Made by a program: the position numbers and the translations under genes
Source: Gemmatimonadetes bacterium 13_2_20CM_2_65_7
GTDB lineage: Bacteria; Gemmatimonadota; Gemmatimonadetes; Gemmatimonadales; GWC2-71-9
Reading direction: 5' to 3'
Length of the DNA: 64,000 nt
Assembly (NCBI GenBank): GCA_001915025.1
Contig: MNDR01000039.1
Span: 1,132-65,131 of the forward strand
In this document: piece after piece, positions 1 to 64,000 of the stretch
Layout: each line of letters begins with the position of its first letter
Position numbering within the stretch: the first letter of the stretch is position 1
Notes under the pieces: model-generated
The model's database searches: none
The model's input: only the letters and a program-made list of their open reading frames with translations
Told to the model about the DNA's origin: nothing

Positions 1-456
1 GACGTCAGCCTGGAAACCGGTTCGGGCGACATCACGGTATCCGGAACCAGCGGTACGCGTCTTCATCTCAACACCGGCTCGGGCGGCGTCACGCTCCGGG
101 ATGGCAAGGCGAGCGACTTGAAGGTCGAAACGGGTTCGGGCGACATCGAGGCGACCAACACGTCGGGTGACGAGGTGTCATTCGAGACGGGCAGCGGCAA
201 TGTCGACGTTGCGCTGGTCACCACGTTCCGCTCGCTGCGGATCGAAACCGGCTCCGGCGACGTCACACTCAAAGTGCCGCAGACGCTTGGCGCCCAAGTG
301 GATCTCGACACGGGCAGCGGTGACATCGATCTCGGTGGGCTGACGCTACAGGTCCGACGCCTTGAGCACGATCACATCACCGGGACGATAGGCGACGGCA
401 GTGGCCGTCTCTCGGTCGAGACCGGATCAGGCAACGTGAGGCTGCAGAAGCTCTAG
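1..456 (+). CDS. DUF4097-like repeat protein (putative adhesin / beta-helix repeats), 5' partial
   Basis: Frame +1 is open from nt 1, and tracked ORF 118..456 is its C-terminal part. It has repeated ~20-aa units (V/L)ETGSGD(I/V)... typical of DUF4097. The start lies outside the window. Confidence 0.7.
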   Translation, partial: DVSLETGSGDITVSGTSGTRLHLNTGSGGVTLRDGKASDLKVETGSGDIEATNTSGDEVSFETGSGNVDVALVTTFRSLRIETGSGDVTLKVPQTLGAQVDLDTGSGDIDLGGLTLQVRRLEHDHITGTIGDGSGRLSVETGSGNVRLQKL

Positions 457-884
457 ACGTCTCCTTCTTCGAGCCGCCGCAGCTCGCGGCGCTCTTTCTT
501 TGTCGGCCGGCCCTTGCCTGTGTAGGCGGGGGCCGGTGCCATTTTGTGCTGTTCGGCGAGCCGTTCCCGCGCGGCGCGGCCTTCCGGCAGCTCGTCGTAC
601 AAGAGCTGCGCGTCGCGTGCGGAGCCCCGGCGTTCCGTTATCGCGCGCACTATGACGAGCCACTCGTAGGGGCCGACGCGCACACGGAGGTTGTCACCTA
701 CCTGCACCGGCTTGGCGGGCTTGGCGCGATTGCCATTGAGCTGGACTTTCCCACCGGCAATCGCTTCAGCAGCAAGGCCGCGCGTCTTGAAGAAACGCGC
801 GGCCCAGAGCCAACGATCGAGGCGAACCGACTCTACCGGCTGCGGAGCTTGCCGAGCAACCGTAGGATCTCGAGGTAGAGCCAA
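453..884 (-). CDS. hslR: Heat-shock protein 15-like, S4-domain RNA-binding protein
   Basis: The C-terminal ~127 aa of tracked ORF 453..1421 (VRLDRWLWAARFFKTRGLAAEAIAGGKV...KKERRELRRLEEGDV) matches the HslR/Hsp15 S4 motif (E. coli VRLDKWLWAARFYKTR). The rest of the tracked ORF is out-of-frame read-through across the next gene. There is no ATG or GTG near the domain start; the nearest canonical start is TTG at 884, so the start is uncertain. Confidence 0.75.
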   Translation of the reverse strand: MALPRDPTVARQAPQPVESVRLDRWLWAARFFKTRGLAAEAIAGGKVQLNGNRAKPAKPVQVGDNLRVRVGPYEWLVIVRAITERRGSARDAQLLYDELPEGRAARERLAEQHKMAPAPAYTGKGRPTKKERRELRRLEEGDV

Positions 885-1564
885 ATCAGCGTCACCATCA
901 AGCCGAACGCCCCGTACCACTCCATGAATTTCGGCGCGCCCTGCTCGGCGCCCTGCTCGATGAAGTCGAAATCGAGTACGAGGTTCAGCGACGCGATCAC
1001 CACGACGAACAGACTGAAGCCGATGCCGAGCGCGCTTCCCTCGTGCAGGAAGGGAATGCGGATGCCCCAGAAGCTGAGCCCGATCGCGACCAAGTAGAAA
1101 ATCGCAATCCCGCCCGTCGCCGCGGCGACGCCGAGCCTGAATTTCTGCGTCACGGAAATCAGGTGAGCGCGATACACGATCAACAACGCGAACAGCGTTC
1201 CGAACGTCAGTGCCACGGCCTGGACGACGATCCCGTGGTAGGTCGCTTCGAGGATCGCGGATAGCGCGCCGAGTGCGAGTCCTTCGAGCGCCGCGTAGAC
1301 CGGCGCTGTGATGGGCGCCCACGCGGGCTTGAAGATGGTGACCAGCGCGACCGCGAAGCCGCCGAGTAGGCCGGTCCAGAGATATCCCCCAACGGGTACG
1401 CCGGCGAAGGTCTGCATCCACGTGTACGTCGCGGTTGCGACGAGCAGGAGGAGCAGGAAGCCGGTGCGATTGACGGTTCCTTCGATCGTCATCCCTTCGC
1501 CGGCGGCGATGGGACCGAAGCGTTCGAAGGTTTTAGCGTTCAGTGCTGGATTGCTGGTACGCAT
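833..1564 (-). CDS. Bax inhibitor-1/YccA family membrane protein
   Basis: 243 aa with about 7 hydrophobic helices and the BI-1-like C-terminus ...WLYLEILRLLGKLRSR. A GGAG-like SD lies upstream of ATG 1564. Confidence 0.7.
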   Translation of the reverse strand: MRTSNPALNAKTFERFGPIAAGEGMTIEGTVNRTGFLLLLLVATATYTWMQTFAGVPVGGYLWTGLLGGFAVALVTIFKPAWAPITAPVYAALEGLALGALSAILEATYHGIVVQAVALTFGTLFALLIVYRAHLISVTQKFRLGVAAATGGIAIFYLVAIGLSFWGIRIPFLHEGSALGIGFSLFVVVIASLNLVLDFDFIEQGAEQGAPKFMEWYGAFGLMVTLIWLYLEILRLLGKLRSR

Positions 1565-1594
1565 CGATTTCCCCTCTAAGGAGCGGACTGCAAG

Positions 1595-2905
1595 CTAGTG
1601 ATGGGCCGTCAGATAATCTACCGCCGCATGCGCAAGTGCCCGCACACCAACAGGAAACGCCGCTTCGTCGACGTAGAAGCGGGGCGAATGGTTCGGCGCC
1701 ACTTTGCTCGGATCGGTGCCGGCCGGAGTGATGCCCAGGAAGAAGAAAACGCCGGGCACGTGCTGCTGGTAGCGCGAAAAATCCTCGGCGGCGGTAATCA
1801 GCGGGGCGAGCGCGACATGACTCGTTCCCGCGACGGCGCGCAGTGTCGGCAGCAGCTTCTCCGTCAGCGCCGGGTCGTTGTACGTCACCGGGGCACCCGT
1901 ATCGATCACGACCACCGCCGATGCCCCAGCGCTCTGCGCGATTAATTCCGCGGTCCGCCGCACGCGATCGTGGACGTCGCGTCGCATGGCCGCATCGAAG
2001 GTGCGGATCGTTCCGATCATCACGACACTGTCAGGAATGATGTTGTAGCGCACGCCGCCATTGATCACGCCGACTGTAACAATCGTCGGCGCCGTCGTCA
2101 CGTCCACCTGGCGGCTCGCGATCGTCTGCAGCCCCAGTACGATTTGCGATGCGATCACGACCGGGTCGATGCCCGCCCACGGGATGGCGCCGTGCGTCTG
2201 GCGGCCGCGCACGGTGATATGGAAAGCGTCGGCGCTGGCCATGGTAGGGCCCGGACGGTAGCGAATTTCACCGGTAGGATACGGAAACACGTGGAGGCCG
2301 AATATCGCGTCGGGTTTGGGGTTCTCGAGCACGCCTTCGGCCACCATCTCTGCCGCGCCGCCCGTCTCGCCCGCCGGCTGTCCCTCCTCAGCGGGCTGGA
2401 AGATGAACTTGACCGTTCCCGGAAGCTCGGCGCGCATCCCCGCCAAAACTTCGGCGACCCCCATGAGCATCGCTGTATGCGCGTCGTGACCGCACGCGTG
2501 CATGACGCCGACTTCCTGGCCGTTATAGGTGGCGTGCACTTTGGAAGCGAACGGCACGTCGACCTCTTCCGTAACCGGCAGCGCGTCCATGTCCGCGCGC
2601 AGCGCGACCACCGGACCGGGGCGGCCGCCGCGCAGCACACCGACCACGCCAGTGTGCGCGACGCCGGTCGTCACCTCGATGCCGAGAGAACGCAGGTGCT
2701 GCGCGACGAGATCGGCAGTGCGGGTCTCGCGGTTCGAGAGCTCAGGGTGCGCATGGATGTCACGACGCCACGCGACGACCTTCTCGACGACTTGCGGGAC
2801 GCGCCGATCGACATCGGCGTCGAGACGGTTCGCTTGGGCGCCGAGAGACGGAACGGCGGCAAACGCGGCCAGGGACATCGAGGCAATGCGTAGGAGAGTA
2901 GTCAT
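1595..2905 (-). CDS. M20D family amidohydrolase (N-acyl-amino-acid amidohydrolase / hippurate hydrolase-like), secreted
   Basis: 436 aa with an N-terminal signal peptide MTTLLRIASMSLAAFAAVPSLGAQA. Carries the HAHPELSNRE and MHACGHDAHTAMLMG metal-binding motifs of the M20D family. Confidence 0.85.
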   Translation of the reverse strand: MTTLLRIASMSLAAFAAVPSLGAQANRLDADVDRRVPQVVEKVVAWRRDIHAHPELSNRETRTADLVAQHLRSLGIEVTTGVAHTGVVGVLRGGRPGPVVALRADMDALPVTEEVDVPFASKVHATYNGQEVGVMHACGHDAHTAMLMGVAEVLAGMRAELPGTVKFIFQPAEEGQPAGETGGAAEMVAEGVLENPKPDAIFGLHVFPYPTGEIRYRPGPTMASADAFHITVRGRQTHGAIPWAGIDPVVIASQIVLGLQTIASRQVDVTTAPTIVTVGVINGGVRYNIIPDSVVMIGTIRTFDAAMRRDVHDRVRRTAELIAQSAGASAVVVIDTGAPVTYNDPALTEKLLPTLRAVAGTSHVALAPLITAAEDFSRYQQHVPGVFFFLGITPAGTDPSKVAPNHSPRFYVDEAAFPVGVRALAHAAVDYLTAHH

Positions 2906-2933
2906 GACAATAAGCTAGCCCGAATCCAGGTTC

Positions 2934-3374
2934 CTAGACGCCGATATCCTCGTTCCACAGGTCCGGGTGCGCCCGGATGAATTCGGTCATGAGGCGGATG
3001 CAGGTAGCATCCTGCCGCACCTCGATCGCGACGCCACGGCTCGCGAGTAACTCCTCCTCGCCGCGAAACGTGCCGTTCTCGCCGATGATGACCCGCGGAA
3101 TTCCGTAGAGCAGAATCGCGCCGCTGCACATCGCGCACGGTGACAGCGTCGTGTACAGCGTCGCGTCGCGATAGACGGCTGCCGGCAGCCTGCCCGCCTT
3201 CTCCAGCGCGTCCATCTCGCCGTGCAGCACCGGACTGCCTTTCTGAACTCGGCGGTTGTGTCCGCGTCCCAGGATCTTGCCGCCTGAGACGAGCACCGAC
3301 CCGATCGGAATTCCTCCCTCTCGCAGGCCCTGCTCGGCCTCCGCGATCGCGGCCGCCAGAAAGGGATCGGTCAT
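2934..3374 (-). CDS. Nucleoside/cytosine deaminase (CMP/dCMP-type zinc deaminase family)
   Basis: The last 146 aa of tracked ORF 2934..3824, starting MTDPFLAAAIAEAE. Has the HGEMDAL and SPCAMCSGAI (H-x-E ... PC-x2-C) zinc motifs. ATG 3374 overlaps the upstream TGA by 1 nt (TGATG). Confidence 0.85.
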   Translation of the reverse strand: MTDPFLAAAIAEAEQGLREGGIPIGSVLVSGGKILGRGHNRRVQKGSPVLHGEMDALEKAGRLPAAVYRDATLYTTLSPCAMCSGAILLYGIPRVIIGENGTFRGEEELLASRGVAIEVRQDATCIRLMTEFIRAHPDLWNEDIGV

Positions 3375-4024
3375 CACCGTGCCGCTGCAGTCATGGCGTC
3401 GTACTCGAACACATTGGGTCCGCGCGGCGCTTCCAGCGCGATGCGCGTCATCGCGCGGGCGACGACGTCTGCGTGAATTGGTCGATAGCGCCGCAGTCGT
3501 CCCAACAGGAGCCACGAGAGGAGCGGAGCAGTCTTCATCGCGATGCGCTCGCCGAGGCGGAATTCCGCACGCTCGCCGAGCAGCAGCGACGGCCGGAAGA
3601 TCTGAGTCGCGGGATAGCGGAGTTTGCGGACGTCTGCTTCCGTCTCTCCCTTGACGCGGCTGTAGAACACACGCGCGGCGGGATCGGCGCCGATCGCACT
3701 CACGAGCAGGAATTGTGTTGCGCCGGCACGCAAACCAGCCTGCGCGAGTGCGATCCCGTAGTCGTGGTCGACACGCCGGAACGCTTCCTGCGATGCCGCT
3801 TTTTTGATCGTCGTGCCGAGGCAACAGAACACGTCATCGACGTGTGGGAGATCGGTGAGGGAATCGAAGTCGACGATTCGCTGCTCGAGCTTGTCGTGAC
3901 GTTGAGGGATAAGGCGTCGGCCGATGGTAACCACGCGGGTCCAGGCGCTGTCTGCGAGCAGGCGCTGCAAAATGTGACTGCCCACGAGGCCGGTCGCGCC
4001 GGCGAGTACAGCGGTGCGGCTCAC
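3374..4024 (-). CDS. NAD(P)H-binding oxidoreductase (atypical SDR, YraR/HTATIP2-like)
   Basis: 216 aa with a Rossmann motif VLAGATGLVGSH. GTG start at 4024. Confidence 0.7.
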   Translation of the reverse strand: MSRTAVLAGATGLVGSHILQRLLADSAWTRVVTIGRRLIPQRHDKLEQRIVDFDSLTDLPHVDDVFCCLGTTIKKAASQEAFRRVDHDYGIALAQAGLRAGATQFLLVSAIGADPAARVFYSRVKGETEADVRKLRYPATQIFRPSLLLGERAEFRLGERIAMKTAPLLSWLLLGRLRRYRPIHADVVARAMTRIALEAPRGPNVFEYDAMTAAAR

Positions 4025-4053
4025 GCTCGCTAAAGTAAGTTATTATCGCACCC

Positions 4054-4785
4054 GTGGTCACCTTCGCGATCATTCAATCCGGTTTGTCGAACGCCCTGCA
4101 ACATCAGCCGCTCGTTGCCGTGCCCCTGCTGTTTTTTGCCGGTCTTGTGACGAGCACCAATCCCTGCATTTGGCCGATGATCCCGATCACCATCGGTGCA
4201 ATCACCGGCGTAGGGGGGGGCACGCAGGGCGCGACGCATTCGCGCCGCCGCACGATTGTGCTGACGCTGACGTACGTCGCCGGGCTGGCGCTGTTTTACG
4301 CGATTCTCGGACTGATCGCGGGATTGAGCGGATCGATCTTCGGGACCATCAGCTCGAACCGATGGTCGCGCCTCGTCATCGGCAGTCTGCTGCTCGTGTT
4401 TGCACTTGTGATGTTCGACGTGATTCCGGTCCGAATGCCGGTGCGGTTGGCCGCGTGGGCCGGAAGTCTCGGCGGAGGATCGTATCCGGCGGTTTTTCTG
4501 CTGGGCGCCACGTCAGGAATCGTCGCGGCGCCCTGCGGTGCCCCCGCATTCGCGGTGGTCCTCACCTGGGTGGCGGCGACGCACAGTGGGACGTTGGGAT
4601 TCGTGTACCTGTTTGTATTCTCGTTGGGAATGACGGCGGTCTTGCTGGTCGTCGGGATATTCTCGGGAGTGCTTGCAATTCTGCCGAAGCCGGGTGCATG
4701 GATGGTGTGGATCAAAAAAGCCGCGGGCGTGGTTCTACTGCTCATGGCTGAGTACTACTTCGTCAAAGCGGGGCAAGTATGGTGA
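4054..4785 (+). CDS. ccdA: Cytochrome c biogenesis protein CcdA / DsbD-type transmembrane thiol-disulfide electron transporter
   Basis: 243 aa polytopic membrane protein with Cys inside helices (LVTSTNPCIWPMIP and IVAAPCGAPAF), as in CcdA/DsbD-beta. GTG start. Confidence 0.8.
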   Translation: MVTFAIIQSGLSNALQHQPLVAVPLLFFAGLVTSTNPCIWPMIPITIGAITGVGGGTQGATHSRRRTIVLTLTYVAGLALFYAILGLIAGLSGSIFGTISSNRWSRLVIGSLLLVFALVMFDVIPVRMPVRLAAWAGSLGGGSYPAVFLLGATSGIVAAPCGAPAFAVVLTWVAATHSGTLGFVYLFVFSLGMTAVLLVVGIFSGVLAILPKPGAWMVWIKKAAGVVLLLMAEYYFVKAGQVW

Positions 4786-5288
4786 CACCGTACGTCGTAC
4801 GTCGTGCGTCGTTCCTCGCGCTGTTGCTCCTGACGCCGGCCTGGTTGCGCAGTCAAGAAATAATTGGAATACCCGTCGGTGAGACGCCCCCCCCCGTCAC
4901 GCTGCAGAATCTGAACGGCGACTCCGTCTCGTTGTCCCAATGGATCGGGAAGAAGCCCGTCATTATCGAGTTTTGGGCGACGTGGTGCCCCATTTGCGCC
5001 GAGCTGTTGCCGCGGATGGAGGCGGCGCACAAGAAGTACGGCGACCGCGCCGAGTTTCTCGTGATCGCCGTCGCCGTGAACGAGAGCCAGAACACGGTTC
5101 GGCGTCATCTCGAAAAGCAGCCGATGCCGTTCACGTTCCTCTGGGACGGGAACGGCGCAGCGGTGCGCGCCTTTCAAGCCCCGAACACGTCCTACGTCGC
5201 TGTTCTCGACACCAAAGGGCGCGTCGTGTATACGGGGGTCGGGGCGGATCAGGATATCGAGGCGGCGTTACGGCGGGCGGTTCGCTAG
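4779..5288 (+). CDS. TlpA/ResA-like extracytoplasmic thioredoxin-fold thiol:disulfide oxidoreductase
   Basis: 169 aa with a signal/anchor sequence and the WCPIC active site (EFWATWCPICAELLP). Overlaps ccdA as ATGGTGA. Confidence 0.85.
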   Translation: MVTPYVVRRASFLALLLLTPAWLRSQEIIGIPVGETPPPVTLQNLNGDSVSLSQWIGKKPVIIEFWATWCPICAELLPRMEAAHKKYGDRAEFLVIAVAVNESQNTVRRHLEKQPMPFTFLWDGNGAAVRAFQAPNTSYVAVLDTKGRVVYTGVGADQDIEAALRRAVR

Positions 5289-5290
5289 AC

Positions 5291-5339
5291 GACGGGCCCG
5301 CTGCGCGACAAAAGACCGCAGTCGCTGCGCGGGCCCGTC
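5291..5339. terminator. Long GC-rich hairpin between convergent genes (possible bidirectional terminator)
   Basis: gacgggcccgc (5291-5301) pairs perfectly with gcgggcccgtc (5329-5339), and an inner 5-bp gcgac/gtcgc extension is present. There is no clear U-tract on either side. Confidence 0.35.
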
Positions 5340-5355
5340 ATGTTCGCGAACCTTC

Positions 5356-5937
5356 TCAGTGCGCCGTCGTATCGGCCGGCACCACCTTCGCGATCGCCGC
5401 CGCCAACTCCGTATATGCGGTCGGATCGATCTCCCGGAACGGCATCGCCCGGTAAGCGATCTTGCCGTCGGGTCCTACCACGAAGAGAGTGCGGTTGTCG
5501 AGCTTGTACTGGGCGTTGAACGCGCCGTACGCTTTTCCTACCGCCGAATTCGAATCGCTCGCAAAGAGGAAGGGATACTCGGCGTCCCGCGCCCATGAGG
5601 CGAGGGCGGTGTCCGGGTCTGCGCTGATGGCGATGAGAACGATGTTGCGGCCGTTTTTGAAAACCTGTGCGTACTGATCACGGTACGCATTCATTTGAAT
5701 CGTTCAGCCACGGGTTCGGGCTTTGAAGAAGAACGCGAGGACGACCGTCTTCCCCTTGTAATCGCTGAGGCGCACCGGGCCGCGGAGCATTCCGAATCGG
5801 GTTGCGCCGGGCACGGAGAAGTCAGGAGCTACTGTGCCGACCTCGGGTACCGGCGGCGAGGCTGGAGCGGCCGGCTGTTGCGCCGCGACGCCAGCCGCCA
5901 AAACGGTGACCGCACTAACCAACGCAAGCTGTCGCAT
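5356..5937 (-). CDS. Secreted AhpC/TSA (BCP-like) peroxiredoxin, probable selenoprotein (in-frame TGA 5704..5706 read as Sec)
   Basis: Tracked ORFs 5704..5997 and 5356..5694 share one frame and are separated only by TGA ACG ATT CAA. The joined product has signal peptide MRQLALVSAVTVLAAGVAA, then ...GKTVVLAFFFKARTRG-U-TIQMNAYRDQYAQVFKNGRNIVLIAISADP...FLFASDSNSAVGKAYGAF. That is a peroxiredoxin fold with the TGA at the T-x-x-C peroxidatic Cys position. Start taken at ATG 5937 (AAAGAGGA 8 nt upstream); ATG 5997 (TGATG overlap with the upstream gene) is an alternative. Confidence 0.7.
5668..5689 (-). promoter_or_regulatory. Candidate bacterial SECIS hairpin downstream of the in-frame UGA
   Basis: On the mRNA the sequence reads UGA-N14-UGCGUAC-CGUGAUCA-GUACGCA. 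This is a perfect 7-bp stem with an 8-nt loop containing GU. The loop starts 21 nt after the UGA, within the spacing usually quoted for bSECIS elements. Confidence 0.5.
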
Positions 5938-5996
5938 AGATGATCCTCTTTGGGGCCGCGACAATATATCTATTTCGCGAGCCGCTTCCATCTTCA

Positions 5997-6539
5997 TCAG
6001 TGACTCCCCGCTCCGACGCCGTATCGCGTTCTGAGAATCTCTACGTGATGCCGTTCATGCCCCGGAATCATGTACGCGATCGCCCGCACGCTGACGGGCT
6101 TGCCGCTCGCCGTGCCGCCCCGCCGCCACGCATCGGCATCGAATGTGCGCAACAGGGCGAGCGTCGCCGCCCGGGCGGTGCGCAGCTCGCCGACGAGATC
6201 GGTGAGCGAGCGGGTGTCGAACTTTGCAACCGGGACATACGCGTTCTCATCGAATCCCGGCAGCGGCGTGGTATCGCCGCGCGCGATCCGTAACGCCCGG
6301 TAGGCCATGATGCGCTCGATGTCGGCGAGGTGGCCGACGACTTCCTTGACGCTCCATTTACCGTGCGCGTAGCGATGCATCGCGTCCGCTTCGGAGAGCC
6401 CGTGCAGCAGCGCCGCCGTGTCCTCGATCTGCGATGCGCAAGCGATCACCGGATCCAGCTCGGGAACGCGCTTGATGTAACCGACGAAATGCGACGGCAC
6501 CTCGTCCGGCTCCGGCCGGCCGACCGTCCTCGCGTTCAT
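5997..6539 (-). CDS. DinB/YfiT-like family protein (putative metal-dependent thiol transferase/hydrolase)
   Basis: 180 aa with DinB_2-like features (HRYAHGKWSVKEVVGHLADIERIMAYR ... HERHHVEIL). Confidence 0.65.
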   Translation of the reverse strand: MNARTVGRPEPDEVPSHFVGYIKRVPELDPVIACASQIEDTAALLHGLSEADAMHRYAHGKWSVKEVVGHLADIERIMAYRALRIARGDTTPLPGFDENAYVPVAKFDTRSLTDLVGELRTARAATLALLRTFDADAWRRGGTASGKPVSVRAIAYMIPGHERHHVEILRTRYGVGAGSH

Positions 6540-7033
6540 GACGCCCTTCCGCCGAGCTCATTCAACGCCATCGCTTTCACAGTCTTTCCCTCTCCCGTCA
6601 GAATGCGCCGGTGATAATCCACCTGGCCGAGGTGGTAGGCGAGGTGGGTGGCGAAATGAGCGAGGAACGCGCCGGTGGTGGAGCTGACCCCGCCCACCGG
6701 CTCGGGATACGGCCGAGCGAGGTCGGCCTCGCTGATCTTGCCCATGCCGGTCTGGACCGCGGCGATCGCGTTATCGATCTCGCGCAGCAGCTCGACACGC
6801 GGGACGTCGCGGCTGCCGAACTCGGCGTCGCGATTGCGGACGTATCCGTTCTTGCCGAGCACGTGGCCGACGAAATACTGAAGATTGCCGGCGAGGTGAA
6901 GGGCGAGATTGCCGCCGGGATTCGCGATGCCGGGCAGAACTTCCCAGAGACCCTCATCGCTCGGGTACGACTCGATCTCGCGGCGCAGCGCCTTGAGCTC
7001 GCGGGTGATGACGTTGGTGATCCAGTCTTTCAT
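6536..7033 (-). CDS. DinB superfamily protein
   Basis: Start taken at MKDWITNV (ATG 7033, TGATG overlap with the upstream stop). A four-helix DinB-like protein with His motifs LALHLAGNLQYFVGH ... HLAYHLGQVDYH. Confidence 0.6.
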   Translation of the reverse strand: MKDWITNVITRELKALRREIESYPSDEGLWEVLPGIANPGGNLALHLAGNLQYFVGHVLGKNGYVRNRDAEFGSRDVPRVELLREIDNAIAAVQTGMGKISEADLARPYPEPVGGVSSTTGAFLAHFATHLAYHLGQVDYHRRILTGEGKTVKAMALNELGGRAS

Positions 7034-8313
7034 CAGATCCTCCCTATCCGCATGGCCACCGGCCAGCGGGCCAAGCGCGCCGACTGTGGAGCCCCCCACG
7101 GCCCTGCCAGCTTCGCGACGAGGGTGTCCACAGGATCCTGACGATGGTGTCTCATGAACGCGCGCGTCGCCGACCAGGTACGGATATAGCCCGTCACGTC
7201 GTCCAAGGTCACCTGTTGCTCGATCAGGAAGTTGGGTGCGGCAAATTCCGCAAACGGAAACTCAATGGTTCGGTAACGCTCCTCGGTGATGTGCCGTTCC
7301 GGCGGCCAGAACGGTCCTACGACGTCGCTGTAAAACTCGCGGACGATCGCGTCGATCTCGGGCGCAATCTCGAAGAGCAGGTAGGTCCACACCGCGACGA
7401 CGCCGCGCGGCCGCAACACGCGCCGCGCCTCCGCCCAAAACTTGGGCCGGTCGAACCAATGCAGGGCTTGCGCGGCTGCCACGAGGTCGACCGACGCGTC
7501 CTCCAGGCCGCTCGCCTCGGCCGGCGCCACGCGATACGTGATGCGCGAGTGGCGCAGCGCGTGCTCGAGCTGCGACTCGCTTGCATCCGTTGCGAACACC
7601 TTATGGAAGTGGCGAGCCAAGCCGATCGCCGCCTGTCCCGATCCCGTGCCGCAATCCCACGCGGCCTCCAACGCCGGCGCGGCACGAGTGAGAAAATCAA
7701 ACAGCGCATCTGGATAGCGCGGCCGGAAGGCGGCGTATGCGGCGGAAACTCCCGAGAAATGATCCGCGAAGCTCACAGTGTCCGAAGGAAGTTGTGCAGC
7801 GGGCAGGGTGAGAGGAAGAGCCTTGATGCGATACCGTACCTCGGGTATGGCGGTGTTGGGATACATTCGCTTCCCGCCATCAAGCGTGAAACCGTGTTTC
7901 TCGTAGAACCGCCGCGCGCTCCTGTTCTCTTCGAGTACCCACAGCGTCACTTCCGCAAAACCGCGGCGCCGAAACTCGTCGAGCACGTGATCTACCAGCA
8001 CACGACCGTAGCCGCGACCGCGCAAGTGTGGCAGCACATGCAGTGACGTGATGTGGCCGACGCGTGTGGGATCGTCATCAAGGTCTCGCGACGGAATCAT
8101 CTGACAAAACGCGAGGGCTTTGCCTGCTTCCTCGATCACGAACACCGGCCACTCACGGTCGGCGATGCGCACGGCCCAGAACCGCGTGCGATAGGCAAGG
8201 TCGGTCTTCGCAATGACGTCATCGGGCATAATGCCTCGGTAGGCGACGTTCCACGACTCGACGTGGATGTGCCCGACCGCGGCCGCGTCTGTCGTCAATG
8301 CGCGGCGGATCAT
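7033..8313 (-). CDS. Fusion protein: N-terminal GNAT acetyltransferase + C-terminal class I SAM-dependent methyltransferase
   Basis: The N-terminal ~170 aa are GNAT-like (LHVLPHLRGRGYGRVLVDHVLDEFRRRGF...EENRSARRFYEKHGF). The C-terminal half has methyltransferase motif I AWDCGTGSGQAAIGLARHF. Start at MIRRAL (ATG 8313, ATGA overlap). Confidence 0.75.
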   Translation of the reverse strand: MIRRALTTDAAAVGHIHVESWNVAYRGIMPDDVIAKTDLAYRTRFWAVRIADREWPVFVIEEAGKALAFCQMIPSRDLDDDPTRVGHITSLHVLPHLRGRGYGRVLVDHVLDEFRRRGFAEVTLWVLEENRSARRFYEKHGFTLDGGKRMYPNTAIPEVRYRIKALPLTLPAAQLPSDTVSFADHFSGVSAAYAAFRPRYPDALFDFLTRAAPALEAAWDCGTGSGQAAIGLARHFHKVFATDASESQLEHALRHSRITYRVAPAEASGLEDASVDLVAAAQALHWFDRPKFWAEARRVLRPRGVVAVWTYLLFEIAPEIDAIVREFYSDVVGPFWPPERHITEERYRTIEFPFAEFAAPNFLIEQQVTLDDVTGYIRTWSATRAFMRHHRQDPVDTLVAKLAGPWGAPQSARLARWPVAMRIGRI

Positions 8314-9215
8314 CGGCCCAGCTTCGCCTCCCACTCTTCAAGCGAGCGAGGCCAGTCGGCTTTGAGCAGTCGTGAAAGCGAGCGATCGGCCAGCACGCGA
8401 CCGCCCGTCTGACACGTCGCGCAGTAGTTCGCCTCATTGTCGGCATAGCGAATGCGCTGTACGGGCGAGCCGCACACAGGGCAGGGCTGCTTGTAGCGTC
8501 CGTGCACCGCCATTCCTTCCTTGAACGCGCTCACTGTTTCGGGGAATTTTGTGCCCCCTCCGGTCTCGGCGCGCAGCTTCTCGATCCAAAAGCGTGCTGT
8601 CTTCTGCGTTGCCTCGTACAGCCGCGCGATTTCTTCGTCAGTCAATTTTCCGGAGAGCTGAAACAGCGAAAGCTTGGCCGCGTGCAGAATCTCATCAGAC
8701 AGCCAGTTGCCGATCCCATCGAACAGATGTGGATCGGTGAGCGCGCGCTTCAGCGTGTGGGACTCCGATTGCAGCCGAGTGCGGAAGGCATCGAGATCGG
8801 CGGCCAGCACGTCGAGCCCGCCGGGATCGTGGGCCGCGAGCCCGGCTTCGCCTTCCACCACGTGCAGCGATGCGCGGTGCTTCGGGCTCGCCTCGGTGAG
8901 GAGCAACGTCCCGGTTGGAAAATCAAATGAGGCGAGCCCGACTCTGGCCGGCGGGCTGGTTCCCTGCGGCCGCCATTTGAACCGGCCCGCGATCATCAGG
9001 TGGAAGATGAGGAAGACTCCTCCTTCCATCTCCCACACGATGCGTTTCCCGACGCGTCTGAGTCCGACGACCTTTCGGCCTTCTGCCGCGGCCAGCGGCG
9101 GGTCGACTGTGCGCAACAGAGAGGGGCTCGTGATGCGCGCGCGCTCGAGTCGCTGGCCGACGATTCGTGGGGCCAGCGCCTCGAGGTAGATTGTGATGTC
9201 GGGAAGCTCCGGCAT
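8310..9215 (-). CDS. Fpg/Nei family DNA glycosylase / AP lyase
   Basis: 301 aa with N-terminal MPELPD (catalytic Pro2/Glu3), an H2TH region, and a C-terminal zinc finger CPVCGSPVQRIRYADNEANYCATCQ. Confidence 0.85.
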   Translation of the reverse strand: MPELPDITIYLEALAPRIVGQRLERARITSPSLLRTVDPPLAAAEGRKVVGLRRVGKRIVWEMEGGVFLIFHLMIAGRFKWRPQGTSPPARVGLASFDFPTGTLLLTEASPKHRASLHVVEGEAGLAAHDPGGLDVLAADLDAFRTRLQSESHTLKRALTDPHLFDGIGNWLSDEILHAAKLSLFQLSGKLTDEEIARLYEATQKTARFWIEKLRAETGGGTKFPETVSAFKEGMAVHGRYKQPCPVCGSPVQRIRYADNEANYCATCQTGGRVLADRSLSRLLKADWPRSLEEWEAKLGR

Positions 9216-9228
9216 TGCCGGATCAAAT

Positions 9229-11073
9229 CTACTGGAACACTTGCAGTGCCACCTCGACGCGTCCGAACGGCGCGCTTACCTGAACGCCCTGGACCATTTG
9301 CTTGACCCGCGTGAACATCTCACGCGCGATGGCCACGCCCTCCGCGAGCGCCGCTTCCTTCCCTTGCTCCTGCGCCTTCCTCATGCGCTGGAGCACTTCC
9401 TCCGGCACCGACACGCCGGGGACTTCGTTCGCGAGAAACTCGGCGTTGCGCAGGGAGATGAGCGGCCAGACCCCGGCGACGATGGGCAGCTTGAACTGAT
9501 CGATGCGCTTGAGAAATGCCTCGAGCTGGCGCACGTCGAACACCGGCTGCGTCACGGCGAATTCGGCCCCCGCATCCACCTTCCACGCGAACCGGGACAG
9601 CTCGCGATCCTGGTCGCCCGCGCCGGGATTCACGCCGACACCGATCGCCCACTTCGTGGCGCCGCCGAGCGGATTGTTGCCCGGATCGAGGCCCTGATTC
9701 AATCGATAGACGAGGTTCGTCAGGCCGATCGAATCGATGTCGAACACCGCCGTCGCTTCGGGATACGGACCCATCTTCGGCGGATCACCCGTGATGATCA
9801 GAATGTTGCGCAACCCCGCGGCGTGCGCGCCGATGATGTCCGACAGCATGCCGAGCAGGTTGCGGTCGCGGCAGCAGTAGTGAATCACGGTTTCGATGCC
9901 CACCTCGCGCTCGATCAGCAGCGCCGATGGCAGCACCCCCATGCGGCTTTGCGCGCGCGGGCCATCGGGCACGTTCACCGCATCCACACCGGCGGCTTTC
10001 AGCGCGCGACACTGCGCCAGCATCGGCGTCGGATCCACGCCCTTGGGCGGCACGATCTCGACGCTCGTGACCAGCTCACCGCGCGCGAGCTTATTGCCCC
10101 AGCCGGATTTCAAGGCGAGCGGGGTCGCCGTCACTCCCTCAGGCGCCTTCACCTGCGCGCGCGAGACGACGACGCTCGGCTGCCGCGGCACGACGCTCGC
10201 GACGTAGTCGCGGATCTTCTTGATGTGTTCGGGCGTCGAGCCGCAACACCCGCCCACAAAGCGGGCGCCCGCTTCGATCATGCGTCGCGCATAGCTCGCC
10301 ATGTACTCGGGAGACGCGAGATAGATCTTGCGGTCACCCACATCCTTGGGCAGACCCGCGTTGGGCTGCGCGGAAATCGGTTTGTCCGTCGCCTTCACCA
10401 TCTTTTCGACGGCCTCGAGCACGCCCGCCGGCCCGACGGAGCAATTCACGCCAATCACATCCGCCCCCCACGCCGTGAGCTGCTTGGTGAAAGTCTCCGG
10501 ATCGGTGCCGTAGTAGGTCAGGCCGTCGGTGCCGATCGTCATCTGGCAGGCGACAGGCAGATCGGTTGCGGCGCGTACGGCGTTCAGCGCCGCGTGCATT
10601 TCCTGCATGTCGCTGAATGTCTCGAGCACGAAGCCGTCCACGCCGCCGGCGAGCAGGCCCTGCACCTGCCGAGCGAACAGCGCTTGCGCTTCGGCTTGCG
10701 AGGTCGGGCCAAAGGGCTCGATGCGGATGCCGAGGGGGCCGATCGCGCCGACCACGCTCGCGCGGCCCCCCCCCCCGGCCGCGGCGGCGCGCGCCAGCTC
10801 GGCGGCGGTGCGATTGATCTTCTCGGTGTCGTCGGCCAGACCGTAGCTGTTGAGCTTCAGCGGATTCGCGCCGAAGGTATTGGTCTCCAGGATCTCGGCG
10901 CCCGCGCGCACGTACTCCGCGTGTACTTCCTGCACGAGCCGCGGCTGCTTCAGGTTCAGCTCGTCATAACAGACGTTCAGGAAGAAGCCCTTGCCGTACA
11001 GCATCGTGCCCATCGCCCCGTCGAAGACGTGGACGCGACCGTCAGCAATGAGAGATCGGAAGTCAGTAGGCAT
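9229..11073 (-). CDS. Bifunctional homocysteine S-methyltransferase / 5,10-methylenetetrahydrofolate reductase (YitJ-like)
   Basis: The N-terminal Hcy-binding domain has VFDGAMGTMLY ... FVGGCCGSTPEHI (zinc Cys motif). The C-terminal half is MetF-like (VEIVPPKG...HYCCRDRN...ITGDPP). ATG 11073 (MPTDFRSLIADGRVHVFDGAMG) is preferred over the tracked TTG 11115, based on N-terminal length relative to my recollection of YitJ-type proteins. Confidence 0.85.
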   Translation of the reverse strand: MPTDFRSLIADGRVHVFDGAMGTMLYGKGFFLNVCYDELNLKQPRLVQEVHAEYVRAGAEILETNTFGANPLKLNSYGLADDTEKINRTAAELARAAAAGGGGRASVVGAIGPLGIRIEPFGPTSQAEAQALFARQVQGLLAGGVDGFVLETFSDMQEMHAALNAVRAATDLPVACQMTIGTDGLTYYGTDPETFTKQLTAWGADVIGVNCSVGPAGVLEAVEKMVKATDKPISAQPNAGLPKDVGDRKIYLASPEYMASYARRMIEAGARFVGGCCGSTPEHIKKIRDYVASVVPRQPSVVVSRAQVKAPEGVTATPLALKSGWGNKLARGELVTSVEIVPPKGVDPTPMLAQCRALKAAGVDAVNVPDGPRAQSRMGVLPSALLIEREVGIETVIHYCCRDRNLLGMLSDIIGAHAAGLRNILIITGDPPKMGPYPEATAVFDIDSIGLTNLVYRLNQGLDPGNNPLGGATKWAIGVGVNPGAGDQDRELSRFAWKVDAGAEFAVTQPVFDVRQLEAFLKRIDQFKLPIVAGVWPLISLRNAEFLANEVPGVSVPEEVLQRMRKAQEQGKEAALAEGVAIAREMFTRVKQMVQGVQVSAPFGRVEVALQVFQ

Positions 11074-11132
11074 CGGTTGCGTGTCGTCCCAAAAGAAATC
11101 CCCGCCCAAGGCCAACGCCCTGTACGGGGTCT

Positions 11133-11185
11133 GGCTTTTTAGCGGTTGTTTAACGTGGCCGCAATACGCCGCAAATCGCCACGGC
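11133..11185 (-). promoter_or_regulatory. Candidate pseudoknotted leader RNA (riboswitch-like) upstream of the Hcy-methyltransferase/MTHFR gene
   Basis: The minus-strand RNA is CGUGGC-GAUUUGCGGCGUAUUGCG-GCCACG-UUAAACAA-CCGCUAAAAAGCC. A 6-bp hairpin is present, and its loop segment AUUUGCGG is complementary to downstream CCGC(U)AAA, giving H-type pseudoknot potential. The class is not established. Confidence 0.25.
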
Positions 11186-11232
11186 TCAATCCAGAAAATA
11201 ATCGCCTAGATGGCGCGTACTCTTAAATAGCT

Positions 11233-11745
11233 ATGACGCCCCACGCACGCAACGTCGCGGCGGATCAACTCCTCGCCGAGCACGCACCGGCGCTCCGCAA
11301 CTTCCTGGGCGCGCGCTGCCGCGACCCCGAGTTGGCCGCCGAGTTGCTGCAGGAGGTGGCCGCGCGCCTGGTTACGGCGAGCCCGCGGCTGACACTGAAC
11401 GGCAATGCGCGGGGCTACCTGTTCCGAATCGCCGCGAACGTGTGGCATGACTACTTGCGGCGCGAGCTGGTGCGCCGTCGCGCGGTCATGGTTGTTCGTG
11501 CCAGCGAGCCGGAGACGGCACCTCCAGCGGACACGCGACTCATGGAGAGCGAGCTGCGAACCGCGGTGCGCCGTGCCGTGGACTCCCTACCGCAAGTGCA
11601 ACGGGATGTCGTGTTACTCCGCCAGGATGCCGGCATGACGTTTCAAGCGATCGCCGACCGGCTGGGCCGGCCTCTCGGGACGGTGCTCACGCAGATGCGC
11701 GCCGCGCTCGCACGGATCAGCGTGGCACTGGAGAACTATCGATGA
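11233..11745 (+). CDS. ECF-type RNA polymerase sigma factor (sigma-70 family, group 4)
   Basis: 170 aa. Region 2 (LLQEVAARL...YLFRIAANVWHDYLRR) and region 4 HTH (QRDVVLLRQDAGMTFQAIADRLGRPLGTVLTQMRAALARI) are both present. Confidence 0.85.
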   Translation: MTPHARNVAADQLLAEHAPALRNFLGARCRDPELAAELLQEVAARLVTASPRLTLNGNARGYLFRIAANVWHDYLRRELVRRRAVMVVRASEPETAPPADTRLMESELRTAVRRAVDSLPQVQRDVVLLRQDAGMTFQAIADRLGRPLGTVLTQMRAALARISVALENYR

Positions 11746-12134
11746 ATCATCCGACCGAAGACGAGCTGTTGCTGCTCGCGTTTGGCGAACTTCCCTCATC
11801 TCAGGCCGCGGGAATCGAATCTCACACGGCTGCGTGCCGCGCTTGCCGAGAAACCCTTGCGCACCTCGAGCACGGGCGTGTCGCGCTGGACGTTGCCATG
11901 CCGCCGCGCCGGCGCAACGCGATCGTTTGGGCCACACTCACGCTTGCGGCAGCCGCCGTACTCGCAGGCGTCATGGTGACCAAATCCGGATCTTCTCGCG
12001 ATCCGGCTGAGCGCTGGACACCAACAACGACCTGGTCGGCGACGGCCGGCTACGTGGCGGGCGGCAAGGCAGCGGTAGAAATCGATGCGCAACTCACACG
12101 ACTCGAACAGGGATGGTCTTATGGTCGCCCGTAG
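11742..12134 (+). CDS. Anti-sigma factor (zf-HC2 type) with one transmembrane helix
   Basis: ATGA overlap with the sigma gene. Has the H-x3-C-x2-C motif (HTAACRAC) and the TM segment IVWATLTLAAAAVLAGVMV. Confidence 0.75.
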   Translation: MNHPTEDELLLLAFGELPSSQAAGIESHTAACRACRETLAHLEHGRVALDVAMPPRRRNAIVWATLTLAAAAVLAGVMVTKSGSSRDPAERWTPTTTWSATAGYVAGGKAAVEIDAQLTRLEQGWSYGRP

Positions 12135-12795
12135 TGTCGCGTTCGCCCTGGGTTTCACCGTCGCCATCGCAGTGCGTGCGAGCACGCAAGAGCCGAACGC
12201 TCAGGAGATGCCCAATCCGCAGGCGATGCAAATGCAGGCGCAACGCATCATGCAAGAGCGTCCACGCGAAGCCGAAGCGGCCGCCCGGGCATTCCTGATG
12301 CTGGTGGCACCGAGCCTCGTCGCTACGCTCGACTCCCTCAAGACAGGATCGATCAGCGGAGAGAACCAGCCGCTCATCGTGGTAGACGGAGTGCCGCAGC
12401 CTGGCTTGTCTGGCCGATGGCTCGGCGACCAATACTGGGCCGAGGTGGGTCAGCTGACGGTCCAGTTCGGGATGGTGCAGAACCTGAATCGGCGTGATAG
12501 CGTCCGCGCGCAGCTCGTAGGCAAGATGTTTGGACTCGAGGCCAACGCGCGTGCGCAACAGCGCGCCTACCGCAGTGCGTCTGAGTCTAACCGTGCAGCA
12601 ATCCGCAAGCAGATCGAGGCGCTGATCACGCAACACTTCGATCTTGAGGATCAACTACGGACGCGGGAAGTCGCGGATATCGAACGACGGCTCGCAGACG
12701 TCCGCGCCGAGACTCAGCGCCGGCGCGACAAGCGCGCGGAGTTCATCAAGTTTGCCGTGGACGACATAATCCGGGACGCCATCCGGCCGCGATAG
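12121..12795 (+). CDS. Secreted hypothetical protein (coiled-coil, Met/Gln-rich N-region) in the ECF operon
   Basis: Start taken at MVARSVAFALGFTVAIAVRAST (signal peptide), overlapping the anti-sigma stop by 14 nt. High GC3. I recognise no family. Confidence 0.55.
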   Translation: MVARSVAFALGFTVAIAVRASTQEPNAQEMPNPQAMQMQAQRIMQERPREAEAAARAFLMLVAPSLVATLDSLKTGSISGENQPLIVVDGVPQPGLSGRWLGDQYWAEVGQLTVQFGMVQNLNRRDSVRAQLVGKMFGLEANARAQQRAYRSASESNRAAIRKQIEALITQHFDLEDQLRTREVADIERRLADVRAETQRRRDKRAEFIKFAVDDIIRDAIRPR

Positions 12796-12811
12796 CGGCA
12801 CGCTGCGGGCG

Positions 12812-12854
12812 AATGATCAACGATCATTGGTCATTGATCATTGATCATTGAATT
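12812..12854. repeat. Tandem array of ~6 copies of a 7-nt unit (T)TGATCA, self-complementary
   Basis: The array reads atgatca acgatca ttggtca ttgatca ttgatca ttgaatt. It contains four GATC sites, is AT-rich for this genome, and lies between convergent genes. Confidence 0.8.
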
Positions 12855-12898
12855 GGGCTTCAGCCACGGACAAAACAGTCATTCGAAGAGCCCAATTC
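12850..12898. terminator. 10-bp perfect inverted repeat spanning the stop codon of the small membrane protein gene
   Basis: gaattgggct (12850-12859) pairs with agcccaattc (12889-12898), leaving a 29-nt loop. There is no strong U-tract, so the function is uncertain. Confidence 0.25.
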
Positions 12899-13034
12899 TT
12901 TGGGCCGCCCACCACGCAGCCACTCCCCCGGCAATGAAGCCGAGCACGGCGCCGAACGGACCAAACAGCTTGCTGCCGAGCGCGCCGGCGACCGTCCCGA
13001 CGACGAAACTGACGAGTGTCTTGAGAAGCTTCAT
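12879..13034 (-). CDS. Small (51 aa) Gly-rich hydrophobic membrane protein
   Basis: MKLLKTLVSFVVGTVAGALGSKLFGPFGAVLGFIAGGVAAWWAAQRIGLFE. ATG 13034 has a TGATG overlap with the yggT stop. The longer tracked ORF 12879..13397 is out-of-frame read-through. Confidence 0.55.
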   Translation of the reverse strand: MKLLKTLVSFVVGTVAGALGSKLFGPFGAVLGFIAGGVAAWWAAQRIGLFE

Positions 13035-13606
13035 CAGTACCTCAGGATCGAGAGAAGGATCTGCCGCAACAACATGAGCGCCAGCCACGCCACGATCGGG
13101 CTCACATCGAAGGCGCCGAGTGACGGGACGACGCGCCGAATCGGCTCGACGATCCAATCGGTGAGGATGTAGGCCGGCCGGATCCACCGCGAATAGCGAA
13201 ACATCCCGAACCACGCCGCAATCACCCGCACGATCAGCGCATACATCAGAATGCGGTAGACAATCTCGATCAGCAGCCTGAGCGTCGCGCGTGTACCGGA
13301 ATGCGCCGCGATGTTGACCGTCTGAAACGACCCCAGGAACCAGCCGATCAACGACACCAGCACAATGCCGCCGATTGCCGTCAGCACAATCAGCCAACCA
13401 CCGGCGTGTGTGGGATTGCCGCCCATGCGCACGAGTCGCCGTTCGACGGGGCGGAGAACGGGATCGGTGACCGACCGCAGCCCGCGTCCGAGTCCACCGA
13501 AGGGCGAGATGCGGCGCGTGCGCACGAGCCAGGAGCCCAGGGCGGCGACCGCCGCGAGCGCGACGACGCCGAATACGACGTACCGTACCACCGCGAACGC
13601 GTTCAA
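13034..13606 (-). CDS. yggT: YggT family membrane protein (two YGGT repeats)
   Basis: 190 aa with repeated motifs ...TDPVLRPVERRL... and ...TDWIVEPIRRVVPSLGAFDVSPIVAWL.... Confidence 0.75.
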   Translation of the reverse strand: MNAFAVVRYVVFGVVALAAVAALGSWLVRTRRISPFGGLGRGLRSVTDPVLRPVERRLVRMGGNPTHAGGWLIVLTAIGGIVLVSLIGWFLGSFQTVNIAAHSGTRATLRLLIEIVYRILMYALIVRVIAAWFGMFRYSRWIRPAYILTDWIVEPIRRVVPSLGAFDVSPIVAWLALMLLRQILLSILRY

Positions 13607-13609
13607 CTG

Positions 13610-16600
13610 TTACGAGCCGTAGGCGGCTGAGACGATGCGCTCCTGCTCTGCCTTGTGGGCCGCGGGGTAGCCTTCGGCGGGACTCGAGCGTTCCGGGCGC
13701 GACACATCGAGGAGCGCGACCGACTGCGGCAACGCCTCGCGAATCTTGGGCAGCACGAACTTGCGCGCGCCCATGTTGCGCGGCTCTTCCTGGACCCAGA
13801 CGACCTCTTTGAGATTCGGATAGCGGCGCGCGTATTCTCCGATCTCCGTGCCGGGGAAGGGATAGAGCAGCTCCAGCCGCCCGATTTTCACATGTGGCGT
13901 CTCAGTGCGGCGTGGCGAGGCGATGATGTCGTAGTAAATCTTGCCGCTGCACAACAGCAAGCGCGTGACTTTCTCGGGCCACGTCCGGTCGCGATCCCAA
14001 AGCACACTCCTGAACTGCCCCAATACGAGATCGTTGAGCTGGGAGGAGGCGGCCGGCAAGCGCAGCAAACTCTTGGGCGTCATCAGCACGAGCGGCCGGA
14101 TTTCCGTGTGCCGCGCCTGTCGCCGCAGCAGATGGAAGTATTGCGCCGGCGTGGTACAGTTCGCGACGCGAATGTTTCCTTCCGCCCCCAGCGCGAGAAA
14201 CCGCTCGACGCGCGCGCTCGAGTGCTCCGGGCCCTGGCCCTCGTAGCCGTGCGGCAGTAGCAGCGACAGCCGCGACGTCTCGCCCCATTTCGCAAGCCCC
14301 GCGATCAGGAACTGATCGATCACCACTTCGGCGCCGTTCGCGAAGTCGCCAAATTGTGCCTCCCACAGTACCAGCGCATCCTGCGCTTCGACGGCATAGC
14401 CATACTCGAAGCCGAGACAGGCGTATTCCGAGAGCGGGCTGTTGTGCAGCTCGAACGAAGCCCGGCCGTCGGGCAGGTTCTGAATCGGCGTATGTCGCGC
14501 GCCGGTGTGTATGTCGTGGAGCACGAGATGCCGCTGACTGAAGGTGCCGCGCTCGGTGTCCTGCCCGGTCAAGCGGATCGGTGTTCCCTCGATCAGCAGC
14601 GAGGCGAACGCCAACGACTCCGCGTGTGCCCACTCGATGCCGTCTTTGGACATGAGCACGTCACGACGCCGCTCGAGCTGCTTCTGCAGCTTGGGATGCA
14701 TCGCGAAGCCCTCCGGCACCGCGAGCAGCTGCTCGTTGAGCCGCTTCAGCGTCTCGGCGTCGACGGCCGTGGTGGGCTCGGGCGTGTTCTGGCGCTGGAT
14801 GCGCTGCGGCTCATCGGCGCGTTGTCCTGACTTCACCGCCTGCTGCACGGCCGCGAGCCTCTGGTAGGCGGCCTCCGCGTCCGCATCCGCTTGAGCGGCA
14901 GCGACGACGCCTTCTTGCGCGAGCTGCGCCGCGTACTTCTGACGGACGGATGGAGTCTGCTTGATCCGTTCGTACATCATCGGCTGCGTGTAGGCCGGCT
15001 CGTCGGCCTCGTTGTGACCGTAGCGGCGATATCCCACCAGATCGATCACGACGTCGCCATGGAAGTTGTCGCGGTACATCATCGCGAGCCGCACAGCCGC
15101 GAGACACGCCTCCGGATCATCGGCGTTCACGTGCACGATCGGCGCATCGAAGCCTTTGGCGAGATCGCTCGAGTAGTCGGTGGAGCGGCCTTCGCGCGGA
15201 TCCGTGGTGAAGCCGATCTGATTGTTGAGGATCAGATGGAACGTGCCGCCGGTCGTATAGCCGGGGAGTCGCGCGAGATTGAAGGTCTCCGCGACGACGC
15301 CCTGGCCCGCGAACGCGGCGTCGCCGTGCAGCAAGACCGGGAGCGCGACGTTCACGTCGAGTTGCACCGCCGCACCGCTCCGATTCGTTTGGTTCGCGCG
15401 GGCACGACCCTCGACGACCGGATTCACCGATTCCAGATGGCTGGGATTGGGCGAAACCATCACGGCGATGTCCTTGCCGCTCGCCGTGCGGTACACCCCC
15501 TCAGCGCCGTGGTGATACTTCACGTCACCGGTACCGGCGTTCCACCCTTCCGATTCAGCCGTCTCCTCGCGGCGGCCGCCCTCGAACTCCGCGAGGATCG
15601 TTTCGTACGGAACGTTCACGACGTGCGCGAGCACGTTGAGTCGTCCACGGTGCGCCATGCCGATGGTCGCCTGGCGCGTGCCGTGGGCCGCGGCGAGCTC
15701 CAGCGTGAAATCGAGCATCGGCACGGTCATGTCGAGGCCTTCGATCGAGAATCGCTTCTGGCCGAGGTATGCCTTGTGCAGGAAGCGCTCGAGCGTGTCG
15801 ACCGCCGTCAGCCGCGCCAGCAGCTGCCTCTTTCCATCCGCGGAGAGCGGCCGCCGATGCTGGCCCGATTCGATCACTTGCCTGAGCCACAGGCGCTCTT
15901 CGTGACTCCCGATGTGTTCGACCTCATAGGCGATCGTGCCGCAGTAGGTCGCCTGGAGATACGGCAGCGCGTCCGCGAGTGTCTTGCCTGGCACATAGAT
16001 GCGGAGCACTTCGGCGGGGATTCGCGCCATGATCTCCGGCGTGAGTCCCAACCGGCCGATGTCGAGGGAAGGATCGCCGGGCGGCTCGCTGCCGAGGGGA
16101 TCGAGATGGGCGGCGAGGTGGCCGAAATTCCTATGCGCCCGGACCAGCGCGTAGGCCGCAGCTACATGTTTAAGATCCTCGACACCCACGGCCTCCGGTT
16201 GGGGAAGGGGGACGGGGGAAGAGGGAAGGGTACTGCGGGGAGCCGCAGGAGTCGGAGGGGCCGCCGTGTACCCTTCCCCCTTCCCGCTTCCCCCTTCCCC
16301 TTTTGCCAGGCTCTCCGTCACCAGGTCGTAGAACCGTTCCTCTCCCTGCAACAGGGAATCCAGGTACCGCAGAAACATTCCCGACTCCGCGCCCTGAATG
16401 ATCCGGTGATCGTACGTGCTCGTGATCGTGATGATCTTCGTGCCCCCCCCGGTGATCTCGCGGATGGTGCCGGTCGCGATGATCGAGCCCTGGCCCTTCA
16501 TGAGACGCGGGACCGACGCCACGGTACCCAGCGTGCCGGGGTTTGTGAGCTGGATCGTGCCGCCGGCGAAATCGTCCGGCAGGAGCCGGTTGATGCGCGC

Positions 16601-17257
16601 CTTCTCGACGAGCGTTTCGTACGCCGCGTGGAACGCCGCGAAGTCCATCGACTCGGCGTGCTTGATCACCGGTACGACGAGCGCCCGGCTGCCGTCCTTC
16701 TTCTCGACGTCGACTGCTAGGCCCAGGCCGATGGCGCCTGGGTCGACGCGATGGGGCTTGCCGTCGATTTCCTGGAACGCGTGCGTCATGACCGGGAACC
16801 GCTTGGCCGCCTGCACGATCGCGTAGCCGATCAGGTGTGTGAACGAGATTTTCCTACCGCTTGCCGCGAGCTGGGCATTGAGCGCCTTGCGACGCGCGTC
16901 AAGGTTCGTGGCCGGGATGTCGCGGAAGGACGTCGCCGTCGGGACCGTCAGCGACTCCGTCATGTTGGCTACTAACCGAGCAGCCGGACCCGTCATGGGC
17001 ACGGCACCAGGAGCAGGGAGCATGGAGCGGGGAGCAGAAGGCGCTGGAGGAGAAGGCGCTGGAGCGAGAGGTGCGGGCGCGGTTACTGCTCCCTGCTCCT
17101 TGCTCCCTGCTCCCTGAATTATCGGCAGCTCCGCCAGCTTGCCGTTATCAAACAACTCCCGCCATTCCTGTCCTACGGAAGCCGGATCGCGGAGGTAGTC
17201 CTCGTACATCGCCTGGACGAAGGCGGCGTTGTGGGTGCCGAAGATGAATTCGCTCAC
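13610..17257 (-). CDS. sucA: Multifunctional 2-oxoglutarate dehydrogenase E1 with fused E2-type succinyltransferase catalytic domain (OdhA/Kgd architecture)
   Basis: The protein has an N-terminal 2-oxoglutarate-DH motif (NAAFVQAMYEDYLRDPASV) and an acyltransferase catalytic domain (TSTYDHRIIQGAESG). A TPP-dependent E1o follows (RLNVLAHV..., LLHGDAAFAGQGVV, LLLPHGYEGQGPEHSSAR). GTG 17257 (VSEFIFG...) is preferred over the tracked TTG 17290. Confidence 0.9.
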   Translation of the reverse strand: MSEFIFGTHNAAFVQAMYEDYLRDPASVGQEWRELFDNGKLAELPIIQGAGSKEQGAVTAPAPLAPAPSPPAPSAPRSMLPAPGAVPMTGPAARLVANMTESLTVPTATSFRDIPATNLDARRKALNAQLAASGRKISFTHLIGYAIVQAAKRFPVMTHAFQEIDGKPHRVDPGAIGLGLAVDVEKKDGSRALVVPVIKHAESMDFAAFHAAYETLVEKARINRLLPDDFAGGTIQLTNPGTLGTVASVPRLMKGQGSIIATGTIREITGGGTKIITITSTYDHRIIQGAESGMFLRYLDSLLQGEERFYDLVTESLAKGEGGSGKGEGYTAAPPTPAAPRSTLPSSPVPLPQPEAVGVEDLKHVAAAYALVRAHRNFGHLAAHLDPLGSEPPGDPSLDIGRLGLTPEIMARIPAEVLRIYVPGKTLADALPYLQATYCGTIAYEVEHIGSHEERLWLRQVIESGQHRRPLSADGKRQLLARLTAVDTLERFLHKAYLGQKRFSIEGLDMTVPMLDFTLELAAAHGTRQATIGMAHRGRLNVLAHVVNVPYETILAEFEGGRREETAESEGWNAGTGDVKYHHGAEGVYRTASGKDIAVMVSPNPSHLESVNPVVEGRARANQTNRSGAAVQLDVNVALPVLLHGDAAFAGQGVVAETFNLARLPGYTTGGTFHLILNNQIGFTTDPREGRSTDYSSDLAKGFDAPIVHVNADDPEACLAAVRLAMMYRDNFHGDVVIDLVGYRRYGHNEADEPAYTQPMMYERIKQTPSVRQKYAAQLAQEGVVAAAQADADAEAAYQRLAAVQQAVKSGQRADEPQRIQRQNTPEPTTAVDAETLKRLNEQLLAVPEGFAMHPKLQKQLERRRDVLMSKDGIEWAHAESLAFASLLIEGTPIRLTGQDTERGTFSQRHLVLHDIHTGARHTPIQNLPDGRASFELHNSPLSEYACLGFEYGYAVEAQDALVLWEAQFGDFANGAEVVIDQFLIAGLAKWGETSRLSLLLPHGYEGQGPEHSSARVERFLALGAEGNIRVANCTTPAQYFHLLRRQARHTEIRPLVLMTPKSLLRLPAASSQLNDLVLGQFRSVLWDRDRTWPEKVTRLLLCSGKIYYDIIASPRRTETPHVKIGRLELLYPFPGTEIGEYARRYPNLKEVVWVQEEPRNMGARKFVLPKIREALPQSVALLDVSRPERSSPAEGYPAAHKAEQERIVSAAYGS
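16201..16300. repeat. 100-bp imperfect palindrome inside kgd (E2-E1 linker), arms of CTTCCCC-like tandem units
   Basis: The left arm 16201-16233 (ggggaagggggacgggggaagagggaagggtac) matches the reverse complement of the right arm 16268-16300 at 30/33. The loop is 34 nt and has its own tgcgg/ccgca mini-stem. TTTT follows on the + strand. It encodes ...KGEGGSGKGEGYTAAPPTPAAPRSTLPSSPVPLPQ... in frame. Confidence 0.85.
17008..17116. repeat. 109-bp imperfect palindrome inside kgd (N-terminal linker), arms of CTGCTCC tandem units
   Basis: The left arm 17008-17037 matches the reverse complement of the right arm 17086-17116 at 28/31 with one indel. The 48-nt loop contains a 15-bp direct repeat agaaggcgctggag x2. 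It encodes ...QGAGSKEQGAVTAPAPLAPAPSPPAPSAPRSMLPAPGAVP... in frame. Confidence 0.85.
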
Positions 17258-17292
17258 GGGTTGGAATCTATAGGGTATCTTATTTCGCAAGT

Positions 17293-18201
17293 ATGCCGCT
17301 GCTCACAATCTCACTCTTGCTGATTGCGACTCAGACATCGGATAGCACGCTGCAAACGCGCGTGGAGGCGCGGATTGCCAAGACGCCGGCGCGCGCGGTC
17401 GGCGTTTATTATCGCGACCTCGCGGACCGCGACTCGCTAACGGTCGGTGCGGCAGCGCGGTTCCACGCCGCCAGCACGATGAAACTGCCGGTCATGATCC
17501 AGCTGTTCCGCGACCGCGACGCGGGACGCCTGTCGCTCGACGACTCGCTCACCGTCACCAACACGTTTCGCTCGATCGTCGACAGCTCGCCCTATCAACT
17601 CGATCTGACGGACGACTCCGATTCCTCGCTGTACAAACGGCTAGGTCAGCGGGTTTCGATTCGCGACTTGATCGAGCTGATGGAAACGGTGTCGAGCAAT
17701 CTTGCGACAAATCTTTTGATCGCGAAGGTCGGCGCGCAGCGTGCCAACGCCACGGCACACCTGCTCGGCGCAGATTCCATTCTTGTCTTGCGCGGCGTCG
17801 AGGATGGCAAGGCCTATCGCGCCGGGCTAAACAACACGACCACGGCCCGTGATCTGGGCATCCTACTCGCCGCCATCGCGAATGTTCGGGCAGCGTCAGG
17901 GGGATCGTGCCGAGATATGTTGGACATCCTCGGCCGACAGCAATTCAACGAGGGAATTCCAGCGGGACTCCCGCCAGGGACACGCGTCCACCACAAGACT
18001 GGTTGGATCGAAAAAGTCGTCTACCATGACGCGGCGCTTGTGCAACCTCCGGGCGACTCACGTGGTTATGTCCTCGTCGTGCTGACGGCCGGTATTCAGA
18101 AGAACGACGATGCCTACGCGCTGGTGCGTGATCTGTCACGCATCGTCTACGAATCGCGGACGCGTGATCAATCGACCGGAAGGACGGGAGGAAGCCAATG
18201 A
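17293..18201 (+). CDS. Class A beta-lactamase-related serine hydrolase
   Basis: 302 aa with the S-x-x-K (ASTMK), S-x-N (VSSNL) and KTG (HHKTGW) motifs in the canonical order. Confidence 0.8.
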   Translation: MPLLTISLLLIATQTSDSTLQTRVEARIAKTPARAVGVYYRDLADRDSLTVGAAARFHAASTMKLPVMIQLFRDRDAGRLSLDDSLTVTNTFRSIVDSSPYQLDLTDDSDSSLYKRLGQRVSIRDLIELMETVSSNLATNLLIAKVGAQRANATAHLLGADSILVLRGVEDGKAYRAGLNNTTTARDLGILLAAIANVRAASGGSCRDMLDILGRQQFNEGIPAGLPPGTRVHHKTGWIEKVVYHDAALVQPPGDSRGYVLVVLTAGIQKNDDAYALVRDLSRIVYESRTRDQSTGRTGGSQ

Positions 18202-18593
18202 AGCTGATCACCACCATCGTGCGGCCGGAGCGCCTGCCCGATGTGAAAGCGGCACTGTTTCGCGCCGGGATCACGGGAGTCACATTGAGTCGCGTGAGCG
18301 GGCACGGCGGCGAGCACGAGATCGTGAGCCAATATCGCGGCACGACGCTCGTCATGGAGTTCCACGAGAAGGTCAAGATCGAAATGGTCTGCTCCGAGCC
18401 CTTTGTGCAGCCCTGCATCGATGCGATTCTCTCGTCCGCGCGCACGGGTGAAGTGGGCGACGGCAAGATCTTCGTGCAGCCGATCGAGCGGGTGATTCGC
18501 ATTCGGACCGGCGAGCAGAACAATGAGGCGCTCACGGCCGTGAACGCCGATGAGGTGCAGCAGGCGGCATTGCGCGCCGCCGACGAAGCATGA
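18198..18593 (+). CDS. glnK: P-II nitrogen regulatory protein
   Basis: MKLITTIVRPERLPDVKAAL...GDGKIFVQPIERVIRIRTGE is the P-II fold signature. It has an ATGA overlap with the upstream gene and sits directly upstream of amtB. The T-loop reads QYRGTTLVMEF, so the Tyr51 equivalent is Leu. Confidence 0.85.
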   Translation: MKLITTIVRPERLPDVKAALFRAGITGVTLSRVSGHGGEHEIVSQYRGTTLVMEFHEKVKIEMVCSEPFVQPCIDAILSSARTGEVGDGKIFVQPIERVIRIRTGEQNNEALTAVNADEVQQAALRAADEA

Positions 18594-19933
18594 CGCAGAC
18601 GGCGGCGATCTCCGCCGGCGATACCGCGTGGGTGCTCGCGTCGAGCGCCCTGGTGCTGCTGATGACGGTGGGGCTCGCGTGCTTCTACAGCGGGCTCGTT
18701 CGTTCCAAGAATTCCCTCAACACAATGATGATGAGCATCGTCGCCATGGGCGCGATCGGCGTGCAGTGGGTGCTGCTCGGCTATTCGCTCGCGTTCGCTC
18801 CGGGATCGGGATGGCTGGGCGGGCTCGCGTGGGTCGCGTTGCGCGGCGTCGGCGCCGAACCGAATCCGGCATACGCCGCCACGATTCCTCAGCAGGCACA
18901 CGCGGTCTATCAGGCGATGTTCGCCGTCATCACGCCCGCGCTGATCTCCGGCGCCATCGTCGAGCGGATGCGCTTCCGCGCCTACCTCGCATTTCTCGTT
19001 CTCTGGTCGACGCTCGTGTACGCACCGTTGGCGCATTGGGTCTGGGGCGCGGGTGGCTGGCTGCAAAAGATGGGCGCGCTCGATTTCGCGGGAGGCACGG
19101 TGGTGCACGTCAGCGCTGGGGTGTCGGCGCTCGTCGCCGCCTGGTTCCTCGGACCGCGACGCGACTACCGCAGAGTTCCGATATCGCCGCACAATGTGCC
19201 GCTGGTCCTCATCGGCGCAGGACTCTTGTGGTTCGGCTGGTTCGGTTTCAACGCCGGCTCGGCGCTCGCGGCCAACGGACTCGCCGCCCAGGCATTCGTG
19301 AACACGAACGCCGCAGCGGCCGCTGCCGTGCTGACGTGGGCGGTCCTCGATTCGACCCGGACTGGGAAGATCACGGCTGTCGGCGCCGCGACGGGTGCCG
19401 TCGTGGGATTGGTCGGAATCACGCCCGCCGCCGGTTACGTCACCGCACCGGCATCGCTTGCCATCGGCGTGATCTGTGTGCTGATCAGCTATTTCGCGAT
19501 GCAGCGCCGCTCGAGAAGCCGGCTCGATGACTCACTCGACGTGTTTTCGTGCCATGGTCTGGCCGGCATGGCGGGCGCTTTGCTCACCGGTGTGTTCGCG
19601 ACGAAGCTCGCGAATCCGGGAGCGGCGAACGGTCTGTTCTATGGAAACCCGGGGCAGATGCTGGTGCAGCTGTATGCGGTCTTAGCGGCGGTGATCATCG
19701 CCGCGGTCGGCACGGTGGTGATTCTTGCGATCGTCCGCGCAACACTGGGTACACGCGCCAGGATCGCGGACGAGATGCTAGGGCTCGATCTCAGCGAGCA
19801 TGGCGAGGAAGCGTATTTCGGCGGCGAGGCGGCGCTGGGTGGAAGCGCGTTGGCGCAGAGCGTGATCGTCGCGGAGGACCCGGGTCCCCCGGAGCCTGAA
19901 CGGCGGGGGGGGGGCGCTGCAAAGAAGCGCTAG
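18590..19933 (+). CDS. amtB: Ammonium transporter
   Basis: 447 aa polytopic protein with Amt motifs (DFAGGTVVHVSAGVSALV, LLWFGWFGFNAGSAL, SCHGLAGMAGALLTGVFA). Confidence 0.9.
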   Translation: MTQTAAISAGDTAWVLASSALVLLMTVGLACFYSGLVRSKNSLNTMMMSIVAMGAIGVQWVLLGYSLAFAPGSGWLGGLAWVALRGVGAEPNPAYAATIPQQAHAVYQAMFAVITPALISGAIVERMRFRAYLAFLVLWSTLVYAPLAHWVWGAGGWLQKMGALDFAGGTVVHVSAGVSALVAAWFLGPRRDYRRVPISPHNVPLVLIGAGLLWFGWFGFNAGSALAANGLAAQAFVNTNAAAAAAVLTWAVLDSTRTGKITAVGAATGAVVGLVGITPAAGYVTAPASLAIGVICVLISYFAMQRRSRSRLDDSLDVFSCHGLAGMAGALLTGVFATKLANPGAANGLFYGNPGQMLVQLYAVLAAVIIAAVGTVVILAIVRATLGTRARIADEMLGLDLSEHGEEAYFGGEAALGGSALAQSVIVAEDPGPPEPERRGGGAAKKR

Positions 19934-21228
19934 CTGACGCGCCGTGTCTTCCTTCTCATGAAGTCCATCAAAATGAACTGGCCCAGCGTCATCGTGTTCG
20001 TGAAGTAGGCCTTCCCCCGGCAGATCGCCGAGACCTTCTTTACGAACTCGACCAGGCTGCGGTCGCGCGCGAGCATGAACGTGTTGATCAGGATGCCGCT
20101 GCGGCGGCACAGCGCGACCTCGCGGTAGGTCGCCTGGAGAATGTGCGGGTCGAGGCCCATCGAGTTGACGTAGATCCGGCCGTCGGGCTGCGTCAGCGCC
20201 GATGGCTTCCCATCGGTGATCATGATGATCTGCCGCATGTCCTTGCGCTGACCCATCAGGATCCGGCGCGCCAGCTTCAGCCCTTCCGTCGTGTTCGTGT
20301 GATACGGCCCCACCTGCGCGTGCGCCAACTGGCCGATCGGAATCTCCTCGGCCGTATCGTGGAACAGCACGACCCGCAGCGTGTCGCCGGGGAACTGCGT
20401 GCGAATCAGGTGCGTGAGCGCGAGCGCGACTTTTTTCGCCGGTGTGAAGCGATCTTCGCCGTACAGAATCATCGAGTGCGAGCAGTCGAGCATCAGCACT
20501 GTCGCGGACGACGAGCGGTATTCCGCCTGATGCACCATCAAATCGTCGTACTCGAGATTGATCGGCACGCCGAGACCTTCGCGCTTCAGTGCGTGCGATA
20601 GCGTCGCGTTGACGTCGAGGTTCAGCGTGTCACCATACTCGTAACGCTTGCTCGCGGCCTCGGCCTCGACGCCCGTCGCCAGGTGCTCCGTCTCGTGCGC
20701 GCCGAAGCTCGATTTGCCGATGCTCCCCAGCAAATGCTTCAGGGTTCGATAACCGAGAAAATCGATGCCTTTGTCGGTGAGATTGAACTGCACCTGCTGC
20801 GCGGCTTCCTTGGCCATGCCGCCTGGGCCGAGCACCGGCTGCTGCGCGCCGGGCATCTTCGGGGCCTGCTGCAGATTCAGATATCCCTCCTCGATCAGCT
20901 TCTGCACGATCTGATCGAGCAGCTCGGCAAGCTGGCGCTGCAGCTCCGCGTCCTTTTGCGCGTCGCCGGTCGAGTCGCCCCGCAGGACGTTGAGCATGTC
21001 CTGTGTGAGCTGGCCCGAGTCCATCAGCGCCTGGAGAATCGCCTGGCGGAGCGCGTCCAGTGAGCGGTCGGGATCTTCCTCGCCGAACTCGCCCCAGAAC
21101 GGATGCGAGTACGGACCGCCGGCGAACCCGGATTGCAACAGGAAGTCCGCGAGCTGATCGAGCAGCGCCTGGAGATTGAGCGTCTCGAGCAGACCGGGGA
21201 CGTAGCGGCTGTAAGTCGTGTGTCGCAT
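19930..21228 (-). CDS. VWA domain-containing protein (BchD/CoxE-like partner of a chelatase-type ATPase)
   Basis: 432 aa. The C-terminal von Willebrand A domain has a MIDAS-like motif [14 protein letters not shown]. The stop overlaps the amtB stop (CTAG). Confidence 0.7.
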
Positions 21229-21253
21229 CGCCCTCTAATCTAGCACCGATACA

Positions 21254-21898
21254 TCAGCCGATCGTAACGACGAAAGCATCAGGCTCCCGATGCACGTGCA
21301 TCGCAGTGAAATCGGGGATCGTGGCGTCGGCGTCCGTGAGCTCCTCTGCCGCGAGCATCGTGGTGAGCGCAATCACACGAGCGCCGGCGTTACGCGCTGC
21401 GGTGATGCCGGCTGGCGCGTCTTCGAACACGATACATGCTGCGGCGTCTTGTCCGAGGCGCTTCGCGCCCAGCCGATACCCATCCGGCGCCGGCTTCCCG
21501 TGTGCGACGTCCTCGCTGGTCACCACGATCCTCGGGATCGGCAGCCCGACAGACGTCAATCGCAGTTCCGCCAGCGCACGTCCGCAGGACGTCACGACGG
21601 CCCAGCTCGTTGGCGGGAGGGCGGCCAGGAGCTCTGGGGACCCCGGCACCGCGCTGAGGCCATCGATGTCGGCAAGCTCCACGGCGTCAATCCACGCCGC
21701 TTCCCGATCGGTCTCGAGATGGGGCGCTGCGGCCTTTACCGTGTCGCGCGTGCGACGCCCATGCGCGATGCGAAGGACTTCATCAGGGTCGAGTTGATGG
21801 CGTAGGGCCCAGCGGCGACAGGTCCGCTCGACGACCGCCCGTGAATCGACGAGCACGCCGTCCAGGTCAAAAAGCAACGCCGAGCAGCGGAATTGCAT
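21254..21898 (-). CDS. HAD-IA family hydrolase (phosphatase)
   Basis: Motif I LLFDLDGVLVDS, motif II VVTS, and a motif IV-type FEDAPAGITAAR. Confidence 0.8.
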   Translation of the reverse strand: MQFRCSALLFDLDGVLVDSRAVVERTCRRWALRHQLDPDEVLRIAHGRRTRDTVKAAAPHLETDREAAWIDAVELADIDGLSAVPGSPELLAALPPTSWAVVTSCGRALAELRLTSVGLPIPRIVVTSEDVAHGKPAPDGYRLGAKRLGQDAAACIVFEDAPAGITAARNAGARVIALTTMLAAEELTDADATIPDFTAMHVHREPDAFVVTIG

Positions 21899-21917
21899 AG
21901 TGCCTTAATTTGCTGCC

Positions 21918-23141
21918 ATGACGGAAGCCGCGCGACGCTACGGGTTCGGGGCTCTCGCCCACCGCAACTTCCGTCTCTTCTTCATCGGTCAGGGCATCTC
22001 CCTCGTCGGCACGTGGATGCAGAACGTCGGCGAGGGATGGTTGATCCTCACGCTGACCAACTCGCCGTTCTACGTTGGTCTCACCGCTGCCCTCAGCTCA
22101 CTCGGCGTGCTGCTGTTCAGCCTCTACGCCGGCGTGGTCGCGGATCGCGTCGACAAGCGTCGTGTCATCATCTTCATGCAGCTCGCCTTCATGATCGAGG
22201 CGTTCACCGTCGCCATCCTCGTCTGGACCGGCGTCATCGCGGTCTGGCAGGTGCTGGTCCTGGCGACCGTGCTCGGCATCGCGAGCGCCTTCGATATCCC
22301 GATGCGGCAGTCGTTCATCGTCGAAATGGTCGGCAAAGACGACTTGATGAACGCGATCGCGCTGAATTCATCGCTCTTCAACGGCGCTCGCGTGATCGGG
22401 CCCGCGATCGCGGGCTTCCTGATCGGTGCATTGGGCATCGCGTGGTGTTACTTCCTGAATGGCCTGAGCTACATCGCGGTCATCGCGGGCCTGCTTTTGA
22501 TGCGGCTGCCGGCGATGATCCGCCCGGCGAGGACGACGTCAACCTGGGGCGGCTTTCGCGAAGTCCTCACGTTTCTGCGCAGCGATCGGCGCATCCGATC
22601 GCTGATGATACAGACAGCGATTTTGAGCGTCTTTGGTTTTCCTTACATAGCAATGATGCCGGTCTTTGCACGCGATGTGTTGCATCGCGGCGCAGCGGGC
22701 TACGGCGCGCTCACGTCGTCGATCGGCATTGGTGCCGTCATTGGTGCACTCGGCATCGCATTGAGTGCGACGCGCCTGCGCGCGCGGGGGCGGCTGATGC
22801 TGGTTGGCGGGACCGCGTTCGGCATTCTCCTGATTCTGTTTTCCGCGTCGCGCGTGCTGGCGCTGTCGGTGGTGCTGCTCGCGCTCGCGGGATGCGCCAT
22901 GATCGTGAACAACTCGATCACCAATACGCTGCTCCAGACCGCCGCGCCCGATCATCTGCGCGGCCGGATCATGGGGTTCTATTCGTTCGTGTTCGTGGGA
23001 ATGGCGCCCTTCGGTGCGTTCCTATTCGGGCTCGTGGCCGAGCACGTGGGAGTCCCGCACACCCTCGCGGCGGGGGGCGCGATTGTCGCGCTGGCCGTCG
23101 TCATTACTGCGATCCGCGTCCCGGAGCTACGCCAAGCCTAA
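21918..23141 (+). CDS. MFS transporter (EntS/MFS_3-like)
   Basis: 407 aa with about 12 TM helices. The N-terminal FRLFFIGQGISLVGTWMQ and ADRVDKRRV loop are typical of this MFS subfamily. Confidence 0.75.
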   Translation: MTEAARRYGFGALAHRNFRLFFIGQGISLVGTWMQNVGEGWLILTLTNSPFYVGLTAALSSLGVLLFSLYAGVVADRVDKRRVIIFMQLAFMIEAFTVAILVWTGVIAVWQVLVLATVLGIASAFDIPMRQSFIVEMVGKDDLMNAIALNSSLFNGARVIGPAIAGFLIGALGIAWCYFLNGLSYIAVIAGLLLMRLPAMIRPARTTSTWGGFREVLTFLRSDRRIRSLMIQTAILSVFGFPYIAMMPVFARDVLHRGAAGYGALTSSIGIGAVIGALGIALSATRLRARGRLMLVGGTAFGILLILFSASRVLALSVVLLALAGCAMIVNNSITNTLLQTAAPDHLRGRIMGFYSFVFVGMAPFGAFLFGLVAEHVGVPHTLAAGGAIVALAVVITAIRVPELRQA

Positions 23142-23773
23142 CTCCAGCCGCGCCGTCTTACGTCGGCGACAATGAGTTCGGCTGCACCGTCGAACCGCAG
23201 CCGCTCTGCGTTCAACACGATGTCATACTGTGTAAGGTCCTGCCGATCGCGACCGTAACGGGTCTTGACGTACTCATCGCGCTGCCGATCGGTCTCTTCC
23301 ATCACTTTCTCGGCATTCGCGGGGTCGACGCCCAGTCTCTCGACGGCGATCTTCTTCCGGAACGCTTTCGATGCGATAACGTAGACGTGCAGCGCGTTCG
23401 GTCGCATCGCCAGGATTGCCTGCGCACCGCGTCCCACCAGCACCACTCGTCCCTCGTTCGCCGCCTCCGTGATGACGCGCTCGGTCATCTTGACGATCGT
23501 TTCCTCCTCGGTCTCGACGAGGGGCGGTGACCCGCCGGTGCTGACGAACATCTCCGGCGACGCGACAGCCAGCGTGCGTGCCAGCCGCTCCAGCAGACCC
23601 GGCGCGCGCTCTTCGCGACGCGCGACTTCATCCGGCGACAGCCCGGCGAGGCGCGCCACTTGATCGACGAACTCGTTGTCGATCAGCGTCCACCCCAGGC
23701 GCTGGACGACCAGCCGGGCGATCTCCGAGCCGCCGGACGCGTACTGCCGCGTGATGGTGACGAGCGGCTTTAC
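23138..23773 (-). CDS. Cytidylate kinase-like family protein (Cytidylate_kin2-type); start codon unresolved
   Basis: The tracked ORF starts at GTG 23659. The same frame stays open upstream and encodes the family's conserved N-terminus (V)KPLVTITRQYASGGSEIARLVVQRLGWTLIDNEFVDQ. There is no ATG, GTG or TTG between 23660 and 23773. GTA 23773..23771 overlaps the upstream TAA (GTAA). Confidence 0.6.
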   Translation of the reverse strand, partial: VKPLVTITRQYASGGSEIARLVVQRLGWTLIDNEFVDQVARLAGLSPDEVARREERAPGLLERLARTLAVASPEMFVSTGGSPPLVETEEETIVKMTERVITEAANEGRVVLVGRGAQAILAMRPNALHVYVIASKAFRKKIAVERLGVDPANAEKVMEETDRQRDEYVKTRYGRDRQDLTQYDIVLNAERLRFDGAAELIVADVRRRGWS

Positions 23774-24696
23774 GGCTGACGAAGATTGCGTCGGAGATCT
23801 CCGATATTGAGCATCGGAATGCCGCCCTGGGTCGGCACGAGAATCACGAGGTTGTTCGAAGACTTGAGCTCCCGCAGCACATCGAAGTACTGCCGCGTCA
23901 GCGCTTCCGGCGTGAGCGTCGTGTTGAGGAGCCGCTGTTGCTCGGCCTGCAGCCGGGCCACCTCGACGCGGTGACGTTCCGTCTCCACCTGCTGCTCCTG
24001 CGCGATCTTGTTGTTGATCGCCTGGACGACCTGCGCGGGTGGCTGCAGGTCGCGCAAGAAGAACGCCGTGACCTGCGCGATCCGGAATGGCGGGCCGCCG
24101 GCGCGCGGTTGGGTGACGAGCGCGGAATCGACGAGCGCTTCCATGGTCTGCGCGATCTTGGTGCGCTTGGAGATGTCGTTGATCGAGTACTGCACCATGC
24201 CGTCGCGCACGCCCTTGCGGATGGCATTGCGGACCGCGCTGTGGATCTGGTTCTCGTCTCCGATCTCCGTGTAGATGCGCGCTGCCTGCTGCGGATCGAT
24301 CTGCCAGCGGATGCCGACGTCCACGGTCATCCCCATCTGTTCGCTGGAAAGGGCCGCAATCTCCTCCACCTGATCGCCGGTGAATGGGTACTGCTCTTCG
24401 CGCGTCGTGAAGTGCTCGACCGATGACCAGGGTGTGACCACGCGGATGCCCGGCAGCAGCGGTTTCGGATCCACGAAGCCGAACGCATGGCGCACGCCGA
24501 CTTGGCCCGCGTTGATCACCACCAACGTCGATCCGAGGACGACCACCACGCCGACAAACAGCGCGACGTAGCTGAGAATGCGCAGCGTGCTGCCGATGGG
24601 GCGACCGGCGCTGCCCTCGGTGCGCACGGTGGCGGCGCCGAGGCGCAGGAAGAACGCTAGCGCGAGGAGTGCAAACCCAAAGACGAGCTGTCCCAT
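23770..24696 (-). CDS. SPFH/Band 7 (prohibitin/HflC-like) membrane protein
   Basis: 308 aa with an N-terminal TM region, an SPFH core (INAGQVGVRHAFG...) and a coiled-coil C-terminus. AGGAG lies 6 nt upstream of the ATG. Confidence 0.8.
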   Translation of the reverse strand: MGQLVFGFALLALAFFLRLGAATVRTEGSAGRPIGSTLRILSYVALFVGVVVVLGSTLVVINAGQVGVRHAFGFVDPKPLLPGIRVVTPWSSVEHFTTREEQYPFTGDQVEEIAALSSEQMGMTVDVGIRWQIDPQQAARIYTEIGDENQIHSAVRNAIRKGVRDGMVQYSINDISKRTKIAQTMEALVDSALVTQPRAGGPPFRIAQVTAFFLRDLQPPAQVVQAINNKIAQEQQVETERHRVEVARLQAEQQRLLNTTLTPEALTRQYFDVLRELKSSNNLVILVPTQGGIPMLNIGDLRRNLRQP

Positions 24697-24720
24697 GGCG
24701 ACTCCTGGATGTGAAAGGGA

Positions 24721-26196
24721 TTACGTGAAGAGGTTTGGTCCGGGGCTCGGCCCTTTGAATGGCGGCTTCGGTTCACTGCGCGCCCGGACATAGCCGAGCT
24801 CCTCGCTGCGCGCGATGCGTTTTTCAGCGACCAGCCCTTCGAGCACCAATTCGCACGCCGAAACCATCGTGGCGGGATCCTTCTTGCCGGCGAGACCGAC
24901 CTGATCCACCAGGTCGAGCAAGCCGGGAACGACGCTGAACCCCTTGAGCAGCGCCTCGGAGCGGTCGTCGGGCGTAATCTTCAACGCGCCGCCTTCGTCG
25001 AACCAGTGAACGATGTCGTCCACGTTGGCGCCACCGACGCGGCCTTCGAAGGTTCGACCCGCCGCGCGTCGAATCAAGTCTTTGGCGATCGTCTCCGCTC
25101 CCTGCAGCTCGCCTTCGTACTCGAGCTCGAGCTTGCCGGTGATGGCGGGAAGCGCTGCATACACGTCGGAGATTCGCGGCACGACGGTCTTCTCTTTCGT
25201 CACAATCGTGCGGCGCTCGGCATTCGACAGCACGTTATCGAGCACGCTGATCGGCAGCCGCTGCGAGACGCCGCTGCGGCGATCTACGCGCTTGTCGTCG
25301 CGCGCTTCGAACGCGATTCGCTCGATCAGCTCCGCCATGAAGTCGGGAACGCGAATCGAGCGACCGCCGCCGTTGCGCTCGACCCACGCCTCCTGTTGCG
25401 TGATCGTGGAGCCGAGCTCGACCGTGAGGGGGTAGTGGGTCGTGATCTCTGAACCGATCCGGTCCTTGAGCGGCGTGATGATCTTCCCGCGGGCCGTGTA
25501 ATCCTCGGGGTTGGCGGTGAACACGAGCGCCACATCGAGGTTGAGGCGAACGGGATAGCCTTTGATCTGGACGTCGCCTTCCTGCATGATGTTGAACAAG
25601 CCCACCTGAATCTTGCCCGCGAGATCGGGAAGCTCGTTGATCGCGAAGATCGCGCGGTTCGCGCGGGGCAAGAGCCCGAAATGCATCGTGAGCTCGTCGG
25701 ACAGCAGGTGGCCGCCGCGCGCGGCCTTGATCGGATCGACGTCCCCGATGATGTCGGCGATGGTGACGTCCGGCGTCGCCAGCTTTTCGACGAAGCGCAG
25801 CTCGCGCGCCAGCCAGGCGATCGGCGTCTTGTCGCCACGCTCGGCGATCAGCTCGCGGCCGTACTTGGAGATCGGCTCGAATGGATCGTCGTTGACCTCG
25901 CTGCCCGCGAGAATCGGAATCTCTTCGTCGAGCAGCGTGATGAGCTGGCGCAGGATGCGGCTCTTCGCCTGACCGCGCAGGCCCAGCAGAATGAAGTTGT
26001 GGCGAGACAGAATCGCGTTGACGAGCTGCGGAATGACGGTTTCCTCATAGCCCACGATGCCGGGAAACAGCGTCGCGCCGTTCTCGAGCAGGCAGATGAG
26101 ATTCTCGCGCATCTCGTCCTTGACGGTGCGCTGGCGGCGAGCGGGACTGGCCCACTCCGTTTGTTTCAGCTCAGCAAGAGTCGTTGCCTGTGTCAT
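24721..26196 (-). CDS. Mg-chelatase (BchI)-like AAA+ ATPase
   Basis: 491 aa with a BchI-like N-region [20 protein letters not shown] and a variant P-loop GLRGQAKSR. The Walker B / sensor region is [11 protein letters not shown]...[26 protein letters not shown]. Confidence 0.7.
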
Positions 26197-26214
26197 GGCT
26201 CGACGTTAATCCCT

Positions 26215-28980
26215 TCAACCCGTGCTCTGCAACCCTTGCGCTATCCCCCGCACACTTGCCAACAGCGCCCGAAACAGGTCGTTGTCGGGCCGGCCGCCGG
26301 CGCGCCACCGCTCCAACAGATCGATCTGGAGCAGACTCATCGGGTCCACGTAAGGATTGCGGAGTAGAATCGAGCGCTGCAGCGCCGGATCGGAGTCGAG
26401 CAGCGCGTTCTCCCGCTTCAACGCGAGCACGTTGGCCACGGTGCGATCGAACTCCGCCCGAATCAGCGGGAAGTAGCGTTCCCCCAACTCACCTGCGAGG
26501 CACGCGTAGCGCGCCGCGATGGAGAGATCCGCGGTGCCGAGCACTATCTCGACGTCGTCGATGAGCGCTCGCAGAAACGGCCACTCGCGGAGCATGTCAC
26601 CAAGCGTTGCCGTGCCGTTGCGCTCTGCTGCACGGTCCAGCGCCGTGCCCAGACCATACCAGCCGGGCAGCAGGTGGCGGCTCTGAGTCCAGGCGAACAC
26701 CCACGGGATCGCGCGCAGCCGCTCGATCTCACCGCTCTGTTGCTCCTCGCTCTGGCGTGACGCGGGGCGACTGCCGATTTCCATGCGCTGGATGACGTCG
26801 ATCGGCGTTGCCAGCCGGAAGTACTCCACGAAGCGCGGGTCGTCGTACACAAGAGCGCGGTACGCCGCGCGGCTGTCGCGAGCGATGTCGTCCATGATGC
26901 TGCTCCAACCGGTCTCGCGAGCATCAGGCGCTCGGGGAGGGGGCTGAGCGGTCGCGAGCGTCACGGCGCTCACGGTCTGCTCGAGCGTGCGCATCGCGAT
27001 GCCGCGCAGACCGTACTTCGCGTTGATGACCTCGCCCTGTTCCGTGACGCGCAGTCGTCCCCGGACCGATCCCACGGGTGCGCTCAGAATCGCGCTCGCG
27101 ATCTTGCCGCCCCCGCGGCTCACCGTTCCGCCGCGACCATGAAAGAATGTCAGGTCGACGCCAGACCGGTCCAACGTCTCGACGAGCGCCGCCTGCGCCC
27201 GCTGTAGCGCCCAGCGCGCCGCGCCGATCCCCGCGTCCTTGTTGCTGTCGGAGTATCCGATCATCACCACCTGGTGCATACCGCGTTCGGCGAGGTGGGC
27301 ACGGTAATAGGGGTCGTCCAGTAGTGCACGCATGACGTGCGGCGCGTCTTCGAGGTCGGCCACCGTCTCGAAAAGGGGCGCGACGTCCAGTGCGATGTGC
27401 TTCGTTCCCGGCTGCGCGAGCCCACCCCAACGGCCGAGGAGAAGGACCGCGAGGACGTCGTCTGCTCCTTGCGTCATGCTGATGATGTACGGCCCCACGG
27501 CGTCCGGCCCAAAGCGCGCGCGGCACTCGGCGATCGCCTTGAATACCTCCAGCGTGCGCGTGGCCGGCGTGTCAGGGGATGCCCCCCCCGGGGGCTTCTC
27601 TCCTTGCTCGAGCGCGCGGCGCAGCCGCGCGAGACGGTCAGCCGGAGCTCGGGTACTCCAATCGGGGTCGCCCAACAGGGTCGCGAGCACGTCGCGATGG
27701 ACATGCGCGTGTTGTCGCACGTCGATCGTGGCGAGGTGAAAGCCGAACGTCTCGACGCGGCGCAGCAGCCGCTGCACAGCGAACAGTCCCGCGTGCTCGC
27801 CGCGGTGTGCGCGCAGACTCGCGATGACAACGCCCAGATCACGCTCGAGCTCGGCCGCGGTGGGGTAGCCGTTCGACGGGGACTCATCGCGTCGCGTCGC
27901 ATCGAGGCGCGCCGCCATCAGACTGAGCAGCAGGCGGTATGGCATATCGTGATAGCGCGTCGGAATCGCGGCCAGCGTCTTGGGGAATTGGGCGCCGTAC
28001 GTCGCGACGCGCTCGCGCACGGCGTCGCTCACGCCGGTGCGCGCTCCCGACTGCGACAGACGGCGCGCCAGCGCTGCTGCCTCGCGGCGGTACAGCTCGA
28101 CTACCAACTCACGTTGGCGCGCCAGGGCGGAGCGCAGCGTCTCAGCGCCGGCGTTGGGATTGCCGTCCATGTCCCCGCCAACCCACGAGCCGAAGCGGAG
28201 GACCGGCCGTGCCGGTACCTGGATGTCGTACACGTTGCGGACGGCCTGCTCCAACTCTTCGTAGAACGGCGGGACGATGCGGTAGACGACGTCCGTCAGA
28301 TAGAAGAGCACGTTCTCGAGCTCGTCCATCACGGTGGGACGCGCCGAGGGCTGCGGATCGGTCTGCCACGTAATGGTGACTTCTTCGCGAATCCGCGCCA
28401 GCGCGGCGCGCTCTTCGTCGGGCGTGCGCGACGGATCGAGCCGCTCCACGAGCAGCCGGCCGATCACCTGTTCCTTCTCGAGCAGCGTGCGCCGGGTCGC
28501 TTCGGTCGGATGTGCGGTGAATACCGGCTCGATCCGCAGCCGTTGGAGCAGAGCCGCGATCTGAGGCGGCGGGATGCTCGCGGCCGCCAGCCGCCCGACC
28601 GTGGCCTTGAGACTGCCCTCCTGCGGATCGCTCGCGCTGCGCAGATAATCGCGGCGGCGCCGGATGCGGTGAATCCGCTCGGCGAGGTTGACGACTTCGA
28701 AGTAGGTCGCGAACGCGCGGACCAGTGTTTCGGCATCGCGCGGTGGCAAGCCACCCACCAGCGCATGTAGCTCCTGATCCGCTGAGGCGATCGCGGCGCG
28801 GCGGGCGCGCTCGACGAGCTGGAAGAACGTGTCGCCACACTGTTCGCGCAAAACGTCTCCGACGAGTGCGCCGAGCGTGCGGACGTCGTCGCGCAGCTGC
28901 GCGTCCTTGGGAGCAAACTTGACTTCGCGGCTCAGGGAGCCTCGGCAGGGATGAAGAGCCGGGCCGCGGCGACTCCCCAC
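26215..28980 (-). CDS. ppc: Phosphoenolpyruvate carboxylase
   Basis: 921 aa with PEPC motifs VFTAHPTE, GYSDSNKDAG, FHGRGGTVSRGGG and the C-terminal ...GIAQGLQSTG. GTG 28980 overlaps the next gene's 3' end by 49 nt, so the exact start is uncertain. Confidence 0.9.
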   Translation of the reverse strand: MGSRRGPALHPCRGSLSREVKFAPKDAQLRDDVRTLGALVGDVLREQCGDTFFQLVERARRAAIASADQELHALVGGLPPRDAETLVRAFATYFEVVNLAERIHRIRRRRDYLRSASDPQEGSLKATVGRLAAASIPPPQIAALLQRLRIEPVFTAHPTEATRRTLLEKEQVIGRLLVERLDPSRTPDEERAALARIREEVTITWQTDPQPSARPTVMDELENVLFYLTDVVYRIVPPFYEELEQAVRNVYDIQVPARPVLRFGSWVGGDMDGNPNAGAETLRSALARQRELVVELYRREAAALARRLSQSGARTGVSDAVRERVATYGAQFPKTLAAIPTRYHDMPYRLLLSLMAARLDATRRDESPSNGYPTAAELERDLGVVIASLRAHRGEHAGLFAVQRLLRRVETFGFHLATIDVRQHAHVHRDVLATLLGDPDWSTRAPADRLARLRRALEQGEKPPGGASPDTPATRTLEVFKAIAECRARFGPDAVGPYIISMTQGADDVLAVLLLGRWGGLAQPGTKHIALDVAPLFETVADLEDAPHVMRALLDDPYYRAHLAERGMHQVVMIGYSDSNKDAGIGAARWALQRAQAALVETLDRSGVDLTFFHGRGGTVSRGGGKIASAILSAPVGSVRGRLRVTEQGEVINAKYGLRGIAMRTLEQTVSAVTLATAQPPPRAPDARETGWSSIMDDIARDSRAAYRALVYDDPRFVEYFRLATPIDVIQRMEIGSRPASRQSEEQQSGEIERLRAIPWVFAWTQSRHLLPGWYGLGTALDRAAERNGTATLGDMLREWPFLRALIDDVEIVLGTADLSIAARYACLAGELGERYFPLIRAEFDRTVANVLALKRENALLDSDPALQRSILLRNPYVDPMSLLQIDLLERWRAGGRPDNDLFRALLASVRGIAQGLQSTG

Positions 28981-31889
28981 GCGGCGAGATCGAGCGAGGC
29001 CCGTCCGTCATTAGTCACTGGGATCGCCTCACCATTCTGTTCGACGAGATTGGCGCGCCGCGCGAGCTTGAAGGCGTACGCGGCGGGCCACACGCCAACG
29101 GCGCGGGCCTGCCCGGCGACGTCGAGCAGCTTGACGATCACGCCCTCACCATCGTCCGCTCGTTTTGCGCCGACGATCATCACGCTCTTATCGGCATAGA
29201 ACAGCGCGCGATCCTTGGCGATCAAGGGTCCCGGAGTGTCGTTTGTGTACGACGGGCTCACGTAGAGTGGATCGCACGCCGCCCAGCCGCGCCGCACCGG
29301 TTCGGTTAGATCACCGGGCGCGAGCAGCGACAGCCTGAACCGAAACGTCACGGGGCCCCCCCCGCCTTGTGATGCGGCGTAGTTCGTATGCCAGTAGTTG
29401 TTCATCGCGTAGGCGAACAGCGTCCCGTCGGGGACGATGCTCCGGCGCCACGCGCCCCGCACGAGATCGTTCAACGTGAACAGAGGAGTATCGGGTGCGC
29501 TCCACAACACCCCGTCCGCACCTTCGCGCAGCCAGACCCAGTGAGTGTGACAGTACCAGTCACGACAGCTGCCCGGCTGCTGGTCGCGATCGACGGTCAT
29601 GCGCCCCAGCGGTACTTCAAGCTCTACGGTCGGATTCGTAAACGAGAACGGGAAAGCGAGGTACAGCGCTTCTTTCGAGAGCGTCGGCAGCTTCACGATC
29701 CGATTCTGTATGTCGATCCACGGCAGCTCGTCGTACAGTGTCACGGTCGATGTGATCGAGGGAAACCCGTCGAGCGACCGGTCGACGACGAGCCGTACAC
29801 CGATTCCGGGGAGCCGCTCGCGCCGGCATTTGCCCAGCTTCGCCTGCGTGATGGAAAGTTGGGGCGGGTTCTTGAGATCGTTGCGGTCACCGGAGGTCCA
29901 CAACGCGCTGTGCTCACCACCGCGTGCGTAGACCAGCTGATTCAATCCCGACCACTCTGAGGGTCTCACGCGCTCCTTGCCGTCGGGTCCTGAGAACGAC
30001 CGAATGGCGCCACTTGCGGGATCGATGCGGACGCTGAAGCCACCGGCCGTGGCATCGAGCGCGTCCCCATCACCCGTTGCTGTGCGGGCTTCGCGATCGG
30101 CTTCAGTCATGGCCAGGTAGCCAACCGGCGGGACTTCGCGGAACAGCACCAGCGCGTCGCCATCCTCGAGATCCACGGACGGGAACTCGCGGCCTTCGTG
30201 CGTGAACGATTTGCCCGCGCCGCCCGGGATCCGCGCGACATCGCTGCGTTCCCAGGTGCCCGCGTTGAATACCAGGCGGCCTCGACCGGCCCGCGTCGCG
30301 CGGCCCAGTCTGGTGAGTCCATCGCGGAGATCGTCGTGGGCGGCGGCGGCGCCGGCATCGATGAATCGCTTCTTGTATGCCCACTGCGCGACGGTTTGAC
30401 GAGACGTAGGATCGGAGACGCTGACGTCGGCGCCCCAGGTGTGCTCGCCAAAGAGCAACAGGTCGCGCCACAGCGTCGCCCGATCGGTGGCGCGGTCGCG
30501 CCGCTTCTGGACCGCATCCTCGTCGTGCGGCTCGATGCGATCGTCCCAAAGCGCCACGATCTCGGCGGCACGAGCGGCCAGTTGCGCAGAGCGAAATGCC
30601 GCGAGCTCCGCCGCCGTCGAGGCTGCGCCGTCTTCCCAGTACGTCCCGGTATCACCGCGACGCACGGGGATGCGCGGTCCGTAGCGGCGTTCCACATCGC
30701 GGAAGAATTCATCAGGGCGGCCGGTGACGATGCGCGGGAAGACATAACGGCGGCCGAATTCCTCCACATTCGCGACCATCGCTTCTTTCATAGGCGCGTT
30801 GTCCTGCCAATCGGCGCCGTACAGCAAGGCGGTGTCGTAGGGCCAATCCTGCGCCAGCAATGCCGGTTGATTAAGGAGCCACTCGGAAAGACGATGGGCC
30901 ATTTCATCGGGGCCGGCGTCGAACCCGAAGCGCGCGCCATCGCCATAGTGATGCGCGCGCCAATGCAGCACCCGGCTGGCGTCCGGTCCCTCCCAGTAGT
31001 AGAGCTGCGGGTAGACGGTCCCCCCCCCCTCGCCGCGAGCACTTGGCGGCAGCAACGGCGCGGCGCGTTCGGGATTGGCGCCGCTGGCCAGGTACTTCAC
31101 GCCGCTCGCGGCGAGCAGCATTGGAAAGGTCAGCGTTTGGCCGGGAACGTCGGTAATCTGCGCCGTTGCGAACGTGAGACCGCGCTCTCTCGCGAGTTTT
31201 CCCGCCGGCCACACGAGCCGCGCGAACGTCTCGTGATCGAGAAGGCCCGTGAGCATGTTCGCGAACAGCGCTTGCCATCCGACTTTGCCGTCACGGATGG
31301 CCTGCAGGAGTGCGTCACCTGCGTCGCTCGATCGATTCTCCAAATAGGAGAGAACCTGCAGCGCGCACTCGGCGGTGAATCGAAAATCGCGATGGCTCGA
31401 GAGCCGCGCGACCGCCGCATCCAGGTTGCGGCGATGGATCTCGAGCGCGCGTTCCTGGAGATCGGTATAGCCAACGTCGGTGTGAATCGAGGCGAGCCAG
31501 TACAGCGTCCACCGTTTCGGCGGCGTGACGCGCACGCGCCGCCGTGCCGCGCGGTCGCGTCCGATTTCGACGTCGACTTGATATTCCGATGGCTCGGAGA
31601 GCGGCACCCAGAGTTCGCCGCTCAACGTCGCTCCTTCCGGCGAGGGGAGTAGCCCGGCGGTGCCGACGAGCGCACCGTGCCGATCCGTGACGCGGGCGCG
31701 TGCCGCCGGTGCGCTCAATCCCGCGACGGTGATGCGCGCCAGGTTCTTGCGGCCATCAGGTTGTTGAAACAGCGCGGTGGGACGGACTTCGATGACCGGT
31801 TGTTGCGACGGCGTTCCAAAAATGGAACGGCGCAGCGCCGGCATTATCGCGGCCAATGCAAGGAACGAGCGCCGATCAAAATTGGGCAT
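28932..31889 (-). CDS. Glycoside hydrolase family 38-like (alpha-mannosidase-like), Tat-signal bearing
   Basis: 985 aa. The N-terminal twin-arginine motif is DRRSFLALAAIMPAL. Its size and a WLASIHTDVGYTD (H-x-D) metal motif are consistent with the GH38 N-domain. Confidence 0.6.
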   Translation of the reverse strand: MPNFDRRSFLALAAIMPALRRSIFGTPSQQPVIEVRPTALFQQPDGRKNLARITVAGLSAPAARARVTDRHGALVGTAGLLPSPEGATLSGELWVPLSEPSEYQVDVEIGRDRAARRRVRVTPPKRWTLYWLASIHTDVGYTDLQERALEIHRRNLDAAVARLSSHRDFRFTAECALQVLSYLENRSSDAGDALLQAIRDGKVGWQALFANMLTGLLDHETFARLVWPAGKLARERGLTFATAQITDVPGQTLTFPMLLAASGVKYLASGANPERAAPLLPPSARGEGGGTVYPQLYYWEGPDASRVLHWRAHHYGDGARFGFDAGPDEMAHRLSEWLLNQPALLAQDWPYDTALLYGADWQDNAPMKEAMVANVEEFGRRYVFPRIVTGRPDEFFRDVERRYGPRIPVRRGDTGTYWEDGAASTAAELAAFRSAQLAARAAEIVALWDDRIEPHDEDAVQKRRDRATDRATLWRDLLLFGEHTWGADVSVSDPTSRQTVAQWAYKKRFIDAGAAAAHDDLRDGLTRLGRATRAGRGRLVFNAGTWERSDVARIPGGAGKSFTHEGREFPSVDLEDGDALVLFREVPPVGYLAMTEADREARTATGDGDALDATAGGFSVRIDPASGAIRSFSGPDGKERVRPSEWSGLNQLVYARGGEHSALWTSGDRNDLKNPPQLSITQAKLGKCRRERLPGIGVRLVVDRSLDGFPSITSTVTLYDELPWIDIQNRIVKLPTLSKEALYLAFPFSFTNPTVELEVPLGRMTVDRDQQPGSCRDWYCHTHWVWLREGADGVLWSAPDTPLFTLNDLVRGAWRRSIVPDGTLFAYAMNNYWHTNYAASQGGGGPVTFRFRLSLLAPGDLTEPVRRGWAACDPLYVSPSYTNDTPGPLIAKDRALFYADKSVMIVGAKRADDGEGVIVKLLDVAGQARAVGVWPAAYAFKLARRANLVEQNGEAIPVTNDGRASLDLAAWGVAAARLFIPAEAP

Positions 31890-31970
31890 AATTGCTATAA
31901 TTTAGCGATGCTTGACTGTGCGAATCCTCCGTGTACGTTTCGCCGTCCCCCAGCCCTCACAGGAGCTCGC

Positions 31971-32216
31971 ATGAAGCGCATCGCATTGGTCGTGGCGCTC
32001 GTCGTCATGGCCGCAGGCGCGTGTAAGAAGGCGCAACAGGGCGGCAGCATGGCTGCCGACAGCGCGCGAATGGCCGACTCGATGAAAATGGCCGATTCGA
32101 TGAAGATGACCGCGACGGACACGACGCATCACAAGGCCGACACGTCGAAGGCTCGCATGGATACCTCGCATGCGCGTCGTCCAGCTCGTCGTCCGACGAC
32201 CACACGGCGTCCGTAA
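31971..32216 (+). CDS. Small Met/His-rich lipoprotein (81 aa)
   Basis: AGGAG lies 6 nt upstream of ATG 31971. The signal peptide plus Cys is MKRIALVVALVVMAAGAC. An 18-bp tandem repeat encodes MADSMK MADSMK. High GC3, followed by a clean intrinsic terminator. Confidence 0.6.
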   Translation: MKRIALVVALVVMAAGACKKAQQGGSMAADSARMADSMKMADSMKMTATDTTHHKADTSKARMDTSHARRPARRPTTTRRP

Positions 32217-32241
32217 TCCGCTTGTCGTCTCGAAGGGAATC

Positions 32242-32275
32242 AAGCCCGGGTGCTCCCCGGGCTTTTGATTTTCTT
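32242..32275 (+). terminator. Rho-independent terminator after the small lipoprotein gene
   Basis: aagcccggg-tgctc-cccgggctt is a 9-bp GC-rich stem followed by ttttgattttctt. Confidence 0.75.
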
Positions 32276-33281
32276 AGACGTGTGTCGGCTGTATCGCCCG
32301 CGCAATCGCGACGCGGGCGTCAAACGGCGGCTCCCATCCCAGCTCATTCCGAATCCGATCCGTCGCGTACGGATTCTCACCCACAATGAATGAGACCGCC
32401 GCCGCGGCGAGGCCGGTGTAGCGCTGGGGCTGGAGCAGTCGCTGCAGCGTACTCCAGATCGCGACCCCGACGGCGGCGATGGTGATGGGAACGGGAACGA
32501 AACGGACTCGGATCCCCAGTTCCCGCGCGAACTGCCCGAAGAACTCACGCTGCGTCAGCAACGGCGGCCTGTCACGCGTGACGTTGTACGCGCGGAAACC
32601 CGTCGACGGCCGTGCATCGAGAGCAGCCAAAATCGCCGACGCGACGTTGCCTGCGTACACGCACGACAAGTGGTTCGTGCCCGGGCCGAAGCGCGGCAGC
32701 ACGCGGCGCCGCATCGTGGCAATGACGCGCGCCGTGAACAGGTTGTCGCGCTCTCCGTAGATCACGTTAGGCCTGACGGCTATGACGGACAGGCCGTCGC
32801 GCTCGGCTGCTGCGCGGATGATCTCCTCGGCTGCCCGCTTGCTGCGCGCGTAATAATCGTGCTCGGAAAGCGGTTGAAACGGGAAATCCTCGCCGCAGCC
32901 GCGCCCGCCGGCCGGCGGTTCGACAGAGCGCCCATAGACCGCGACCGTCGACACGTGGACGAGCGGGACGCGCAGCCGCCGCGCCGTCTCGACCGCGAGC
33001 CTGGTGCCGCCGACGTTGACGTGCATGAACTCATCGAGCGAGACGCGCGCAACGACGATCGCGGCGGCATGCACGATCGCTGTGACTTCACCTCCAGCGG
33101 CGGCGCGCTCCCACGCCCTGGGGTCTGTCACATCTCCGGTCACAGGCTCGGCACCAAAGCCCGCGACAATTGCCTGCGAATCGGGGCGCACGAGCGCCCG
33201 GACGCGTTCGCCACGGGCACGCAGGGCGTCGAGAAGATGAGTCCCCACGAGCCCACTGCCGCCCGAGATGAGGACGGTCAC
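32274..33281 (-). CDS. NAD-dependent epimerase/dehydratase (extended SDR)
   Basis: 335 aa with MTVLISGGSGLVGTHLLDAL (GxxGxxG) and a YARSK (YxxxK) catalytic motif. Confidence 0.8.
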   Translation of the reverse strand: MTVLISGGSGLVGTHLLDALRARGERVRALVRPDSQAIVAGFGAEPVTGDVTDPRAWERAAAGGEVTAIVHAAAIVVARVSLDEFMHVNVGGTRLAVETARRLRVPLVHVSTVAVYGRSVEPPAGGRGCGEDFPFQPLSEHDYYARSKRAAEEIIRAAAERDGLSVIAVRPNVIYGERDNLFTARVIATMRRRVLPRFGPGTNHLSCVYAGNVASAILAALDARPSTGFRAYNVTRDRPPLLTQREFFGQFARELGIRVRFVPVPITIAAVGVAIWSTLQRLLQPQRYTGLAAAAVSFIVGENPYATDRIRNELGWEPPFDARVAIARAIQPTHV

Positions 33282-34351
33282 GCCGGCCGGACGCTGGGAA
33301 CCGCGAACGGAAGATCGACGACGCGAGCCTCTCTGCCCGAGGCGCGCACGACGGCGCCTACCGGCACCTCGCGGCGGAGCACCGCCAAACCAATCCAGCG
33401 TCCCAGGAGCGAGCCGCCGCCGTCCGGCAACCAGGCGATGCTGGTGACGCGGCCGACCTCGCGTTCGTCATCCGTGACGGCACTCCAGCCGATCGCCGGA
33501 GCGGCCGGCGGATCCGTCTCGAAGAGCAGCCCACGCAGATGTCGGTTCGCGTGACCGCGGAAGTGCAGCCGGCTGACGGTTTCCTGGCCGGTGTAGCAGC
33601 CCTTCGTGTACGAGACACCGCCGATCTCATCGAAGCGCAGCTCCTGCGGGATCGTCTTCTCGTCGACTTCCGAGGCGAGTCGCGGCCACCCCGCGAGGAT
33701 CCGCGCCAGCTCCAGTGCGGCCGGCTGGCCTGGATGCGCACCACCGCGCACCAGCCGCTCTACCACGGCATCGCGATATTGCGAAGCGACCGTGATCTGA
33801 AGCAGGAAGGGCGCCGACTCGGGCGCGCGGGCGACTTCAAGCGGTATCTCGCCGACGGTCGTTTCGAGGACGCGATTCGGACCATGCGGCATCGGCAGGC
33901 CGGCGGCTCCCATCACTGCCGCGGCGTGTGCGCCGGTGATTCGCAGGACCGTCATGTCTTCGGTGCGATCCGCCGAGCGCGCGAGTCGCGGCGGCACCGA
34001 CCGTTGCAGGATCGTCAGCGCGCGGTCGCGCCCTTCCGTCGGCACGGTGAAGCGGACCCGCGACCCAAGGCGCGCGGCCCAGCCGTCCACGACGATCATC
34101 CCTTTCGGTGTGAGCAGCGCGCCGTACACGAACGCCCCGTCGCCCGGCTTTTCAATGTCACTCGTGAGCAATCCCTGAAAACAGGAGACCGCTCCCTCTC
34201 GGGAGCCCGCGCCGGTGAGATCGATGACGCCGACGTCGGCCGGCGCGACCACGGCGCCGGCGCGCAGCTGATCGACGATCTCGACCGGCACGTCGTCGCG
34301 ATCGAGGCGCACGACGGTGGGAGCAGACGCGGCGGGAAAGGTGTCGCTCAT
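33278..34351 (-). CDS. ygfZ: Folate-binding protein YgfZ (GcvT-like, Fe-S cluster repair)
   Basis: Start at MSDTFPAAS (ATG 34351, ATGA overlap). Carries the signature KGCYTGQETVSRLHFRG. Confidence 0.8.
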   Translation of the reverse strand: MSDTFPAASAPTVVRLDRDDVPVEIVDQLRAGAVVAPADVGVIDLTGAGSREGAVSCFQGLLTSDIEKPGDGAFVYGALLTPKGMIVVDGWAARLGSRVRFTVPTEGRDRALTILQRSVPPRLARSADRTEDMTVLRITGAHAAAVMGAAGLPMPHGPNRVLETTVGEIPLEVARAPESAPFLLQITVASQYRDAVVERLVRGGAHPGQPAALELARILAGWPRLASEVDEKTIPQELRFDEIGGVSYTKGCYTGQETVSRLHFRGHANRHLRGLLFETDPPAAPAIGWSAVTDDEREVGRVTSIAWLPDGGGSLLGRWIGLAVLRREVPVGAVVRASGREARVVDLPFAVPSVRPA

Positions 34352-35019
34352 AAGTCTGCGAGCTCGGCCGCGGTGTGTCCGGAAAATGAATCCCACACCA
34401 GCGCGGCGCCCCGGCCGCCGAATGTGCTCGCGGGGTAGTTCGTCGTCAGCATCACGCATGACATTCCTGCCGCGCGCGCCGCCTCGAGGCCCGGGCGGGA
34501 ATCCTCGATCGCGACGCATGCATTTGCCGCAACCGGTCGTCTCTTGTTGAAAGCGGCCTGGGCGGCGAGGTAGGCGGCAGGATCGGGTTTGCAATGCCGC
34601 ACATCATCCGCGGCGATGATGATCTCGAATCGATCCCCCAGCCCCGACTTGCGCAACACGACGTCAATCTCGCGGCGCAGTGCACCGGAAACGATTCCCA
34701 ACCGGTAGCGCCCGCCGGCATCGCGCACGAATTCGGTAGCACCCGGGACGAGCCGCAACGACTTCGCAACGAGCGCGAGATAGACGCGCGATTTGGCCTC
34801 GACGAGCCGATTCAAGATCTCGGTTGTCAGCGTGCGATTCGCGCGCCGAAACGCCTGAACGAATCCAGTGCGGTCGTCCAAGCCCAGATAGGCGGCGTAG
34901 TATTGCTCGCGTGACAGCGTGATGGCTTCGTCACGCAGGACGGCCTGGAGCGCCTCACAATGCTCCGCCTCATCGTCGACCAACACGCCGTTGAAATCGA
35001 ACAACACGGCTTCGGTCAC
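34348..35019 (-). CDS. HAD-IA hydrolase (candidate phosphoglycolate phosphatase)
   Basis: GTG 35019 (GTGA overlap). Motif I is LFDFNGVLVDDE, with IVSGALRREI, KPDPAAY and AIEDSRPGLEAARAAG also present. The long N-terminal part of tracked ORF 34348..35928 is out of frame relative to the next gene. Confidence 0.75.
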   Translation of the reverse strand: MTEAVLFDFNGVLVDDEAEHCEALQAVLRDEAITLSREQYYAAYLGLDDRTGFVQAFRRANRTLTTEILNRLVEAKSRVYLALVAKSLRLVPGATEFVRDAGGRYRLGIVSGALRREIDVVLRKSGLGDRFEIIIAADDVRHCKPDPAAYLAAQAAFNKRRPVAANACVAIEDSRPGLEAARAAGMSCVMLTTNYPASTFGGRGAALVWDSFSGHTAAELADL

Positions 35020-35897
35020 AGCGTCTCCTTCAGCCACGCGACCACGTTCGGCCAGCAGGACTGGCGCGCGCGGTCGGATAGCACCAGGCCACGATGCGTC
35101 AATCCCGGCTCGACCGCGAGCAGCTTGCGACGCGATCCGACGCGGTCGACGACCTGCCGGCACGCCGCTGGCGGCGCGAAGATCCGATCGGCGGTCCCCG
35201 CCACGCCAAGGTACGGGACGCTCACTGCCGCCAGGCCGCCAAAGTAGTCGAATCCATCCATCCCGAGCCACGCGCCGCGCACGTTCCACTCCATCCATTC
35301 GGCGATGATTTCCGCCGCCTCGTCTTCGTTGCCGAAGCGCAGCGCCCGCGCCGGGAAGCGACCCAACGCGCGCGACAGCGCAATCGTGGAGGCGGCGAGC
35401 GTCCTCCGTACGGGTCCGAGCCGGCGCGGGCCCGGCGTCCCGAGCGTGACGACCGCGGCAAGCGGAGCCGCCGCCGCAACGCGCGCCAGCCAGCACAGAC
35501 CCGCGGCGCCGCCTGCCGAGTGTCCGATCCACGCGAGTGGCGCGCCGTCGGTCTCTTCGCGCACGCGAGCAACCAATGTGGGCGTATCGTTCAGGACCCA
35601 ATCCTCGAACGTCCAGGCACCGCGTCGCGGTTCGCGCGCGCTTTCGCCATGATGTCGGAGATCGGCGAGCCAGACGTCCAGGCCCGCGGCGCCGAGGAAA
35701 TGGGCCATCCCCCCCATCCCCCCCATCCCCCCCATCCCCCCCATCCCTCCCGTGCCGTCTTCGGAGTGCAGCCAGAAGCGATGATTCGTGAAGGCGCCGT
35801 GGACCAGCAACACGGCGGGGCGGCCGTCTCGATAGGCGCGCATGCGATGCAGCGCCAGTTCCACGCCGTCGGGCGTGGAGATGAGGCGCGCCGTCAT
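35016..35897 (-). CDS. Alpha/beta hydrolase with in-frame (GMG)n insertion
   Basis: 293 aa with the HGAFTNHRFW oxyanion region and nucleophile elbow GHSAGG. The sequence GTGGMGGMGGMGGMGGMAH is encoded by the 9-bp repeat at 35707-35751. Confidence 0.8.
   Translation of the reverse strand: MTARLISTPDGVELALHRMRAYRDGRPAVLLVHGAFTNHRFWLHSEDGTGGMGGMGGMGGMGGMAHFLGAAGLDVWLADLRHHGESAREPRRGAWTFEDWVLNDTPTLVARVREETDGAPLAWIGHSAGGAAGLCWLARVAAAAPLAAVVTLGTPGPRRLGPVRRTLAASTIALSRALGRFPARALRFGNEDEAAEIIAEWMEWNVRGAWLGMDGFDYFGGLAAVSVPYLGVAGTADRIFAPPAACRQVVDRVGSRRKLLAVEPGLTHRGLVLSDRARQSCWPNVVAWLKETL
35707..35751. repeat. 9-bp tandem repeat (atccccccc x4 + atccctccc), in frame
   Basis: The 'a' residues fall at 35707, 35716, 35725, 35734 and 35743. 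On the coding (minus) strand this reads (atg ggg ggg)n, giving M-G-G repeats. Confidence 0.9.
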
Positions 35898-37162
35898 TCG
35901 TAGCGTCCCGCCGCGCGATAGGAGTCATCGAGCAGCTCGACCGGGTGACGCACGCGCGCCGGAACCCTGGCGGCCGCCAACCCAGCGCCGATTTGCATCA
36001 CGCAGCCGGGATTGCCGGTCGCGACGACCTGCGGCGCCGCGACTCGCAGCCGCTCGATCTTTGCCGCCAACACCGCGCGCGACATCTCCGGTTCGAGCAG
36101 TGTGAACAGCCCCGCGCTCCCGCAACACTCGGCGGCGCCGGGCACGTGCACGAGCTCGAGCAGCGGGATCGCCGCGAAGAGCTTCAGCGGCGGAACGGCG
36201 ACGCCTTGCGCGTGCAGGAGATGACACGGTGGATCGTACGCGACGTGCAGGTCGAGCGGGGCTCCCGGCACCGGTCCCTTGATCGCATCGCCGGCGAGGA
36301 GCTCGGTCACGTCGCGAACGCGCGCAGCGAGACGCTCGCATCGCTCGTCACCGAGGAGACGCCCGTACTCTTTCATCATGGCCCCACATCCGGCGCTGTT
36401 CACGACGATGGGTTCCTCGCCATCGCCGAATGCATCGACATTCTTGCGCGCCAGCTCGCGTGCCTCGTCGATCAATCCCGCGTGTGCATGCAGCGCACCA
36501 CAGCACCCCTGGCCCGAGACTTCGCGGACGTCGTAGCCGTTGATACCTAAGGTGCGCACGGTGGCATCGTGGACGTGGGAGAAGAGACCGTCTTGGACGC
36601 AGCCCCGGAATAACTGGACGGTAAGGGACGGTAAGGGACGGTAAGGGACGGTAGGAGTTATGCGCCTACCCTCACCGTCTCTTACCGTCCCATACCGTCT
36701 CTTACCGTCAGGTTTTGTCGCCGCCAGCATCCCCATGGCAAATCGGAATCTTCCCCAGCCAGCGAACAGTCGCGGGAGTCCGGTCGCTCTCAGCACGCGA
36801 GCGAACCAGTACACGACCGCACTCACTCCCGGCGTCGTCAGCGCCCAGAGCGCCATTCTCGCAAGGCGCGGAACGCCGCGAGCGGTGGTGAGTCGTGCGC
36901 GAGCCGCCTCGAGGCCATGGCCATACTGCACACCCGAAGGGCAGACGGGCTCGCAGCCGCGGCAGCCGAGACAGCGATCGAGGTGGTAGGCGAGCGCGGC
37001 ATCGTCGGCGGTCAGGTCGCCGCGCTCGAGGGCCCGCATCAGCTCGATGCGGCCGCGTGGTGAATCGGATTCATCTCCGGTGGCGAGGAACGTCGGGCAA
37101 GCTTGAAGACAGAAACCGCAATGCACGCATGCGTCCAGCCCTTCGAAGCCTCCTCGCGTCAT
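35894..37162 (-). CDS. glcF: Glycolate oxidase iron-sulfur subunit
   Basis: Start at MTRGGFEGLDACVHCGFCLQACPTF (ATG 37162, ATGA overlap). There is a second cluster motif CLGCRGCEPVCPSGV and two CCG-type domains (FRGCVQD..., PPCHLLHAQG...CCGSAG). Confidence 0.85.
   Translation of the reverse strand: MTRGGFEGLDACVHCGFCLQACPTFLATGDESDSPRGRIELMRALERGDLTADDAALAYHLDRCLGCRGCEPVCPSGVQYGHGLEAARARLTTARGVPRLARMALWALTTPGVSAVVYWFARVLRATGLPRLFAGWGRFRFAMGMLAATKPDGKRRYGTVRDGEGRRITPTVPYRPLPSLTVQLFRGCVQDGLFSHVHDATVRTLGINGYDVREVSGQGCCGALHAHAGLIDEARELARKNVDAFGDGEEPIVVNSAGCGAMMKEYGRLLGDERCERLAARVRDVTELLAGDAIKGPVPGAPLDLHVAYDPPCHLLHAQGVAVPPLKLFAAIPLLELVHVPGAAECCGSAGLFTLLEPEMSRAVLAAKIERLRVAAPQVVATGNPGCVMQIGAGLAAARVPARVRHPVELLDDSYRAAGRYE
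36614..36712. repeat. 99-bp imperfect palindrome inside glcF, arms of four GACGGTAAGG units
   Basis: The left arm 36614-36655 reads ctg(gacggtaagg)x3 gacggtagg. The right arm 36665-36712 is its reverse complement at about 85-90% unit identity, with a 9-nt loop agttatgcg. TTTT follows on the + strand. It encodes ...KPDGKRRYGTVRDGEGRRITPTVPYRPLPSLTVQ... in frame. Confidence 0.9.
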
Positions 37163-38367
37163 GAGCCTTCTGTGGCAACCACGAGCGCGCTGCCGGGATC
37201 GAACGTGCGGCGCAGTCCGGCTACGAGCGGGCCCACGCCTTCGCGATACGCGCCAAAGTGGCCGACGGCGCCGCGCAGCGGCCACGGCGCGCGCTCGAGC
37301 GTGAGCGGCACCTCGAGTCCCGCGAGCGTGCGGCGCAACCGCTGCAGCCGATCGATGGTGGCGTCGCCCGTCCACCGGATCGCGCCCGCCGCCGGCGACG
37401 CGGAGATCCATTCGTCGCCAAGCTGGTGTTGGAGCAGGTCGAGCAGCTCGTCGCTCGCCGACGGCACGCCGCCGATGCGGAACGTGACCGGCCGGACCGC
37501 AAATCCCTCGGCGAGACGCATCCAGAATGCGTGTGCCTCTTCAGCGCGCAGCGGCATGAACCGAGCGCCGCCACTCGCCGCTCTCAGCCCGGCCTCGTCG
37601 GCGGCAACCAGGGCCGGTGACCCGGCGAGTCGCACGCCGAGCACCCAGCGCTCGCGGCGGGCGAGCGCGGGTGAGACGAGCTCGAGGGCGGCCGGCGTGA
37701 GTCCGGCGGCCGCGATGTCTTCGCCAACCTGCGTGAGATCCTCGCGCGCACCCTCGAGCAGATAGGTGACGTCGGCGCGCGGCAGCGTGCGCAGTCGCAG
37801 GTGCACGAGGACGATGACGCCGAACGCGCCGAACCCGCCGGCCTGCAATCGTGTGAGATCGTAGCCCGCGACATTCTTCATCACTCGGCCGCCGCTCTGT
37901 ACCATGCGGCCATCGCCGGTCACGAACGTCACGCCCAGGAGATGATCTTTGATCGGACCGAAGCCATGTCGCAGCGGGCCGGCAGTCGCGGTGGCGACGA
38001 TGGAGCCAAGTGTGCGGCCCGCGAGGCCCGGCGGATCAATGCTCAGCCAGGCGCCGCGATCGGCGAGCTGTTGGCGCAGCTGGTCCAATCCGATTCCCGC
38101 TTCCGCCGTGGCGGTCAGATCCGCCGGTTCGACAGCGGGAATGCGGTCGAGCCGACGGGTGGTGAGTGCGAGGTCGGCGGGCGCGTCGCTCTGCAGCCAC
38201 GTGCCCGCCCCTTCGATGCGCACCCGCCAGCCTTCCTGATGGGCCGTGCCGAGCAGGAGTGCGACGGCGTCCGGAGATCCGGGAGCGATGCGGGGGACGC
38301 GGTCGGTGCTGGGCTCGAGGACGGCGCCTTCGCCCAACAAGGCGGTGACTTTCTCGAGGATGGTCAT
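37159..38367 (-). CDS. glcE: Glycolate oxidase FAD-binding subunit
   Basis: 402 aa with a PCMH-type FAD-binding domain, placed between glcD and glcF. ATGA overlaps occur at both ends. Confidence 0.75.
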   Translation of the reverse strand: MTILEKVTALLGEGAVLEPSTDRVPRIAPGSPDAVALLLGTAHQEGWRVRIEGAGTWLQSDAPADLALTTRRLDRIPAVEPADLTATAEAGIGLDQLRQQLADRGAWLSIDPPGLAGRTLGSIVATATAGPLRHGFGPIKDHLLGVTFVTGDGRMVQSGGRVMKNVAGYDLTRLQAGGFGAFGVIVLVHLRLRTLPRADVTYLLEGAREDLTQVGEDIAAAGLTPAALELVSPALARRERWVLGVRLAGSPALVAADEAGLRAASGGARFMPLRAEEAHAFWMRLAEGFAVRPVTFRIGGVPSASDELLDLLQHQLGDEWISASPAAGAIRWTGDATIDRLQRLRRTLAGLEVPLTLERAPWPLRGAVGHFGAYREGVGPLVAGLRRTFDPGSALVVATEGS

Positions 38368-39866
38368 GGAACAGGCTCTAATGTGGAATGCGAAATGGGA
38401 AATGCGGAATTGAACTGTCGATCGTCATTTCGCATTCCGAATTTCGCACTTCGAATTGATGTCCACTCCCGGCACGCGTGCACCGGTACCACCTTGCCGG
38501 GGTTCACCCGTTCTTTCGGATCGAACACCCGCCGCACCGCCTGCATTGCACCCAGAGACTCCGGATCGAAGATGAGCGGCATGTAGCGCAGCTTGTCGAT
38601 GCCCACGCCATGCTCGCCCGTGATCGTACCACCGGCGGCGATGCATGTCGACATGATCTCCGCGCTCGCGGCTTCGACGCGTTGTTTGAGCGCCGGATCG
38701 GTGGCATCGAACGAAATATTGGGATGCAGATTGCCGTCACCCGCGTGAAAGACGTTGCTGACGACGAGGTCATACCGTTTCGCGATTGTGCAAATCGTTT
38801 CGAGAACCTGCGGGAGCGCGGAGCGCGGCACCACGGCGTCCTGCACGACCAGGTCGCGCGACAGTCGTCCCATGGCGCCGAACGCCTTCTTGCGTCCCTG
38901 CCACAGTCGCTCGCGCTCCGCTTCGCTCGCGGCAATGCGCACCGAGCGCGCGCCCGATTTCCGCAGCAGCTCGGCAACCGCCTCGGTCTCCGCGATGACG
39001 CCGGCCTCGTTGCGGCCGTCCAGCTCCACGAGCAGGACGGCGGCGGCATCGCGCGGATACCCCGCCGCATACACAGAATCCTCGACGGCGGCGATGCAGG
39101 ATTGATCCATCATCTCGAGGGCCGCCGGCACGATGCCGGCGGCGATGATCGCGGAGACTGCTTCACCTGCCGTCCGCAGTCCATTGAAGTCCGCGAGCAT
39201 CGTTCGCACCGCGCGTGGCAGCGGCGTCAGACGCACGGTGATTTTCGTGGCGATGCCGAAGTTTCCCTCGGAACCCACGAACAGCCCGACGAGATCGGGA
39301 CCCCACGGCTCGCCGCCGGGGCTCCCGCTTTCCACCATCGTGCCGTCGGCGAGCAATAGCTCGAGCGCGAGCACGTGATTCGCGGTGACGCCGTACTTGA
39401 GACAGTGTGGCCCGCCGGCGTTCTCGGCCACGTTCCCGCCGATCGTGCAGGCGCTCTGGCTCGAGGGATCGGGCGCGTACTGCAATCCGTGTGGCTGTGC
39501 CGCTGCGCTCAGCTTCGCGTTCACGACGCCGGGCTCCACGATCGCTGCACGGTTGCCAGCATCCATCTTGAGAATCCGATTCAACCGTGTCAGCACGATC
39601 AGAACGGAGCCTTCATCTGCTAGCGCGCCGCCCGAGAGACCAGTCCCCGCGCCGCGCGGCACGAACGGAACGTCGTGCGCAGCGAGCAGACGCACGACCG
39701 CGATCAATTCTTCGCGAGTACCCGGAAGAACTACGAGATCGGGAAGGCGGCGATGAGTGGGAAGCCCGTCCATCGAGTATGTGACGCGCTCCGCGCGAGC
39801 TTCGCGAACGTGCCGAGCTCCAACAATAGAAGCGAGGTCCGGAGCCAGGTGAGAAAGCGAGGACAT
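38364..39866 (-). CDS. glcD: Glycolate oxidase subunit GlcD (FAD-linked oxidase)
   Basis: Carries FAD-linked oxidase motifs (VPFVPRGAGTGLSGGAL ... HAGDGNLHPNI ... GTITGEHGVGIDK). ATG 39866 (MSSLSHLAPDL) is preferred because the tracked TTG 39923 would overlap the upstream terminator hairpin. Confidence 0.85.
   Translation of the reverse strand: MSSLSHLAPDLASIVGARHVREARAERVTYSMDGLPTHRRLPDLVVLPGTREELIAVVRLLAAHDVPFVPRGAGTGLSGGALADEGSVLIVLTRLNRILKMDAGNRAAIVEPGVVNAKLSAAAQPHGLQYAPDPSSQSACTIGGNVAENAGGPHCLKYGVTANHVLALELLLADGTMVESGSPGGEPWGPDLVGLFVGSEGNFGIATKITVRLTPLPRAVRTMLADFNGLRTAGEAVSAIIAAGIVPAALEMMDQSCIAAVEDSVYAAGYPRDAAAVLLVELDGRNEAGVIAETEAVAELLRKSGARSVRIAASEAERERLWQGRKKAFGAMGRLSRDLVVQDAVVPRSALPQVLETICTIAKRYDLVVSNVFHAGDGNLHPNISFDATDPALKQRVEAASAEIMSTCIAAGGTITGEHGVGIDKLRYMPLIFDPESLGAMQAVRRVFDPKERVNPGKVVPVHACREWTSIRSAKFGMRNDDRQFNSAFPISHSTLEPVP
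38385..38458. repeat. 74-bp imperfect palindrome in the 3' tail of glcD, arms of four GGAATGC-like 7-mers
   Basis: The left arm is ggaatgc gaaatgg gaaatgc ggaattg (38385-38412). The right arm is catttcg cattccg aatttcg cacttcg aattg (38426-38458). In one register 38385-38397 pairs perfectly (13 bp) with 38426-38438. In another register a 24-nt imperfect stem forms. It encodes ...EWTSIRSAKFGMRNDDRQFNSAFPISH... before the ATGA junction with glcE. Confidence 0.85.
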
Positions 39867-39902
39867 GCTATATACTAGATGTACAGGCACACCGCGGTAA
39901 AC

Positions 39903-39942
39903 AGTCAAAAGGGGCCGGGACAATCCTGCATGTCCCGACCCC
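39903..39942 (-). terminator. Rho-independent terminator of the sigma factor gene
   Basis: The minus-strand RNA is GGGGUCGGGACA-UGCAGGAU-UGUCCCGGCCCC followed by UUUUGACU, an 11/12-bp stem. Confidence 0.8.
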
Positions 39943-39969
39943 TCAAGCCCTGTCTAGCCTTTGCCTGTC

Positions 39970-40863
39970 CTAGGCCGCTCGCCAGAATCCCTTTAGGGCC
40001 TTCCCGTCAGGCGATTCGCGGAGCTTCTCGAAAGCGCGCTCGCGAATCTGTCTGATGCGCTCACGAGTGACGCCCATCAGTGCGCCGATCTTTTCGAGCG
40101 TCATCGCCTCGCTGCCTTCTTCGAGTCCGTAGTAGAGATAGAGAATCTTGCGCTCGCGTGGCGTGAGGTACTTCTGGAAAATCCGGTCGATGAATTCGCG
40201 CATCAACTTGCCGTCGGTGCGCTCTTCGATCTCGCCGCCTTCCTGTCCCGCGAAGCGCTCGCCGAGCGTCGCCGCGTCCTTGTCGGTGCGATCGACGGGC
40301 GCGTCGAGCGACAACTCCGCGGCCGTCATGCGGCGCGCGGTGCGGACATTCTCGACGCTGTCTTCGAGTGCCTGGGCGATTTCGTTGTCGGTGGGTTCCC
40401 GGCCGAGCTCCTGTGAGAGATACGTCTCCGTTCGGCTCATGCGAATGAGCTGGGAATTCTGATTCAGCGGAATGCGAACGCTGCGCGTCTGCTCCGCCAA
40501 CGCTTTCAGAACCGCTTGCCGCACCCACCACACGGCGTACGAAATGAATTTGACGCCTTGATCGGGATCGAACTTCTTGACGGCCTTGAGGAGTCCTTCG
40601 TTGCCGATGGCGACCAACTCGGAGAGATCGAGTCCGTGGCCTTGGTATTTCTTTACGTACGAGATGACGAAACGAAGGTTGGCCGTTACCAAACGCTCGG
40701 CGGCTTTTTCATCGCCGCGTTGCACGCGGCGAGCGAGACGCCGTTCTTCCGCAGGGTCTTTGATGAGGGGGAGTTTTTGTATGTCTTGCAGGTACTGGTC
40801 GAATGCTCCGGAGGGGGTGGTGCGGAAAAACGCTTTCGCCTTGCCGCCATTCGACCGAGCCAT
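39970..40863 (-). CDS. Sigma-70 family RNA polymerase sigma factor, short primary-like (regions 1.2-4 present)
   Basis: Carries FDQYLQDIQKLPLI (region 1.2) and LVTANLRFVISYVKKYQGHGLDLSELVAIGNEGLLKAVKKFD (region 2). ISYAVWWVRQAV and a region 4 HTH (MTLEKIGALMGVTRERIRQIRERA) are also present. ATG 40863 (GGGAGAA 6-7 nt upstream) is preferred over ATG 40917. Confidence 0.85.
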   Translation of the reverse strand: MARSNGGKAKAFFRTTPSGAFDQYLQDIQKLPLIKDPAEERRLARRVQRGDEKAAERLVTANLRFVISYVKKYQGHGLDLSELVAIGNEGLLKAVKKFDPDQGVKFISYAVWWVRQAVLKALAEQTRSVRIPLNQNSQLIRMSRTETYLSQELGREPTDNEIAQALEDSVENVRTARRMTAAELSLDAPVDRTDKDAATLGERFAGQEGGEIEERTDGKLMREFIDRIFQKYLTPRERKILYLYYGLEEGSEAMTLEKIGALMGVTRERIRQIRERAFEKLRESPDGKALKGFWRAA

Positions 40864-40968
40864 GCGGGTTCTCCCAGACTGCCGTGTTGTGATCGGAACG
40901 GACGGCGCTGCCGCCATTTAGGCCAACGGGAACCGCGGCAATATAGGTTTTCCTGCCAATAGGTGCAA

Positions 40969-41139
40969 ATCTCCACGGTTATCCACATCACAAATTAATG
41001 GATATGTGAGCATTCCGTGGTTTGTCCACTATCCACATGCGCTGTGGAAACAGCTTTCCCACCCAGTGATTCCCCTCGGAACGGAGTCAATCCGAAGGAT
41101 GAGAAAAAGCTGTGGAGAGGTGGACAGGAATGTGGGCTA
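40969..41139. other. Cluster of DnaA-box-like 9-mers in a lower-GC intergenic region
   Basis: TTATCCACA is perfect at 40979-40987 and CTATCCACA (1 mismatch) lies at 41029-41037. Three boxes have 2 mismatches: TTGTCCACT at 41022-41030, and on the opposite strand GTTTCCACA (41044-41052) and CTCTCCACA (41111-41119). Three further 3-mismatch copies are present. An AT-rich stretch tcacaaattaatggatatgtgag lies in between. Confidence 0.5.
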
Positions 41140-42243
41140 TGTGTTGACCAGAATCTGACGCATCAAATCCTCGTCAACGGCTACAGTCCAGCCGTCCTGG
41201 TCGTTGCCGTAGGGCGTACCAATGGCGCGCGGGATCGCAACCCGAAGCTCCCCCGCGCGCACCTTCTTGTCCGATCGCATCGCCTCGATCAGATCGTCCA
41301 CCCGACTCGCATCCGGCCGCTCGATGGGCAAGTTGAGCCGCTCCAGGACCGCGGCGATACGCGACGCCGTACCGGCCGCTGCGATCCCGAGCGACTCGGC
41401 GAGCCGCGCTTCGTAGACCATCCCGATCGCGACCGCCTCACCGTGCAATGCCTCGTACTTCGACGTCGCTTCAATGGCGTGGCCGACGGTATGACCGAAA
41501 TTCAAGATCGCGCGCCGGCCGGCCTCGCGCTCGTCGAGCGCGACAATCGCCGCCTTGATCTCGACCGACCCGCGCACCAGCCGTTCCAGGGCGGGCGCGT
41601 GCTTTCCGAAGATTTCCGCGTATTGCCGTTCCAGAAAGCCGAAGTATTCCGCGTCGGCGATCGCGCCGTGCTTTACCGCCTCGGCGAGACCGGCGGACAG
41701 CTGCACGCTCGACAACGATCCCAGCGCATCGAGATCGGCGATGACGAGGCACGGTTGGTGAAATGCGCCCAACAGATTCTTCCCCGCCGCTACGTCGACG
41801 CCGGTCTTCCCACCGATCGATGAATCGATCATCGCGAGCAGCGATGTCGGCGCTTGGACCAGTGGCACGCCCCGCAGGTATGTCGCTGCCACGAAGCCAC
41901 CGACGTCGCTCACGACCCCGCCGCCCAACGCGATGACCGCGCAATCGCGGCCGAGCTGCGCGGCGAGCATGCGATCGCTCAACGATGCCCAGGTGTCGCG
42001 TGTCTTGTTCCATTCCCCTGCGGGAAACGTCAAAAGTCTCACCGTGACGCCGGCCTGCTCGAGCTGTGCCGCCAGAGGCTCCCCGTACAACTTTCCGACG
42101 TGCGAATCGGAGATCAGCGCATACGCCGCCGCTGGACAGTGGCGCTTCAGGAGCTCGTCCAGCTGCTGGAAGAGTCCGGGGGCGATGAGGATGTCGTAAG
42201 AAGCGTCCCGCTGTTCCTGGAGCGAGACGCGAATCGTCACCAC
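41137..42243 (-). CDS. aroB: 3-dehydroquinate synthase
   Basis: 368 aa with motifs GGGVVSDVGGFVAATYLRGVPLVQAPTSLLAMIDSSIGGKTGV and FGHTVGHAIE. Confidence 0.9.
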   Translation of the reverse strand: MVTIRVSLQEQRDASYDILIAPGLFQQLDELLKRHCPAAAYALISDSHVGKLYGEPLAAQLEQAGVTVRLLTFPAGEWNKTRDTWASLSDRMLAAQLGRDCAVIALGGGVVSDVGGFVAATYLRGVPLVQAPTSLLAMIDSSIGGKTGVDVAAGKNLLGAFHQPCLVIADLDALGSLSSVQLSAGLAEAVKHGAIADAEYFGFLERQYAEIFGKHAPALERLVRGSVEIKAAIVALDEREAGRRAILNFGHTVGHAIEATSKYEALHGEAVAIGMVYEARLAESLGIAAAGTASRIAAVLERLNLPIERPDASRVDDLIEAMRSDKKVRAGELRVAIPRAIGTPYGNDQDGWTVAVDEDLMRQILVNT

Positions 42244-42767
42244 GTGACGTCGGCGTGCCCCGTCTGCGCGTTGACGGCGCGCGCCAGCACGAACAGCAGA
42301 TCGGAAAGCCGGTTCAGATAGTGGATGACGGTCTGGTTGGTCGGCTGCTCGCGGTTCAAGCTCACCACCGCCCGCTCGGCCCGCCTACAGACCGTGCGCG
42401 CGACGTGCAACGCTGCCGCCTTGGGCGAACCGCCCGGGAGAATGAAGTTCTTCAGTGGCGTGAGGCCGGCCTCGTAACGGTCGATGACCTTCTCGAGCGC
42501 GTCGACGTCCGCGGCGTCAAGCACTTCGCGCAGTTTACCAGGATCTTTACTCGCGAGTTCGGCGCCCATCGTGAAGAGGTCTCGCTGGATCGCCTGCAGC
42601 AGGCTGGACTCGAAAGGAACGGGCTCCAGCGTCGCGGCAAATCCGAGCGCCGCGTTGAGCTCGTCGACTTCGCCATACGCGCGCACACGCAGATGGTCTT
42701 TGGGGACGCGGCCGCCGCCGAAGAGTCCCGTCTCACCAGAGTCGCCAGTCTTCGTGTAGATCTTCAC
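42237..42767 (-). CDS. PduO-type ATP:cob(I)alamin adenosyltransferase
   Basis: GTG 42767 begins VKIYTKTGDSGETGLFGG..., the N-terminal signature of PduO-type adenosyltransferases. 176 aa. The upstream part of tracked ORF 42237..43007 is read-through. Confidence 0.85.
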   Translation of the reverse strand: MKIYTKTGDSGETGLFGGGRVPKDHLRVRAYGEVDELNAALGFAATLEPVPFESSLLQAIQRDLFTMGAELASKDPGKLREVLDAADVDALEKVIDRYEAGLTPLKNFILPGGSPKAAALHVARTVCRRAERAVVSLNREQPTNQTVIHYLNRLSDLLFVLARAVNAQTGHADVTW

Positions 42768-42784
42768 GAGTCGGGAACGTACCG

Positions 42785-43726
42785 TCAGGGGCAACGGAGC
42801 GCGAGCGGTTGCTCCGCGATGACGGTGCGCGTGGCGGCATCCAGCGCCACGGCGCGGGAATCGCTGATGCTCACGTCCGCGATCTCGTCGACCAAGAGCA
42901 GCGTCCCGCCGCCCTCGCCGGCCACCGCTCCTCGCAGCGAGTAGCGCCGCGCACCGGCCGAAATCATCCCACCGACGAGCCGAGTGCGCTGTGGACGGAG
43001 GACCCACCGCAGGGCGCGCAACGCGGTGTCTGTGACGGCCACTCCCGTGATCAGCAACGTGTCCGCTGCGCGAACGAATCGTCCTCGGAAACCCACCGCG
43101 TAGGATGAACTGCTGCGGAACAGCGGCACGACCTCGCCGGCGTCCGACGCCTGGTCCGCATCGAGCACGAGCGGACGCAGCAATGCAGCAGGGCTCCCGC
43201 TCATACTGTCGGCGCGTTGAGCGACGCGGGTGACGAGATGAATCGCGGCCTGTCGAGAGAGTGACGACGACGGCGTGCCGGCGCCACCCGCGAACGGCTG
43301 CGCATTGAGAAGCGCGACGACGGGGACGTGAGACGGTGGCGTACTGTGACCCGCGGCACCTCCCGGCGGAAACGCGAATACGAGCTCCGTGACCGATTCG
43401 GCATATCCGCAGGTCTCGGGCGCATGAAAACGGGCGAGCACCAGCCGCGCCGGGGCCGCGCCGCTCGCCGACAGTACCGTCGCGTTACGTCGACTGTCGG
43501 GATCAACGGTGATGAGCGGTCTGATGCGCAACGAGTCGGCGAGATCGCCCCCCCCGCCCCCGCCGTTGCCTGTGAGCTGGTGGTACAGATCCCGCGCCAA
43601 TCGGTCGCCGGCGATGAAGACGTGGGCTTCGCCGCCGAGGCTCCAGCCGAGCGCGGCAGGCCGCCCGGTACCGGCGCATCCCACTAGGACCAGGACAAGA
43701 AGCAGGTTAGCGTTGGCCCGATGCAA
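42785..43726 (-). CDS. Hypothetical lipoprotein
   Basis: The C-terminal 313 aa of tracked ORF 42785..44296. TTG 43726 gives (M)HRANANLLLVLVLVGCAG, a signal peptide plus lipobox. GC3 is high throughout. I recognise no family. Its 5' end overlaps the divergent FNR start by 6 nt. Confidence 0.5.
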   Translation of the reverse strand: MHRANANLLLVLVLVGCAGTGRPAALGWSLGGEAHVFIAGDRLARDLYHQLTGNGGGGGGDLADSLRIRPLITVDPDSRRNATVLSASGAAPARLVLARFHAPETCGYAESVTELVFAFPPGGAAGHSTPPSHVPVVALLNAQPFAGGAGTPSSSLSRQAAIHLVTRVAQRADSMSGSPAALLRPLVLDADQASDAGEVVPLFRSSSSYAVGFRGRFVRAADTLLITGVAVTDTALRALRWVLRPQRTRLVGGMISAGARRYSLRGAVAGEGGGTLLLVDEIADVSISDSRAVALDAATRTVIAEQPLALRCP

Positions 43727-44743
43727 GACGCGAAAGATATCACCATCATCGGCGCCGGCCCGACGGGTCTGTTCGCGGCGTTTTATGCCGGCATGCGTGG
43801 CGCGTCCCACCGGCTGATCGATAACCTGGATCAAGTCGGCGGCCAGCTGACCGCGCTCTACCCCGAGAAATACGTCTTCGACGTTGCCGGCTTCCCGAAG
43901 ATTCTCGCCAAAGACTTGGTGAAGGGGATGGCGGAGCAGGGACTGCAGTGGAAGCCGCCGGTGCATCTTGCGCAGAAGGTGATCGGCCTCAAGCGCACAC
44001 AGGAGAATGGCCAACCGCTGTTCACGATCGTCACCGACAAGGATGAATATCCGGGCCGCACCGTCTTGATCGCCGGCGGGATCGGCGCCTTCACGCCGCG
44101 CAAACTGCCACTCAAAGACGTGGATCAGTGGAACGACAAGGGACTCCACGATCGCGTGCTCAATCTGCAAACCTTTGCGGGCAAGCGAATTCTCATCGTC
44201 GGCGGCGGTGACTCGGCGTTCGACTGGGCGGTGAACCTTCAGGGCGTCGCCAAATCGATCGTGATGATCCACCGGCGCGACGGCTTCCGCGCCCACCAGG
44301 CGACCGTCGACCAGGTGCAGGCGCTCGCCGCGGCTGGGAAGATGGAGCTGCGCACGTTCTGGGAGCTGAAGGCGATTAGTGGAGCCGACCGCATCGAGCG
44401 CGTGACCATCATCAACAACAAGACGAAACAGGAAGAGACGCTGCCGATGGACTGCGTGATCCCGCAGCTCGGCTTCGTTTCGTCACTGGGCGCGATCGCG
44501 GAGTGGGGGCTCGACATCGAGAAGGGTGACATCAAGGTGTCGCAGACGATGGAAACCAATATCCCGGGCATCTACGCGGCGGGAGACATCACGACCTATC
44601 CGGGGAAGCTGAAACTAATCGCGACGGGGGTGGCCGAGGCGTGTATCGCCGTCAACCACGCCGTGCACTTTCTCAATCCATCCGCCAAGTTCGAGCCGGG
44701 ACATAGCTCCAACATGGCGATTTTTGGACAGAAAGAAGATTAG
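43721..44743 (+). CDS. Thioredoxin-reductase-type ferredoxin-NADP+ reductase (YumC-like)
   Basis: 340 aa beginning ITIIGAGPTGLFAAFYAGMRG...GGQLTALYPEKYVFDVAGFP, with a second dinucleotide motif ILIVGGGDSAFDWA and no CxxC redox pair. Confidence 0.85.
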   Translation: MQDAKDITIIGAGPTGLFAAFYAGMRGASHRLIDNLDQVGGQLTALYPEKYVFDVAGFPKILAKDLVKGMAEQGLQWKPPVHLAQKVIGLKRTQENGQPLFTIVTDKDEYPGRTVLIAGGIGAFTPRKLPLKDVDQWNDKGLHDRVLNLQTFAGKRILIVGGGDSAFDWAVNLQGVAKSIVMIHRRDGFRAHQATVDQVQALAAAGKMELRTFWELKAISGADRIERVTIINNKTKQEETLPMDCVIPQLGFVSSLGAIAEWGLDIEKGDIKVSQTMETNIPGIYAAGDITTYPGKLKLIATGVAEACIAVNHAVHFLNPSAKFEPGHSSNMAIFGQKED

Positions 44744-46218
44744 CGCGCGAGTTGAACGACCACTGAGTCTATCTGCGCGAGCATCTGTCTGTTCGGCACA
44801 TCATGTGCGTTGGCTTGAATCGAAAACGTGATCACCCGCCCGTCCGCGCGCTCGATGTAGCCCGACAATGTGTTCACCCGGAAAATCGATCCCGTTTTCG
44901 CGAGCACGCGACCTTCCAGTGGCGTCGCGCCGAAGCGTTTCTGCAGCGAGCCGCGCTGCTCGGCGCGCGGCAACGCCGCAAGAAATGGCCGCCGCTTGGG
45001 ATGGCGATACATGTAGGCGAGGAGCTGCACGAACGTGTGCGGTGTCACGAGATTGCCCGCCGATAATCCCGAGCCGTCATCGAGCGCGAACGCCGTCGAG
45101 TCGACCTTCACCGAATCCATCAGGAATCGCTTCTCGACGTCTAGTCCCTTCGCCCAACTTCCCGTGTCACCGACCTCGCGCCCGAGAATCTTGAGCAGCA
45201 TTTCGGCAAACCAGTTCTGACTGGTATTCAGGATCGGGAAAATGATGTCGGACAGCGGTCGGCCGCGATATTCGACGATGGGGTTCACGCGTACGGCACG
45301 GTAGACCATCGAGTCGGTCGTGCTGGCTGCGCCCCCTTCCACCGACACACCCTTGCGCTGTAGAGACAGCTCGAGCGCGCGAGCGGCATAGAGACTCGGA
45401 TCCGGTAGCGCGAAGCTCTCGATCCACGGCGTGCGGCTCAGCGACACCGTCCCTTCGGCCCAAATGTCGAGTGTCCCCGGCTTGCGAAAGAAGTTGTCGC
45501 CGATCGTCGTGCTGGAATCCGGCGGCACCGTCCGCGCGCGGTTCTCGAACGTGAAAAGATGGAGGTCGGGATTCCAGGTGATGGATGGCGGCTGATCCAC
45601 CGCGCCGCCGGGCGTGATTTGGAAGTCGACGCTGTTGTCGTGAAACCCGAGCCCCGAGACGGGCGCCGCGTACCACCAGTTGAGGTCGAACGAGCCCCAG
45701 TTCCAGTGCGTCAGTGTCGGCTCGAAATACGATCCGTCCCCGACGATTCGGCCGGTGACGCGGCGCAGCCCGTGCGCCTTGAACGAATCGGCGATGGCGT
45801 CGACGGCGGTCCACGTCGAGTCACAAGCGCCCGGCGCCAACGTATCCACCGCGTAGCAGCGCTCGGACCACGTTGGATCGCCGCGCCCGTAGAGAATCAA
45901 ATCGCCCTTCAGCACGCCGTCCGTCACCGTGCCGTTCGCATACACGCTCGTTCGCACGCGATAATCGGCGGGGAGCAAGACTGTCGCGGCGGCGGCAACG
46001 ACGAGCTTGGTGTTGCTCGCCGGTACGGAGAAGTGATCGCCGTTGCGGTTGAACAGGACGTGCCCGCGATCGTCCTGGGCGTACACATTCCAGGTGGCGC
46101 GATCGAACGGCGGCTGATCGAGCAGCCGCGTGATGCGCTGCTGCAATGAGCCGCGGCTTTGCGCCTGGAGAGAAGCCGCGGCGCTAATCGTAAGCGACGC
46201 GAGGATCAGCTTTCGCAT
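44740..46218 (-). CDS. dacB: D-alanyl-D-alanine carboxypeptidase/endopeptidase (PBP4, peptidase S13)
   Basis: 492 aa with a signal peptide, SxxK (PASNTKL) and KTG (LAKTGS). The domain-insertion architecture is typical of PBP4. Confidence 0.8.
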   Translation of the reverse strand: MRKLILASLTISAAASLQAQSRGSLQQRITRLLDQPPFDRATWNVYAQDDRGHVLFNRNGDHFSVPASNTKLVVAAAATVLLPADYRVRTSVYANGTVTDGVLKGDLILYGRGDPTWSERCYAVDTLAPGACDSTWTAVDAIADSFKAHGLRRVTGRIVGDGSYFEPTLTHWNWGSFDLNWWYAAPVSGLGFHDNSVDFQITPGGAVDQPPSITWNPDLHLFTFENRARTVPPDSSTTIGDNFFRKPGTLDIWAEGTVSLSRTPWIESFALPDPSLYAARALELSLQRKGVSVEGGAASTTDSMVYRAVRVNPIVEYRGRPLSDIIFPILNTSQNWFAEMLLKILGREVGDTGSWAKGLDVEKRFLMDSVKVDSTAFALDDGSGLSAGNLVTPHTFVQLLAYMYRHPKRRPFLAALPRAEQRGSLQKRFGATPLEGRVLAKTGSIFRVNTLSGYIERADGRVITFSIQANAHDVPNRQMLAQIDSVVVQLAR

Positions 46219-47104
46219 AGAGCACGTCAGTGAGAAGGTTGACCAGCACGAAAATCACGGACAGGAACAGGATGCTGCCCTGGATCGCCGGTAGATCGCG
46301 CTTTTGAATCGCCAGCAACACGTATCGGCCCACGCCCGGCCAGGAAAATATCGTCTCGGTGAGAATACTTCCGGTGAGATAATTGCCAACGTCGAGTCCG
46401 AGCACGGTGATAATCGGGAGCAGCGCGTTCCGAAACGCGTGGCGGCCGATGACGCGCCGTTCCGGAAGACCTTTCGCCCGCGCCGTCCGCACAAAATCGG
46501 CAGGCAGCACGTCGAGCATCGCGCCGCGTGTCATGCGCGCGAGAAACGCGATCGAACGCGTGCCGAGCGTTAGCGCGGGAAGCACCAGAAACGCGATCCC
46601 GCCGTACCCCGACGGCGGCAGCCACTGCAACGCGACGGCGAACAACAGGATCAGGAGCAAACCGACCCAGTAGACGGGGAAGGATACGCCGACGTAGGCG
46701 ATGAACATGCTGAATCGGTCGACCGCACCGCCTGGCCTGATCGCCGCGAGCACGCCGAGCGCGATACCACACGTCGCCGCGAGCAACATCGCGGCTCCCG
46801 CGAGTTGCAGTGTCTTGGGAAATCGCTCGGCCAGGTCGCCGAGGACGGGACGCTGGGTGATGTAGGACCGGCCCAAATCGCCCCGTACGACGCCCCAGAG
46901 ATAGTGGCCGAACTGCACGGGCACCGGCTCGTCCAGATGCAGCTCGGCGCGCAACCGGACGATCGTGGCTGAGTCGGCCCGCTCCCCAACCATTTCGGCG
47001 ACCGGGTCTCCGGGGATGACGTTGAGCAGCAGGAAGGCGACGACGAGCACGCCGAACAGGGTCGGAACGATCGCCAGCAGTCGGCCGACGACGAGCCGGA
47101 TCAC
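46184..47104 (-). CDS. ABC transporter permease (peptide/nickel, DppB/OppB-like)
   Basis: GTG 47104 (VIRLVVGRLLAIVPTLFGV, GTGA overlap with the SBP stop). Has the EAA-like loop FVRTARAKGLPERRVIGRHAFRNALLPI. Confidence 0.8.
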   Translation of the reverse strand: MIRLVVGRLLAIVPTLFGVLVVAFLLLNVIPGDPVAEMVGERADSATIVRLRAELHLDEPVPVQFGHYLWGVVRGDLGRSYITQRPVLGDLAERFPKTLQLAGAAMLLAATCGIALGVLAAIRPGGAVDRFSMFIAYVGVSFPVYWVGLLLILLFAVALQWLPPSGYGGIAFLVLPALTLGTRSIAFLARMTRGAMLDVLPADFVRTARAKGLPERRVIGRHAFRNALLPIITVLGLDVGNYLTGSILTETIFSWPGVGRYVLLAIQKRDLPAIQGSILFLSVIFVLVNLLTDVLYAKADPRVAYD

Positions 47105-48681
47105 TTGGGGTGCGCTTTGATCCAGCGCTGGCCGTTGAAGATCACCGGCACGTCCCACCCGTCGAGGGAGGGCTGGGCCGCCCAGAGATCGATCGGAAAC
47201 CACAGGTAGATCCACGGCGCCGCGCGAAAGACTCGGGTCTCGATGCGGCGGTAGAGCGCCTCGCGCGCCTGCTGATCGACGGTGCGGCGCGCCGTGAGAA
47301 TCAGCGAATCGGTGACCGGATCGCTATAGAAGGAAACGTTGCCGCCGGGCCCGAAGCTGGTGCTGTGAAAGAGCGGATAGAGGAAGTTGTCCGCATCGGG
47401 ATAATCGGCCCACCAGTCCAGCAGCGCGATGTCGGTCTCACCCTTCCGCGCCGCTTCGCGCATGCTGGACGCATCGCGGGACACGATCTCGACTCGGATC
47501 CCGACGGCCGAGAGCTGCGCCTGCAGCGCCTGCGCAACGCGACCCAGCTCCACGTTCGTGCCCGACCGCCAGAGCTGCACGGCGAACCCGTCCGGGTACC
47601 CGGCGGCGCGCAGCAGCCGTCGCGCCTCGGTGGTGTCGTAGGCGTAGGGCCGGCGCGTCGGGTCGCTGCCGCCCAGCGCGGGCGGAATCGATCCCGCGGC
47701 CGCGATGCCGCGGCTGTTCCAGACGGTGCTGAGGATCTGAGGGATATTCACGGCGTGATTGATCGCGCGGCGCACGTTCGGATCGCGCAGCGGACCACGG
47801 CGATTGTTGAGCGCCACGTACACGACGCGCAGCGCGGCTTTGCGGTGCAGCCAGTCGGCGTGCTCGTGCTCCCACTTCATCGTCTCACCGAACGGGATTT
47901 CAGCAACCGAAAGGCGGCCCGCGAGAAATTCTGCCGCGCGTGTCAGCGGCTCGGGCACGATGCGAACGGTGAGCGATTCGGCGCGTGGCGCGCCGCCCCA
48001 GTACGACGGATTGCGCGCGAACCGGAGGTAGTCGTCATGCTCCCACGCGACGAATCGCCACGGACCCGTGCCAATGGGCCGCTGGCCGAAGTCGGGCGCT
48101 AGGGAAGACGGCACGATCGCGGCGACCGGCATGGCAAGGAATTTCGGAAAGACGGCGAGCGGCTGCGTCAGCGTGAAGACCACCGCACTGTCGCCGAGGA
48201 GCTCGATGCCGCGCACGCCGAGGGCGCGGCCGTCGGCATAGTCCTGAGCGCCGGCGATCGGCAGCAGCGGCCAGACTCGTCCGCCGTGCGTTGCGGGATT
48301 CAGAACACGCAGGAATGAGCGTTTGACGTCTGCCGCGACGAACGGATGGCCGTCGTGAAACGTGACTCCCGAACGCACATGAAAGACATAACGCTGCGCC
48401 CTCTTGTCGGCGGTCCAGCGATCGGAAAGGCCGGGCAGCAGTTTACCGTCGGGATCGAACTGCGTCAGACCATCGAACAACAGCGAGACCATCTCGCCCG
48501 TAGGCACATCAGTGGACAGCGCAGGATCGAGCGAGCGTGGATCGTTGCTTTCGTAGTAGACGAGTCCCCGTAGCTCGTTCCCGCCGCCTGACCTCGCGTG
48601 GCAGGCGGCGAGAAAACAGAGGAACAGGGCGCTCGTCGCGGTGTCGAAAAGGTTGACAGTGCGGAGCAAGTGTCGCAACAT
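47101..48681 (-). CDS. ABC transporter substrate-binding protein, family 5 (peptide/nickel), lipoprotein
   Basis: About 526 aa with the lipobox FLAAC and an SBP_bac_5-like core. ATG 48681 is preferred over the tracked TTG 48696. Confidence 0.8.
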   Translation of the reverse strand: MLRHLLRTVNLFDTATSALFLCFLAACHARSGGGNELRGLVYYESNDPRSLDPALSTDVPTGEMVSLLFDGLTQFDPDGKLLPGLSDRWTADKRAQRYVFHVRSGVTFHDGHPFVAADVKRSFLRVLNPATHGGRVWPLLPIAGAQDYADGRALGVRGIELLGDSAVVFTLTQPLAVFPKFLAMPVAAIVPSSLAPDFGQRPIGTGPWRFVAWEHDDYLRFARNPSYWGGAPRAESLTVRIVPEPLTRAAEFLAGRLSVAEIPFGETMKWEHEHADWLHRKAALRVVYVALNNRRGPLRDPNVRRAINHAVNIPQILSTVWNSRGIAAAGSIPPALGGSDPTRRPYAYDTTEARRLLRAAGYPDGFAVQLWRSGTNVELGRVAQALQAQLSAVGIRVEIVSRDASSMREAARKGETDIALLDWWADYPDADNFLYPLFHSTSFGPGGNVSFYSDPVTDSLILTARRTVDQQAREALYRRIETRVFRAAPWIYLWFPIDLWAAQPSLDGWDVPVIFNGQRWIKAHPK

Positions 48682-48706
48682 AGCCAAGACTGGCAAATCC
48701 CGTCAA

Positions 48707-50857
48707 TTGCGCGTCGCATCCCTCCTGCTGCTCGCCGCGCTCGCGGCGTCGACCGTTCTTTCCGCTCAGGAGCAGGAGCGGGTCGTGCGGGAGCTGTCGT
48801 TCGTCGGTAACCGCGCGCTCGACGATCTGACGCTCGAGAGCGCGATCGCGACGACCAAATCGAGCTGGTGGGCCCGGAGCCCGTTGGTGCGGTGGCTCGG
48901 GCTCGGCGAAAAGCGCTACTTCAGCGAAGTCGAGTTTCGGCGCGACGTCGTGCGCCTGATCCTGCTGTATCGTCAGAGCGGATTCATGAATGCGGTCGTC
49001 GACACCTTGGTGCGCCGTACACCTCGGGATGTCTACGTCACGTTTCGCATTCATGAGGGCGACCCTGTGCGGGTCGCCCGGCTCGATGTGAAGGGCGTCG
49101 CAGGAATCTTCAACATCGACAAATTGAAACACGACCTCCCGCTGCAGGTTGGCGATCCCTTCAACCGCTTTCTGATGCAGGCGTCGGCCGATACCATCGT
49201 TGCTCGGCTCCGCAATAACGGTTTTCCGTACGCTGAAGTGCTCCGAAACTTCGACTCGGAAGCTGGAGTGTTACGGGCCGAAGTGGAGCTGGATGCGCAG
49301 CCCGGCCCGCACACGCGGATCGGCGAGGTGGAGATCCGCGGCTTGCGGGACGTGGATACCGGCACCGTCCGGCGCGTCACGTCGGTACGACCCGGTCAGC
49401 CCTTCAAGCAGGACGCGCTCTATCAGACGCAGCGCGACCTTTATGGCATGGGCATCTTCAGCTCGGTCAATGTGGTGCTGATCGATTCGGTTGCGCCGCA
49501 AGAAACCACACCCCGTGACTCGACAGCTCGCGTTTTGGTGCAGCTGCTGGAGGGCCCGCGGCATCAGCTGCGCTTCGGGGGCGGATACGGCAGCGTGGAA
49601 TGTTTCCGCGTGCAGAGCGGATGGACCGCACACGATTTCTTGGGCGGCGCCCGAACGCTCGATCTCTCCGCGCGCGTCTCGAAGCTGGGCGGCACGCCCA
49701 AGGGATCGACGGGATTCGATCAATTTTGTAATCCCTTCGCGGGCAAGTGGACATTCGATACGCTCAATTACAGTCTCGGCATGACCCTGCGGCAGCCGGC
49801 GTTTCTATCCCGCTCGCACACTGGAACACTGGGCTTTCTGCTCGAGCGGCATTCGGAATTCAACATCTACACGCGCGAAGCGGTCGGCGGGAACGCCGAG
49901 ATGACTTTGAACACACGTGGCCGGCTCCCGGTGACGCTGGGCTACAGTTATTCGTTTGGGCGTACGAAGGCGAGCGCAGGCGTGTACTGCAGCCTGTTCC
50001 GCGTCTGCGTCGCGCAGAGCCAGGAGTTTCTGCGCAAGAAGCGGGGCTTTGGCGCGGCGACGATCACAATCGTTCGCGACCGTGTGAACAATGTCCTGGA
50101 TCCCACCGAAGGGAGCGTCTCGACCATCAACCTGCTGCATGCTTCCCGACTCATCGGCTCGGACAGCACCTACGAGTTCAATCGCGGCGAGGTCGAGGTC
50201 GCCAAGTACTATCCCATCGGTCGCCGCACGGTGTTCGCCTGGCGGGTGCGCGGCGGGACGATTCTTCCGCGCAACATCAAGATCGGCGCTCAGAAGGTGG
50301 GGTATGTGCCGCCGGATCAGCGGTTCTACGGGGGCGGCCCCAACTCAGTCCGCGGCTACGGACGTAACGAACTGGGACCGCGGGTTTACGTGCTCGTCAG
50401 CCCTGATACGACCTCTCCCGCCGCAGTCGACACGGCCGCGTCGCGCCGCGCCGGTGAAACGGTGTTCCGCAACGTGCAGACCCGGCCGACCGGCGGCAAT
50501 ACGGCGATCATCGCCAACGCGGAGCTGCGCCTGCCGTCGCCGATTCTGTCGTCGCGTATGCGCCTCGGAATTTTTGTGGACGCGGGCCAGGTCTGGGAGC
50601 GCGGCGAAGAAATAATCACGATCCGCGGACTGCGGGTGACACCGGGCGCGGGTGTCCGTTTCACGACGCCGCTCGGGCCGGTACGCATCGACGCGGCCTA
50701 CAATGGGTATGCGACCGAGCGTGGCCCGCTGCTGTACCAAACCAGCGATACGGCCAGCACGATTACCCAGATCCGCCAGTCGTATCCGCCGGTCCGAGCG
50801 AACAAGTCATTCTGGCAAAAAGTTGTGGTGCAGTTTGCCGTGGGACAGGCGTTCTAG
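48707..50857 (+). CDS. tamA: BamA/TamA family outer-membrane protein (POTRA domains + 16-strand barrel)
   Basis: POTRA-like repeats precede an Omp85 barrel that ends ...VVQFAVGQAF. It lies directly upstream of tamB. TTG 48707 gives a clean signal peptide (RVASLLLLAALAASTVLSAQ). The tracked GTG 48641 would overlap the divergent SBP gene. Confidence 0.75.
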   Translation: MRVASLLLLAALAASTVLSAQEQERVVRELSFVGNRALDDLTLESAIATTKSSWWARSPLVRWLGLGEKRYFSEVEFRRDVVRLILLYRQSGFMNAVVDTLVRRTPRDVYVTFRIHEGDPVRVARLDVKGVAGIFNIDKLKHDLPLQVGDPFNRFLMQASADTIVARLRNNGFPYAEVLRNFDSEAGVLRAEVELDAQPGPHTRIGEVEIRGLRDVDTGTVRRVTSVRPGQPFKQDALYQTQRDLYGMGIFSSVNVVLIDSVAPQETTPRDSTARVLVQLLEGPRHQLRFGGGYGSVECFRVQSGWTAHDFLGGARTLDLSARVSKLGGTPKGSTGFDQFCNPFAGKWTFDTLNYSLGMTLRQPAFLSRSHTGTLGFLLERHSEFNIYTREAVGGNAEMTLNTRGRLPVTLGYSYSFGRTKASAGVYCSLFRVCVAQSQEFLRKKRGFGAATITIVRDRVNNVLDPTEGSVSTINLLHASRLIGSDSTYEFNRGEVEVAKYYPIGRRTVFAWRVRGGTILPRNIKIGAQKVGYVPPDQRFYGGGPNSVRGYGRNELGPRVYVLVSPDTTSPAAVDTAASRRAGETVFRNVQTRPTGGNTAIIANAELRLPSPILSSRMRLGIFVDAGQVWERGEEIITIRGLRVTPGAGVRFTTPLGPVRIDAAYNGYATERGPLLYQTSDTASTITQIRQSYPPVRANKSFWQKVVVQFAVGQAF

Positions 50858-50858
50858 C

Positions 50859-53800
50859 ATGCGCCGCTCTTTGGGCGTCGCCCTCTGGTCGCTGGTCGGA
50901 CTGCTCGCCTGCTTCCTCGGCGCCCTCAACGCCCTGGTCGGCACGGAGGCGGGCCGGACGCTGCTCGCCCGCATCGCGAGCGCGGCGGTGCAAAATGCCG
51001 TGTCCGGCACGATTCAGGTCGGCGAAGTGCGCGGCTCGCTGCTGACCGGCGTTGTGCTCAGCGACGTCCGCATGTGGGATCCTGATTCGACCCTCGTGGC
51101 CTGGCTGCCGCATGCCGAGCTCGGTTATAACCTCATCGATTTCGCGGCCGGCCGCATTGTCTTCATGGAAGTGCGGCTCGACCGGCCGGTGATCAACATC
51201 GTCCAGCACGCCAACGGCAAGACCAACTTCGCCGAGCTGCTTCGCCTCGACGTGAAGGACACCGTCACGGTGGCGCGGCTCGGACCAGCGGGACCCCGGT
51301 CACTGATCCTGTTACGCAACGTGCAGATCGACGACGGTTCGCTCACGCTGCGGCTGCAGAAACACGGCCACGCAAGCGCGAACGAAGAAGTCGAATCGTC
51401 GGGTGAGGACGGCCGCTACCGCATTCGCCGCTTCGAGCATCTCAATGCACGGCTCGCGGCGCTGCGCATCCAGGCGCCGCGCGAGCGGGGGATTCGCATC
51501 GACTTCCTGCGGCTCGCCACGGAGAGCAGCGACCCGCGGCTCTCGATCGCGGATCTCGAGGGCCGGATCACGATCGACGGCCACAATCTCGACGTCGATC
51601 TGGCGCGCGTGCGCTTCCCCGGAACGCAGTTCAGCGCGCGTGGCACGGTGAAGTGGCCGCGCGACACGGTGCTCTGGAACCTCGCGATGCGCGCCGATTC
51701 AGCAACGCTGACCGACATCCGCTTCATCGACCCACGCTTTCCCGAGCACGCGGTGCTGCACGGGGGCGTGACGTTGTCGTCTCACGGCGGACGCGTGCTC
51801 GAAATCGAGCTGCGTCCGCTCGACCTCGCATTGGGCAAAGGCCGTCTTACGGGTCACGTCACCGCCTACAGCGCCGCCGACTCGGGATTGGTCGCGCTGA
51901 GACAGGGGGATCTGCAGGCCCGCGATCTGTCGCTCGAGCTCGTCCGCCCGTACCTGGATACGCTGCCGTTCGCAGGCCGTCTCACCGGGCAGACGATCGT
52001 CGACGGGCCGATGCGAGCGCTGAAGATCGAAACAGGATGGTCGTTCCGGGATTCTATGCTCTCCGGGTGGCCCGAGACACAGATCCAGGGCAAAGGCGAG
52101 ATCAACCTGTCGGGGCACGAGCTGGCCTTCCAGCCGTTTGCGGTCGAAGCCGGGCGCATCGATCTCGGCACGGTGCGGCGGCTCGTACCTTCCTTCGATC
52201 TCCAGGGCGAGCTCGATGCCACTGGCACGCTGACCGGTACGCTCAAGAACGCGAGCTTCAGCGGGACGCTGCGTCACCACGACGGCAACCGGCCCGTGAG
52301 TGTCATCCGTGGCGTCGTTGCGCTCGACTCGCGCACGCCGATCCTCGGCGTCTTCGCCGATGTGCATGCTGACTCGCTGGCGCTCGACGGCTTGAGCGGC
52401 AGGGCGCGCAACTTTCCTCTGCGTGGTTCGCTCGCCGGCACGATCCGCCTCGACGGCTCTCTCGCCGGTCTCGAAACCCATGCCGATCTCGCGATGCTCG
52501 GCGGCGGCGGCGCGATCCGCGGCGACGGGACCTTGCTACTCGGCGAGCCCACCACTCATCCCGTCTACGGCGTTCGCGGGTTTACCTTGCGCGCCACCGA
52601 CGTGAGCGTGCAGCGCTGGCTGGCGCACAATAAGAACATTCCACCGACGCGTCTCACATTCACGGCAAGCGGCAGCGTGGCAGGCGACACGCTGACGCCA
52701 CCCACCGGCAGAGTGTCCGTGAATGTCGCGCCATCGCTGTTCGCGGGAACGGTGGTCGACAGCGGTGGCGGCATGGTTCACTTCGCCGACAACCGTGTGT
52801 ACGTCGACTCGATGCGGCTGCAGCAGCCGGGACTGCTCACGCAAGGCCGGGGTTCCATCGGCTGGAAACGCCCCAACCGCGGCACGCTGGTGTTCGACTT
52901 CGACGCCGATAGCCTCAGCGTCCTCGATTCGCTGGCAACCTGGCTCGCGGGGAGAACGCTGACCGGTGGGCCCACGCCGGATGAGGCACTCAAGGGATCG
53001 GCGAAAGTTCGGCTGACGCTCGAAGGAGCCTTGGATTCGATAGCGTTGGGCGCCGAGGCACAGGTCGCCGATCTGCGGTGGCGCGGCTGGCACATGCCGA
53101 AGGGTGAGGGCTCGATTCTTTTTCAGCCGGGTCCGGTGCCGAGTTTCGAGCTGGACGCGAATCTCGACTCCCTCGGTTACGGCACCTTGGGCTTTGGCGC
53201 CGCCGCCGCCCAGGCCAAGGGCACGCGAGACTCACTCACCTGGTTTGCGCGCTCTCGCGTCGGCGACTTGGGCGCGTTCCTGGCCGGCGGTCGCTACGAG
53301 CGCCCGGCGGGCCGGTCTCTACAACACGTCGCCATTGATTCGCTCGCGGTCTTGTTACCGAGCGGTGTCTGGTTCCTCGAGCATCCCACGGCGCTCACAC
53401 TGAGCGATTCGATGCTGCGCGTGGACTCGGCATCGTTGGCCAACGCCGCCGGCTCGAGTCGCGGACGTTTGTCGATCGCCGGAGATCTGCCGCGCCACGG
53501 ACGCATCAACGCGCGCGTATCGCTGGACAGTTTCCCGCTGACCGGCGTCTATGCGCTACTGCAACAGGACACCGTGGGTGTTCGAGGCGCGCTGACCGCA
53601 TCGGTCGCGGCCACGGGCACGCGGGACAACCCTGCCTATACCGGCTCATTTGCATTCTCAAATGCATCGTTCGGTTCGTTCAGCGCGCCGTTCATGGACG
53701 GAAATCTCGACTACGGGAACCGGCGGCTGAACGGCGAGGTGCACCTGTGGCGGTCGGGGCAGCAGGTGCTCAACGTGACCGCCCACCTGCCGTTGGATCT

Positions 53801-55271
53801 GGCGCTCGTTCCTGTCGCTGACCGTCAGCTTCCCGATACGCTTTCCGTGCAAGCGCGCGCCGACAGCGTGGACCTCGGCGTGCTCGCTGCCGTCACGACG
53901 ACGGTCCGGCAGGTCGAAGGCGTGTTTACCGCAGACCTCGGGATCGGTGGCACCTGGGCGGCGCCGCAGCTGCGTGGCAGCCTCGAAATCGGCCAGGCCG
54001 CGGCGTCCATCCCCGCGCTCAACGTGCGGTACACGAATATCAACGGCCGCCTCTCCCTGCACGGGGACACGATCCGCGTGGATACGATTCGCGCGGTGTC
54101 GGATCGCGGGCGCGCCGAGTTGAGCGGGTACATGCGGCTCGAGCGGCTGACGAAGCCGGTGCTCGCGCTGAATATCGCGACGGCGGAGTTCAAGGCGCTG
54201 GACTTGAGAGGCTATCTCGCGCTCACCGCGAGTGGCCGCGTGTCGCTCACCGGTCCGGTGTTCGGCGCAACGCTGACGGGTCGCGGCACCGTTACCTCCG
54301 GCGTGTTGCACTTCGCCGATCTCGTGAACAAGCGCGTCGTGAACCTCGACGAGCCGTGGGTGCAGGACTTGATCGACACGTCGCTGATTCGGACGCAGCG
54401 ACTGGGCCCCGAATTCCAGAGCCTCTTCTTCGACAGCCTGCAGGTGCAAAATCTGCAGCTCACGATGGGCGAGGACGTGTGGCTGCGCTCCAACGAAGCG
54501 AACATCCAGCTCTCCGGCTCGGTGGCGGTGAACAAGGTGCGCAGCAACTACATCCTCAGCGGCACGCTCCAGGCGCCTCGGGGCACGTATCGCTTGATCA
54601 TCGGCCCGGTGACCCGGGAATTCACCGTCGATCAGGGGACCGTCCGCTACTTCGGCACTCCCGACCTCGACGCGGAGCTCGACATCGCGGCGCGGCACGT
54701 CGTGCATCCGTTGCCGGGGGCGAGTCCCGACAACAGGGACATCACTGTCATCGCGCACATCCAGGGGACGTTGCGCGTGCCGAAGTTGACGCTCGAAGCG
54801 GAGAACCAGGATCTGTCCCAAACCGAGCTGATCTCATATCTGATGTTCGGGAAGCCCACGTTCGAGCTCGGTGGCGGTGAAGGGCCATTCGTCCGCAGCG
54901 CGGCGGCGTCGCTGGTCGCGGGCGAGCTCGAACGGACGGCTGTCTCCGATCTCGGGTTGCCCCTCGATTATTTCGAGATTCGGCCGGGCGATCCCAACAA
55001 TCCCTTCGCCGGGGCGCAGGTCGCCGCGGGCTGGGCAATCGGCGCCAAGACATTCCTCGTGCTGAACGCGGGCTTCTGCCAGCAGAACCAGGGCCAGAGC
55101 CAGAGCCGCCTGACGAACACCCTGGGCGCCAGTCTGCAATTTCGATTCAGTCCCGAGTGGCGCACGGAAGCCAGCTTCGAGCCGGTGCGCAGCTGCGGAC
55201 TCGCCAGCGACATCCGCGGGCCCGTGTCGCGCCAAGTCGGATTCGACGTCTTCTGGGAGCGACGGTACTAG
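50859..55271 (+). CDS. tamB: Translocation and assembly module protein TamB (AsmA-like, DUF490 C-terminus)
   Basis: Start at MRRSLGVALWSLVGLLACFLGAL (ATG 50859, 1 nt after the tamA stop). A 1470-aa repetitive beta-rich protein with an N-terminal anchor and a DUF490-like C-terminal region (...ISYLMFGKP...GASLQFRFSPEWRTEASFEPV...). Confidence 0.8.
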   Translation: MRRSLGVALWSLVGLLACFLGALNALVGTEAGRTLLARIASAAVQNAVSGTIQVGEVRGSLLTGVVLSDVRMWDPDSTLVAWLPHAELGYNLIDFAAGRIVFMEVRLDRPVINIVQHANGKTNFAELLRLDVKDTVTVARLGPAGPRSLILLRNVQIDDGSLTLRLQKHGHASANEEVESSGEDGRYRIRRFEHLNARLAALRIQAPRERGIRIDFLRLATESSDPRLSIADLEGRITIDGHNLDVDLARVRFPGTQFSARGTVKWPRDTVLWNLAMRADSATLTDIRFIDPRFPEHAVLHGGVTLSSHGGRVLEIELRPLDLALGKGRLTGHVTAYSAADSGLVALRQGDLQARDLSLELVRPYLDTLPFAGRLTGQTIVDGPMRALKIETGWSFRDSMLSGWPETQIQGKGEINLSGHELAFQPFAVEAGRIDLGTVRRLVPSFDLQGELDATGTLTGTLKNASFSGTLRHHDGNRPVSVIRGVVALDSRTPILGVFADVHADSLALDGLSGRARNFPLRGSLAGTIRLDGSLAGLETHADLAMLGGGGAIRGDGTLLLGEPTTHPVYGVRGFTLRATDVSVQRWLAHNKNIPPTRLTFTASGSVAGDTLTPPTGRVSVNVAPSLFAGTVVDSGGGMVHFADNRVYVDSMRLQQPGLLTQGRGSIGWKRPNRGTLVFDFDADSLSVLDSLATWLAGRTLTGGPTPDEALKGSAKVRLTLEGALDSIALGAEAQVADLRWRGWHMPKGEGSILFQPGPVPSFELDANLDSLGYGTLGFGAAAAQAKGTRDSLTWFARSRVGDLGAFLAGGRYERPAGRSLQHVAIDSLAVLLPSGVWFLEHPTALTLSDSMLRVDSASLANAAGSSRGRLSIAGDLPRHGRINARVSLDSFPLTGVYALLQQDTVGVRGALTASVAATGTRDNPAYTGSFAFSNASFGSFSAPFMDGNLDYGNRRLNGEVHLWRSGQQVLNVTAHLPLDLALVPVADRQLPDTLSVQARADSVDLGVLAAVTTTVRQVEGVFTADLGIGGTWAAPQLRGSLEIGQAAASIPALNVRYTNINGRLSLHGDTIRVDTIRAVSDRGRAELSGYMRLERLTKPVLALNIATAEFKALDLRGYLALTASGRVSLTGPVFGATLTGRGTVTSGVLHFADLVNKRVVNLDEPWVQDLIDTSLIRTQRLGPEFQSLFFDSLQVQNLQLTMGEDVWLRSNEANIQLSGSVAVNKVRSNYILSGTLQAPRGTYRLIIGPVTREFTVDQGTVRYFGTPDLDAELDIAARHVVHPLPGASPDNRDITVIAHIQGTLRVPKLTLEAENQDLSQTELISYLMFGKPTFELGGGEGPFVRSAAASLVAGELERTAVSDLGLPLDYFEIRPGDPNNPFAGAQVAAGWAIGAKTFLVLNAGFCQQNQGQSQSRLTNTLGASLQFRFSPEWRTEASFEPVRSCGLASDIRGPVSRQVGFDVFWERRY

Positions 55272-55272
55272 A

Positions 55273-56226
55273 GTGACGCGCGCGCTGCTGATCACCAACC
55301 CCTTCGCGGCGCGCGCAGACGCGCGGGCCGTCACAGCGATCCTGCGCATCCTGGGTCGCGGCGGTTGGAATGTCGACCTGCGAACCACCACCGGTCCGGG
55401 CGACGCGCGCCGCATCGCCGAGCAAGCACGGGACGAGGGTTTTGATGTGCTGGTGAGCCACGGCGGGGATGGCACGGCGATGCAAGTCGCGGCCGGTCTC
55501 GCGGGCACAGGGATCGCGCTGGGCTTGATCCCGGGCGGCACAGGCAACGTGCTGGCGGGCAATCTCCGGTTGCCCCGAACCACCGCGCGCGCCGCACGCG
55601 CGTTGCTCACGGCTCGGCCACATCCGATCGATCTCGGCGTCGTCGAGCGAGCAGATGGCCCTCATTACTTCGCGGTCGCCGCGGGAACTGGTTTTGACGC
55701 GCAGCTGATGGCGGACACCGACCTCCAGTCGAAGCGCCGCTGGAAGCTCGGCGCCTACCTCGCGCGTGCCGCGCTCACGCTGACGAACGTGCGCAGCGCG
55801 ACCCACCGCGTGACGGTCGACGGCACGCTCCACGAGATTCGCGCGGCCATGCTGCTGATTCTGAATTGTGGGCAGCTGCCGCCGGGATTCCTGCGACTCC
55901 GAGCCGACCTGGCGCCTGACGATGGTTGGCTGGACATCGTGGCACTCGATGCGAACGGTGCGCTCCAGAGCGTCAGCGCGATCGTGCAATTGCTGTTTGG
56001 GACGGGCCATAACGGTTCGACGCGCGTGGGGAAGGCATCGCAACGCATCTGGTGGGCGCGCGGGCGAACCGTTCGTGTCGAAGTCGCGGAGGGGGAGCCG
56101 CGTCGCCTGGTGCAGCTCGATGGCGAAGTCACGGGCGCGACACCGTTCGAGGCTCGTCTCTTACCGGGCGCGCTTACGGTCTTGGTCGGATCGGCGTTTC
56201 GAGCGACCGAGGCACGCCATGGCTGA
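55273..56226 (+). CDS. YegS/BmrU/DAG-kinase family lipid kinase
   Basis: GTG 55273 lies 1 nt after the tamB stop. Motifs are LVSHGGDGTAMQVAAGL and GLIPGGTGNVLAGNL. Confidence 0.8.
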   Translation: MTRALLITNPFAARADARAVTAILRILGRGGWNVDLRTTTGPGDARRIAEQARDEGFDVLVSHGGDGTAMQVAAGLAGTGIALGLIPGGTGNVLAGNLRLPRTTARAARALLTARPHPIDLGVVERADGPHYFAVAAGTGFDAQLMADTDLQSKRRWKLGAYLARAALTLTNVRSATHRVTVDGTLHEIRAAMLLILNCGQLPPGFLRLRADLAPDDGWLDIVALDANGALQSVSAIVQLLFGTGHNGSTRVGKASQRIWWARGRTVRVEVAEGEPRRLVQLDGEVTGATPFEARLLPGALTVLVGSAFRATEARHG

Positions 56227-57562
56227 TACGTTGCTGCTCGTCGACGACGACGCGAGCGTGTTGCGCGCGATCGGCGAGTATTTCGAGCGCATCGGCTACG
56301 AGGTGTGGCGCGAGAGTACCGGTGCGCAGGCGGTCGACACGTTCCAGCGCGTCCGGCCCGACGTCGTTCTGCTCGACTTGCATCTTCCCGATTCGAACGG
56401 CCTGGTCGTACTCGAGCGGCTGCGTCGCGACGGCGCCGCGGTCGTACTGTTGACCGGGCAGGGCGACATCGAGACCGCCGTCCGCGCCATGCAGCTCGGC
56501 GCCGAGAATTTTCTCACCAAGCCGGTCGACATGAGTCACCTCGCCGCCGCGATCGCGCGGCTCACGGAGAAGGTGCGCCTCACCCGGCAAAACGCCCGGC
56601 TGCGTGCGTTGGACCATGAGGGCGAGAGCGCCGGATCTCTGGGTGTGTCGCCGGCGATGCACGAGCTGGCGCGTCAGGTCGAGCTGCTCGCGGCGAGCGA
56701 GCGGTCTACGGTGCTACTTCAAGGAGAAAGCGGGACCGGCAAGGGGTGGGTGGCTCGCGTCCTTCATAATCTCTCGCCGCGCTCTGCTGGCCCGTTCGTC
56801 GAAGTCAACTGCGCCGGCTTGTCAGCGACGTTTCTCGATTCCGAGCTGTTCGGTCACGAGAAAGGCGCGTTCACGGACGCGAAGGAACGCAGGGCCGGTC
56901 TGTTTGAGTTGGCCGATCGTGGCACGATTTTCCTGGACGAGATCGGAGAGCTGGCGCTCGAGCTGCAGCCCAAGCTCCTCAAGGTCCTGGAGACGAAGAC
57001 ATTCCGGCGCTTGGGCGGGACGCGCGAGCTCACGGTCGACGTGCGACTCGTCACCGCCACGAACCGCGATCTGGTGCACGAGGTGGAGGAAGGGCGCTTC
57101 CGCGAAGATCTCTACTACCGGCTCAACGTGATGCCACTCGTGCTGCCGCCGGTGCGCGAGCGCTCGCGCGAGGATCGGCTCGACCTGATCACGCGCATCC
57201 TATTCGATCTCAAGACGCAGTTGCCCGGCTGTCCTGCCGAATGCAGCAGCGACGTGCTCGATCGGCTGTTGTCCGCGGCATGGCCCGGCAACGTGCGCGA
57301 GATGCGCAATGTGCTCGAGCGGTCGATGATCCTCGCGCGCGGCCAGCCGACGATCGGAATCGAGCATCTGCCGCCCGATCTCCGGCAGCGCTCACCTACG
57401 GATCGGCGCTACCAAGCCCAGTCGCTGTCCGAAGTGGAGCGCCAGCACATCGAGCGCACGCTGCGTCATCACGGCGGTAATCGCACGCGTGCCGCCGTCG
57501 AGCTGGGAATCTCACGCGCCACCCTGATCAACAAGATCAAGGCGTACAGCCTGAAGATCTAA
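56219..57562 (+). CDS. Sigma-54-dependent response regulator (NtrC family)
   Basis: Has a receiver domain ([10 protein letters not shown]...[14 protein letters not shown]) and an AAA+ sigma-54 activation domain ([16 protein letters not shown] loop, [11 protein letters not shown]). A C-terminal Fis-type HTH is also present. The ATG overlaps the lipid kinase stop by 8 nt. Confidence 0.9.
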
Positions 57563-57972
57563 GCCACAAAGATTGCGATCCCCGTCAGAATCGCGATCAG
57601 TCCAAATACCACGCCTGCCCGAGGACCGAAGTACTTGAATCCGAGCAGAGAAGTGAGCGCGAGGCTGGCGAACGCGCCCCACGCAAGCGGGAGCAGCGCT
57701 GTTCTCTGAGTTGAGTCCAGGCCACCAAGTACCCAGAGCGCGATGATCGTGGTGACCATAAACGCGCTGACGCACAGTCCATTGCCGAGCCAGAAATCGA
57801 ACCACGTCGTGTCTGCGCCCTGCCATTTGAAGTGCACAGACTTCATCAGTGAAAAAACGTGCTCGGCCTCTGGTCCCGCCTTAGGTCCCCGCCGTGCTGT
57901 TCCCAGCATGCCGCCGAGCGTGTGGCCAACCGCCGCCAACAACAAGAGACCGGCGCAGATGCGGTAGAGCAT
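57559..57972 (-). CDS. Hypothetical membrane protein (4 predicted TM helices)
   Basis: 137 aa, hydrophobic, with high GC3. I recognise no family. Confidence 0.5.
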   Translation of the reverse strand: MLYRICAGLLLLAAVGHTLGGMLGTARRGPKAGPEAEHVFSLMKSVHFKWQGADTTWFDFWLGNGLCVSAFMVTTIIALWVLGGLDSTQRTALLPLAWGAFASLALTSLLGFKYFGPRAGVVFGLIAILTGIAIFVA

Positions 57973-58007
57973 CGGAAGCTCCCTTTGACAAGTGCTATCT
58001 TACGGCT

Positions 58008-58190
58008 ATGGAAAAGCCCAAGCTCAAAGAACACGACGGCATGGTGTGCCGGTCCTGCGGGAATGAGGAGCGAGCGTCGGAGGGCTACCCGTGTGCGGAC
58101 TGCGGGACGTTCATTTGCCTGATTTGCACGTTCCGTGGCGTTACCCGCTGCAAGGCCTGCGAGCAGAAGGCTCAGTCCAACAAGGCCTAA
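58008..58190 (+). CDS. Small (60 aa) four-CxxC zinc-ribbon protein
   Basis: MEKPKLKEHDGMVCRSCGNEERASEGYPCADCGTFICLICTFRGVTRCKACEQKAQSNKA. The CxxC motifs are spaced as two zinc ribbons. GC3-rich codons. It is the internal ATG of tracked ORF 57894..58190. Confidence 0.5.
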   Translation: MEKPKLKEHDGMVCRSCGNEERASEGYPCADCGTFICLICTFRGVTRCKACEQKAQSNKA

Positions 58191-58801
58191 CCGCGCCGTC
58201 GCTTCAACTCGGCCGCCAGTTCCTCGCGCGGCGCTCCCAACTCCTCGGCCAGCTTACTGAGCGCCGCCTCTGTGCCGCTCCAGTCGCGCGCGGCCGCGAG
58301 CGCGTCCAGAGCGATCTCCTCGATCGCGGTCGTGCGCTCCTCGAGATCGCGGGTGCGCACTGCCACTTCCCGCGCCAGCCATTGCTCCAGCTCCCGGCGG
58401 TCGACCTCCAATTGCCGCTGTCGCAGGGCGTGTAAGAGCGACACCTCCAGCTCATCGAGATCCACCGGCTTGATGAGATAGTCGTACGCGCCGAGCTTGA
58501 GACATTCGATCGCGGTACGCGGCTCGTCGATGGCCGTCAGCATGATGACGGCGAGATCGGGGTCCTGAGCGAGCACCTTCGGCAGTAGCTCGACGCCGCT
58601 GGTTTCTGGCATCCGGATGTCGCACAGCATCGCCTGCGGGTGATCGGCGCCCACGTACTTTAACGCTTCCGTGGCGTTCGCCGCCGCCAGTACCTGATAG
58701 CCGAGGCGCGTAAGAAAGCGGGTGAGCGCCTGGCGAATGCCGTCCTCATCATCCACCACAAGTACGGTGGTCCGGTCAGGCGGAGGGGTCATGGGCGTCA
58801 A
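58187..58801 (-). CDS. Response regulator: receiver domain + C-terminal coiled coil, no recognisable output domain
   Basis: REC motifs VLVVDDEDGIR, LCDIRMPETSG, MLTAID and YLIKP are present. The C-terminal ~80 aa are heptad-like (RQRQLEVDRRELEQWLAREVAVRTRDLEERT). Confidence 0.8.
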   Translation of the reverse strand: MTPMTPPPDRTTVLVVDDEDGIRQALTRFLTRLGYQVLAAANATEALKYVGADHPQAMLCDIRMPETSGVELLPKVLAQDPDLAVIMLTAIDEPRTAIECLKLGAYDYLIKPVDLDELEVSLLHALRQRQLEVDRRELEQWLAREVAVRTRDLEERTTAIEEIALDALAAARDWSGTEAALSKLAEELGAPREELAAELKRRRG

Positions 58802-58828
58802 CGTTGCCGATGTTATCTTGGCGCGTCA

Positions 58829-59767
58829 ATGAGCGTGCGACAGAATATCGCAGCCGTTCCCGGCATCACGGTCGGGCACGCGACACTCGAAGGGCATGGC
58901 ACCGGCTGCACGGTGATTCTGGGTCCGGAATCCGGTATGCGCGCCGCCGCCTGTGTGCGCGGCCGCGCGACGGGCACGCGCGAGATCGACGCGCTCGATC
59001 CTCGGCATCTCGTCGAGCGCATCGACGCGGTTTTGATCACGGGCGGATCGGCCCACGGTCTCGGCGCGGCAGACGGCGTGATGCGCTGGCTGCGCGAGCG
59101 GGGCCGTGGTCTTCCGGTGGGACCGGTCACCGTCCCGATCGTCCCCGCCGCGGTCATCTTCGACCTCGGCAACGCCGGCAAACCGGTCGGCTGGCCTGGG
59201 CCCGAGGACGCTTATCGCGCATGCGAGCAAGCGAATGCGGATGTGGCTGAAGGAAGGATCGGCGCTGGTACCGGCGCGACCTGCGGCAAAGCGGCGGGTC
59301 TCGACAAGATGATGCCCGCCGGCCTGGGTACCTCGGCCACGCGCTCCGGAAGTGGCGATGTCATCGTTGGTGCTCTGGTCGTCGTCAACGCCGTCGGCGA
59401 TGTGCGAAACGCGCGGGGTGAGATCATCGCCGGGGCGCGCAATCCCGACGGCTCATTCGTCGACTGCCAGCGGTATCTCGCGGAAGGCGGAGCGCCGTTC
59501 GCAGATCCGAGTCGCCTGACGCGCAACACGACAATCGCGGTGATCGCGACGAACGCAACGCTCGACCGAGTTCAGCTCCAGGCGCTCGCGTATTCGGCAA
59601 GCGACGCACTCGCCCGCCGCATCACGCCATACGGCACGCTGTACGACGGCGATGTGGTCTTCGCCGTGAGCACAGCGACAGTGTCTCCCCGATCGCCCCT
59701 GCAAGTCGAAGCCCTCGCCGCGATGGCTGTGCCGGAAGCAGTCGAGCGGGCAGTACAGCATGGATAA
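58829..59767 (+). CDS. P1/S58 family peptidase (DmpA/BapA-like aminopeptidase, Ntn fold)
   Basis: 312 aa with VPGITVGHATLEGHGTGCTVIL ... AVIFDL ... NTTIAVIATNA (self-cleavage/nucleophile region), typical of DmpA-like enzymes. Confidence 0.7.
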   Translation: MSVRQNIAAVPGITVGHATLEGHGTGCTVILGPESGMRAAACVRGRATGTREIDALDPRHLVERIDAVLITGGSAHGLGAADGVMRWLRERGRGLPVGPVTVPIVPAAVIFDLGNAGKPVGWPGPEDAYRACEQANADVAEGRIGAGTGATCGKAAGLDKMMPAGLGTSATRSGSGDVIVGALVVVNAVGDVRNARGEIIAGARNPDGSFVDCQRYLAEGGAPFADPSRLTRNTTIAVIATNATLDRVQLQALAYSASDALARRITPYGTLYDGDVVFAVSTATVSPRSPLQVEALAAMAVPEAVERAVQHG

Positions 59768-60752
59768 GGTCGAACGCGCGGTCGACGACATTCGCCGCAG
59801 ATGGGTGCCGGACGGCCGGCTCGGCGTCTTCGAGGTCTCCCTCCTGCCGAAGGGTGTCACAGGCGTGACCTCGAGTCGCGACGCGCGCGATGCGCTGCGG
59901 CGACTTGCCGGTGAACAGGAGCTGGTCGAGCAGGTGCGTCTGCTGCCGGACGAGACCGTCACCGACGCCGCCGCCATCGTCACCGCAGCACTGGCGCCGC
60001 TGCTCGACGCTCCGCAGCTGTCCGCGCCGCGCGTCAACGAAGCGCTGCACGGCGAATCACTCGATGTCCTGGAGCGCCGCGACGACTGGCTGCGCGTGCG
60101 CGCGCCCGACGGCTACGTCGCGTGGACCCACGCCGGCTATGTAGCGACGGGCGCGACGGATTGGGCGGACGATTGGCGCGAGCGCGCAACCGCGCGATCG
60201 CTGAGCGCCGACATTGTAACGACCTACAGCCGGCGTCGCCTTCCCACTGGCGCGCGCGTCGCGTTGCGGCGTGGGGTGGTAGAGCTTGCCGATGGGCTGG
60301 AGGGCGCCGTGGCCGGCGGCTACGTCCGCCGGGAGCAGGAGCTGCGCGCGGAAGCGCGGCACCTCGCGTTGCCCGAGCTCGCGCTCAAGTGGTTTTCCGG
60401 CGCGCCATATCTGTGGGGTGGCCGCACGGAGTGGGGCATCGATTGCTCGGGACTCGCGCAGGCGGTGTACGCGGCACGCGGCATTCGGCTGCCGCGCGAC
60501 AGCGATCAGCAATTCGTTGAGGGAAAGGAGCTCGCGATCGCCGCGGACGGGAAAGGCTACGAAGCGGGCGATCTGCTCTTCTTTGCTGAACGCGGTCGAG
60601 TCTCTCACGTCGCGTTGTGGTCCGGGGCTGGGCACGTCGTGCATGCCGCGCTCTCGCGTGGCGGCGTCGCCTCCGACCATTTGTTCGGTGATGAACCGCG
60701 CATGAGACGGCTGCGGGAAATTCTGGTGGGTGTGAGGCGGTTCGGCGGTTAA
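59760..60752 (+). CDS. C40 (NlpC/P60) peptidase with N-terminal SH3b-like domains
   Basis: The catalytic region is YLWGGRTEWGIDCSGLAQAVY...GDLLFF...SHVALW, giving a Cys/His pair. Overlaps the upstream gene by 8 nt. Confidence 0.8.
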   Translation: MDKVERAVDDIRRRWVPDGRLGVFEVSLLPKGVTGVTSSRDARDALRRLAGEQELVEQVRLLPDETVTDAAAIVTAALAPLLDAPQLSAPRVNEALHGESLDVLERRDDWLRVRAPDGYVAWTHAGYVATGATDWADDWRERATARSLSADIVTTYSRRRLPTGARVALRRGVVELADGLEGAVAGGYVRREQELRAEARHLALPELALKWFSGAPYLWGGRTEWGIDCSGLAQAVYAARGIRLPRDSDQQFVEGKELAIAADGKGYEAGDLLFFAERGRVSHVALWSGAGHVVHAALSRGGVASDHLFGDEPRMRRLREILVGVRRFGG

Positions 60753-60806
60753 GCGGTTAGGCGGTTCGAGATGCCGCCCGCCTAACCGCCCAACCGCTTA
60801 ACCGCC
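60736..60806. repeat. 71-bp imperfect palindrome of four GGCGGTTA units per arm, at the 3' end of the C40 peptidase gene
   Basis: The left arm is ggcggttc ggcggtta agcggtta ggcggttc (60736-60768). The right arm is ccgcccg cctaaccg cccaaccg cttaaccg cc (60774-60806), with about 26/32 complementarity. tatttta follows on the + strand, so it could be the intrinsic terminator of this operon. The stop codon TAA 60750-60752 lies inside the left arm. Confidence 0.85.
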
Positions 60807-60817
60807 TATTTTAGTCC

Positions 60818-61519
60818 ATGCGCCTCATCCTCTTCGACATCGACGGAACCTTGCTGTGGACCAACGGCGCCGGGCGGCGCGCGATCCATCGCGCCCTGCT
60901 CGACGAGATGGGCACCGCCGGCCCGATCGATGGCTACCGATTCGATGGCAAGACCGATCCCCAGATCGTGCGGGAATTGCTGGAGCTGGCCGGTCACCCC
61001 GACGCGCGGTCGGAGACGTGTGTCACCGCTGTGTGCCGCCGCTATGTCGACCTGCTGACCGCCGAGCTCGCCCAGCCGACACAAGTCACGAAGCTCTATC
61101 CGGGGATCAGCGAGCTGCTCACGGCGCTCGAGCCGCATGAAGCCGCCGGGCGTGCTGTCGTCGGATTGCTCACGGGCAACGTCGAGCATGGCGCGACGCT
61201 GAAGTTGCGCTCGGCAGGCCTCGATCCGGCACGATTCGTCGTGGGGGCGTTCGGCTCCGACTCGGGTCGCCGGTCGGACTTGCCGGCGATCGCCGCCGAG
61301 CGGGCGGGCCGGAAGACGGGGCACCGGTTTATAGGCGCTGACCTGGTCATTGTCGGCGATACGCCGGACGACGTCGCCTGTGGGCGGCCGATAGGTGCCC
61401 GCACGGTGGCCGTCGCGACCGGATTCTACGACGTCGCCGCGCTGCGGGCGGCCGGCGCTACGCACGTCTTCCAGGATCTGGTCGATACGCCCGCCGTGCT
61501 CGAGGCGCTGTTTTCGTGA
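60818..61519 (+). CDS. HAD family hydrolase (phosphoglycolate phosphatase-like)
   Basis: Motif I is LILFDIDGTLL, with LLTGN and VIVGDTPDDVACG also present. Confidence 0.75.
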   Translation: MRLILFDIDGTLLWTNGAGRRAIHRALLDEMGTAGPIDGYRFDGKTDPQIVRELLELAGHPDARSETCVTAVCRRYVDLLTAELAQPTQVTKLYPGISELLTALEPHEAAGRAVVGLLTGNVEHGATLKLRSAGLDPARFVVGAFGSDSGRRSDLPAIAAERAGRKTGHRFIGADLVIVGDTPDDVACGRPIGARTVAVATGFYDVAALRAAGATHVFQDLVDTPAVLEALFS

Positions 61520-62091
61520 CGGTCGTCCGCGACGAGTTGGAGCTCAAGGCGCGCATCGAAGATCCGGACGCGCTGCGGCAGGCATTGCTCACCGCCGGCG
61601 CGGAGCTGGTGTTCCGCGGCGCGATGTTTGATCGCCGATTCGACCGCAAGGAACGGCTGCAGCGCCGCGACGAAGTGGTCCGGTTGCGCGTGTTCCATCC
61701 AGCCGAGGGCTCGGCGGGGTGGGGCGTCTTGGGATGGAAGGGGCCGGTGGGAAAACGCGACGGGTACCGCCACCGCGAGGAGTGGGAGTCCCGCGTGGAC
61801 GATCCGCGCGCGGTGCTCGTCGTGCTCCGGCGTCTGGGCTACAAGATCGTGCTGCGCGTCGACCGCGCGGTCGAGCAGTATCGTCTCGGGGACGCGACCT
61901 TGCGGCTCGAATGGTATCCCGCGATGGATGTGCTGCTCGAAGTCGAAGGCGCCCCCGAGGAGATCGAGCGCGCGATTGCCGCGACGGGGATCGCGCGCGA
62001 ATCGTTCCTCCCCGAGTCGCTTCCATACTTCACCGCGGCGTACGAGGAGCGGACCGGACGTATGGCCCGCGTCGCGCGGATACGCGAGTGA
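61516..62091 (+). CDS. CYTH domain protein (class IV adenylate cyclase / triphosphatase family)
   Basis: GTGA overlap. Begins ELELKARI and has alternating charged beta-strands (VRLRV, EWESRVD, LRLEWYP, LLEVE) typical of the CYTH tunnel fold. Confidence 0.65.
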   Translation: MTVVRDELELKARIEDPDALRQALLTAGAELVFRGAMFDRRFDRKERLQRRDEVVRLRVFHPAEGSAGWGVLGWKGPVGKRDGYRHREEWESRVDDPRAVLVVLRRLGYKIVLRVDRAVEQYRLGDATLRLEWYPAMDVLLEVEGAPEEIERAIAATGIARESFLPESLPYFTAAYEERTGRMARVARIRE

Positions 62092-62813
62092 ACGCTCCGC
62101 TCAAACTGTTGATGCCGCTCCGCGTCCCCGAGCTGGCGCCTTCGCTCGGTCGCATCATCGTACCGCGCCGGCTCCTGCCGCCGTGGGTGCCACTGGACGA
62201 TATCCGTGAAGAGCTGGCGACCCGCGTGTTGGAGCTGGGGGCGGAGGGACGCGCGGCGCCGGTGCGCCGATCCATTCTCGAGACGACGGGCCGCGGCGCC
62301 TGGGCGGTCGCCTGGGACAACGCCGTTCGCCGCGCGGCGCTTCGCGTGGCCGACGCACTCGACGCTGAGATCATGCGCGCGGCGCGACGAGTGCGCCTGC
62401 CGCGCCGGCGCCTGCGCCGCCACTTGCTGAACAATGCGGAGAAGCGCGCGATTGTGGCGCGACTGGGGACGGGTGCGGGGGCGTTCGTTGCGGCGCTCGA
62501 TGAGCTGGAGGCCGCCGCCGGTCGCGTGGCCGATGCGACCGTGCTGGACAAAGACGCCTACGCCGCCTGGCAGGAAGCGCTGCGTACGGTCGCGCGACGG
62601 CTCGAGGCAGCCTGGCTTGCGCTCGAGAACGAAGTCGAAGCCGAGCAGCGACGGTGGGCTCCCGAAATCGACGCGATAGCCGCGTGGCGGCCGCCACTGT
62701 GGCCCGTTTTCGTCGTCTGGATTCCACTCGCGGTGCTACTCGTGTGGCTTGGCCTCATCGTCGGCGGGTACGTGGCCGCCCCTCCGTGGCTCGCGGCACA
62801 GCTGGGCTTCTAG
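62088..62813 (+). CDS. Hypothetical helical protein with C-terminal transmembrane anchor
   Basis: GTG 62088 (GTGA overlap). Ala/Arg-rich helical protein ending in the TM segment PLWPVFVVWIPLAVLLVWLGLIVGGYV. No family recognised. Confidence 0.45.
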   Translation: MNAPLKLLMPLRVPELAPSLGRIIVPRRLLPPWVPLDDIREELATRVLELGAEGRAAPVRRSILETTGRGAWAVAWDNAVRRAALRVADALDAEIMRAARRVRLPRRRLRRHLLNNAEKRAIVARLGTGAGAFVAALDELEAAAGRVADATVLDKDAYAAWQEALRTVARRLEAAWLALENEVEAEQRRWAPEIDAIAAWRPPLWPVFVVWIPLAVLLVWLGLIVGGYVAAPPWLAAQLGF

Positions 62814-62827
62814 CTCTCCTGATCAGC

Positions 62828-64000
62828 GTGACCTTCGCGGCCGGGGCTCCAGCGCAGCTGCGTCTGGTCGAGGTCCCGATCTCCGGCCGGGGCAGTCTGG
62901 ACTCGCTCGCGCGTCTCGGCTTCGAGGTGGCGGACGTGCGTTCAGTCGCTGGAGCGTTGCGCGCACTGATTGTCGTCTCGCCCGAGACGGAATCGCGGCT
63001 GACCTTGCGGGGATTTCGAGTCGCGACGCCCACGTTCGCCCGCGTGTCCGCGGGCGCGGTCGAGGACACCTTCCACACGTTCCATTCATTCGACAATCCG
63101 GCTAACGGAATTCGCGCGACCCTGAATGCATGGGCGGCTGCGGATTCCGTTATCCACGTCGATTCCGTCGGTGCCTCCTATGAAGGGCGTCCGATTTTGG
63201 CCGTAAAGGTCGGCGCAGCCGCGGATGATCCCGCGCGGCCGAACGTGCTCTTCATGGCGACGCATCACGCGCGCGAGTGGATCTCGACGGCCGTCGCGAT
63301 GAAGCTGATTCGCTGGCTCGCTGACTCCGGGGGGGGCGCCGCGCTCGCAACGCACGACGTGTGGGTGATTCCCGTCGAAAACCCGGACGGCTACCAGTAC
63401 AGCTTCACCACCGAGCGCTACTGGCGGAAGAATCGGCGGTCCAACGACAACGGCAGCTACGGCGTTGACCCCAACCGCAATTATCCAGCCTTTTGGGGCA
63501 TCGACGAGCTTGGGTCGAGCAGCTCACAGGATGCGGAGACCTATCGCGGAACGGCCCCGGCCTCTGAGCCTGAGACGCAGGCGATCATGGCGTTTCACGC
63601 GGCGCACCCGCCGGTGGTCGCCGTGTCGTATCACAGCTACAGTGGGCTGGTGCTGTATCCGTGGGGATTTCGCTCGGGCCAGCTGGCGCCCGACCTGCAG
63701 CGCTACCAGGCGCTCGCCGGCACCGATCTCGTGCCCGCGGTGCTCGACAGCGTGCCCGGATCGCCGATCGACCACTATCACCCCGGCCCCGGTTGGAATC
63801 TCTATCCGACCAACGGCGAGTACACCGACTGGGCATATCGCACCTACGGAACGATCGCGTTTACAACGGAGCTGACGAGCGGCTGCTGCGTCGCTGGTCT
63901 GTATTACGGGTTCGAGTTTCCGGACGACAGCGCATTGGTCGAACGCGTCTTCCGCGACAACCTCCCATTTGCTCGCGCGCTGATCGCGGCCTCGGGGGAT
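62828..64000 (+). CDS. M14 family zinc carboxypeptidase, 3' partial
   Basis: The frame is open from GTG 62828 to the window end, and it is absent from the ORF track because it has no stop in the window. Motifs are MATHHAREWIS (HxxE zinc site), ENPDGY, WRKNRR, VDPNRNY and SYHSYSG. Confidence 0.8.
   Translation, partial: MTFAAGAPAQLRLVEVPISGRGSLDSLARLGFEVADVRSVAGALRALIVVSPETESRLTLRGFRVATPTFARVSAGAVEDTFHTFHSFDNPANGIRATLNAWAAADSVIHVDSVGASYEGRPILAVKVGAAADDPARPNVLFMATHHAREWISTAVAMKLIRWLADSGGGAALATHDVWVIPVENPDGYQYSFTTERYWRKNRRSNDNGSYGVDPNRNYPAFWGIDELGSSSSQDAETYRGTAPASEPETQAIMAFHAAHPPVVAVSYHSYSGLVLYPWGFRSGQLAPDLQRYQALAGTDLVPAVLDSVPGSPIDHYHPGPGWNLYPTNGEYTDWAYRTYGTIAFTTELTSGCCVAGLYYGFEFPDDSALVERVFRDNLPFARALIAASGD

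What the first reader, a model, noticed from the sequence alone, without database searches (positions are those of the whole stretch)
5356..5937. Peroxiredoxin split by an in-frame TGA at the catalytic Cys position: probable selenocysteine enzyme
ORFs 5704..5997 and 5356..5694 are in the same frame and only four codons apart (TGA ACG ATT CAA ATG). Read through, the junction is VVLAFFFKARTRG-U-TIQMNAYRDQY. This aligns position for position with the AhpC/TSA-BCP active-site block (VVLxFYPKxxTPGC-TxExxxFRDxY), so the TGA replaces the peroxidatic Cys. Fourteen nt after the TGA the mRNA forms a perfect 7-bp stem UGCGUAC/GUACGCA with an 8-nt loop CGUGAUCA containing GU, which is bSECIS-like geometry. 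Both halves keep coding-type GC3, and neither half alone is a complete Prx fold. Prx-like selenoproteins are a known bacterial family, but this one would be annotated as two fragments or a pseudogene.
Basis: partly seen in the sequence, partly recalled or inferred. Interest (0 to 1): 0.75.

Follow-up and report, generated by a model that had tools for sequence, protein, structure and literature searches.

The report
Unannotated selenocysteine peroxiredoxin of soil Gemmatimonadales
Two adjacent "hypothetical protein" fragments are really one secreted antioxidant enzyme (a peroxiredoxin) whose catalytic residue is very probably selenocysteine, encoded by a stop codon plus an RNA hairpin; the arrangement is conserved in about 150 related soil-bacterial sequences but annotation pipelines miss it.

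Summary
Window 5356..5937 (-) is one 193-codon AhpC/TSA gene. Its codon 78 is TGA and aligns with the peroxidatic Cys of solved peroxiredoxins. TGA sits at this position in 83 of 84 copies from 80 Gemmatimonadales species genomes and in 70 of 76 metagenome copies; the other 6 have TGC. Both halves are under purifying selection (dN/dS 0.18 and 0.27, dS about 1), with no other stops. The hairpin GCGUAC-CGUGAUCA-GUACGC, 14 nt after the UGA, is invariant even at synonymous sites. Its seventh pair covaries through all four Watson-Crick types. It meets every published bacterial SECIS criterion and is absent from the Cys-encoding relatives. TGA is a normal stop in this genome. Sec forms have no Cys at all and carry a signal peptide. 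They replace the universal Pro of PxxxTxxC with Phe or Tyr, and a TlpA-like thioredoxin gene and a CcdA gene lie next to them. NCBI annotates the locus as two hypothetical proteins. The Sec machinery could not be checked in this genome. A published table reports selA and selD in 86% of hadal-sediment Gemmatimonadota MAGs. Verdict: a new, order-wide member of the known Sec-peroxiredoxin (TxxU) kind.

The parts
5356..5937 (-). Complete selenoprotein gene: 193 codons plus stop. ATG at 5937..5935, Sec-UGA as codon 78, terminal TGA at 5358..5356. AhpC/TSA (BCP/PrxQ-AhpE-like) peroxiredoxin.
   Evidence: Full-length relatives P0001-P0003 start at the same Met. The tblastn match of L003 covers residues 1-191.
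5944..5950 (-). Shine-Dalgarno-like AAGAGGA, 6 nt upstream of the ATG at 5937.
   Evidence: Read directly from the sequence.
5881..5937 (-). Predicted Sec-type signal peptide MRQLALVSAVTVLAAGVAA|QQ (codons 1-19).
   Evidence: Inferred from the sequence pattern: a basic n-region, a hydrophobic core and V-A-A. The Pfam domain starts only at residue 33. Homologues carry equivalent N-termini. No signal-peptide predictor was available.
5725..5727 (-). Phe71 codon, at the position of the universal Pro of the PxxxTxxC motif.
   Evidence: Sec forms have F106/Y40/I1 and never P. Cys forms have P81/Y3.
5713..5715 (-). Thr75 codon, the catalytic Thr of TxxU.
   Evidence: Thr in 146 of 146 Sec forms. Invariant in alignment A1.
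5704..5706 (-). In-frame TGA, inferred to encode selenocysteine 78, at the peroxidatic-Cys column.
5690..5703 (-). 14-nt A/U-rich spacer ACGAUUCAAAUGAA between the UGA and the hairpin. It uses atypical codons; Gln is CAA.
   Evidence: Gln is CAA in 128 of 146 Sec forms but CAG in all 7 Cys-form DNAs.
5668..5689 (-). bSECIS-type hairpin. 5' arm 5683..5689, 8-nt loop CGUGAUCA 5675..5682, 3' arm 5668..5674.
   Evidence: 100% paired in 73 distinct sequences. The closing pair is CG37/UA31/GC4/AU1 and the six inner pairs and loop are nearly invariant. It is the only structure RNAalifold finds in 146 sequences. It occurs once in the window.
5491..5493 (-). Arg149 codon, the conserved active-site Arg of peroxiredoxins (DNRTLFVV).
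   Evidence: Invariant in A1. It aligns with the Arg of 2ywn/2cx3. The motif is present in 140 of 146 Sec forms.
5316..5332 (-). Terminator-like stem-loop followed by UCUUUUG, 24 nt after the stop, in the gap between the convergent genes.
4779..5288 (+). Convergent neighbour: an exported ResA/TlpA-like thioredoxin (WCPIC motif). Proposed reductant of the Sec-peroxiredoxin.
   Evidence: Pfam Redoxin/AhpC-TSA/Thioredoxin. NCBIfam ResA/TlpA, below cut-off. Present directly after the Prx gene in 78 of 94 loci with enough flank, and also next to a Cys form.
4054..4785 (+). CcdA/DsbD-type membrane electron transporter, overlapping the start of the TlpA-like gene.
   Evidence: Pfam DsbD_TM, E 7.9e-41. 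Syntenic in 77 of 94 loci.

Best explanation
Window 5356..5937 (-) encodes one exported peroxiredoxin with a single selenocysteine and no cysteine.

Inferred decoding step: during translation, the UGA at codon 78 is read as selenocysteine. A SelB-type elongation factor carrying Sec-tRNA(Sec) is recruited by the invariant hairpin GCGUAC-CGUGAUCA-GUACGC, which starts 14 nt downstream.

Inferred localisation: the full-length product is about 20 kDa (about 18 kDa mature). It is exported by its signal peptide.

Inferred chemistry and recycling: the selenolate, positioned by Thr75 and Arg149, reduces peroxides to a selenenic acid. The protein has no resolving Cys, so the selenenic acid would be recycled by the neighbouring exported TlpA-like thioredoxin. 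That thioredoxin would be kept reduced by the adjacent CcdA membrane transporter, using cytoplasmic thioredoxin.

Shown here: gene unity, the TGA at the catalytic column, purifying selection on both halves, RNA-level selection on a hairpin that fits the bSECIS model and is tied to TGA, and the conserved synteny.

Not shown here: that the inserted residue is Sec, export, peroxidase activity, and the electron relay.
For: (1) With Cys modelled at the TGA, the protein matches AhpC-TSA across the junction. The TGA aligns with the peroxidatic Cys of solved Prx structures.

(2) All 80 best-matching GTDB species genomes carry TGA there. These are Gemmatimonadales/Gemmatimonadota at 59-92% amino-acid identity, and they give 83 of 84 copies with TGA. 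In metagenome loci fetched with a Cys-type query, 70 of 76 have TGA and 6 have TGC.

(3) There are 146 distinct DNA copies with no other stop in 104 aligned codons. dN/dS is 0.18 upstream and 0.27 downstream, with dS about 1.

(4) Codon entropy is about 0 at codons +6 to +11 (GCG TAC CGT GAT CAG TAC; CGT and GAT are non-preferred in this 65% GC genome). Other Ala and Arg codons show 1.1-1.7 bits.

(5) The 7-bp stem is paired in 100% of 73 distinct sequences, and its closing pair takes all four Watson-Crick types. RNAalifold finds only this helix.

(6) All bSECIS model criteria quoted in PMC13188914 are met: an 8-nt loop, a 7-bp stem, G at loop position 2 followed by U, 21 nt from the UGA to the loop, and MFE of -8.6 kcal/mol or lower.

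(7) The 7 Cys-encoding DNAs use other codons and form no hairpin. One of them (L163) has Tyr at the Pro position, like Sec forms.

(8) TGA is the commonest ordinary stop in the window (23 of 51 ORFs) and also ends this gene.

(9) TlpA-like and CcdA genes follow the Prx gene in 78 and 77 of 94 loci. Other neighbours are kept in only about 30. The Caulobacter ScsB-TlpA-PprX envelope peroxidase pathway is a precedent (PMC3322552).

(10) selA and selD are each reported in 86% of Gemmatimonadota MAGs in an independent data set (PMC8938466 source data).
Against: No tRNA-Sec, selA, selB or selD was found in the window or in 1.37 Mb of related loci. The rest of this genome could not be searched.

The phylum-level selA/selD figures come from hadal-sediment MAGs and from KO annotation, not from these soil genomes.

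No second selenoprotein gene was found in the held DNA. That DNA is mostly the neighbourhood of this one gene.

The 8-nt loop is one nucleotide longer than the commonest loop pattern quoted for bSECIS.

Loss of the conserved active-site Pro could be taken as a sign of a non-canonical activity.

There is no protein-level evidence.
Confidence: 0.88

Rival explanations
1. SelB-independent read-through. The hairpin stimulates near-cognate suppression of UGA, so a standard amino acid (Trp, Cys or Arg) is inserted and no selenium is involved.
For: No Sec machinery was seen in the held DNA. The residue actually inserted cannot be read from DNA.
Against: The column is Cys in the relatives, and any residue other than Cys or Sec would destroy a Prx active site. 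If Cys were wanted, TGC is one mutation away, and some lineages do use it. The loop and six stem pairs are invariant in sequence, not only in structure, across dS of about 1. That points to a sequence-specific binder such as SelB. The hairpin fits the bSECIS model. selA and selD are common in the phylum.
Confidence: 0.05
2. Pseudogene: a peroxiredoxin inactivated by a nonsense mutation at its catalytic codon.
For: Public annotation treats the locus as two short hypothetical proteins. One relative, L002, has TTA (Leu) at the site.
Against: The TGA is kept in 153 of 160 copies from many species. There are no other stops or frameshifts, and dN/dS is 0.18 and 0.27 on the two sides with dS about 1. 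The TTA copy comes from an 864-bp contig with coverage 1.6 and still has an intact hairpin.
Confidence: 0.01
3. Two separate products. Translation ends at the TGA, giving a 77-aa exported peptide, and restarts at the ATG four codons later, giving a 112-aa protein.
For: An ATG lies 9 nt after the TGA and is conserved (Met in 145 of 146). Gene callers predict exactly this.
Against: That Met belongs to the C-T-[IV]-Q-M motif, which is equally conserved in uninterrupted Cys forms. Neither piece is a complete thioredoxin fold. The 112-aa piece would have no signal peptide and no catalytic residue. This model does not explain why the hairpin is tied to TGA and absent with TGC.
Confidence: 0.03
4. 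Genome-wide reassignment of TGA (genetic code 4 or 25), or a sequencing or assembly error.
For: JGI translated two relatives with TGA = Trp (P0003 and P0041).
Against: 23 of 51 window ORFs end at TGA, including this gene. The P0003 'W' is a plain TGA in the DNA, and that ORF then runs through its real stop. The same TGA recurs in about 150 independent assemblies.
Confidence: 0.01

Closest known systems
Bacterial Sec-containing peroxiredoxin family (Prx, PF00578/COG1225 Bcp, 'TxxU'; prototype PrxU of Eubacterium acidaminophilum)
   Same: Same domain. Sec sits at the peroxidatic position within T-x-x-U. The conserved Arg is present. UGA is followed by an in-ORF hairpin. Cys-containing homologues exist (family as listed in PMC13188914, PMC9312934 and PMC5029168).
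   Different: It is not the PrxU equivalog (NF040737: 58 bits against a cut-off of 270). The motif is [F/Y]xxxTxxU rather than the 'highly conserved PxxxTxxU' described for the family. It has a signal peptide and no Cys at all. It occurs in Gemmatimonadales, for which I found no published selenoprotein in the searchable library.
Caulobacter crescentus cell-envelope peroxide pathway ScsB -> TlpA -> PprX (Cho et al. 2012, PMC3322552)
   Same: An exported peroxiredoxin is encoded with, or depends on, an exported TlpA-type thioredoxin and a DsbD-family membrane electron transporter.
   Different: PprX uses Cys. The transporter here is a minimal CcdA-type protein (243 aa, DsbD_TM only), not ScsB. 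The relay here is inferred from synteny only.
Cys-containing orthologues in Gemmatimonadota (for example P0004, P0015, P0021; 55-69% identical)
   Same: Same length, signal peptide, single redox residue, Thr and Arg. At least some have the same TlpA/CcdA neighbours.
   Different: They have TGC instead of TGA, Pro at Cys-7 (81 of 84), ordinary GC-rich codons after the Cys codon, and no hairpin.
E. coli fdhF/fdnG bSECIS and the bSECISearch consensus
   Same: A hairpin directly downstream of the UGA inside the ORF, G-U at the start of the apical loop, and spacing and stability within the model's ranges.
   Different: The sequence is unrelated. No bulged U is evident. The loop is 8 nt. From my own recollection of the fdhF element (not tested here), the G-U lies 3 nt further from the UGA than in fdhF.

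Membership tests
Peroxiredoxin (AhpC/TSA, PF00578) | Thioredoxin-fold AhpC/TSA domain above the Pfam gathering score | tested here: met
   98.4 bits against a cut-off of 26, residues 33-162 spanning the TGA. 54 PDB peroxiredoxin sequences matched, the best being 2ywn at 4.4e-15.
Peroxiredoxin (AhpC/TSA, PF00578) | Peroxidatic Cys (or Sec) in the T-x-x-C motif at the start of helix 2 | tested here: met
   The TGA aligns with the Cp of 2ywn, 2cx3 and 1xvw. Thr is at -3 in 146 of 146 Sec forms.
Peroxiredoxin (AhpC/TSA, PF00578) | Conserved Pro of PxxxTxxC | tested here: not met
   Phe71 in the window. F/Y/I in 147 of 147 Sec forms, and Pro in 81 of 84 Cys forms. The protein still matches the family model strongly, so this marks a variant and does not exclude membership.
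Peroxiredoxin (AhpC/TSA, PF00578) | Conserved active-site Arg | tested here: met
   Arg149 is invariant in A1 and aligns with the Arg of the PDB hits.
Peroxiredoxin (AhpC/TSA, PF00578) | Thiol- or selenol-dependent peroxidase activity | not testable with these tools
   Needs an enzyme assay.
PrxU (NCBIfam NF040737 equivalog) | Score at or above the curated cut-off | tested here: not met
   58 bits against a cut-off of 270. It is a different lineage of Sec-Prx.
Bacterial SECIS element (bSECISearch consensus, as quoted in PMC13188914) | Apical loop of 3-9 nt and upper stem of 4-16 bp | tested here: met
   8-nt loop and 7-bp stem.
Bacterial SECIS element (bSECISearch consensus, as quoted in PMC13188914) | G in the first two loop positions, usually followed by G or U | tested here: met
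   The loop is C-G-U-G-A-U-C-A. G26 is invariant, and U27 is kept in more than 90% of copies.
Bacterial SECIS element (bSECISearch consensus, as quoted in PMC13188914) | [quoted passage not shown] | tested here: met
   14-nt spacer plus 7-nt arm gives 21 nt.
Bacterial SECIS element (bSECISearch consensus, as quoted in PMC13188914) | MFE of -7.5 kcal/mol or lower | tested here: met
   -8.6 kcal/mol for the window hairpin and -9.4 for the C-G variant.
Bacterial SECIS element (bSECISearch consensus, as quoted in PMC13188914) | Binding by SelB and SelB-dependent decoding | not testable with these tools
   Needs genetics or biochemistry.
Selenoprotein (Sec-decoding trait) | Sec/Cys pair: Cys in homologues at the TGA column, with conserved flanks | tested here: met
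Selenoprotein (Sec-decoding trait) | selA, selB, selC (tRNA-Sec) and selD present in the same genome | not testable with these tools
   Absent from the 64-kb window and from 1.37 Mb of loci. Indirect support: selA and selD each occur in 0.86 of Gemmatimonadota MAGs in PMC8938466.
Selenoprotein (Sec-decoding trait) | Selenium found in the protein | not testable with these tools
   Needs 75Se labelling or mass spectrometry.

The most novel reading that the evidence does not exclude
This is a distinct active-site variant of peroxiredoxin rather than just another Sec-Prx. It is an exported, cysteine-free enzyme with one Sec. Acquiring Sec is obligatorily coupled to replacing the universally conserved Pro of PxxxTxxC with Phe or Tyr (147 of 147 Sec forms, against Pro in 81 of 84 Cys forms). 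This implies that the selenolate needs, or tolerates, a different pocket. The gene is fixed across a whole order of abundant, largely aerobic soil bacteria, which would make Gemmatimonadales an unrecognised major group of Sec users and the enzyme an envelope selenoperoxidase.
Probability: 0.3. Interest if true: 0.6.

Novelty: new member of a known kind. Interest (0 to 1): 0.45.

Why it matters
First, it corrects a systematic annotation error. In the window's own genome (OLB51110.1 and OLB51111.1), and in dozens of protein clusters from NCBI, JGI and ENA, this gene is stored as a 77-aa and a 112-aa fragment, or is mistranslated with Trp.

Second, it indicates that Gemmatimonadales use selenocysteine. 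These bacteria are widespread in soil. In the literature I could search, no selenoprotein has been linked to this phylum.

Third, it offers a clean natural experiment on Sec versus Cys catalysis. Close Sec and Cys orthologues exist, a strictly coupled Pro-to-Phe/Tyr change lies next to the active site, and one lineage has Cys plus Tyr.

Fourth, the nearly invariant 20-nt hairpin is a ready-made probe for finding further selenoprotein genes, and the SelB specificity, in this phylum.

Tried and rejected
(1) tRNA-Sec. ARAGORN found none in the window or in any of the loci.

(2) Sec machinery. The only hit (L045) is an EF-G-like GTPase.

(3) Rfam. There is no SECIS-type hit, at gathering or at permissive thresholds. 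I saw no sign that Rfam has a bacterial SECIS model, so this says little.

(4) Other selenoproteins. A Sec/Cys-pair screen of all in-frame TGAs with coding-type GC3 in 1.37 Mb of held DNA found nothing beyond this family. The top 'hits' were the antisense frame of this gene (its loop TGATCA is palindromic) and stop/start junctions between genes.

(5) Pfam map of all 51 window ORFs. Nothing is selenium-related.

(6) Literature. Searches for Gemmatimonad*/Gemmatimonas together with selenocysteine, selenoprotein, selD or tRNASec found no paper describing a selenoprotein in the phylum. The supplements of Peng et al. 2016 do not mention the phylum.

(7) NJ tree of 59 Sec and 51 Cys representatives. 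It did not separate the two types cleanly: the best split holds all the Sec forms plus 23 Cys forms. I therefore make no claim about a single origin of the Sec form.

(8) 'L' and 'W' at the Sec column in P0001-P0003. W is a code-4 translation of TGA. L in P0002 is a real TTA in a contig of coverage 1.6. P0001 comes from a protein-level assembly with no DNA available.

(9) Structure prediction was not run. The tool returns no coordinates, so it could not address the Pro-to-Phe question, and fold membership was already clear from sequence.

(10) Protein-database search for Sec machinery. I ran no further search on E. coli SelA/B/D queries, because only the best 120 hits are listed and those would be enterobacterial.
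Full report
**1. What is in the sequence**

On the minus strand, ORF 5704..5997 and ORF 5356..5694 share a frame. They are separated only by TGA (5706..5704) followed by ACG ATT CAA, then ATG. I modelled Cys at the TGA and started at the ATG at 5937, which has AAGAGGA 6 nt upstream. The resulting 193-residue product matches Pfam AhpC-TSA over residues 33-162, right across the junction (E 3.8e-28). It also matches 54 peroxiredoxin sequences in the PDB. The printed alignments to 2ywn, 2cx3 and 1xvw put the TGA exactly on the peroxidatic Cys. Thr75 (T-x-x-U) and Arg149 are in place. The hairpin UGCGUAC-CGUGAUCA-GUACGCA lies at 5668..5689, 14 nt after the UGA.

The start is the ATG at 5937, not the one at 5997. 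The canonical Pro of PxxxTxxC is Phe71 here.

**2. Is it more than chance, or a pseudogene?**

A protein search returned about 30 clusters of 112-113-residue C-terminal fragments starting MNAYRDQY, at 84-96% identity. It also returned full-length relatives at 55-70% identity that carry Cys.

A scan of one genome per GTDB species returned 80 loci. Nearly all are Gemmatimonadales MAGs, at 59-92% identity. TGA sits at the catalytic column in 83 of 84 copies, counting the window and one genome that has two copies. The single exception, TTA in L002, comes from an 864-bp contig with coverage 1.6. A 'Trp' in JGI's translation of P0003 is a plain TGA read with code 4.

A metagenome scan seeded with Cys-type proteins still returned 70 TGA copies against 6 TGC copies.

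Across 146 distinct DNA copies, no other stop occurs in 104 aligned codons. Nei-Gojobori dN/dS is 0.18 for the 45 codons before the TGA and 0.27 for codons +14 to +58. Synonymous divergence is about 1 substitution per site. A decaying pseudogene, an assembly error and a chance ORF pair are all excluded.

TGA is the commonest ordinary stop in the window (23 of 51 ORFs) and ends this gene too. That rules out codon reassignment.

**3. The RNA element**

Ala and Arg codons elsewhere in the gene show 1.1-1.7 bits of codon entropy. Codons +6 to +11 are essentially fixed: GCG 146/146, TAC 146/146, CGT 143/146, GAT 141/146, CAG 145/146, TAC 146/146. CGT and GAT are non-preferred codons in a 65% GC genome.

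On 73 distinct 54-nt sequences, the 7-bp helix is paired in 100% of cells. Its closing pair is formed by two synonymous third positions, and it occurs as C-G (37), U-A (31), G-C (4) and A-U (1). In a few more divergent metagenome copies this seventh pair is mismatched, while the 6-bp core remains. RNAalifold on 146 sequences predicts this helix and nothing else.

The element meets each criterion of the bacterial SECIS model as quoted in PMC13188914:

| Criterion | Model | Here |
|---|---|---|
| Apical loop | 3-9 nt | 8 nt |
| Upper stem | 4-16 bp | 7 bp |
| UGA to loop | 16-37 nt | 21 nt |
| MFE | -7.5 kcal/mol or lower | -8.6 kcal/mol |

The decisive control is the Cys forms. They encode the same or nearly the same peptide ([A/T/S]YRD[Q/R/E]Y) with ordinary codons (CGC or CGG, GAC). 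They pair only 3-6 of the 7 positions and show no hairpin in their MFE folds. One lineage, P0027/L163, has TGC together with the Sec-type Tyr at the Pro position, and it has lost the hairpin entirely. The spacer also differs: Gln+3 is CAA in 128 of 146 Sec forms but CAG in all seven Cys-form DNAs. So the hairpin goes with the TGA, not with the protein sequence. The stem and loop are fixed in sequence, not merely in structure, which argues for a sequence-specific binder, that is, SelB.

**4. What the protein is and how it probably works**

All 146 complete Sec forms contain no cysteine between position -45 and the stop. The enzyme is therefore a '1-Sec' peroxiredoxin with no resolving residue, and it needs an external reductant.

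The N-terminus, MRQLALVSAVTVLAAGVAA|QQ, looks like a Sec-type signal peptide. Homologues have equivalent N-termini. This is inferred; no predictor was available.

Immediately downstream and convergent lie two genes: a ResA/TlpA-like exported thioredoxin (WCPIC; 4779..5288) and a CcdA/DsbD_TM membrane electron transporter (4054..4785). Among 94 related loci with enough flank, 78 keep the TlpA-like gene and 77 keep the CcdA gene in this arrangement. The other neighbours of the window (DinB, GNAT-methyltransferase, Fpg, M20) are kept in only 13-35. At least one Cys form has the same partners.

The best-supported mechanism runs as follows:
- UGA78 is decoded as Sec through SelB and the hairpin.
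- The protein is exported.
- The selenolate reduces peroxide to a selenenic acid.
- The TlpA-like thioredoxin resolves the selenenic acid through a Se-S intermediate.
- CcdA re-reduces TlpA with electrons from cytoplasmic thioredoxin.

This parallels the experimentally established ScsB-TlpA-PprX envelope pathway of Caulobacter (PMC3322552). The decoding step rests on strong comparative evidence. Export, peroxidase activity and the relay are inferences.

**5. The one untested refuter**

The window and 1.37 Mb of related loci contain no tRNA-Sec and no SelA, SelB or SelD. Nothing else in the window is selenium-related.

Indirect support comes from the source data of Fig. 3a in PMC8938466. For Gemmatimonadota MAGs from Challenger Deep sediments, including the orders Gemmatimonadales and SG8-23, it lists selA (K01042) and selD (K01008) each at 0.8636, which corresponds to 19 of 22 MAGs. 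This is a different habitat and relies on KO annotation, so it shows only that the trait is common in the phylum.

**6. Comparison with what is known**

Sec-containing peroxiredoxins (PF00578/COG1225, motif TxxU) are an established bacterial selenoprotein family. They were found in 78 of about 5,200 genomes in 2016 (PMC5029168; PMC9312934; PMC13188914). By domain and Sec motif, this gene belongs to that kind.

It differs in several respects:
- It is not the PrxU equivalog (58 bits against a cut-off of 270).
- It departs from the 'highly conserved PxxxTxxU' motif described for the family. The Pro position is F, Y or I in 147 of 147 Sec forms, and Pro in 81 of 84 Cys forms.
- It is exported and cysteine-free.
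- It occurs in a phylum for which I found no published selenoprotein in the searchable library.

A quick NJ tree did not resolve whether the Sec forms arose once.

**7. Annotation status**

The window's two pieces are in NCBI as OLB51111.1 (77 aa, AUI08_03750) and OLB51110.1 (112 aa, AUI08_03745). Both are 'hypothetical protein' records from Gemmatimonadetes bacterium 13_2_20CM_2_65_7. More recent records name the C-terminal fragment 'redoxin domain-containing protein'.

**8. Verdict**

It is a new, order-wide and systematically mis-annotated member of a known selenoprotein kind, with an unusual and possibly informative active-site substitution. Interest is moderate (0.45).

Noticed in passing
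window 11119..11192 (-): Rfam SAM_alpha (SAM-II) riboswitch hit above gathering (45.4 bits against 36, full-length). It lies 4 nt upstream of a fused homocysteine S-methyltransferase/MTHFR gene (9229..11115, -). The family is described for Alphaproteobacteria, and here it is in a Gemmatimonadetes MAG.
   Followed up: no
L056 10235 and 14949 (CAVROI010000002.1): One Gemmatimonadales MAG carries two copies of the Sec-peroxiredoxin gene 4.7 kb apart. Both have the TGA and the intact hairpin.
   Followed up: partly
L163/L164 3001..3576 (protein P0027): A lineage with TGC (Cys) but Tyr at the Pro position, as in Sec forms, and no hairpin. It is a possible Sec-to-Cys revertant or an intermediate, and it keeps the TlpA/DsbD_TM neighbours.
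   Followed up: partly
L001 (P0003) and P0041: JGI gene calls translate the Sec-TGA as Trp (code 4). In L001 the ORF then runs through the true TGA stop into downstream sequence. This is an annotation artefact that hides the selenoprotein.
   Followed up: yes
L002 332..334: TTA (Leu) replaces the TGA in one 864-bp ENA contig with coverage 1.6, and the hairpin is intact. It is probably a read error or a very recent mutation.
   Followed up: partly
Sec-form genes in all loci: The terminal stop codons of the 146 Sec-form genes are TAG 63, TAA 54 and TGA 29. Window-wide usage is TGA 23, TAG 18, TAA 10 of 51. This may reflect avoidance of a second UGA, but the copies are not phylogenetically independent.
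   Followed up: no
window 5675..5682 (-): The SECIS loop contains the palindrome TGATCA, which includes GATC. The antisense frame therefore also shows a 'conserved in-frame TGA', and this produced false candidates in the Sec/Cys screen.
   Followed up: yes
window 13610..17290 (-): A 1226-aa protein with a 2-oxoacid dehydrogenase acyltransferase (E2) domain fused N-terminally to 2-oxoglutarate dehydrogenase E1 domains. From memory, this architecture is known from actinobacterial OdhA/Kgd.
   Followed up: no
protein P0085 (170 aa, source 'src'): A database protein joins the C-terminal Prx fragment (96% identical to the window's) to the antisense translation of the TlpA-like gene. This suggests a deletion variant or a chimeric assembly of this locus.
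   Followed up: no
window 5997..7099 (-): Two tandem DinB_2-family genes (related to mycothiol/bacillithiol transferases) lie directly upstream of the Sec-Prx gene on the same strand. They are conserved only among the closer relatives, about 30 of 94 loci.
   Followed up: partly
L013 and L031: Two contigs carrying the Sec form are binned as 'Acidobacteria bacterium gp6 AA46' and 'Bacillati bacterium ANGP1', yet they share the Gemmatimonadales gene order. Either they are mis-binned or the locus was transferred.
   Followed up: no

What the first reader, a model, noticed from the sequence alone, without database searches (positions are those of the whole stretch)
16201..16300. In-frame 100-bp palindrome in the E2-E1 linker of kgd
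The arms 16201-16233 and 16268-16300 match at 30/33. The loop carries its own tgcgg/ccgca stem. On the coding (minus) strand one arm is read as KGEGGSGKGEG and the other as PSSPVPLPQ, so the peptide is the two translations of the same repeat. On the + strand the hairpin is followed by TTTT, which is terminator-like but antisense to kgd.
Basis: seen in the sequence. Interest (0 to 1): 0.6.

Follow-up and report, generated by a model that had tools for sequence, protein, structure and literature searches.

The report
Translated heptamer-repeat hairpin in kgd
The 100-base palindrome between two domains of the 2-oxoglutarate dehydrogenase gene is real, but it is one copy of a genome-wide family of hairpin repeats with four 7-base units per arm, tolerated inside genes because any frame reads as floppy Gly- or Pro-rich peptide; it is a good example of a poorly understood repeat class, not a device specific to this gene.

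Summary
Observation confirmed: arms 16201-16233 and 16268-16300 pair at 30/33, in frame in the E2-E1 linker of a 1226-aa Kgd/OdhA gene of a Gemmatimonadales MAG.

Each arm is a defined 33-nt unit, (GGGGAAG)x4+GGGTAC, with about 21 copies in this genome. The genome holds 157 G/C-skewed arrays of 7-, 8- or 10-nt units. All 25 close pairs run G-rich arm then C-rich arm.

In 16 congeners both Kgd linkers carry such hairpins, but with at least 8 different units, patchy on the gene tree. More distant Gemmatimonadales and other phyla have linkers of similar length without hairpins. AlaRS, FtsK, RarA and RsmB show the same habit.

The same arms flank a frameshifted PF05635 (23S-rRNA-IVS/S23p, Avd-like) gene at C87, and 26-28 of 30 PF05635 genes in the genus sit between tandem-array arms. 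The kgd palindrome therefore looks like a gene-less miniature of that element.

No target-site duplication, no linked RAYT and no reverse transcriptase were found. RNase III was not found in 150 of 151 Gemmatimonadales genomes.

Closest described: the G-rich heptamer repeats of Xanthomonas and Nostoc (Rehm 2015) and IVS/S23p elements. This scan has met the class before, in at least 71 genomes, including kgd of another Gemmatimonadales genome. Verdict: new variant of a known kind.

The parts
13610..17290 (-). Host gene: Kgd/OdhA-type fused E2-E1 2-oxoglutarate dehydrogenase, 1226 aa. The frame is open through both hairpins.
   Evidence: ORF list and translation. Five Pfam domains. Matches PDB 8p5r and 8p5t full length, E 1e-293.
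16201..16233 (+). Arm 1: GGGGAAGGGGGACGGGGGAAGAGGGAAGGGTAC, G-rich on the + strand. On the coding (-) strand it is the C-rich arm, read as (S)TLPSSPVPLPQ. It has a canonical G3+N1-7 x4 quadruplex motif.
   Evidence: It matches the 33-nt family consensus at 31/33 and the copy at C52:19577-19609 at 32/33.
16234..16267 (.). Loop of 34 nt, read as (Y)TAAPPTPAAPR(S). It contains a small TGCGG/CCGCA stem. The inner flank GGGTAC-TGCGGG is shared with the PF05635-bearing element at C87.
   Evidence: No loop homology by site or by family could be shown.
16268..16300 (+). Arm 2: GTACCCTTCCCCCTTCCCGCTTCCCCCTTCCCC. Its reverse complement is the G-rich arm on the coding strand, read as KGEGGSGKGEGY.
   Evidence: It is 33/33 identical to the copy at C65:12648-12680 inside a UvrD-like gene, and 32/33 to the consensus.
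16301..16304 (+). TTTT after the hairpin. These are lysine/alanine codons (..GCA AAA..) on the coding strand, not a terminator tail.
17010..17116 (.). Second hairpin of the same kind in the N-terminal linker of the same gene. Its arms are (GGAGCAG)x4, at 17010-17037 and 17086-17116, and it reads GAGSKEQGA...APRSMLPAP.
   Evidence: arm 28 nt, 26 matches, MFE z -4.9.

Best explanation
The palindrome is a gene-less copy of a dispersed hairpin element. Each arm is a four-unit tandem array of a G-rich heptamer, here the 33-nt unit (GGGGAAG)4GGGTAC. The arrangement is always 5'-G-rich arm, loop, C-rich arm-3'. The full-length form of such elements carries a small PF05635 gene (23S-rRNA-IVS/S23p, Avd-like four-helix bundle) in the loop.

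Most copies lie between genes. A minority survive inside genes for three reasons. A heptamer array has no stop codon on either strand. Three units make 21 nt, so every frame gives the same 7-aa repeat: GEGGRGK from one strand and LPPSPFP from the other. Those peptides are acceptable in disordered inter-domain linkers.

In kgd both linkers were colonised in the ancestor of the genus. Since then the arms have been replaced many times by arrays of other units, by copying from other copies and/or by recombination of linker alleles between lineages. Linker length stayed in the same range as outside the genus.

Shown here: the repeat family, its chirality, its depletion in ORFs, the turnover among orthologues, and the link to PF05635 genes. 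Inferred: that it is selfish or neutral for Kgd, that the peptide only acts as a spacer, and that the PF05635 protein takes part in spreading. How copies are made is unknown.
For: - Family: about 21 copies match the consensus GGGGAAGGGGGAAGGGGGAAGGGGGAAGGGTAC at 27-33 of 33 (one degenerate copy at 21/33), with sharp ends, in unrelated genes.
- Census: 157 skewed arrays of period 7/8/10, of which 94 have about 4 units. All 25 adjacent pairs are G-to-C and 24 of 25 use the same unit. About 18% lie deep inside ORFs, against 49% of random windows.
- Kgd orthologues: 22 of 32 linkers have ungapped arms of at least 18 nt at 85% or better, median MFE z -4.3, and 31 of 32 have a G-rich 5' arm.
- Unit families are patchy on the Kgd tree. 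Sisters L013 (A,C) and L014 (B,B) differ at both linkers.
- Of about 120 further Kgd proteins, most of those read by eye show the Gly-rich...Pro-rich signature, with at least 12 unit types.
- More distant relatives have linkers of similar length without a hairpin.
- One AlaRS site carries solo 4-unit arrays of four families in different congeners, and an array-less sequence in one clade.
- The arms also flank real conserved coding sequence in RarA and RsmB.
- PF05635: a frameshifted gene lies inside the family-A element C87:8871-9362. Array-flanked genes lie at C8, C25 and C101. 26-28 of 30 loci in the genus have tandem-array arms.
- Literature: convergent 4-unit G-rich heptamer pairs, mostly intergenic (PMC4692102). 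IVS with S23p ORF, 28-bp terminal stem and tandem heptamers (PMC4990558). PF05635 resembles Avd (PMC10053308).
Against: - No movement was observed directly. There is no empty site at near-identity, no target-site duplication and no identified enzyme.
- The large families GGGAAAC, GGGAGCA and GCGAAAT have no PF05635-bearing copy in this 82%-complete assembly.
- The order-wide comparison of PF05635 with arrays was inconclusive.
- All 16 congeners keep a hairpin at linker 2 and 14-15 at linker 1, which a purely neutral element need not do.
- Among 11 orthologous GGGGAAG elements there is a modest excess of compensatory cells: 7 cells, reached by 1 of 500 shuffles. That could mean the stem is maintained.
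- The patchiness on the tree can partly come from recombination or chimeric metagenome contigs (mosaics P0002, P0027, P0065).
Confidence: 0.68

Rival explanations
1. The hairpin is a selected, gene-specific RNA (or DNA) structure. A strong stem, or a G-quadruplex/hairpin switch, placed exactly at the domain boundaries of kgd slows ribosomes to help co-translational folding of the E2 and E1 modules, or tunes mRNA stability. The unit sequence is free to change as long as pairing is kept.
For: A hairpin is present at linker 2 in 16 of 16 congeners and at linker 1 in 14-15 of 16, despite complete change of sequence. Both arms always use the same unit, while the two linkers of one gene share a unit in only 7 of 16. 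There is a modest compensatory signal within the GGGGAAG orthologues. Hairpins sit at domain boundaries in FtsK, RsmB and glcF too.
Against: - More distant Gemmatimonadales and other phyla with the same fused enzyme have no hairpin.
- The same arms occur about 20 times in unrelated places, mostly outside ORFs, including solo arms that cannot pair.
- Conserved mismatches persist across orthologues: columns 13/58 and 15/56 are unpaired in 6-7 of 11. Pairing is therefore not tightly kept.
- Domain boundaries are simply where insertions are tolerated.
Confidence: 0.14
2. There is no element at all. The arrays arise and change in place, by replication slippage of G-rich Gly/Glu codons. The inverted partner is made by local template switching (quasi-palindrome correction). 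Shared units reflect the few heptamers that are stop-free and translatable.
For: Heptamers are the over-represented repeat size in GC-rich bacteria and slippage has been proposed (PMC4692102 discussion). Unit number varies among strains in Coxiella (PMC4990558). At the AlaRS site the arrays replace a segment of nearly equal length with a similar K/E/G composition. There is no target-site duplication.
Against: - The non-repeat end tag GGGTAC, and the inner flank GCAGTACCC, recur at many unlinked loci and in other genomes.
- 33/33 and 32/33 identity between the kgd arms and arms in other genes.
- An exact 29-mer with the same order of variant units is shared by kgd and alaS within G016.
- The same arms surround PF05635 genes.
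Confidence: 0.12
3. It is a classical MITE, REP/REPIN or Rickettsia-palindromic-element-type insertion, mobilised by a transposase (a RAYT or an IS-encoded enzyme).
For: It is palindromic, about 100 bp, multi-copy and in frame in genes like RPEs. Paired and solo copies recall REPIN/REP. Two Y1_Tnp (PF01797) genes exist in the genome.
Against: There is no target-site duplication. The arms are not themselves palindromes and lack GTAG/CGTC tags. The Y1 genes are flanked by a different hairpin repeat (GCCCTAAAGGGC..). The arms can bracket resident coding sequence (RarA, RsmB), and a unit can be swapped at a fixed site, which unit insertion does not predict.
Confidence: 0.05
4. It is an intrinsic terminator for an antisense transcript.
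For: A strong hairpin followed by TTTT on the + strand.
Against: Only 4 T and a 34-nt loop. The consensus scan finds no terminator. The other strand has no T tract. Orthologues with other units lack the T run.
Confidence: 0.01

Closest known systems
G-rich heptameric repeats of Xanthomonas (GGGAATC) and Nostoc (GGGGAYT), with their convergent inverted pairs (Rehm et al. 2015, PLoS One, PMC4692102)
   Same: Tandem G3+N4 heptamers with a marked preference for four units. Tens to hundreds of dispersed copies. 70-75 pairs per genome, always convergent (G-rich then C-rich). Able to form a stem-loop or a G-quadruplex. Mostly intergenic and under-represented in ORFs. Repeat length and sequence differ between close species.
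   Different: Here there are many unit families side by side (7, 8 and 10 nt), with a non-repeat end tag (GGGTAC). Copies are translated in frame in linkers of essential genes. The unit is swapped at fixed sites among congeners. There is a demonstrated link to PF05635 genes. The phylum is different (Gemmatimonadota).
23S rRNA intervening sequences carrying an S23p ORF (Leptospira, Coxiella, Brucella; Ralph & McClelland 1993; Warrier et al. 2016, PMC4990558)
   Same: A long terminal inverted repeat forms a stem of about 28-33 bp around a loop. The loop holds a PF05635 four-helix-bundle gene in full-length copies (C87, C8, C25, C101 here). Tandem heptamers occur in the arm region. The ORF is often decaying. 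It was proposed long ago to be a mobile or selfish element of unknown mechanism.
   Different: The kgd copy has no ORF, sits in a protein-coding gene rather than rRNA, and is translated. IVS are cut out of rRNA by RNase III, which was not found in this lineage.
Rickettsia palindromic elements (RPE; Ogata et al. 2000; reviewed in PMC10969869)
   Same: Palindromic repeats of about 100-150 bp inserted in frame in many unrelated protein genes, translated, and placed where they do not disturb the fold.
   Different: There is no sequence relation. RPE arms are not tandem short repeats. RPEs do not show unit swapping at a site. The host range differs.
REP/BIME and REPIN elements with RAYT transposases (Bertels & Rainey 2011, PMC3116915; Di Nocera 2013, PMC3733652)
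   Same: Short interspersed hairpin-forming repeats, found as inverted doublets plus singletons, mostly just downstream of genes.
   Different: REPs are themselves imperfect palindromes with a GTAG or CGTC tag and a cognate RAYT. Neither feature is met here.

Membership tests
G-rich heptamer repeats with convergent pairs (Rehm 2015 type) | Arm is a tandem array of heptamers, each with a G3+ tract | tested here: met
   TRF gives period 7, 4.3 copies, for both arms. The sequence shows 5 G-tracts per arm.
G-rich heptamer repeats with convergent pairs (Rehm 2015 type) | Preference for about four units | tested here: met
   94 of 157 arrays round to 4 units. The kgd arms have 4.3.
G-rich heptamer repeats with convergent pairs (Rehm 2015 type) | Many dispersed copies in the genome, with pairs always convergent | tested here: met
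   About 21 copies of this unit and 157 arrays in all. 25 of 25 adjacent pairs run G-rich then C-rich.
G-rich heptamer repeats with convergent pairs (Rehm 2015 type) | Predominantly intergenic | tested here: met
   Met for the class: about 18% of arrays lie deep in ORFs against 49% of random windows. This particular copy is one of the intragenic minority.
G-rich heptamer repeats with convergent pairs (Rehm 2015 type) | G-quadruplex formation of the G-rich strand | not testable with these tools
   Only the G3+N1-7 x4 motif can be read from the sequence. CD or melting experiments are needed.
23S rRNA IVS / S23p (PF05635) element | Terminal inverted repeats forming a long stem | tested here: met
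   33-nt arms, 30/33.
23S rRNA IVS / S23p (PF05635) element | PF05635 ORF in the loop | tested here: not met
   The loop is 34 nt with no ORF. The same arms do enclose a frameshifted PF05635 gene at C87:8993-9300. The kgd copy can therefore only be a gene-less derivative.
23S rRNA IVS / S23p (PF05635) element | Inserted in a 23S rRNA helix and removed by RNase III | tested here: not met
   It lies in a protein gene. RNase III models PF00636, PF14622 and TIGR02191 find nothing in five 99-100% complete congeners.
Rickettsia palindromic elements | Palindromic repeat inserted in frame and translated in unrelated proteins | tested here: met
   Kgd (twice), FtsK, AlaRS, an NtrC-like protein, a UvrD-like protein, RarA and RsmB. 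This is a likeness in behaviour only.
Rickettsia palindromic elements | Sequence membership in families RPE-1 to RPE-8 of Rickettsia | not tested
   No RPE sequences were compared. The tandem-heptamer arm architecture differs from what is described for RPEs (own knowledge).
REP/REPIN-RAYT | Each REP is an imperfect palindrome with a GTAG/CGTC tag | tested here: not met
   The arms are homopurine-rich arrays, not self-complementary. There is no such tag at the outer end.
REP/REPIN-RAYT | Cognate RAYT flanked by the same repeat | tested here: not met
   The two PF01797 genes at C38 are flanked by a different hairpin repeat.
MITE | Terminal inverted repeats plus a target-site duplication | tested here: not met
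   The flanks of 21 copies show no direct duplication.

The most novel reading that the evidence does not exclude
Tandem-array hairpins, together with their PF05635 (S23p/Avd-like) gene-bearing forms, are one widespread and still uncharacterised kind of self-propagating element. It would spread or overwrite by a transposase-free, duplication-free copying route: a nucleic-acid-binding four-helix-bundle pentamer acting on G-rich arrays or hairpins at replication or repair. Its arm design (stop-free, frame-independent heptamers) would let it live as ready-made linker cassettes inside essential genes. In Gemmatimonadales the apparent absence of RNase III removes the cost of 30-bp RNA stems in mRNAs, which would explain the unusual load of in-frame copies.
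Probability: 0.25. Interest if true: 0.8.

Novelty: new variant of a known kind. Interest (0 to 1): 0.5.

Why it matters
Paired heptamer repeats (Xanthomonas, cyanobacteria) and S23p-bearing rRNA intervening sequences have each been known for decades, without a mechanism and without being connected to each other.

Here the same arms occur with and without the S23p-type gene. Because some copies are in frame in conserved enzymes, their flanks can be aligned exactly across species. That turns kgd (two sites), alaS and ftsK into natural recorders of how fast and in what way such arrays are replaced. It also gives a concrete candidate protein (PF05635) and a concrete host trait (no RNase III) to test.

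For annotation, it shows that Gly-rich...Pro-rich 'linkers' in these bacteria are repeat DNA and not evolved protein sequence.

Tried and rejected
- Target-site duplications: none at 21 copies.
- RAYT link: Y1_Tnp genes exist but carry other flanking hairpins.
- Reverse transcriptase: none in G000, and in only 1 of 5 near-complete congeners.
- Rfam: only sub-threshold hits to eukaryotic miRNA-precursor models, that is a generic long hairpin.
- Terminator or promoter: none found.
- Loop homology: I first thought the Ala/Pro-coding loops were an ancestral core kept while the arms changed. Pairwise scores do not differ by site or by family (0.31-0.32 in all classes), so that claim is dropped.
- Order-wide correlation of arrays with PF05635: the pattern GGGRNNN x3+GGG is too narrow, it is polluted by poly-G runs, and its 'backwards' control also hits heptamers. 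13-14 of 19 PF05635-free genomes have 6 or fewer hits, but several PF05635-rich genomes also have none. Inconclusive.
- Within-genome sharing of exact array strings between the kgd and alaS loci: 2 of 11 same-genome pairs reach 24 nt or more, against 7 of 277 cross-genome pairs. Suggestive only.
Full report
**Observation.** The arms are 16201-16233 and 16268-16300, 33 nt each, matching at 30/33, with a 34-nt loop. Either strand folds into one long stem: -87.3 and -80.6 kcal/mol, z -5.6 and -4.7, and none of 200 dinucleotide shuffles does as well. The element lies in the 1226-codon - strand ORF 13610-17290. This is a Kgd/OdhA-type fusion with the domains 2-oxogl_dehyd_N, 2-oxoacid_dh 96-316, E1_dh 499-823, Transket_pyr and OxoGdeHyase_C. 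The ORF aligns over its full length to M. smegmatis Kgd 8p5r and C. glutamicum OdhA 8p5t. The two arm peptides, KGEGGSGKGEG and LPSSPVPLPQ, fall in alignment gaps of the E2-E1 linker. The organism is a Gemmatimonadales MAG of 2.68 Mb, 101 contigs, 65% GC and 82% completeness.

**The arm is a dispersed repeat.** Searching the genome with the element returned about 20 further places that match one arm. Aligned, they give a sharp 33-nt unit, GGGGAAGGGGGAAGGGGGAAGGGGGAAGGGTAC. There are about 21 copies, 27-33 of 33 identical to the consensus apart from one degenerate copy at 21/33. Their flanks are unrelated and there is no target-site duplication. The two kgd arms match each other at 30/33. One arm is 33/33 identical to a copy inside a UvrD-like gene (C65), and the other is 32/33 identical to a copy at C52. 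Copies occur as inverted pairs at C24 (87 nt), C35 (this one), C92 (135 nt) and C87 (492 nt), and also as solo arms.

**The class in this genome.** TRF finds 157 strongly G/C-skewed arrays of period 7, 8 or 10 with at least 3 units, and 94 of them have about 4 units. The main units are GGGCGGTT, GGGGGAA, GGGAAAC, GGGAGCA, GCGAAAT/GGAATGC and GGGACGGTAA. There are 25 pairs of adjacent arrays within 250 nt. All 25 run G-rich then C-rich, and 24 of 25 use the same unit in both arms. Under random orientation only a quarter would be expected to do so. By a strict test (80 open codons and coding-like GC3 on both sides) about 18% of arrays lie deep inside ORFs, against 49% of random 30-nt windows. 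The class is therefore mainly extragenic, with a translated minority.

Heptamer arrays of these units have no stop codon on either strand. Because 3 x 7 = 21, every frame yields the same 7-residue repeat. This follows directly from the sequence.

**Orthologues.** Kgd genes from 16 genomes of the same genus (74-88% protein identity) were compared.
- In nearly all of them both linkers are hairpins, with MFE from -36 to -91 kcal/mol.
- 22 of 32 linkers have ungapped arms of at least 18 nt at 85% or better. The median z is -4.3, and 31 of 32 have a G-rich 5' arm.
- The unit differs between species: GGGGAAG, GGAGCAG, GGGAAAC, GGGATGC, GGGAGTC, GCGCCGT-like, GGGGCCT and GGGGTTG-like.
- On a tree built from Kgd without the linkers the units are patchy. 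Sisters L013 (A,C) and L014 (B,B) differ at both sites, and so do L010 (B,B) and L011 (F?, simple hairpin).
- The two arms of a pair always share the unit. The two linkers of one gene share it in only 7 of 16.
- Of about 120 further Kgd proteins from metagenomes (72-97% identity in residues 230-470), most of those read by eye show the Gly-rich...Pro-rich signature, with at least 12 unit types.
- Mosaics occur. P0002 has this linker 2 but a GGGAAAC-type linker 1. P0065 has this linker 1 but another linker 2. Recombination between lineages, or chimeric contigs, therefore contributes to the patchiness.
- More distant Gemmatimonadales (about 60% identity), Thermoleophilia and Eremiobacterota have Ala/Pro-rich linkers of 40-52 residues without any hairpin, and actinobacteria have a structured linker. 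The arms are thus a habit of this genus laid over an older linker, not a net insertion.

**Other genes.**
- At one AlaRS site (around residue 190) congeners carry solo four-unit arrays of four different families, while one clade has an array-less SKHERGNGE. Segment lengths are 66-75 nt throughout, so the array replaces resident sequence rather than adding to it.
- FtsK has a GGGAAAC hairpin in its membrane-to-motor linker and a solo GGGGAAG arm before the gamma domain.
- An NtrC-like activator has a solo arm between its AAA+ and HTH domains.
- In RarA and RsmB the two arms bracket 90 and 207 nt of genuine conserved coding sequence.

**Link to a gene.** I followed a lead from earlier scan notes and searched for PF05635 (23S_rRNA_IVP). 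There are 7 hits in this genome.
- One is a frameshifted gene at C87:8993-9300, lying inside the 492-bp family-A element. That element has the same arms as kgd and the same inner flank GCAGTACCC.
- C8:17647-17958 lies between GGGCCTG arrays.
- C25:31809-32117 lies between 9-mer arrays.
- C101:18288 lies between GACGGTAAGG arrays, the unit of the glcF hairpin in this window.
- All 25 genomes of the genus that were searched have 2-15 such genes. In 26-28 of 30 loci examined the gene is flanked by inverted tandem arrays, mostly heptamers.

According to the literature, the Coxiella 23S IVS is a 428-nt selfish element with a 28-bp terminal stem, an S23p ORF and tandem heptamers, and it is excised by RNase III. 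S23p of Xanthomonas is a pentamer of four-helix bundles (PMC4990558). PF05635 resembles the DGR accessory protein Avd (PMC10053308). The kgd palindrome is therefore best read as a gene-less miniature of this element type.

**Enzymes.**
- No reverse transcriptase was found in this genome, and only 1 of 5 near-complete congeners has one.
- Two Y1-transposase genes exist, but they sit between a different hairpin repeat.
- RNase III was not found with PF14622 in this genome.
- It was also not found with PF00636, PF14622 or TIGR02191 in five 99-100% complete congeners.
- With PF14622 it was found in only 1 of 151 Gemmatimonadales genomes, while the control bacterial genomes ring.

I found no paper stating this absence. 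If it is real, 30-bp RNA stems in mRNAs escape the nuclease that removes IVS elsewhere.

**Is the stem maintained?** Eleven orthologous GGGGAAG elements at linker 2 were put in register.
- 88.7% of cells pair.
- 4 pairs and 7 cells show changes on both sides. These values are reached by 12 and 1 of 500 shuffles.
- Percent paired is reached by 23 of 500 shuffles.
- Two positions are mismatched in 6-7 of 11 sequences.

Given the tool's stated false-positive behaviour for related sequences, this is weak to moderate evidence for maintenance. It is compatible with slow decay under protein constraint between replacements.

**Interpretation.** Shown: the repeat family, its fixed chirality, its depletion in ORFs, the occupation of both kgd linkers across the genus with unit turnover, and the association of such arms with PF05635 genes.

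Inferred: that the kgd copy is a tolerated passenger whose peptides act as spacers, that arrays are overwritten by copying from other copies, and that the PF05635 protein is involved.

The uniform G-to-C chirality across unrelated units argues for a common generating mechanism rather than selection on stem stability, which is blind to arm order.

The rivals are a selected pause or stability structure, purely local slippage plus template switching, and a transposase-driven MITE. They are weighed in their own sections.

The closest published description is Rehm et al. 2015 (PMC4692102): convergent, four-unit, G-quadruplex-capable heptamer pairs, 89-93% intergenic, function unknown.

This scan has already reported the class in at least 71 genomes, including kgd of another Gemmatimonadales genome. 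The finding is thus a confirmed and well-documented example, not a first sighting.

**Caveats.** All genomes are MAGs or metagenome contigs. Repeats are prone to assembly error, although independent assemblies agree. The ORF test is approximate.

Noticed in passing
whole genome G000 and 150 other Gemmatimonadales genomes: RNase III was not found. PF14622 gives nothing in G000. PF00636, PF14622 and TIGR02191 give nothing in five 99-100% complete congeners. PF14622 hits only 1 of 151 genomes of the order, and that genome has 3% contamination. All bacterial control genomes ring. No paper stating this was found.
   Followed up: partly
G000 C87:8871-9362, C8:17474-18040, C25:31716-32242, C101:18196-18571: PF05635 (23S rRNA IVS / S23p, Avd-like) genes sit in the loops of hairpins whose arms are tandem arrays. 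The C87 copy is frameshifted and has the same arms as the kgd palindrome. There are 2-15 such genes in every genome of the genus.
   Followed up: yes
window 17010-17116: A second in-frame hairpin in the same gene (N-terminal linker), with (GGAGCAG)x4 arms. P0065 from another metagenome has an identical linker 1 but a different linker 2, and P0002 shows the reverse. These are mosaic kgd alleles or chimeric contigs.
   Followed up: partly
G000 C85:6449-9133 (alaS); loci L109-L126: AlaRS carries solo arrays at three linker positions. At the first position four different unit families occupy the same site in different congeners, and one clade has none.
   Followed up: yes
G000 C60:42914-42948: A solo GGGGAAG array ends in GGAGGCGGCC directly before the ATG of a CusA/CzcA-type RND pump gene. 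The repeat may supply the 5' UTR or ribosome-binding site.
   Followed up: no
G000 C85:13791-13944 (rarA) and C37:8346-8610 (rsmB): The two arms of a pair bracket 90 and 207 nt of genuine conserved coding sequence. The 'loop' of such hairpins can therefore be host sequence.
   Followed up: partly
G000 C38:16906-17205 and C38:20157-20438: Two near-identical short Y1_Tnp (PF01797) genes, each flanked by REP-like hairpins (..GTGCCCTAAAGGGCCGGCTCGGCC..GCGTCCTAAAGGACGC..). This is a separate repeat system from the heptamer arrays.
   Followed up: partly
window 12814-12851: An array of about 5 units of TGATCAT-like heptamers, self-complementary, in the region downstream of kgd. In G007 and G003 a PF05635 gene lies directly downstream of kgd.
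   Followed up: no
window 36616-36709, 38387-38410, 60735-60808, 35705-35751: Further tandem-array hairpins or arrays in the window: GACGGTAAGG decamers in glcF, AATGCGA heptamers, AGGCGGTT octamers, and a (CCATCCCCC)x5 array.
   Followed up: no
G000 C4:1298-1323, C74:4661-4685 and several relatives: Runs of 25 or more G or C on contigs, probably sequencing or assembly artefacts. They inflate pattern counts for G-rich repeats.
   Followed up: no

Follow-up and report, generated by a model that had tools for sequence, protein, structure and literature searches.

Hairpins in both interdomain linkers of kgd

The window, by which we mean the whole 64,000-nt stretch of DNA that was analysed, carries on its minus strand an ORF of 1226 aa (13610–17290) which, judged from the ORF list, its translation, and Pfam and PDB matches, is kgd of a Gemmatimonadales MAG, a kgd/odhA-type gene for a 2-oxoglutarate dehydrogenase in which an E2-like acyltransferase domain is fused to E1o. 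The protein matched the Kgd/OdhA structures PDB 8P5R and 8P5T over its full length (E = 9.5e-294 for 8P5R), and Pfam found in one chain the 2-oxoglutarate dehydrogenase N-terminal motif (2-oxogl_dehyd_N, PF16078; residues 19–49, 17144–17236, upstream of linker 1), the E2-like acyltransferase catalytic domain (PF00198, E = 7e-44; residues 96–316, 16343–17005) and E1o (E1_dh, Transket_pyr and OxoGdeHyase_C), with E1 beginning at residue 499. An in-frame GTG at 17257 is likely to be the true start of kgd, because all orthologues begin at xVSEF. Two hairpins lie well inside the ORF and encode the linkers that flank the E2-like domain on both sides: linker 1 (17008–17116) and linker 2 (16201–16300), the latter between the E2-like domain and E1o. 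A sequence-only reading had placed the first palindrome in the N-terminal linker of kgd and had described it as the second such element of the gene, again at a domain boundary; the Pfam and PDB matches agree with this placement, the sister hairpin is real, and Pfam puts both hairpins at boundaries.

In the sense of the mRNA, the 5' arm of the linker 1 hairpin (17086–17116, minus strand) consists of four G-rich heptamers (GGGAGCA GGGAGCA AGGAGCA GGGAGCA G) with three GGG runs and one GG, and encodes QGAGSKEQGA; the 3' arm (17008–17037) consists of four C-rich heptamers (CTGCTCC CCGCTCC ATGCTCC CTGCTCC) and encodes APRSMLPAPG, the unit TGCTCCC of the plus strand being GGGAGCA in the mRNA. The 48-nt loop between the arms (17038–17085) encodes the Ala/Pro-rich middle of the linker (VTAPAPLAPAPSPPAPS). 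Alignment of the two arms gave 28 matches, two mismatches and one indel over 31 columns, and the best ungapped arm pair (17010–17044 with 17079–17113) matches at 86% over 35 nt. These results bear out what had been read from the letters, namely a match of 28/31 with one indel, four CTGCTCC-like heptamers in each arm, a loop of 48 nt and the translation QGAGSKEQGA...LPAPGAVP. As 109 is not divisible by 3, the palindrome is in frame only in the sense that translation of the ORF passes through it without meeting a stop. A direct-repeat search located a 15-bp (five-codon) tandem duplication at 17031–17060, with copies at 17031–17045 and 17046–17060 that are 14/15 identical, the first of which overlaps the inner end of the 3' arm. 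This duplication had been claimed to encode APSPP/APSAP and is given here as PAPSP/PAPSA, a cyclic shift of the same in-frame repeat. The suggested comparison of its copy number was made: two copies are present in the source allele and in L147, a metagenome allele 97% identical to the source kgd, whereas L146, L148 and L150, the alleles that come next in similarity, have a single copy and are 15 nt shorter than the source allele. The sister hairpin (16201–16300, minus strand), characterised by an inverted-repeat search and recoding tests, belongs to another unit family (GGGGAAG x4 ... GGGTAC / GTACCC ... CTTCCCC x4), has arms of 33 nt that match at 91% and a loop of 34 nt, and is translated in linker 2 as KGEGGSGKGEGYT...STLPSSPVPLP.

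With actinobacterial Kgd/OdhA (8P5R, 8P5T) and the E2 linkers of 2-oxo acid dehydrogenases the two linkers share their position and their nature as flexible, low-complexity tethers. Linker 1 aligns with the Ala/Pro-rich linker of mycobacterial Kgd, and the arm-encoded peptides of linker 2 appear as gaps in that alignment and are extra with respect to the solved enzymes. The difference from actinobacterial Kgd/OdhA is that the DNA coding for these tethers is a repeat hairpin, whereas the linker DNA of other phyla has no excess structure: among 52–59 Kgd orthologues of other phyla no excess linker fold was found (mean z of −0.05 and 0.05 for the two linkers).

Repeat identity is kept beyond the needs of the peptide

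The predicted RNA fold of linker 1 has an energy of −67.7 kcal/mol, well below that of dinucleotide shuffles (z = −5.7) and codon-order shuffles (z = −5.2), and is no better than that of synonymous recodings (z = −0.2). Because linker 1 equals the recodings in energy, stability cannot separate an RNA-level from a peptide-level constraint, whereas exact repeat statistics can. Both such statistics lay beyond all 1000 synonymous recodings: the exact inverted-repeat score was 22, against 9.0 ± 1.6 for the recodings (reached by 0/1000), and the arm had 19 of 21 possible lag-7 matches. Codon choice therefore keeps exact repeat identity well beyond what the peptide needs. Translation has also filtered the linker sequence, which is free of stops and of Cys. 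Among 7,976 linker residues there was no Cys, against 1.8–4.5% Cys and 1.3–2.6% stops in the other two frames, and array units are interrupted where an in-frame TGA would arise. Mismatches between arms were of the G.U type in mRNA sense in 39 cases and of the A.C type in 104, so that G.U pairs are not enriched in the sense of the mRNA. Together, the repeat statistics, the folding energies and the mismatches point to a signal in the DNA rather than in the RNA.

Nothing indicates that the hairpin regulates kgd. Two further candidates were considered and set aside: neither an intrinsic terminator nor an internal promoter was found on either strand between 15900 and 17500, with no T run after either arm, and a scan with Rfam 15 for a curated RNA family yielded nothing beyond non-specific hairpin hits on eukaryotic miRNA precursors, all far below the gathering threshold.

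Occupancy and turnover of the linkers among kgd alleles

With at least 20 coaxial pairs as the criterion, hairpins were present in linker 1 of 84 of 96 and in linker 2 of 89 of 97 kgd alleles of the genus, that is, in about 90% for each linker. They use at least 15 unit types, with a period of 7 in 77 linker 1 and 79 linker 2 hairpins, and the G-rich arm comes first in 78/84 and 85/89, respectively. In 17 congeners the folds of both linkers are far stronger than those of shuffled sequences (mean z = −3.9 and −4.0), and all 97 alleles stay in frame through both linkers. The same element type occupies linker 1 in some species and linker 2 in others.

Alleles that are nearly identical elsewhere swap their linkers as cassettes with sharp boundaries. 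The linker 2 sequences of L001 and L147 are unrelated, with about 97% identity between the two alleles as a whole, and in the pairs L187/L188 and L188/L191 the replaced tracts have sharp edges and take in synonymous differences over about 20 nt of flanking sequence. Among 23 near-identical allele pairs, which were chosen on distant E1 windows and are not phylogenetically independent, linker 1 differs in 15 and linker 2 in 13, against none for the central E2 windows. Loops are not conserved between copies, differing in both length and sequence, and only the arms, with a GGGTAC inner end in one family, are common; loop identity among alleles of the same type is 0.57, against 0.55 at 4-fold sites. 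In GGGAGCA-type alleles the arms are far more conserved than the loops, a comparison that is partly circular since this group was picked by arm type. Arms remain at least 85% complementary although 4-fold sites are near saturation between alleles.

A repeat class spread over the genome and the order

The palindrome belongs to a rapidly changing family of hairpins with repeat arms, which occurs across soil Gemmatimonadales genomes and is not specific to kgd. The repeat class occurs genome-wide and genus-wide, with hairpins of many units in both kgd linkers of most alleles. The source genome contains 84 heptamer arrays, and 7 was its most enriched array period (46 arrays, against 0–17 for periods 5, 8, 10 and 11). 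Arrays are 28–36 nt long, apart from one of 50 nt, and the GGGAGCA array is found at 16 loci. Tandem-repeat arms with a period of 7, 8 or 10 were present in 30 of the 46 long inverted repeats of the genome. The first arm is G-rich (positive G−C skew) in 29 of these 30 repeat-armed hairpins and has zero skew in one. Most of them are intergenic, some lying directly 3' of tRNA genes, and no target-site duplications or conserved outer flanks were found around the 30. Unit families are discrete and common to unrelated loci and genomes. A (GGGGAMG)n-GGGTAC terminus recurs, with GGGTAC as the inner end after GGGGAAG arrays at about 10 loci, and several common units contain no GGG at all (GGAGCAC, GCCGTGC, GGTGCGC, GCGAAAT and TGATCAT). 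Across the order, GGGAGCA-related arrays were detected in 18 of 81 sampled genomes (family f1, 11/27; f3, 6/26; f2, 0/27), with match counts that range 20-fold among congeners.

Many single, unpaired arrays lie inside other ORFs, among them the loops of many enzymes, and AlaRS, PurL and other essential genes carry such arrays. The AlaRS loops hold different heptamer-derived peptides according to species at near-constant length. In 6 of 19 genomes the spacer between a tRNA gene and tuf is empty; most of the others have various hairpins or partial arrays there, and in these filled states part of the spacer is replaced and none is added.

Relation to known repeat systems

The closest known kind are the G-rich heptameric simple-sequence repeats of Xanthomonas (GGGAATC) and Nostoc (GGGGAYT, STRR type), whose preference for four units has been linked to G4 formation (Rehm et al. 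2015, PMC4692102). Shared with these arrays are tandem 7-nt G-rich units in many dispersed copies with about four units preferred, frequent convergent array pairs able to form a stem-loop, and a repeat type that is preserved among relatives while its length varies. The present class differs in its at least 15 units plus units of 8 and 10 nt, in copies that are translated in frame as protein linkers or loops, and in the swapping of whole cassettes between near-identical alleles. Moreover, the Xanthomonas and Nostoc arrays are non-coding and under-represented in genes, which does not hold for the kgd pair, though most paired copies are intergenic here as well. Rickettsia palindromic elements (RPE) are about 100–150 bp long and are inserted in frame and translated at permissive sites of unrelated housekeeping genes (PMC10969869). 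The present palindrome resembles them in its size and in its in-frame readthrough within a housekeeping gene, at a position that tolerates it; RPE families, however, have a full-length consensus and a conserved peptide. Copies of the present class have only their arms in common, these arms are built of tandem microsatellites, the loops are unrelated, and the sites examined showed no insertion signature. REP/REPIN elements are short, dispersed, hairpin-forming repeats, often arranged as inverted doublets, that are mostly intergenic and are mobilised by RAYT (Y1) transposases. The present repeats are likewise dispersed, short and hairpin-forming, occur as inverted pairs and are mostly intergenic. 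The genome contains two Y1 transposase genes (PF01797; G000:C38:16906–17205 and 20157–20438), and a link of the arrays to a RAYT/REP system was rejected, as the flanks of both genes carry an unrelated REP-like repeat (CCGTGCCCTAAAGGGCCGGCTCGGCC) in place of heptamer arrays. Quasi-palindrome template-switch mutagenesis, known from E. coli (Ripley model), keeps up imperfect arm complementarity at the DNA level without selection; it is a mutational mechanism rather than a repeat family, and may operate here.

Origin and maintenance of the hairpins

We consider it probable that the palindrome is a copy, lying within coding sequence, of a lineage-specific class of repeats that perpetuates itself at the DNA level, is tolerated and trimmed by translation, and has no regulatory role in kgd expression. 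The class consists of convergent inverted pairs of short tandem arrays, with about four units per arm, a unit length of 7, 8 or 10 nt and the G-rich arm 5'. Its two copies in kgd are translated as the flexible linkers on either side of the E2-like domain: a Gly/Ser/Glu/Lys stretch comes from the G-rich arm, Ala/Pro from the loop and Pro/Ser/Leu from the C-rich arm. The repeat may persist because a tether needs only length and flexibility. The likeness of the arms could be kept by DNA-level processes, with slippage or gene conversion acting within arrays and template switching between the quasi-palindrome arms, and whole linker alleles may be imported by homologous recombination, possibly stimulated by the hairpin itself. 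Against this explanation stand the occupancy of the kgd linkers, which exceeds that of the sole intergenic site examined, the tRNA-tuf spacer, and the lasting complementarity of the arms (at least 85%) between alleles whose 4-fold sites are near saturation. As a purely neutral repeat should decay, some force that maintains the arms is needed.

In a rival explanation the hairpins are a functional mRNA structure that would slow ribosomes at the two domain boundaries, letting the N-terminal motif, the E2-like domain and E1o fold in turn. The location of both hairpins at domain boundaries, arms rich in Shine-Dalgarno-like GGAG, the retention of a hairpin at each linker in about 90% of 97 alleles despite complete sequence turnover, and arms that are conserved while loops evolve like synonymous sites (by the partly circular comparison above) would all fit. 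We nevertheless regard pausing as improbable, since Kgd of Actinomycetota, Acidobacteriota and others lacks the structure (mean z about 0), sense G.U mismatches are not enriched, and the same repeats occur between genes and as partnerless single arrays in many enzyme loops; selection for stability would, in addition, not require exact heptamers, given that the energy of linker 1 equals that of random recodings. An unlikely source of the copies is a non-autonomous mobile element of the MITE, REPIN or RPE kind, moved by a transposase in trans, with the heptamer arrays as terminal inverted repeats. It would account for the discrete unit families common to unrelated loci and genomes, the GGGTAC inner terminus, the occurrence of one element type in linker 1 or linker 2 depending on species, presence or absence in the tRNA-tuf spacer and the uneven GGGAGCA counts of congeners. 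Neither the 30 hairpins nor the tRNA-tuf spacer revealed a target-site duplication or a conserved outer flank, however, loops are unconserved between copies, and the two Y1/RAYT-like genes are flanked by a different repeat. The exchange of units in AlaRS loops at near-constant length looks like replacement and not insertion, and between close alleles the replaced stretches bring along synonymous differences in their flanks, the trace expected of homologous recombination.

Selection on DNA structure itself, through a G-quadruplex in the G-rich arms or a cruciform that serves as a recombination hot spot or as a replication or transcription signal, is very unlikely. The minimal G4 motif is GGGNNNN x4, the four units of each arm agree with the preference tied to G4 (PMC4692102), linker replacement is concentrated on the hairpins, and the orientation with the G-rich arm 5' is near-universal; yet the arm in linker 1 has only three GGG runs, and diversifying the tether of a cytoplasmic enzyme has no apparent benefit. 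As a general explanation the G-quadruplex was rejected because many common units lack GGG. Slippage by one 7-nt unit would shift the frame and could switch kgd off and on, in-ORF tandem units that are not a multiple of 3 being a classical substrate for phase variation, but such a switch is scarcely credible for short (about four units), imperfect arrays that are in frame in every allele, in a core TCA-cycle enzyme, with the same arrays in AlaRS, PurL and other essential genes.

Simple slippage accounts neither for the orientation with the G-rich arm 5' nor for the discrete unit families that loci share, and both count against the favoured explanation. A possible, though doubtful, extension of the self-perpetuating repeat class is an active, lineage-specific DNA process by which hairpins with repeat arms are written, and written anew, at sites that tolerate them, including both kgd tethers and surface loops. 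A candidate for the writing step is a form of break repair that extends each 3' end by templated synthesis, using one and the same short G-rich unit, before the ends are rejoined; it would directly give the geometry of a G-rich arm 5' and a C-rich arm 3' as well as discrete unit families.

In practical terms, such hairpins can break assemblies, mislead finders of RNA structures and repeats, and mimic regulatory elements, and they may serve as a marker for strain typing. Should the writing process be true, the protein linkers and surface loops of these bacteria would owe their making and continual replacement to a genomic repeat machine rather than to ordinary point mutation. If the favoured reading of the palindrome as a coding copy of a repeat class is right, the sequence of interdomain tethers in core enzymes of these abundant uncultured soil bacteria is set by a DNA repeat process and not by selection at the protein level. 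The tethers are then the fastest-changing and most recombining parts of their genes, and the system is a natural experiment on how disordered protein segments arise from DNA that is selfish or driven by mutation.

Both linkers of the kgd E2-like domain are encoded by repeat-armed hairpins

The window is part of contig C35 in a Gemmatimonadales MAG of 2.68 Mb (65% G+C) and carries, on the minus strand at 13610-17290, an ORF of 1226 aa coding for a kgd/OdhA-type 2-oxoglutarate dehydrogenase. Over its whole length the product matched mycobacterial and corynebacterial Kgd/OdhA structures (8P5R, E = 9.5e-294; 8P5T), and Pfam assigned residues 19-49 to a 2-oxogl_dehyd_N motif, residues 96-316 to an E2 acyltransferase domain and residues 499-1223 to E1o domains. 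The palindrome at 17008-17116 proved to be built as the sequence-only reading had described it: the arms (17008-17037 and 17086-17116) match in 28/31 columns with one indel, each consists of four heptamers (unit GGGAGCA in mRNA sense), the 48-nt loop contains a 15-bp (5-codon) tandem duplication, and the translation agrees. The second hairpin that had been claimed for the same gene was also present at 16201-16300, with GGGGAAG units and 33-nt arms (91%). The two hairpins encode the linkers on both sides of the E2-like domain (17008-17116, linker 1; 16201-16300, linker 2). No Rfam family was found for the linker hairpin region, and neither a terminator nor a promoter was found at the hairpins.

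Linker-1 RNA folded far better than dinucleotide shuffles (z = -5.7) and codon-order shuffles (z = -5.2). Among 1000 synonymous recodings sampled from the genome's own codon usage, none attained the exact inverted-repeat score of linker 1 (22 versus 9.0 +/- 1.6) or its lag-7 periodicity (19/21 versus 12.7 +/- 1.5), and both measures were likewise unmatched by all 1000 recodings for linker 2. Folding energy was no better than that of the recodings for linker 1 (z = -0.2); linker 2 gave z = -3.2. With a Gly-rich-then-Pro-rich peptide, any G+C-rich coding would fold about equally well. As repeat identity was unmatched and linker-1 folding energy ordinary, the special feature is exact DNA repeat identity rather than thermodynamic stability. 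Translation has left its marks: Cys is absent from all 7,976 residues of kgd linkers, whereas the other two frames would yield 1.8-4.5% Cys and 1.3-2.6% stops, and array units are interrupted at would-be in-frame TGA triplets (e.g. CGGTCAGCGGTGAGCGG).

Distribution among relatives

Both kgd linkers folded well beyond shuffles in 17 species of the genus (mean z = -3.9 and -4.0), whereas Kgd orthologues of other phyla (n = 52-59) had a mean z of about 0, showing that the enzyme does not require the hairpin structure. After the allele set had been enlarged with 80 further soil-metagenome alleles, at least 20 coaxial pairs were found for linker 1 in 84/96 and for linker 2 in 89/97 alleles; of these hairpins, 77 and 79, respectively, had arms of period 7, and 78/84 and 85/89 had the G-rich arm 5'. 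The linker hairpins of the 97 alleles draw on at least 15 unit types, and the element type with a GGGTAC...GTACCC inner end forms linker 2 in this genome and linker 1 in others. GGGAGCA arrays were present in 18/81 sampled genomes of the order (11/27 in family f1, 6/26 in f3 and 0/27 in f2), with 3 to 62 matches among congeners.

A genome-wide class of repeats

The genome has 84 heptamer arrays with three or more units (GGGGAAG 12, GGGAAAC 11, GGGAGCA 9, CGTGCGT 7, GCGAAAT 5), and seven was its most enriched period. Only 46 long inverted repeats were found, 30 of them with tandem-repeat arms of period 7 (n = 15), 8 (n = 10) or 10 (n = 5). The first arm was G-rich in 29/30 and the remaining one had zero skew; because this geometry reads alike on either strand, it is a genuine feature of these hairpins. 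Most repeat-armed hairpins are intergenic, two directly 3' of tRNA genes. Arrays that lack a partner are translated in frame as loops in many enzymes, among them AlaRS, PurL, an E2 protein and a molybdopterin oxidoreductase. In this genome, units bearing stop triplets (TGATCAT) were seen only outside ORFs and seem confined to non-coding DNA.

Several further members were observed. The window contains a TGATCAT-type heptamer array lacking an open frame at 12822-12852 (GATCATTGGTCATTGATCATTGATCATTGAA), ~760 bp past the kgd stop codon, a CGTACGT/CGTGCGT array near the 5' end of a 178-aa ORF (4789-4812), whose unit also builds a tRNA-tuf hairpin on contig C34, an intergenic hairpin at 36617-36709 with decamer-repeat arms (GACGGTAAGG x3.5; 36-nt arms, 92%), a decamer family with four further loci in the genome, and an octamer-armed hairpin at a gene end (60735-60807; GGCGGTTN; 30-nt arms, 87%), one of about 10 in the genome. 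Elsewhere, a CGGGTAC x4 array (G000:C1:23672-23704) encodes the linker (PIPGTRYPVPG) preceding the catalytic domain of a 455-aa E2 acyltransferase, a gene separate from kgd, and the E2-type tethers of this genome seem generally to be made from such repeats. One 539-aa ORF holds C-rich and G-rich GGGGAAG-family arrays ~1 kb apart (G000:C65:12651-12680 and 13718-13745), one of which shares 30 identical nt with the arm of kgd linker 2. Copies of a REP-like repeat (CCGTGCCCTAAAGGGCCGGCTCGGCC...) different from the heptamer arrays flank each of two Y1 (IS200/RAYT-like) transposase genes (G000:C38:16906-17205 and 20157-20438; L119, L120), apparently as a separate REP/RAYT system within this genome.

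Turnover of the linkers and of other sites

The closest kgd allele (L147, from a metagenome; ~97% identical) shares linker 1 with the present kgd, duplicated 15-mer included, and has an unrelated linker 2. The allele pairs L187/L188 and L188/L191 have near-identical flanks and sharp-edged replaced segments of ~170-190 nt that take in ~20 nt of flanking synonymous differences, the signature that homologous-recombination import of a divergent allele would leave. A set of 23 allele pairs was chosen solely because their distant E1 windows were at least 96% identical. Identity fell below 85% in linker 1 in 15 pairs, in linker 2 in 13 and in adjacent windows in 1-3, and in no pair did it do so in the three central E2 windows; although the pairs are not independent of each other, the concentration of these differences on the linkers is clear. 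In a congener (L002, genome G016), linker 1 carries a second copy of its C-rich arm (SSAPSSVLPAPSAPSSVLPAP), an in-frame expansion differing from the 15-bp duplication of the present kgd.

Heptamer arrays encode two surface loops of AlaRS (G000:C85:6497-8758, L121; residues ~199-208 and ~458-468; EKRETGHGKR and AGKGEGGRGKD in this genome), and across 24 congeners these loops are nearly constant in length, with peptides from different heptamer units. The tRNA-tuf spacer (G000:C34:20123-20193; L226/L227) holds a CGTGCGT hairpin; among the orthologous loci (L228-L247) it is an empty 53-nt spacer in 6/19 genomes and carries hairpins of various units or partial arrays in the others, which points to the gain, loss or replacement of repeats at this single intergenic site.

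Origin and maintenance

Among described classes of repeat, the closest are the G-rich heptamers of Xanthomonas and Nostoc, in which four units are preferred and convergent inverted pairs are formed (PMC4692102); those repeats, however, are largely non-coding with one unit per genome (PMC4692102), whereas the kgd hairpins are translated and use at least 15 unit types. Palindromic elements lying in frame within genes have been described in Rickettsia, but these, unlike the Gemmatimonadales hairpins, have a whole-length consensus (PMC10969869). Our literature search found no description of a repeat-armed hairpin class in Gemmatimonadota.

An mRNA structure that pauses ribosomes ranks below a repeat acting at the DNA level, since arm mismatches on the sense strand show no G.U bias (39 of G.U type versus 104 of A.C type), which counts against selection for mRNA pairing. 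Three other readings also rank below the DNA-level repeat: mobility in the manner of MITE/REPIN elements, a G4 or cruciform kept by selection, and a phase switch. A dedicated repeat-writing process is the more novel, less probable possibility; it could account for two features that simple slippage does not give, the universal placing of the G-rich arm first and the discrete families of units that recur at different loci.

The best-supported explanation is that the kgd hairpin is a self-perpetuating DNA-level repeat, tolerated and trimmed by translation. Arm complementarity may be kept up by slippage or conversion inside the arrays, by template switching between quasi-palindrome arms or by recombination import of whole cassettes. 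Such a repeat would be tolerated in kgd because the tether needs length and flexibility only.
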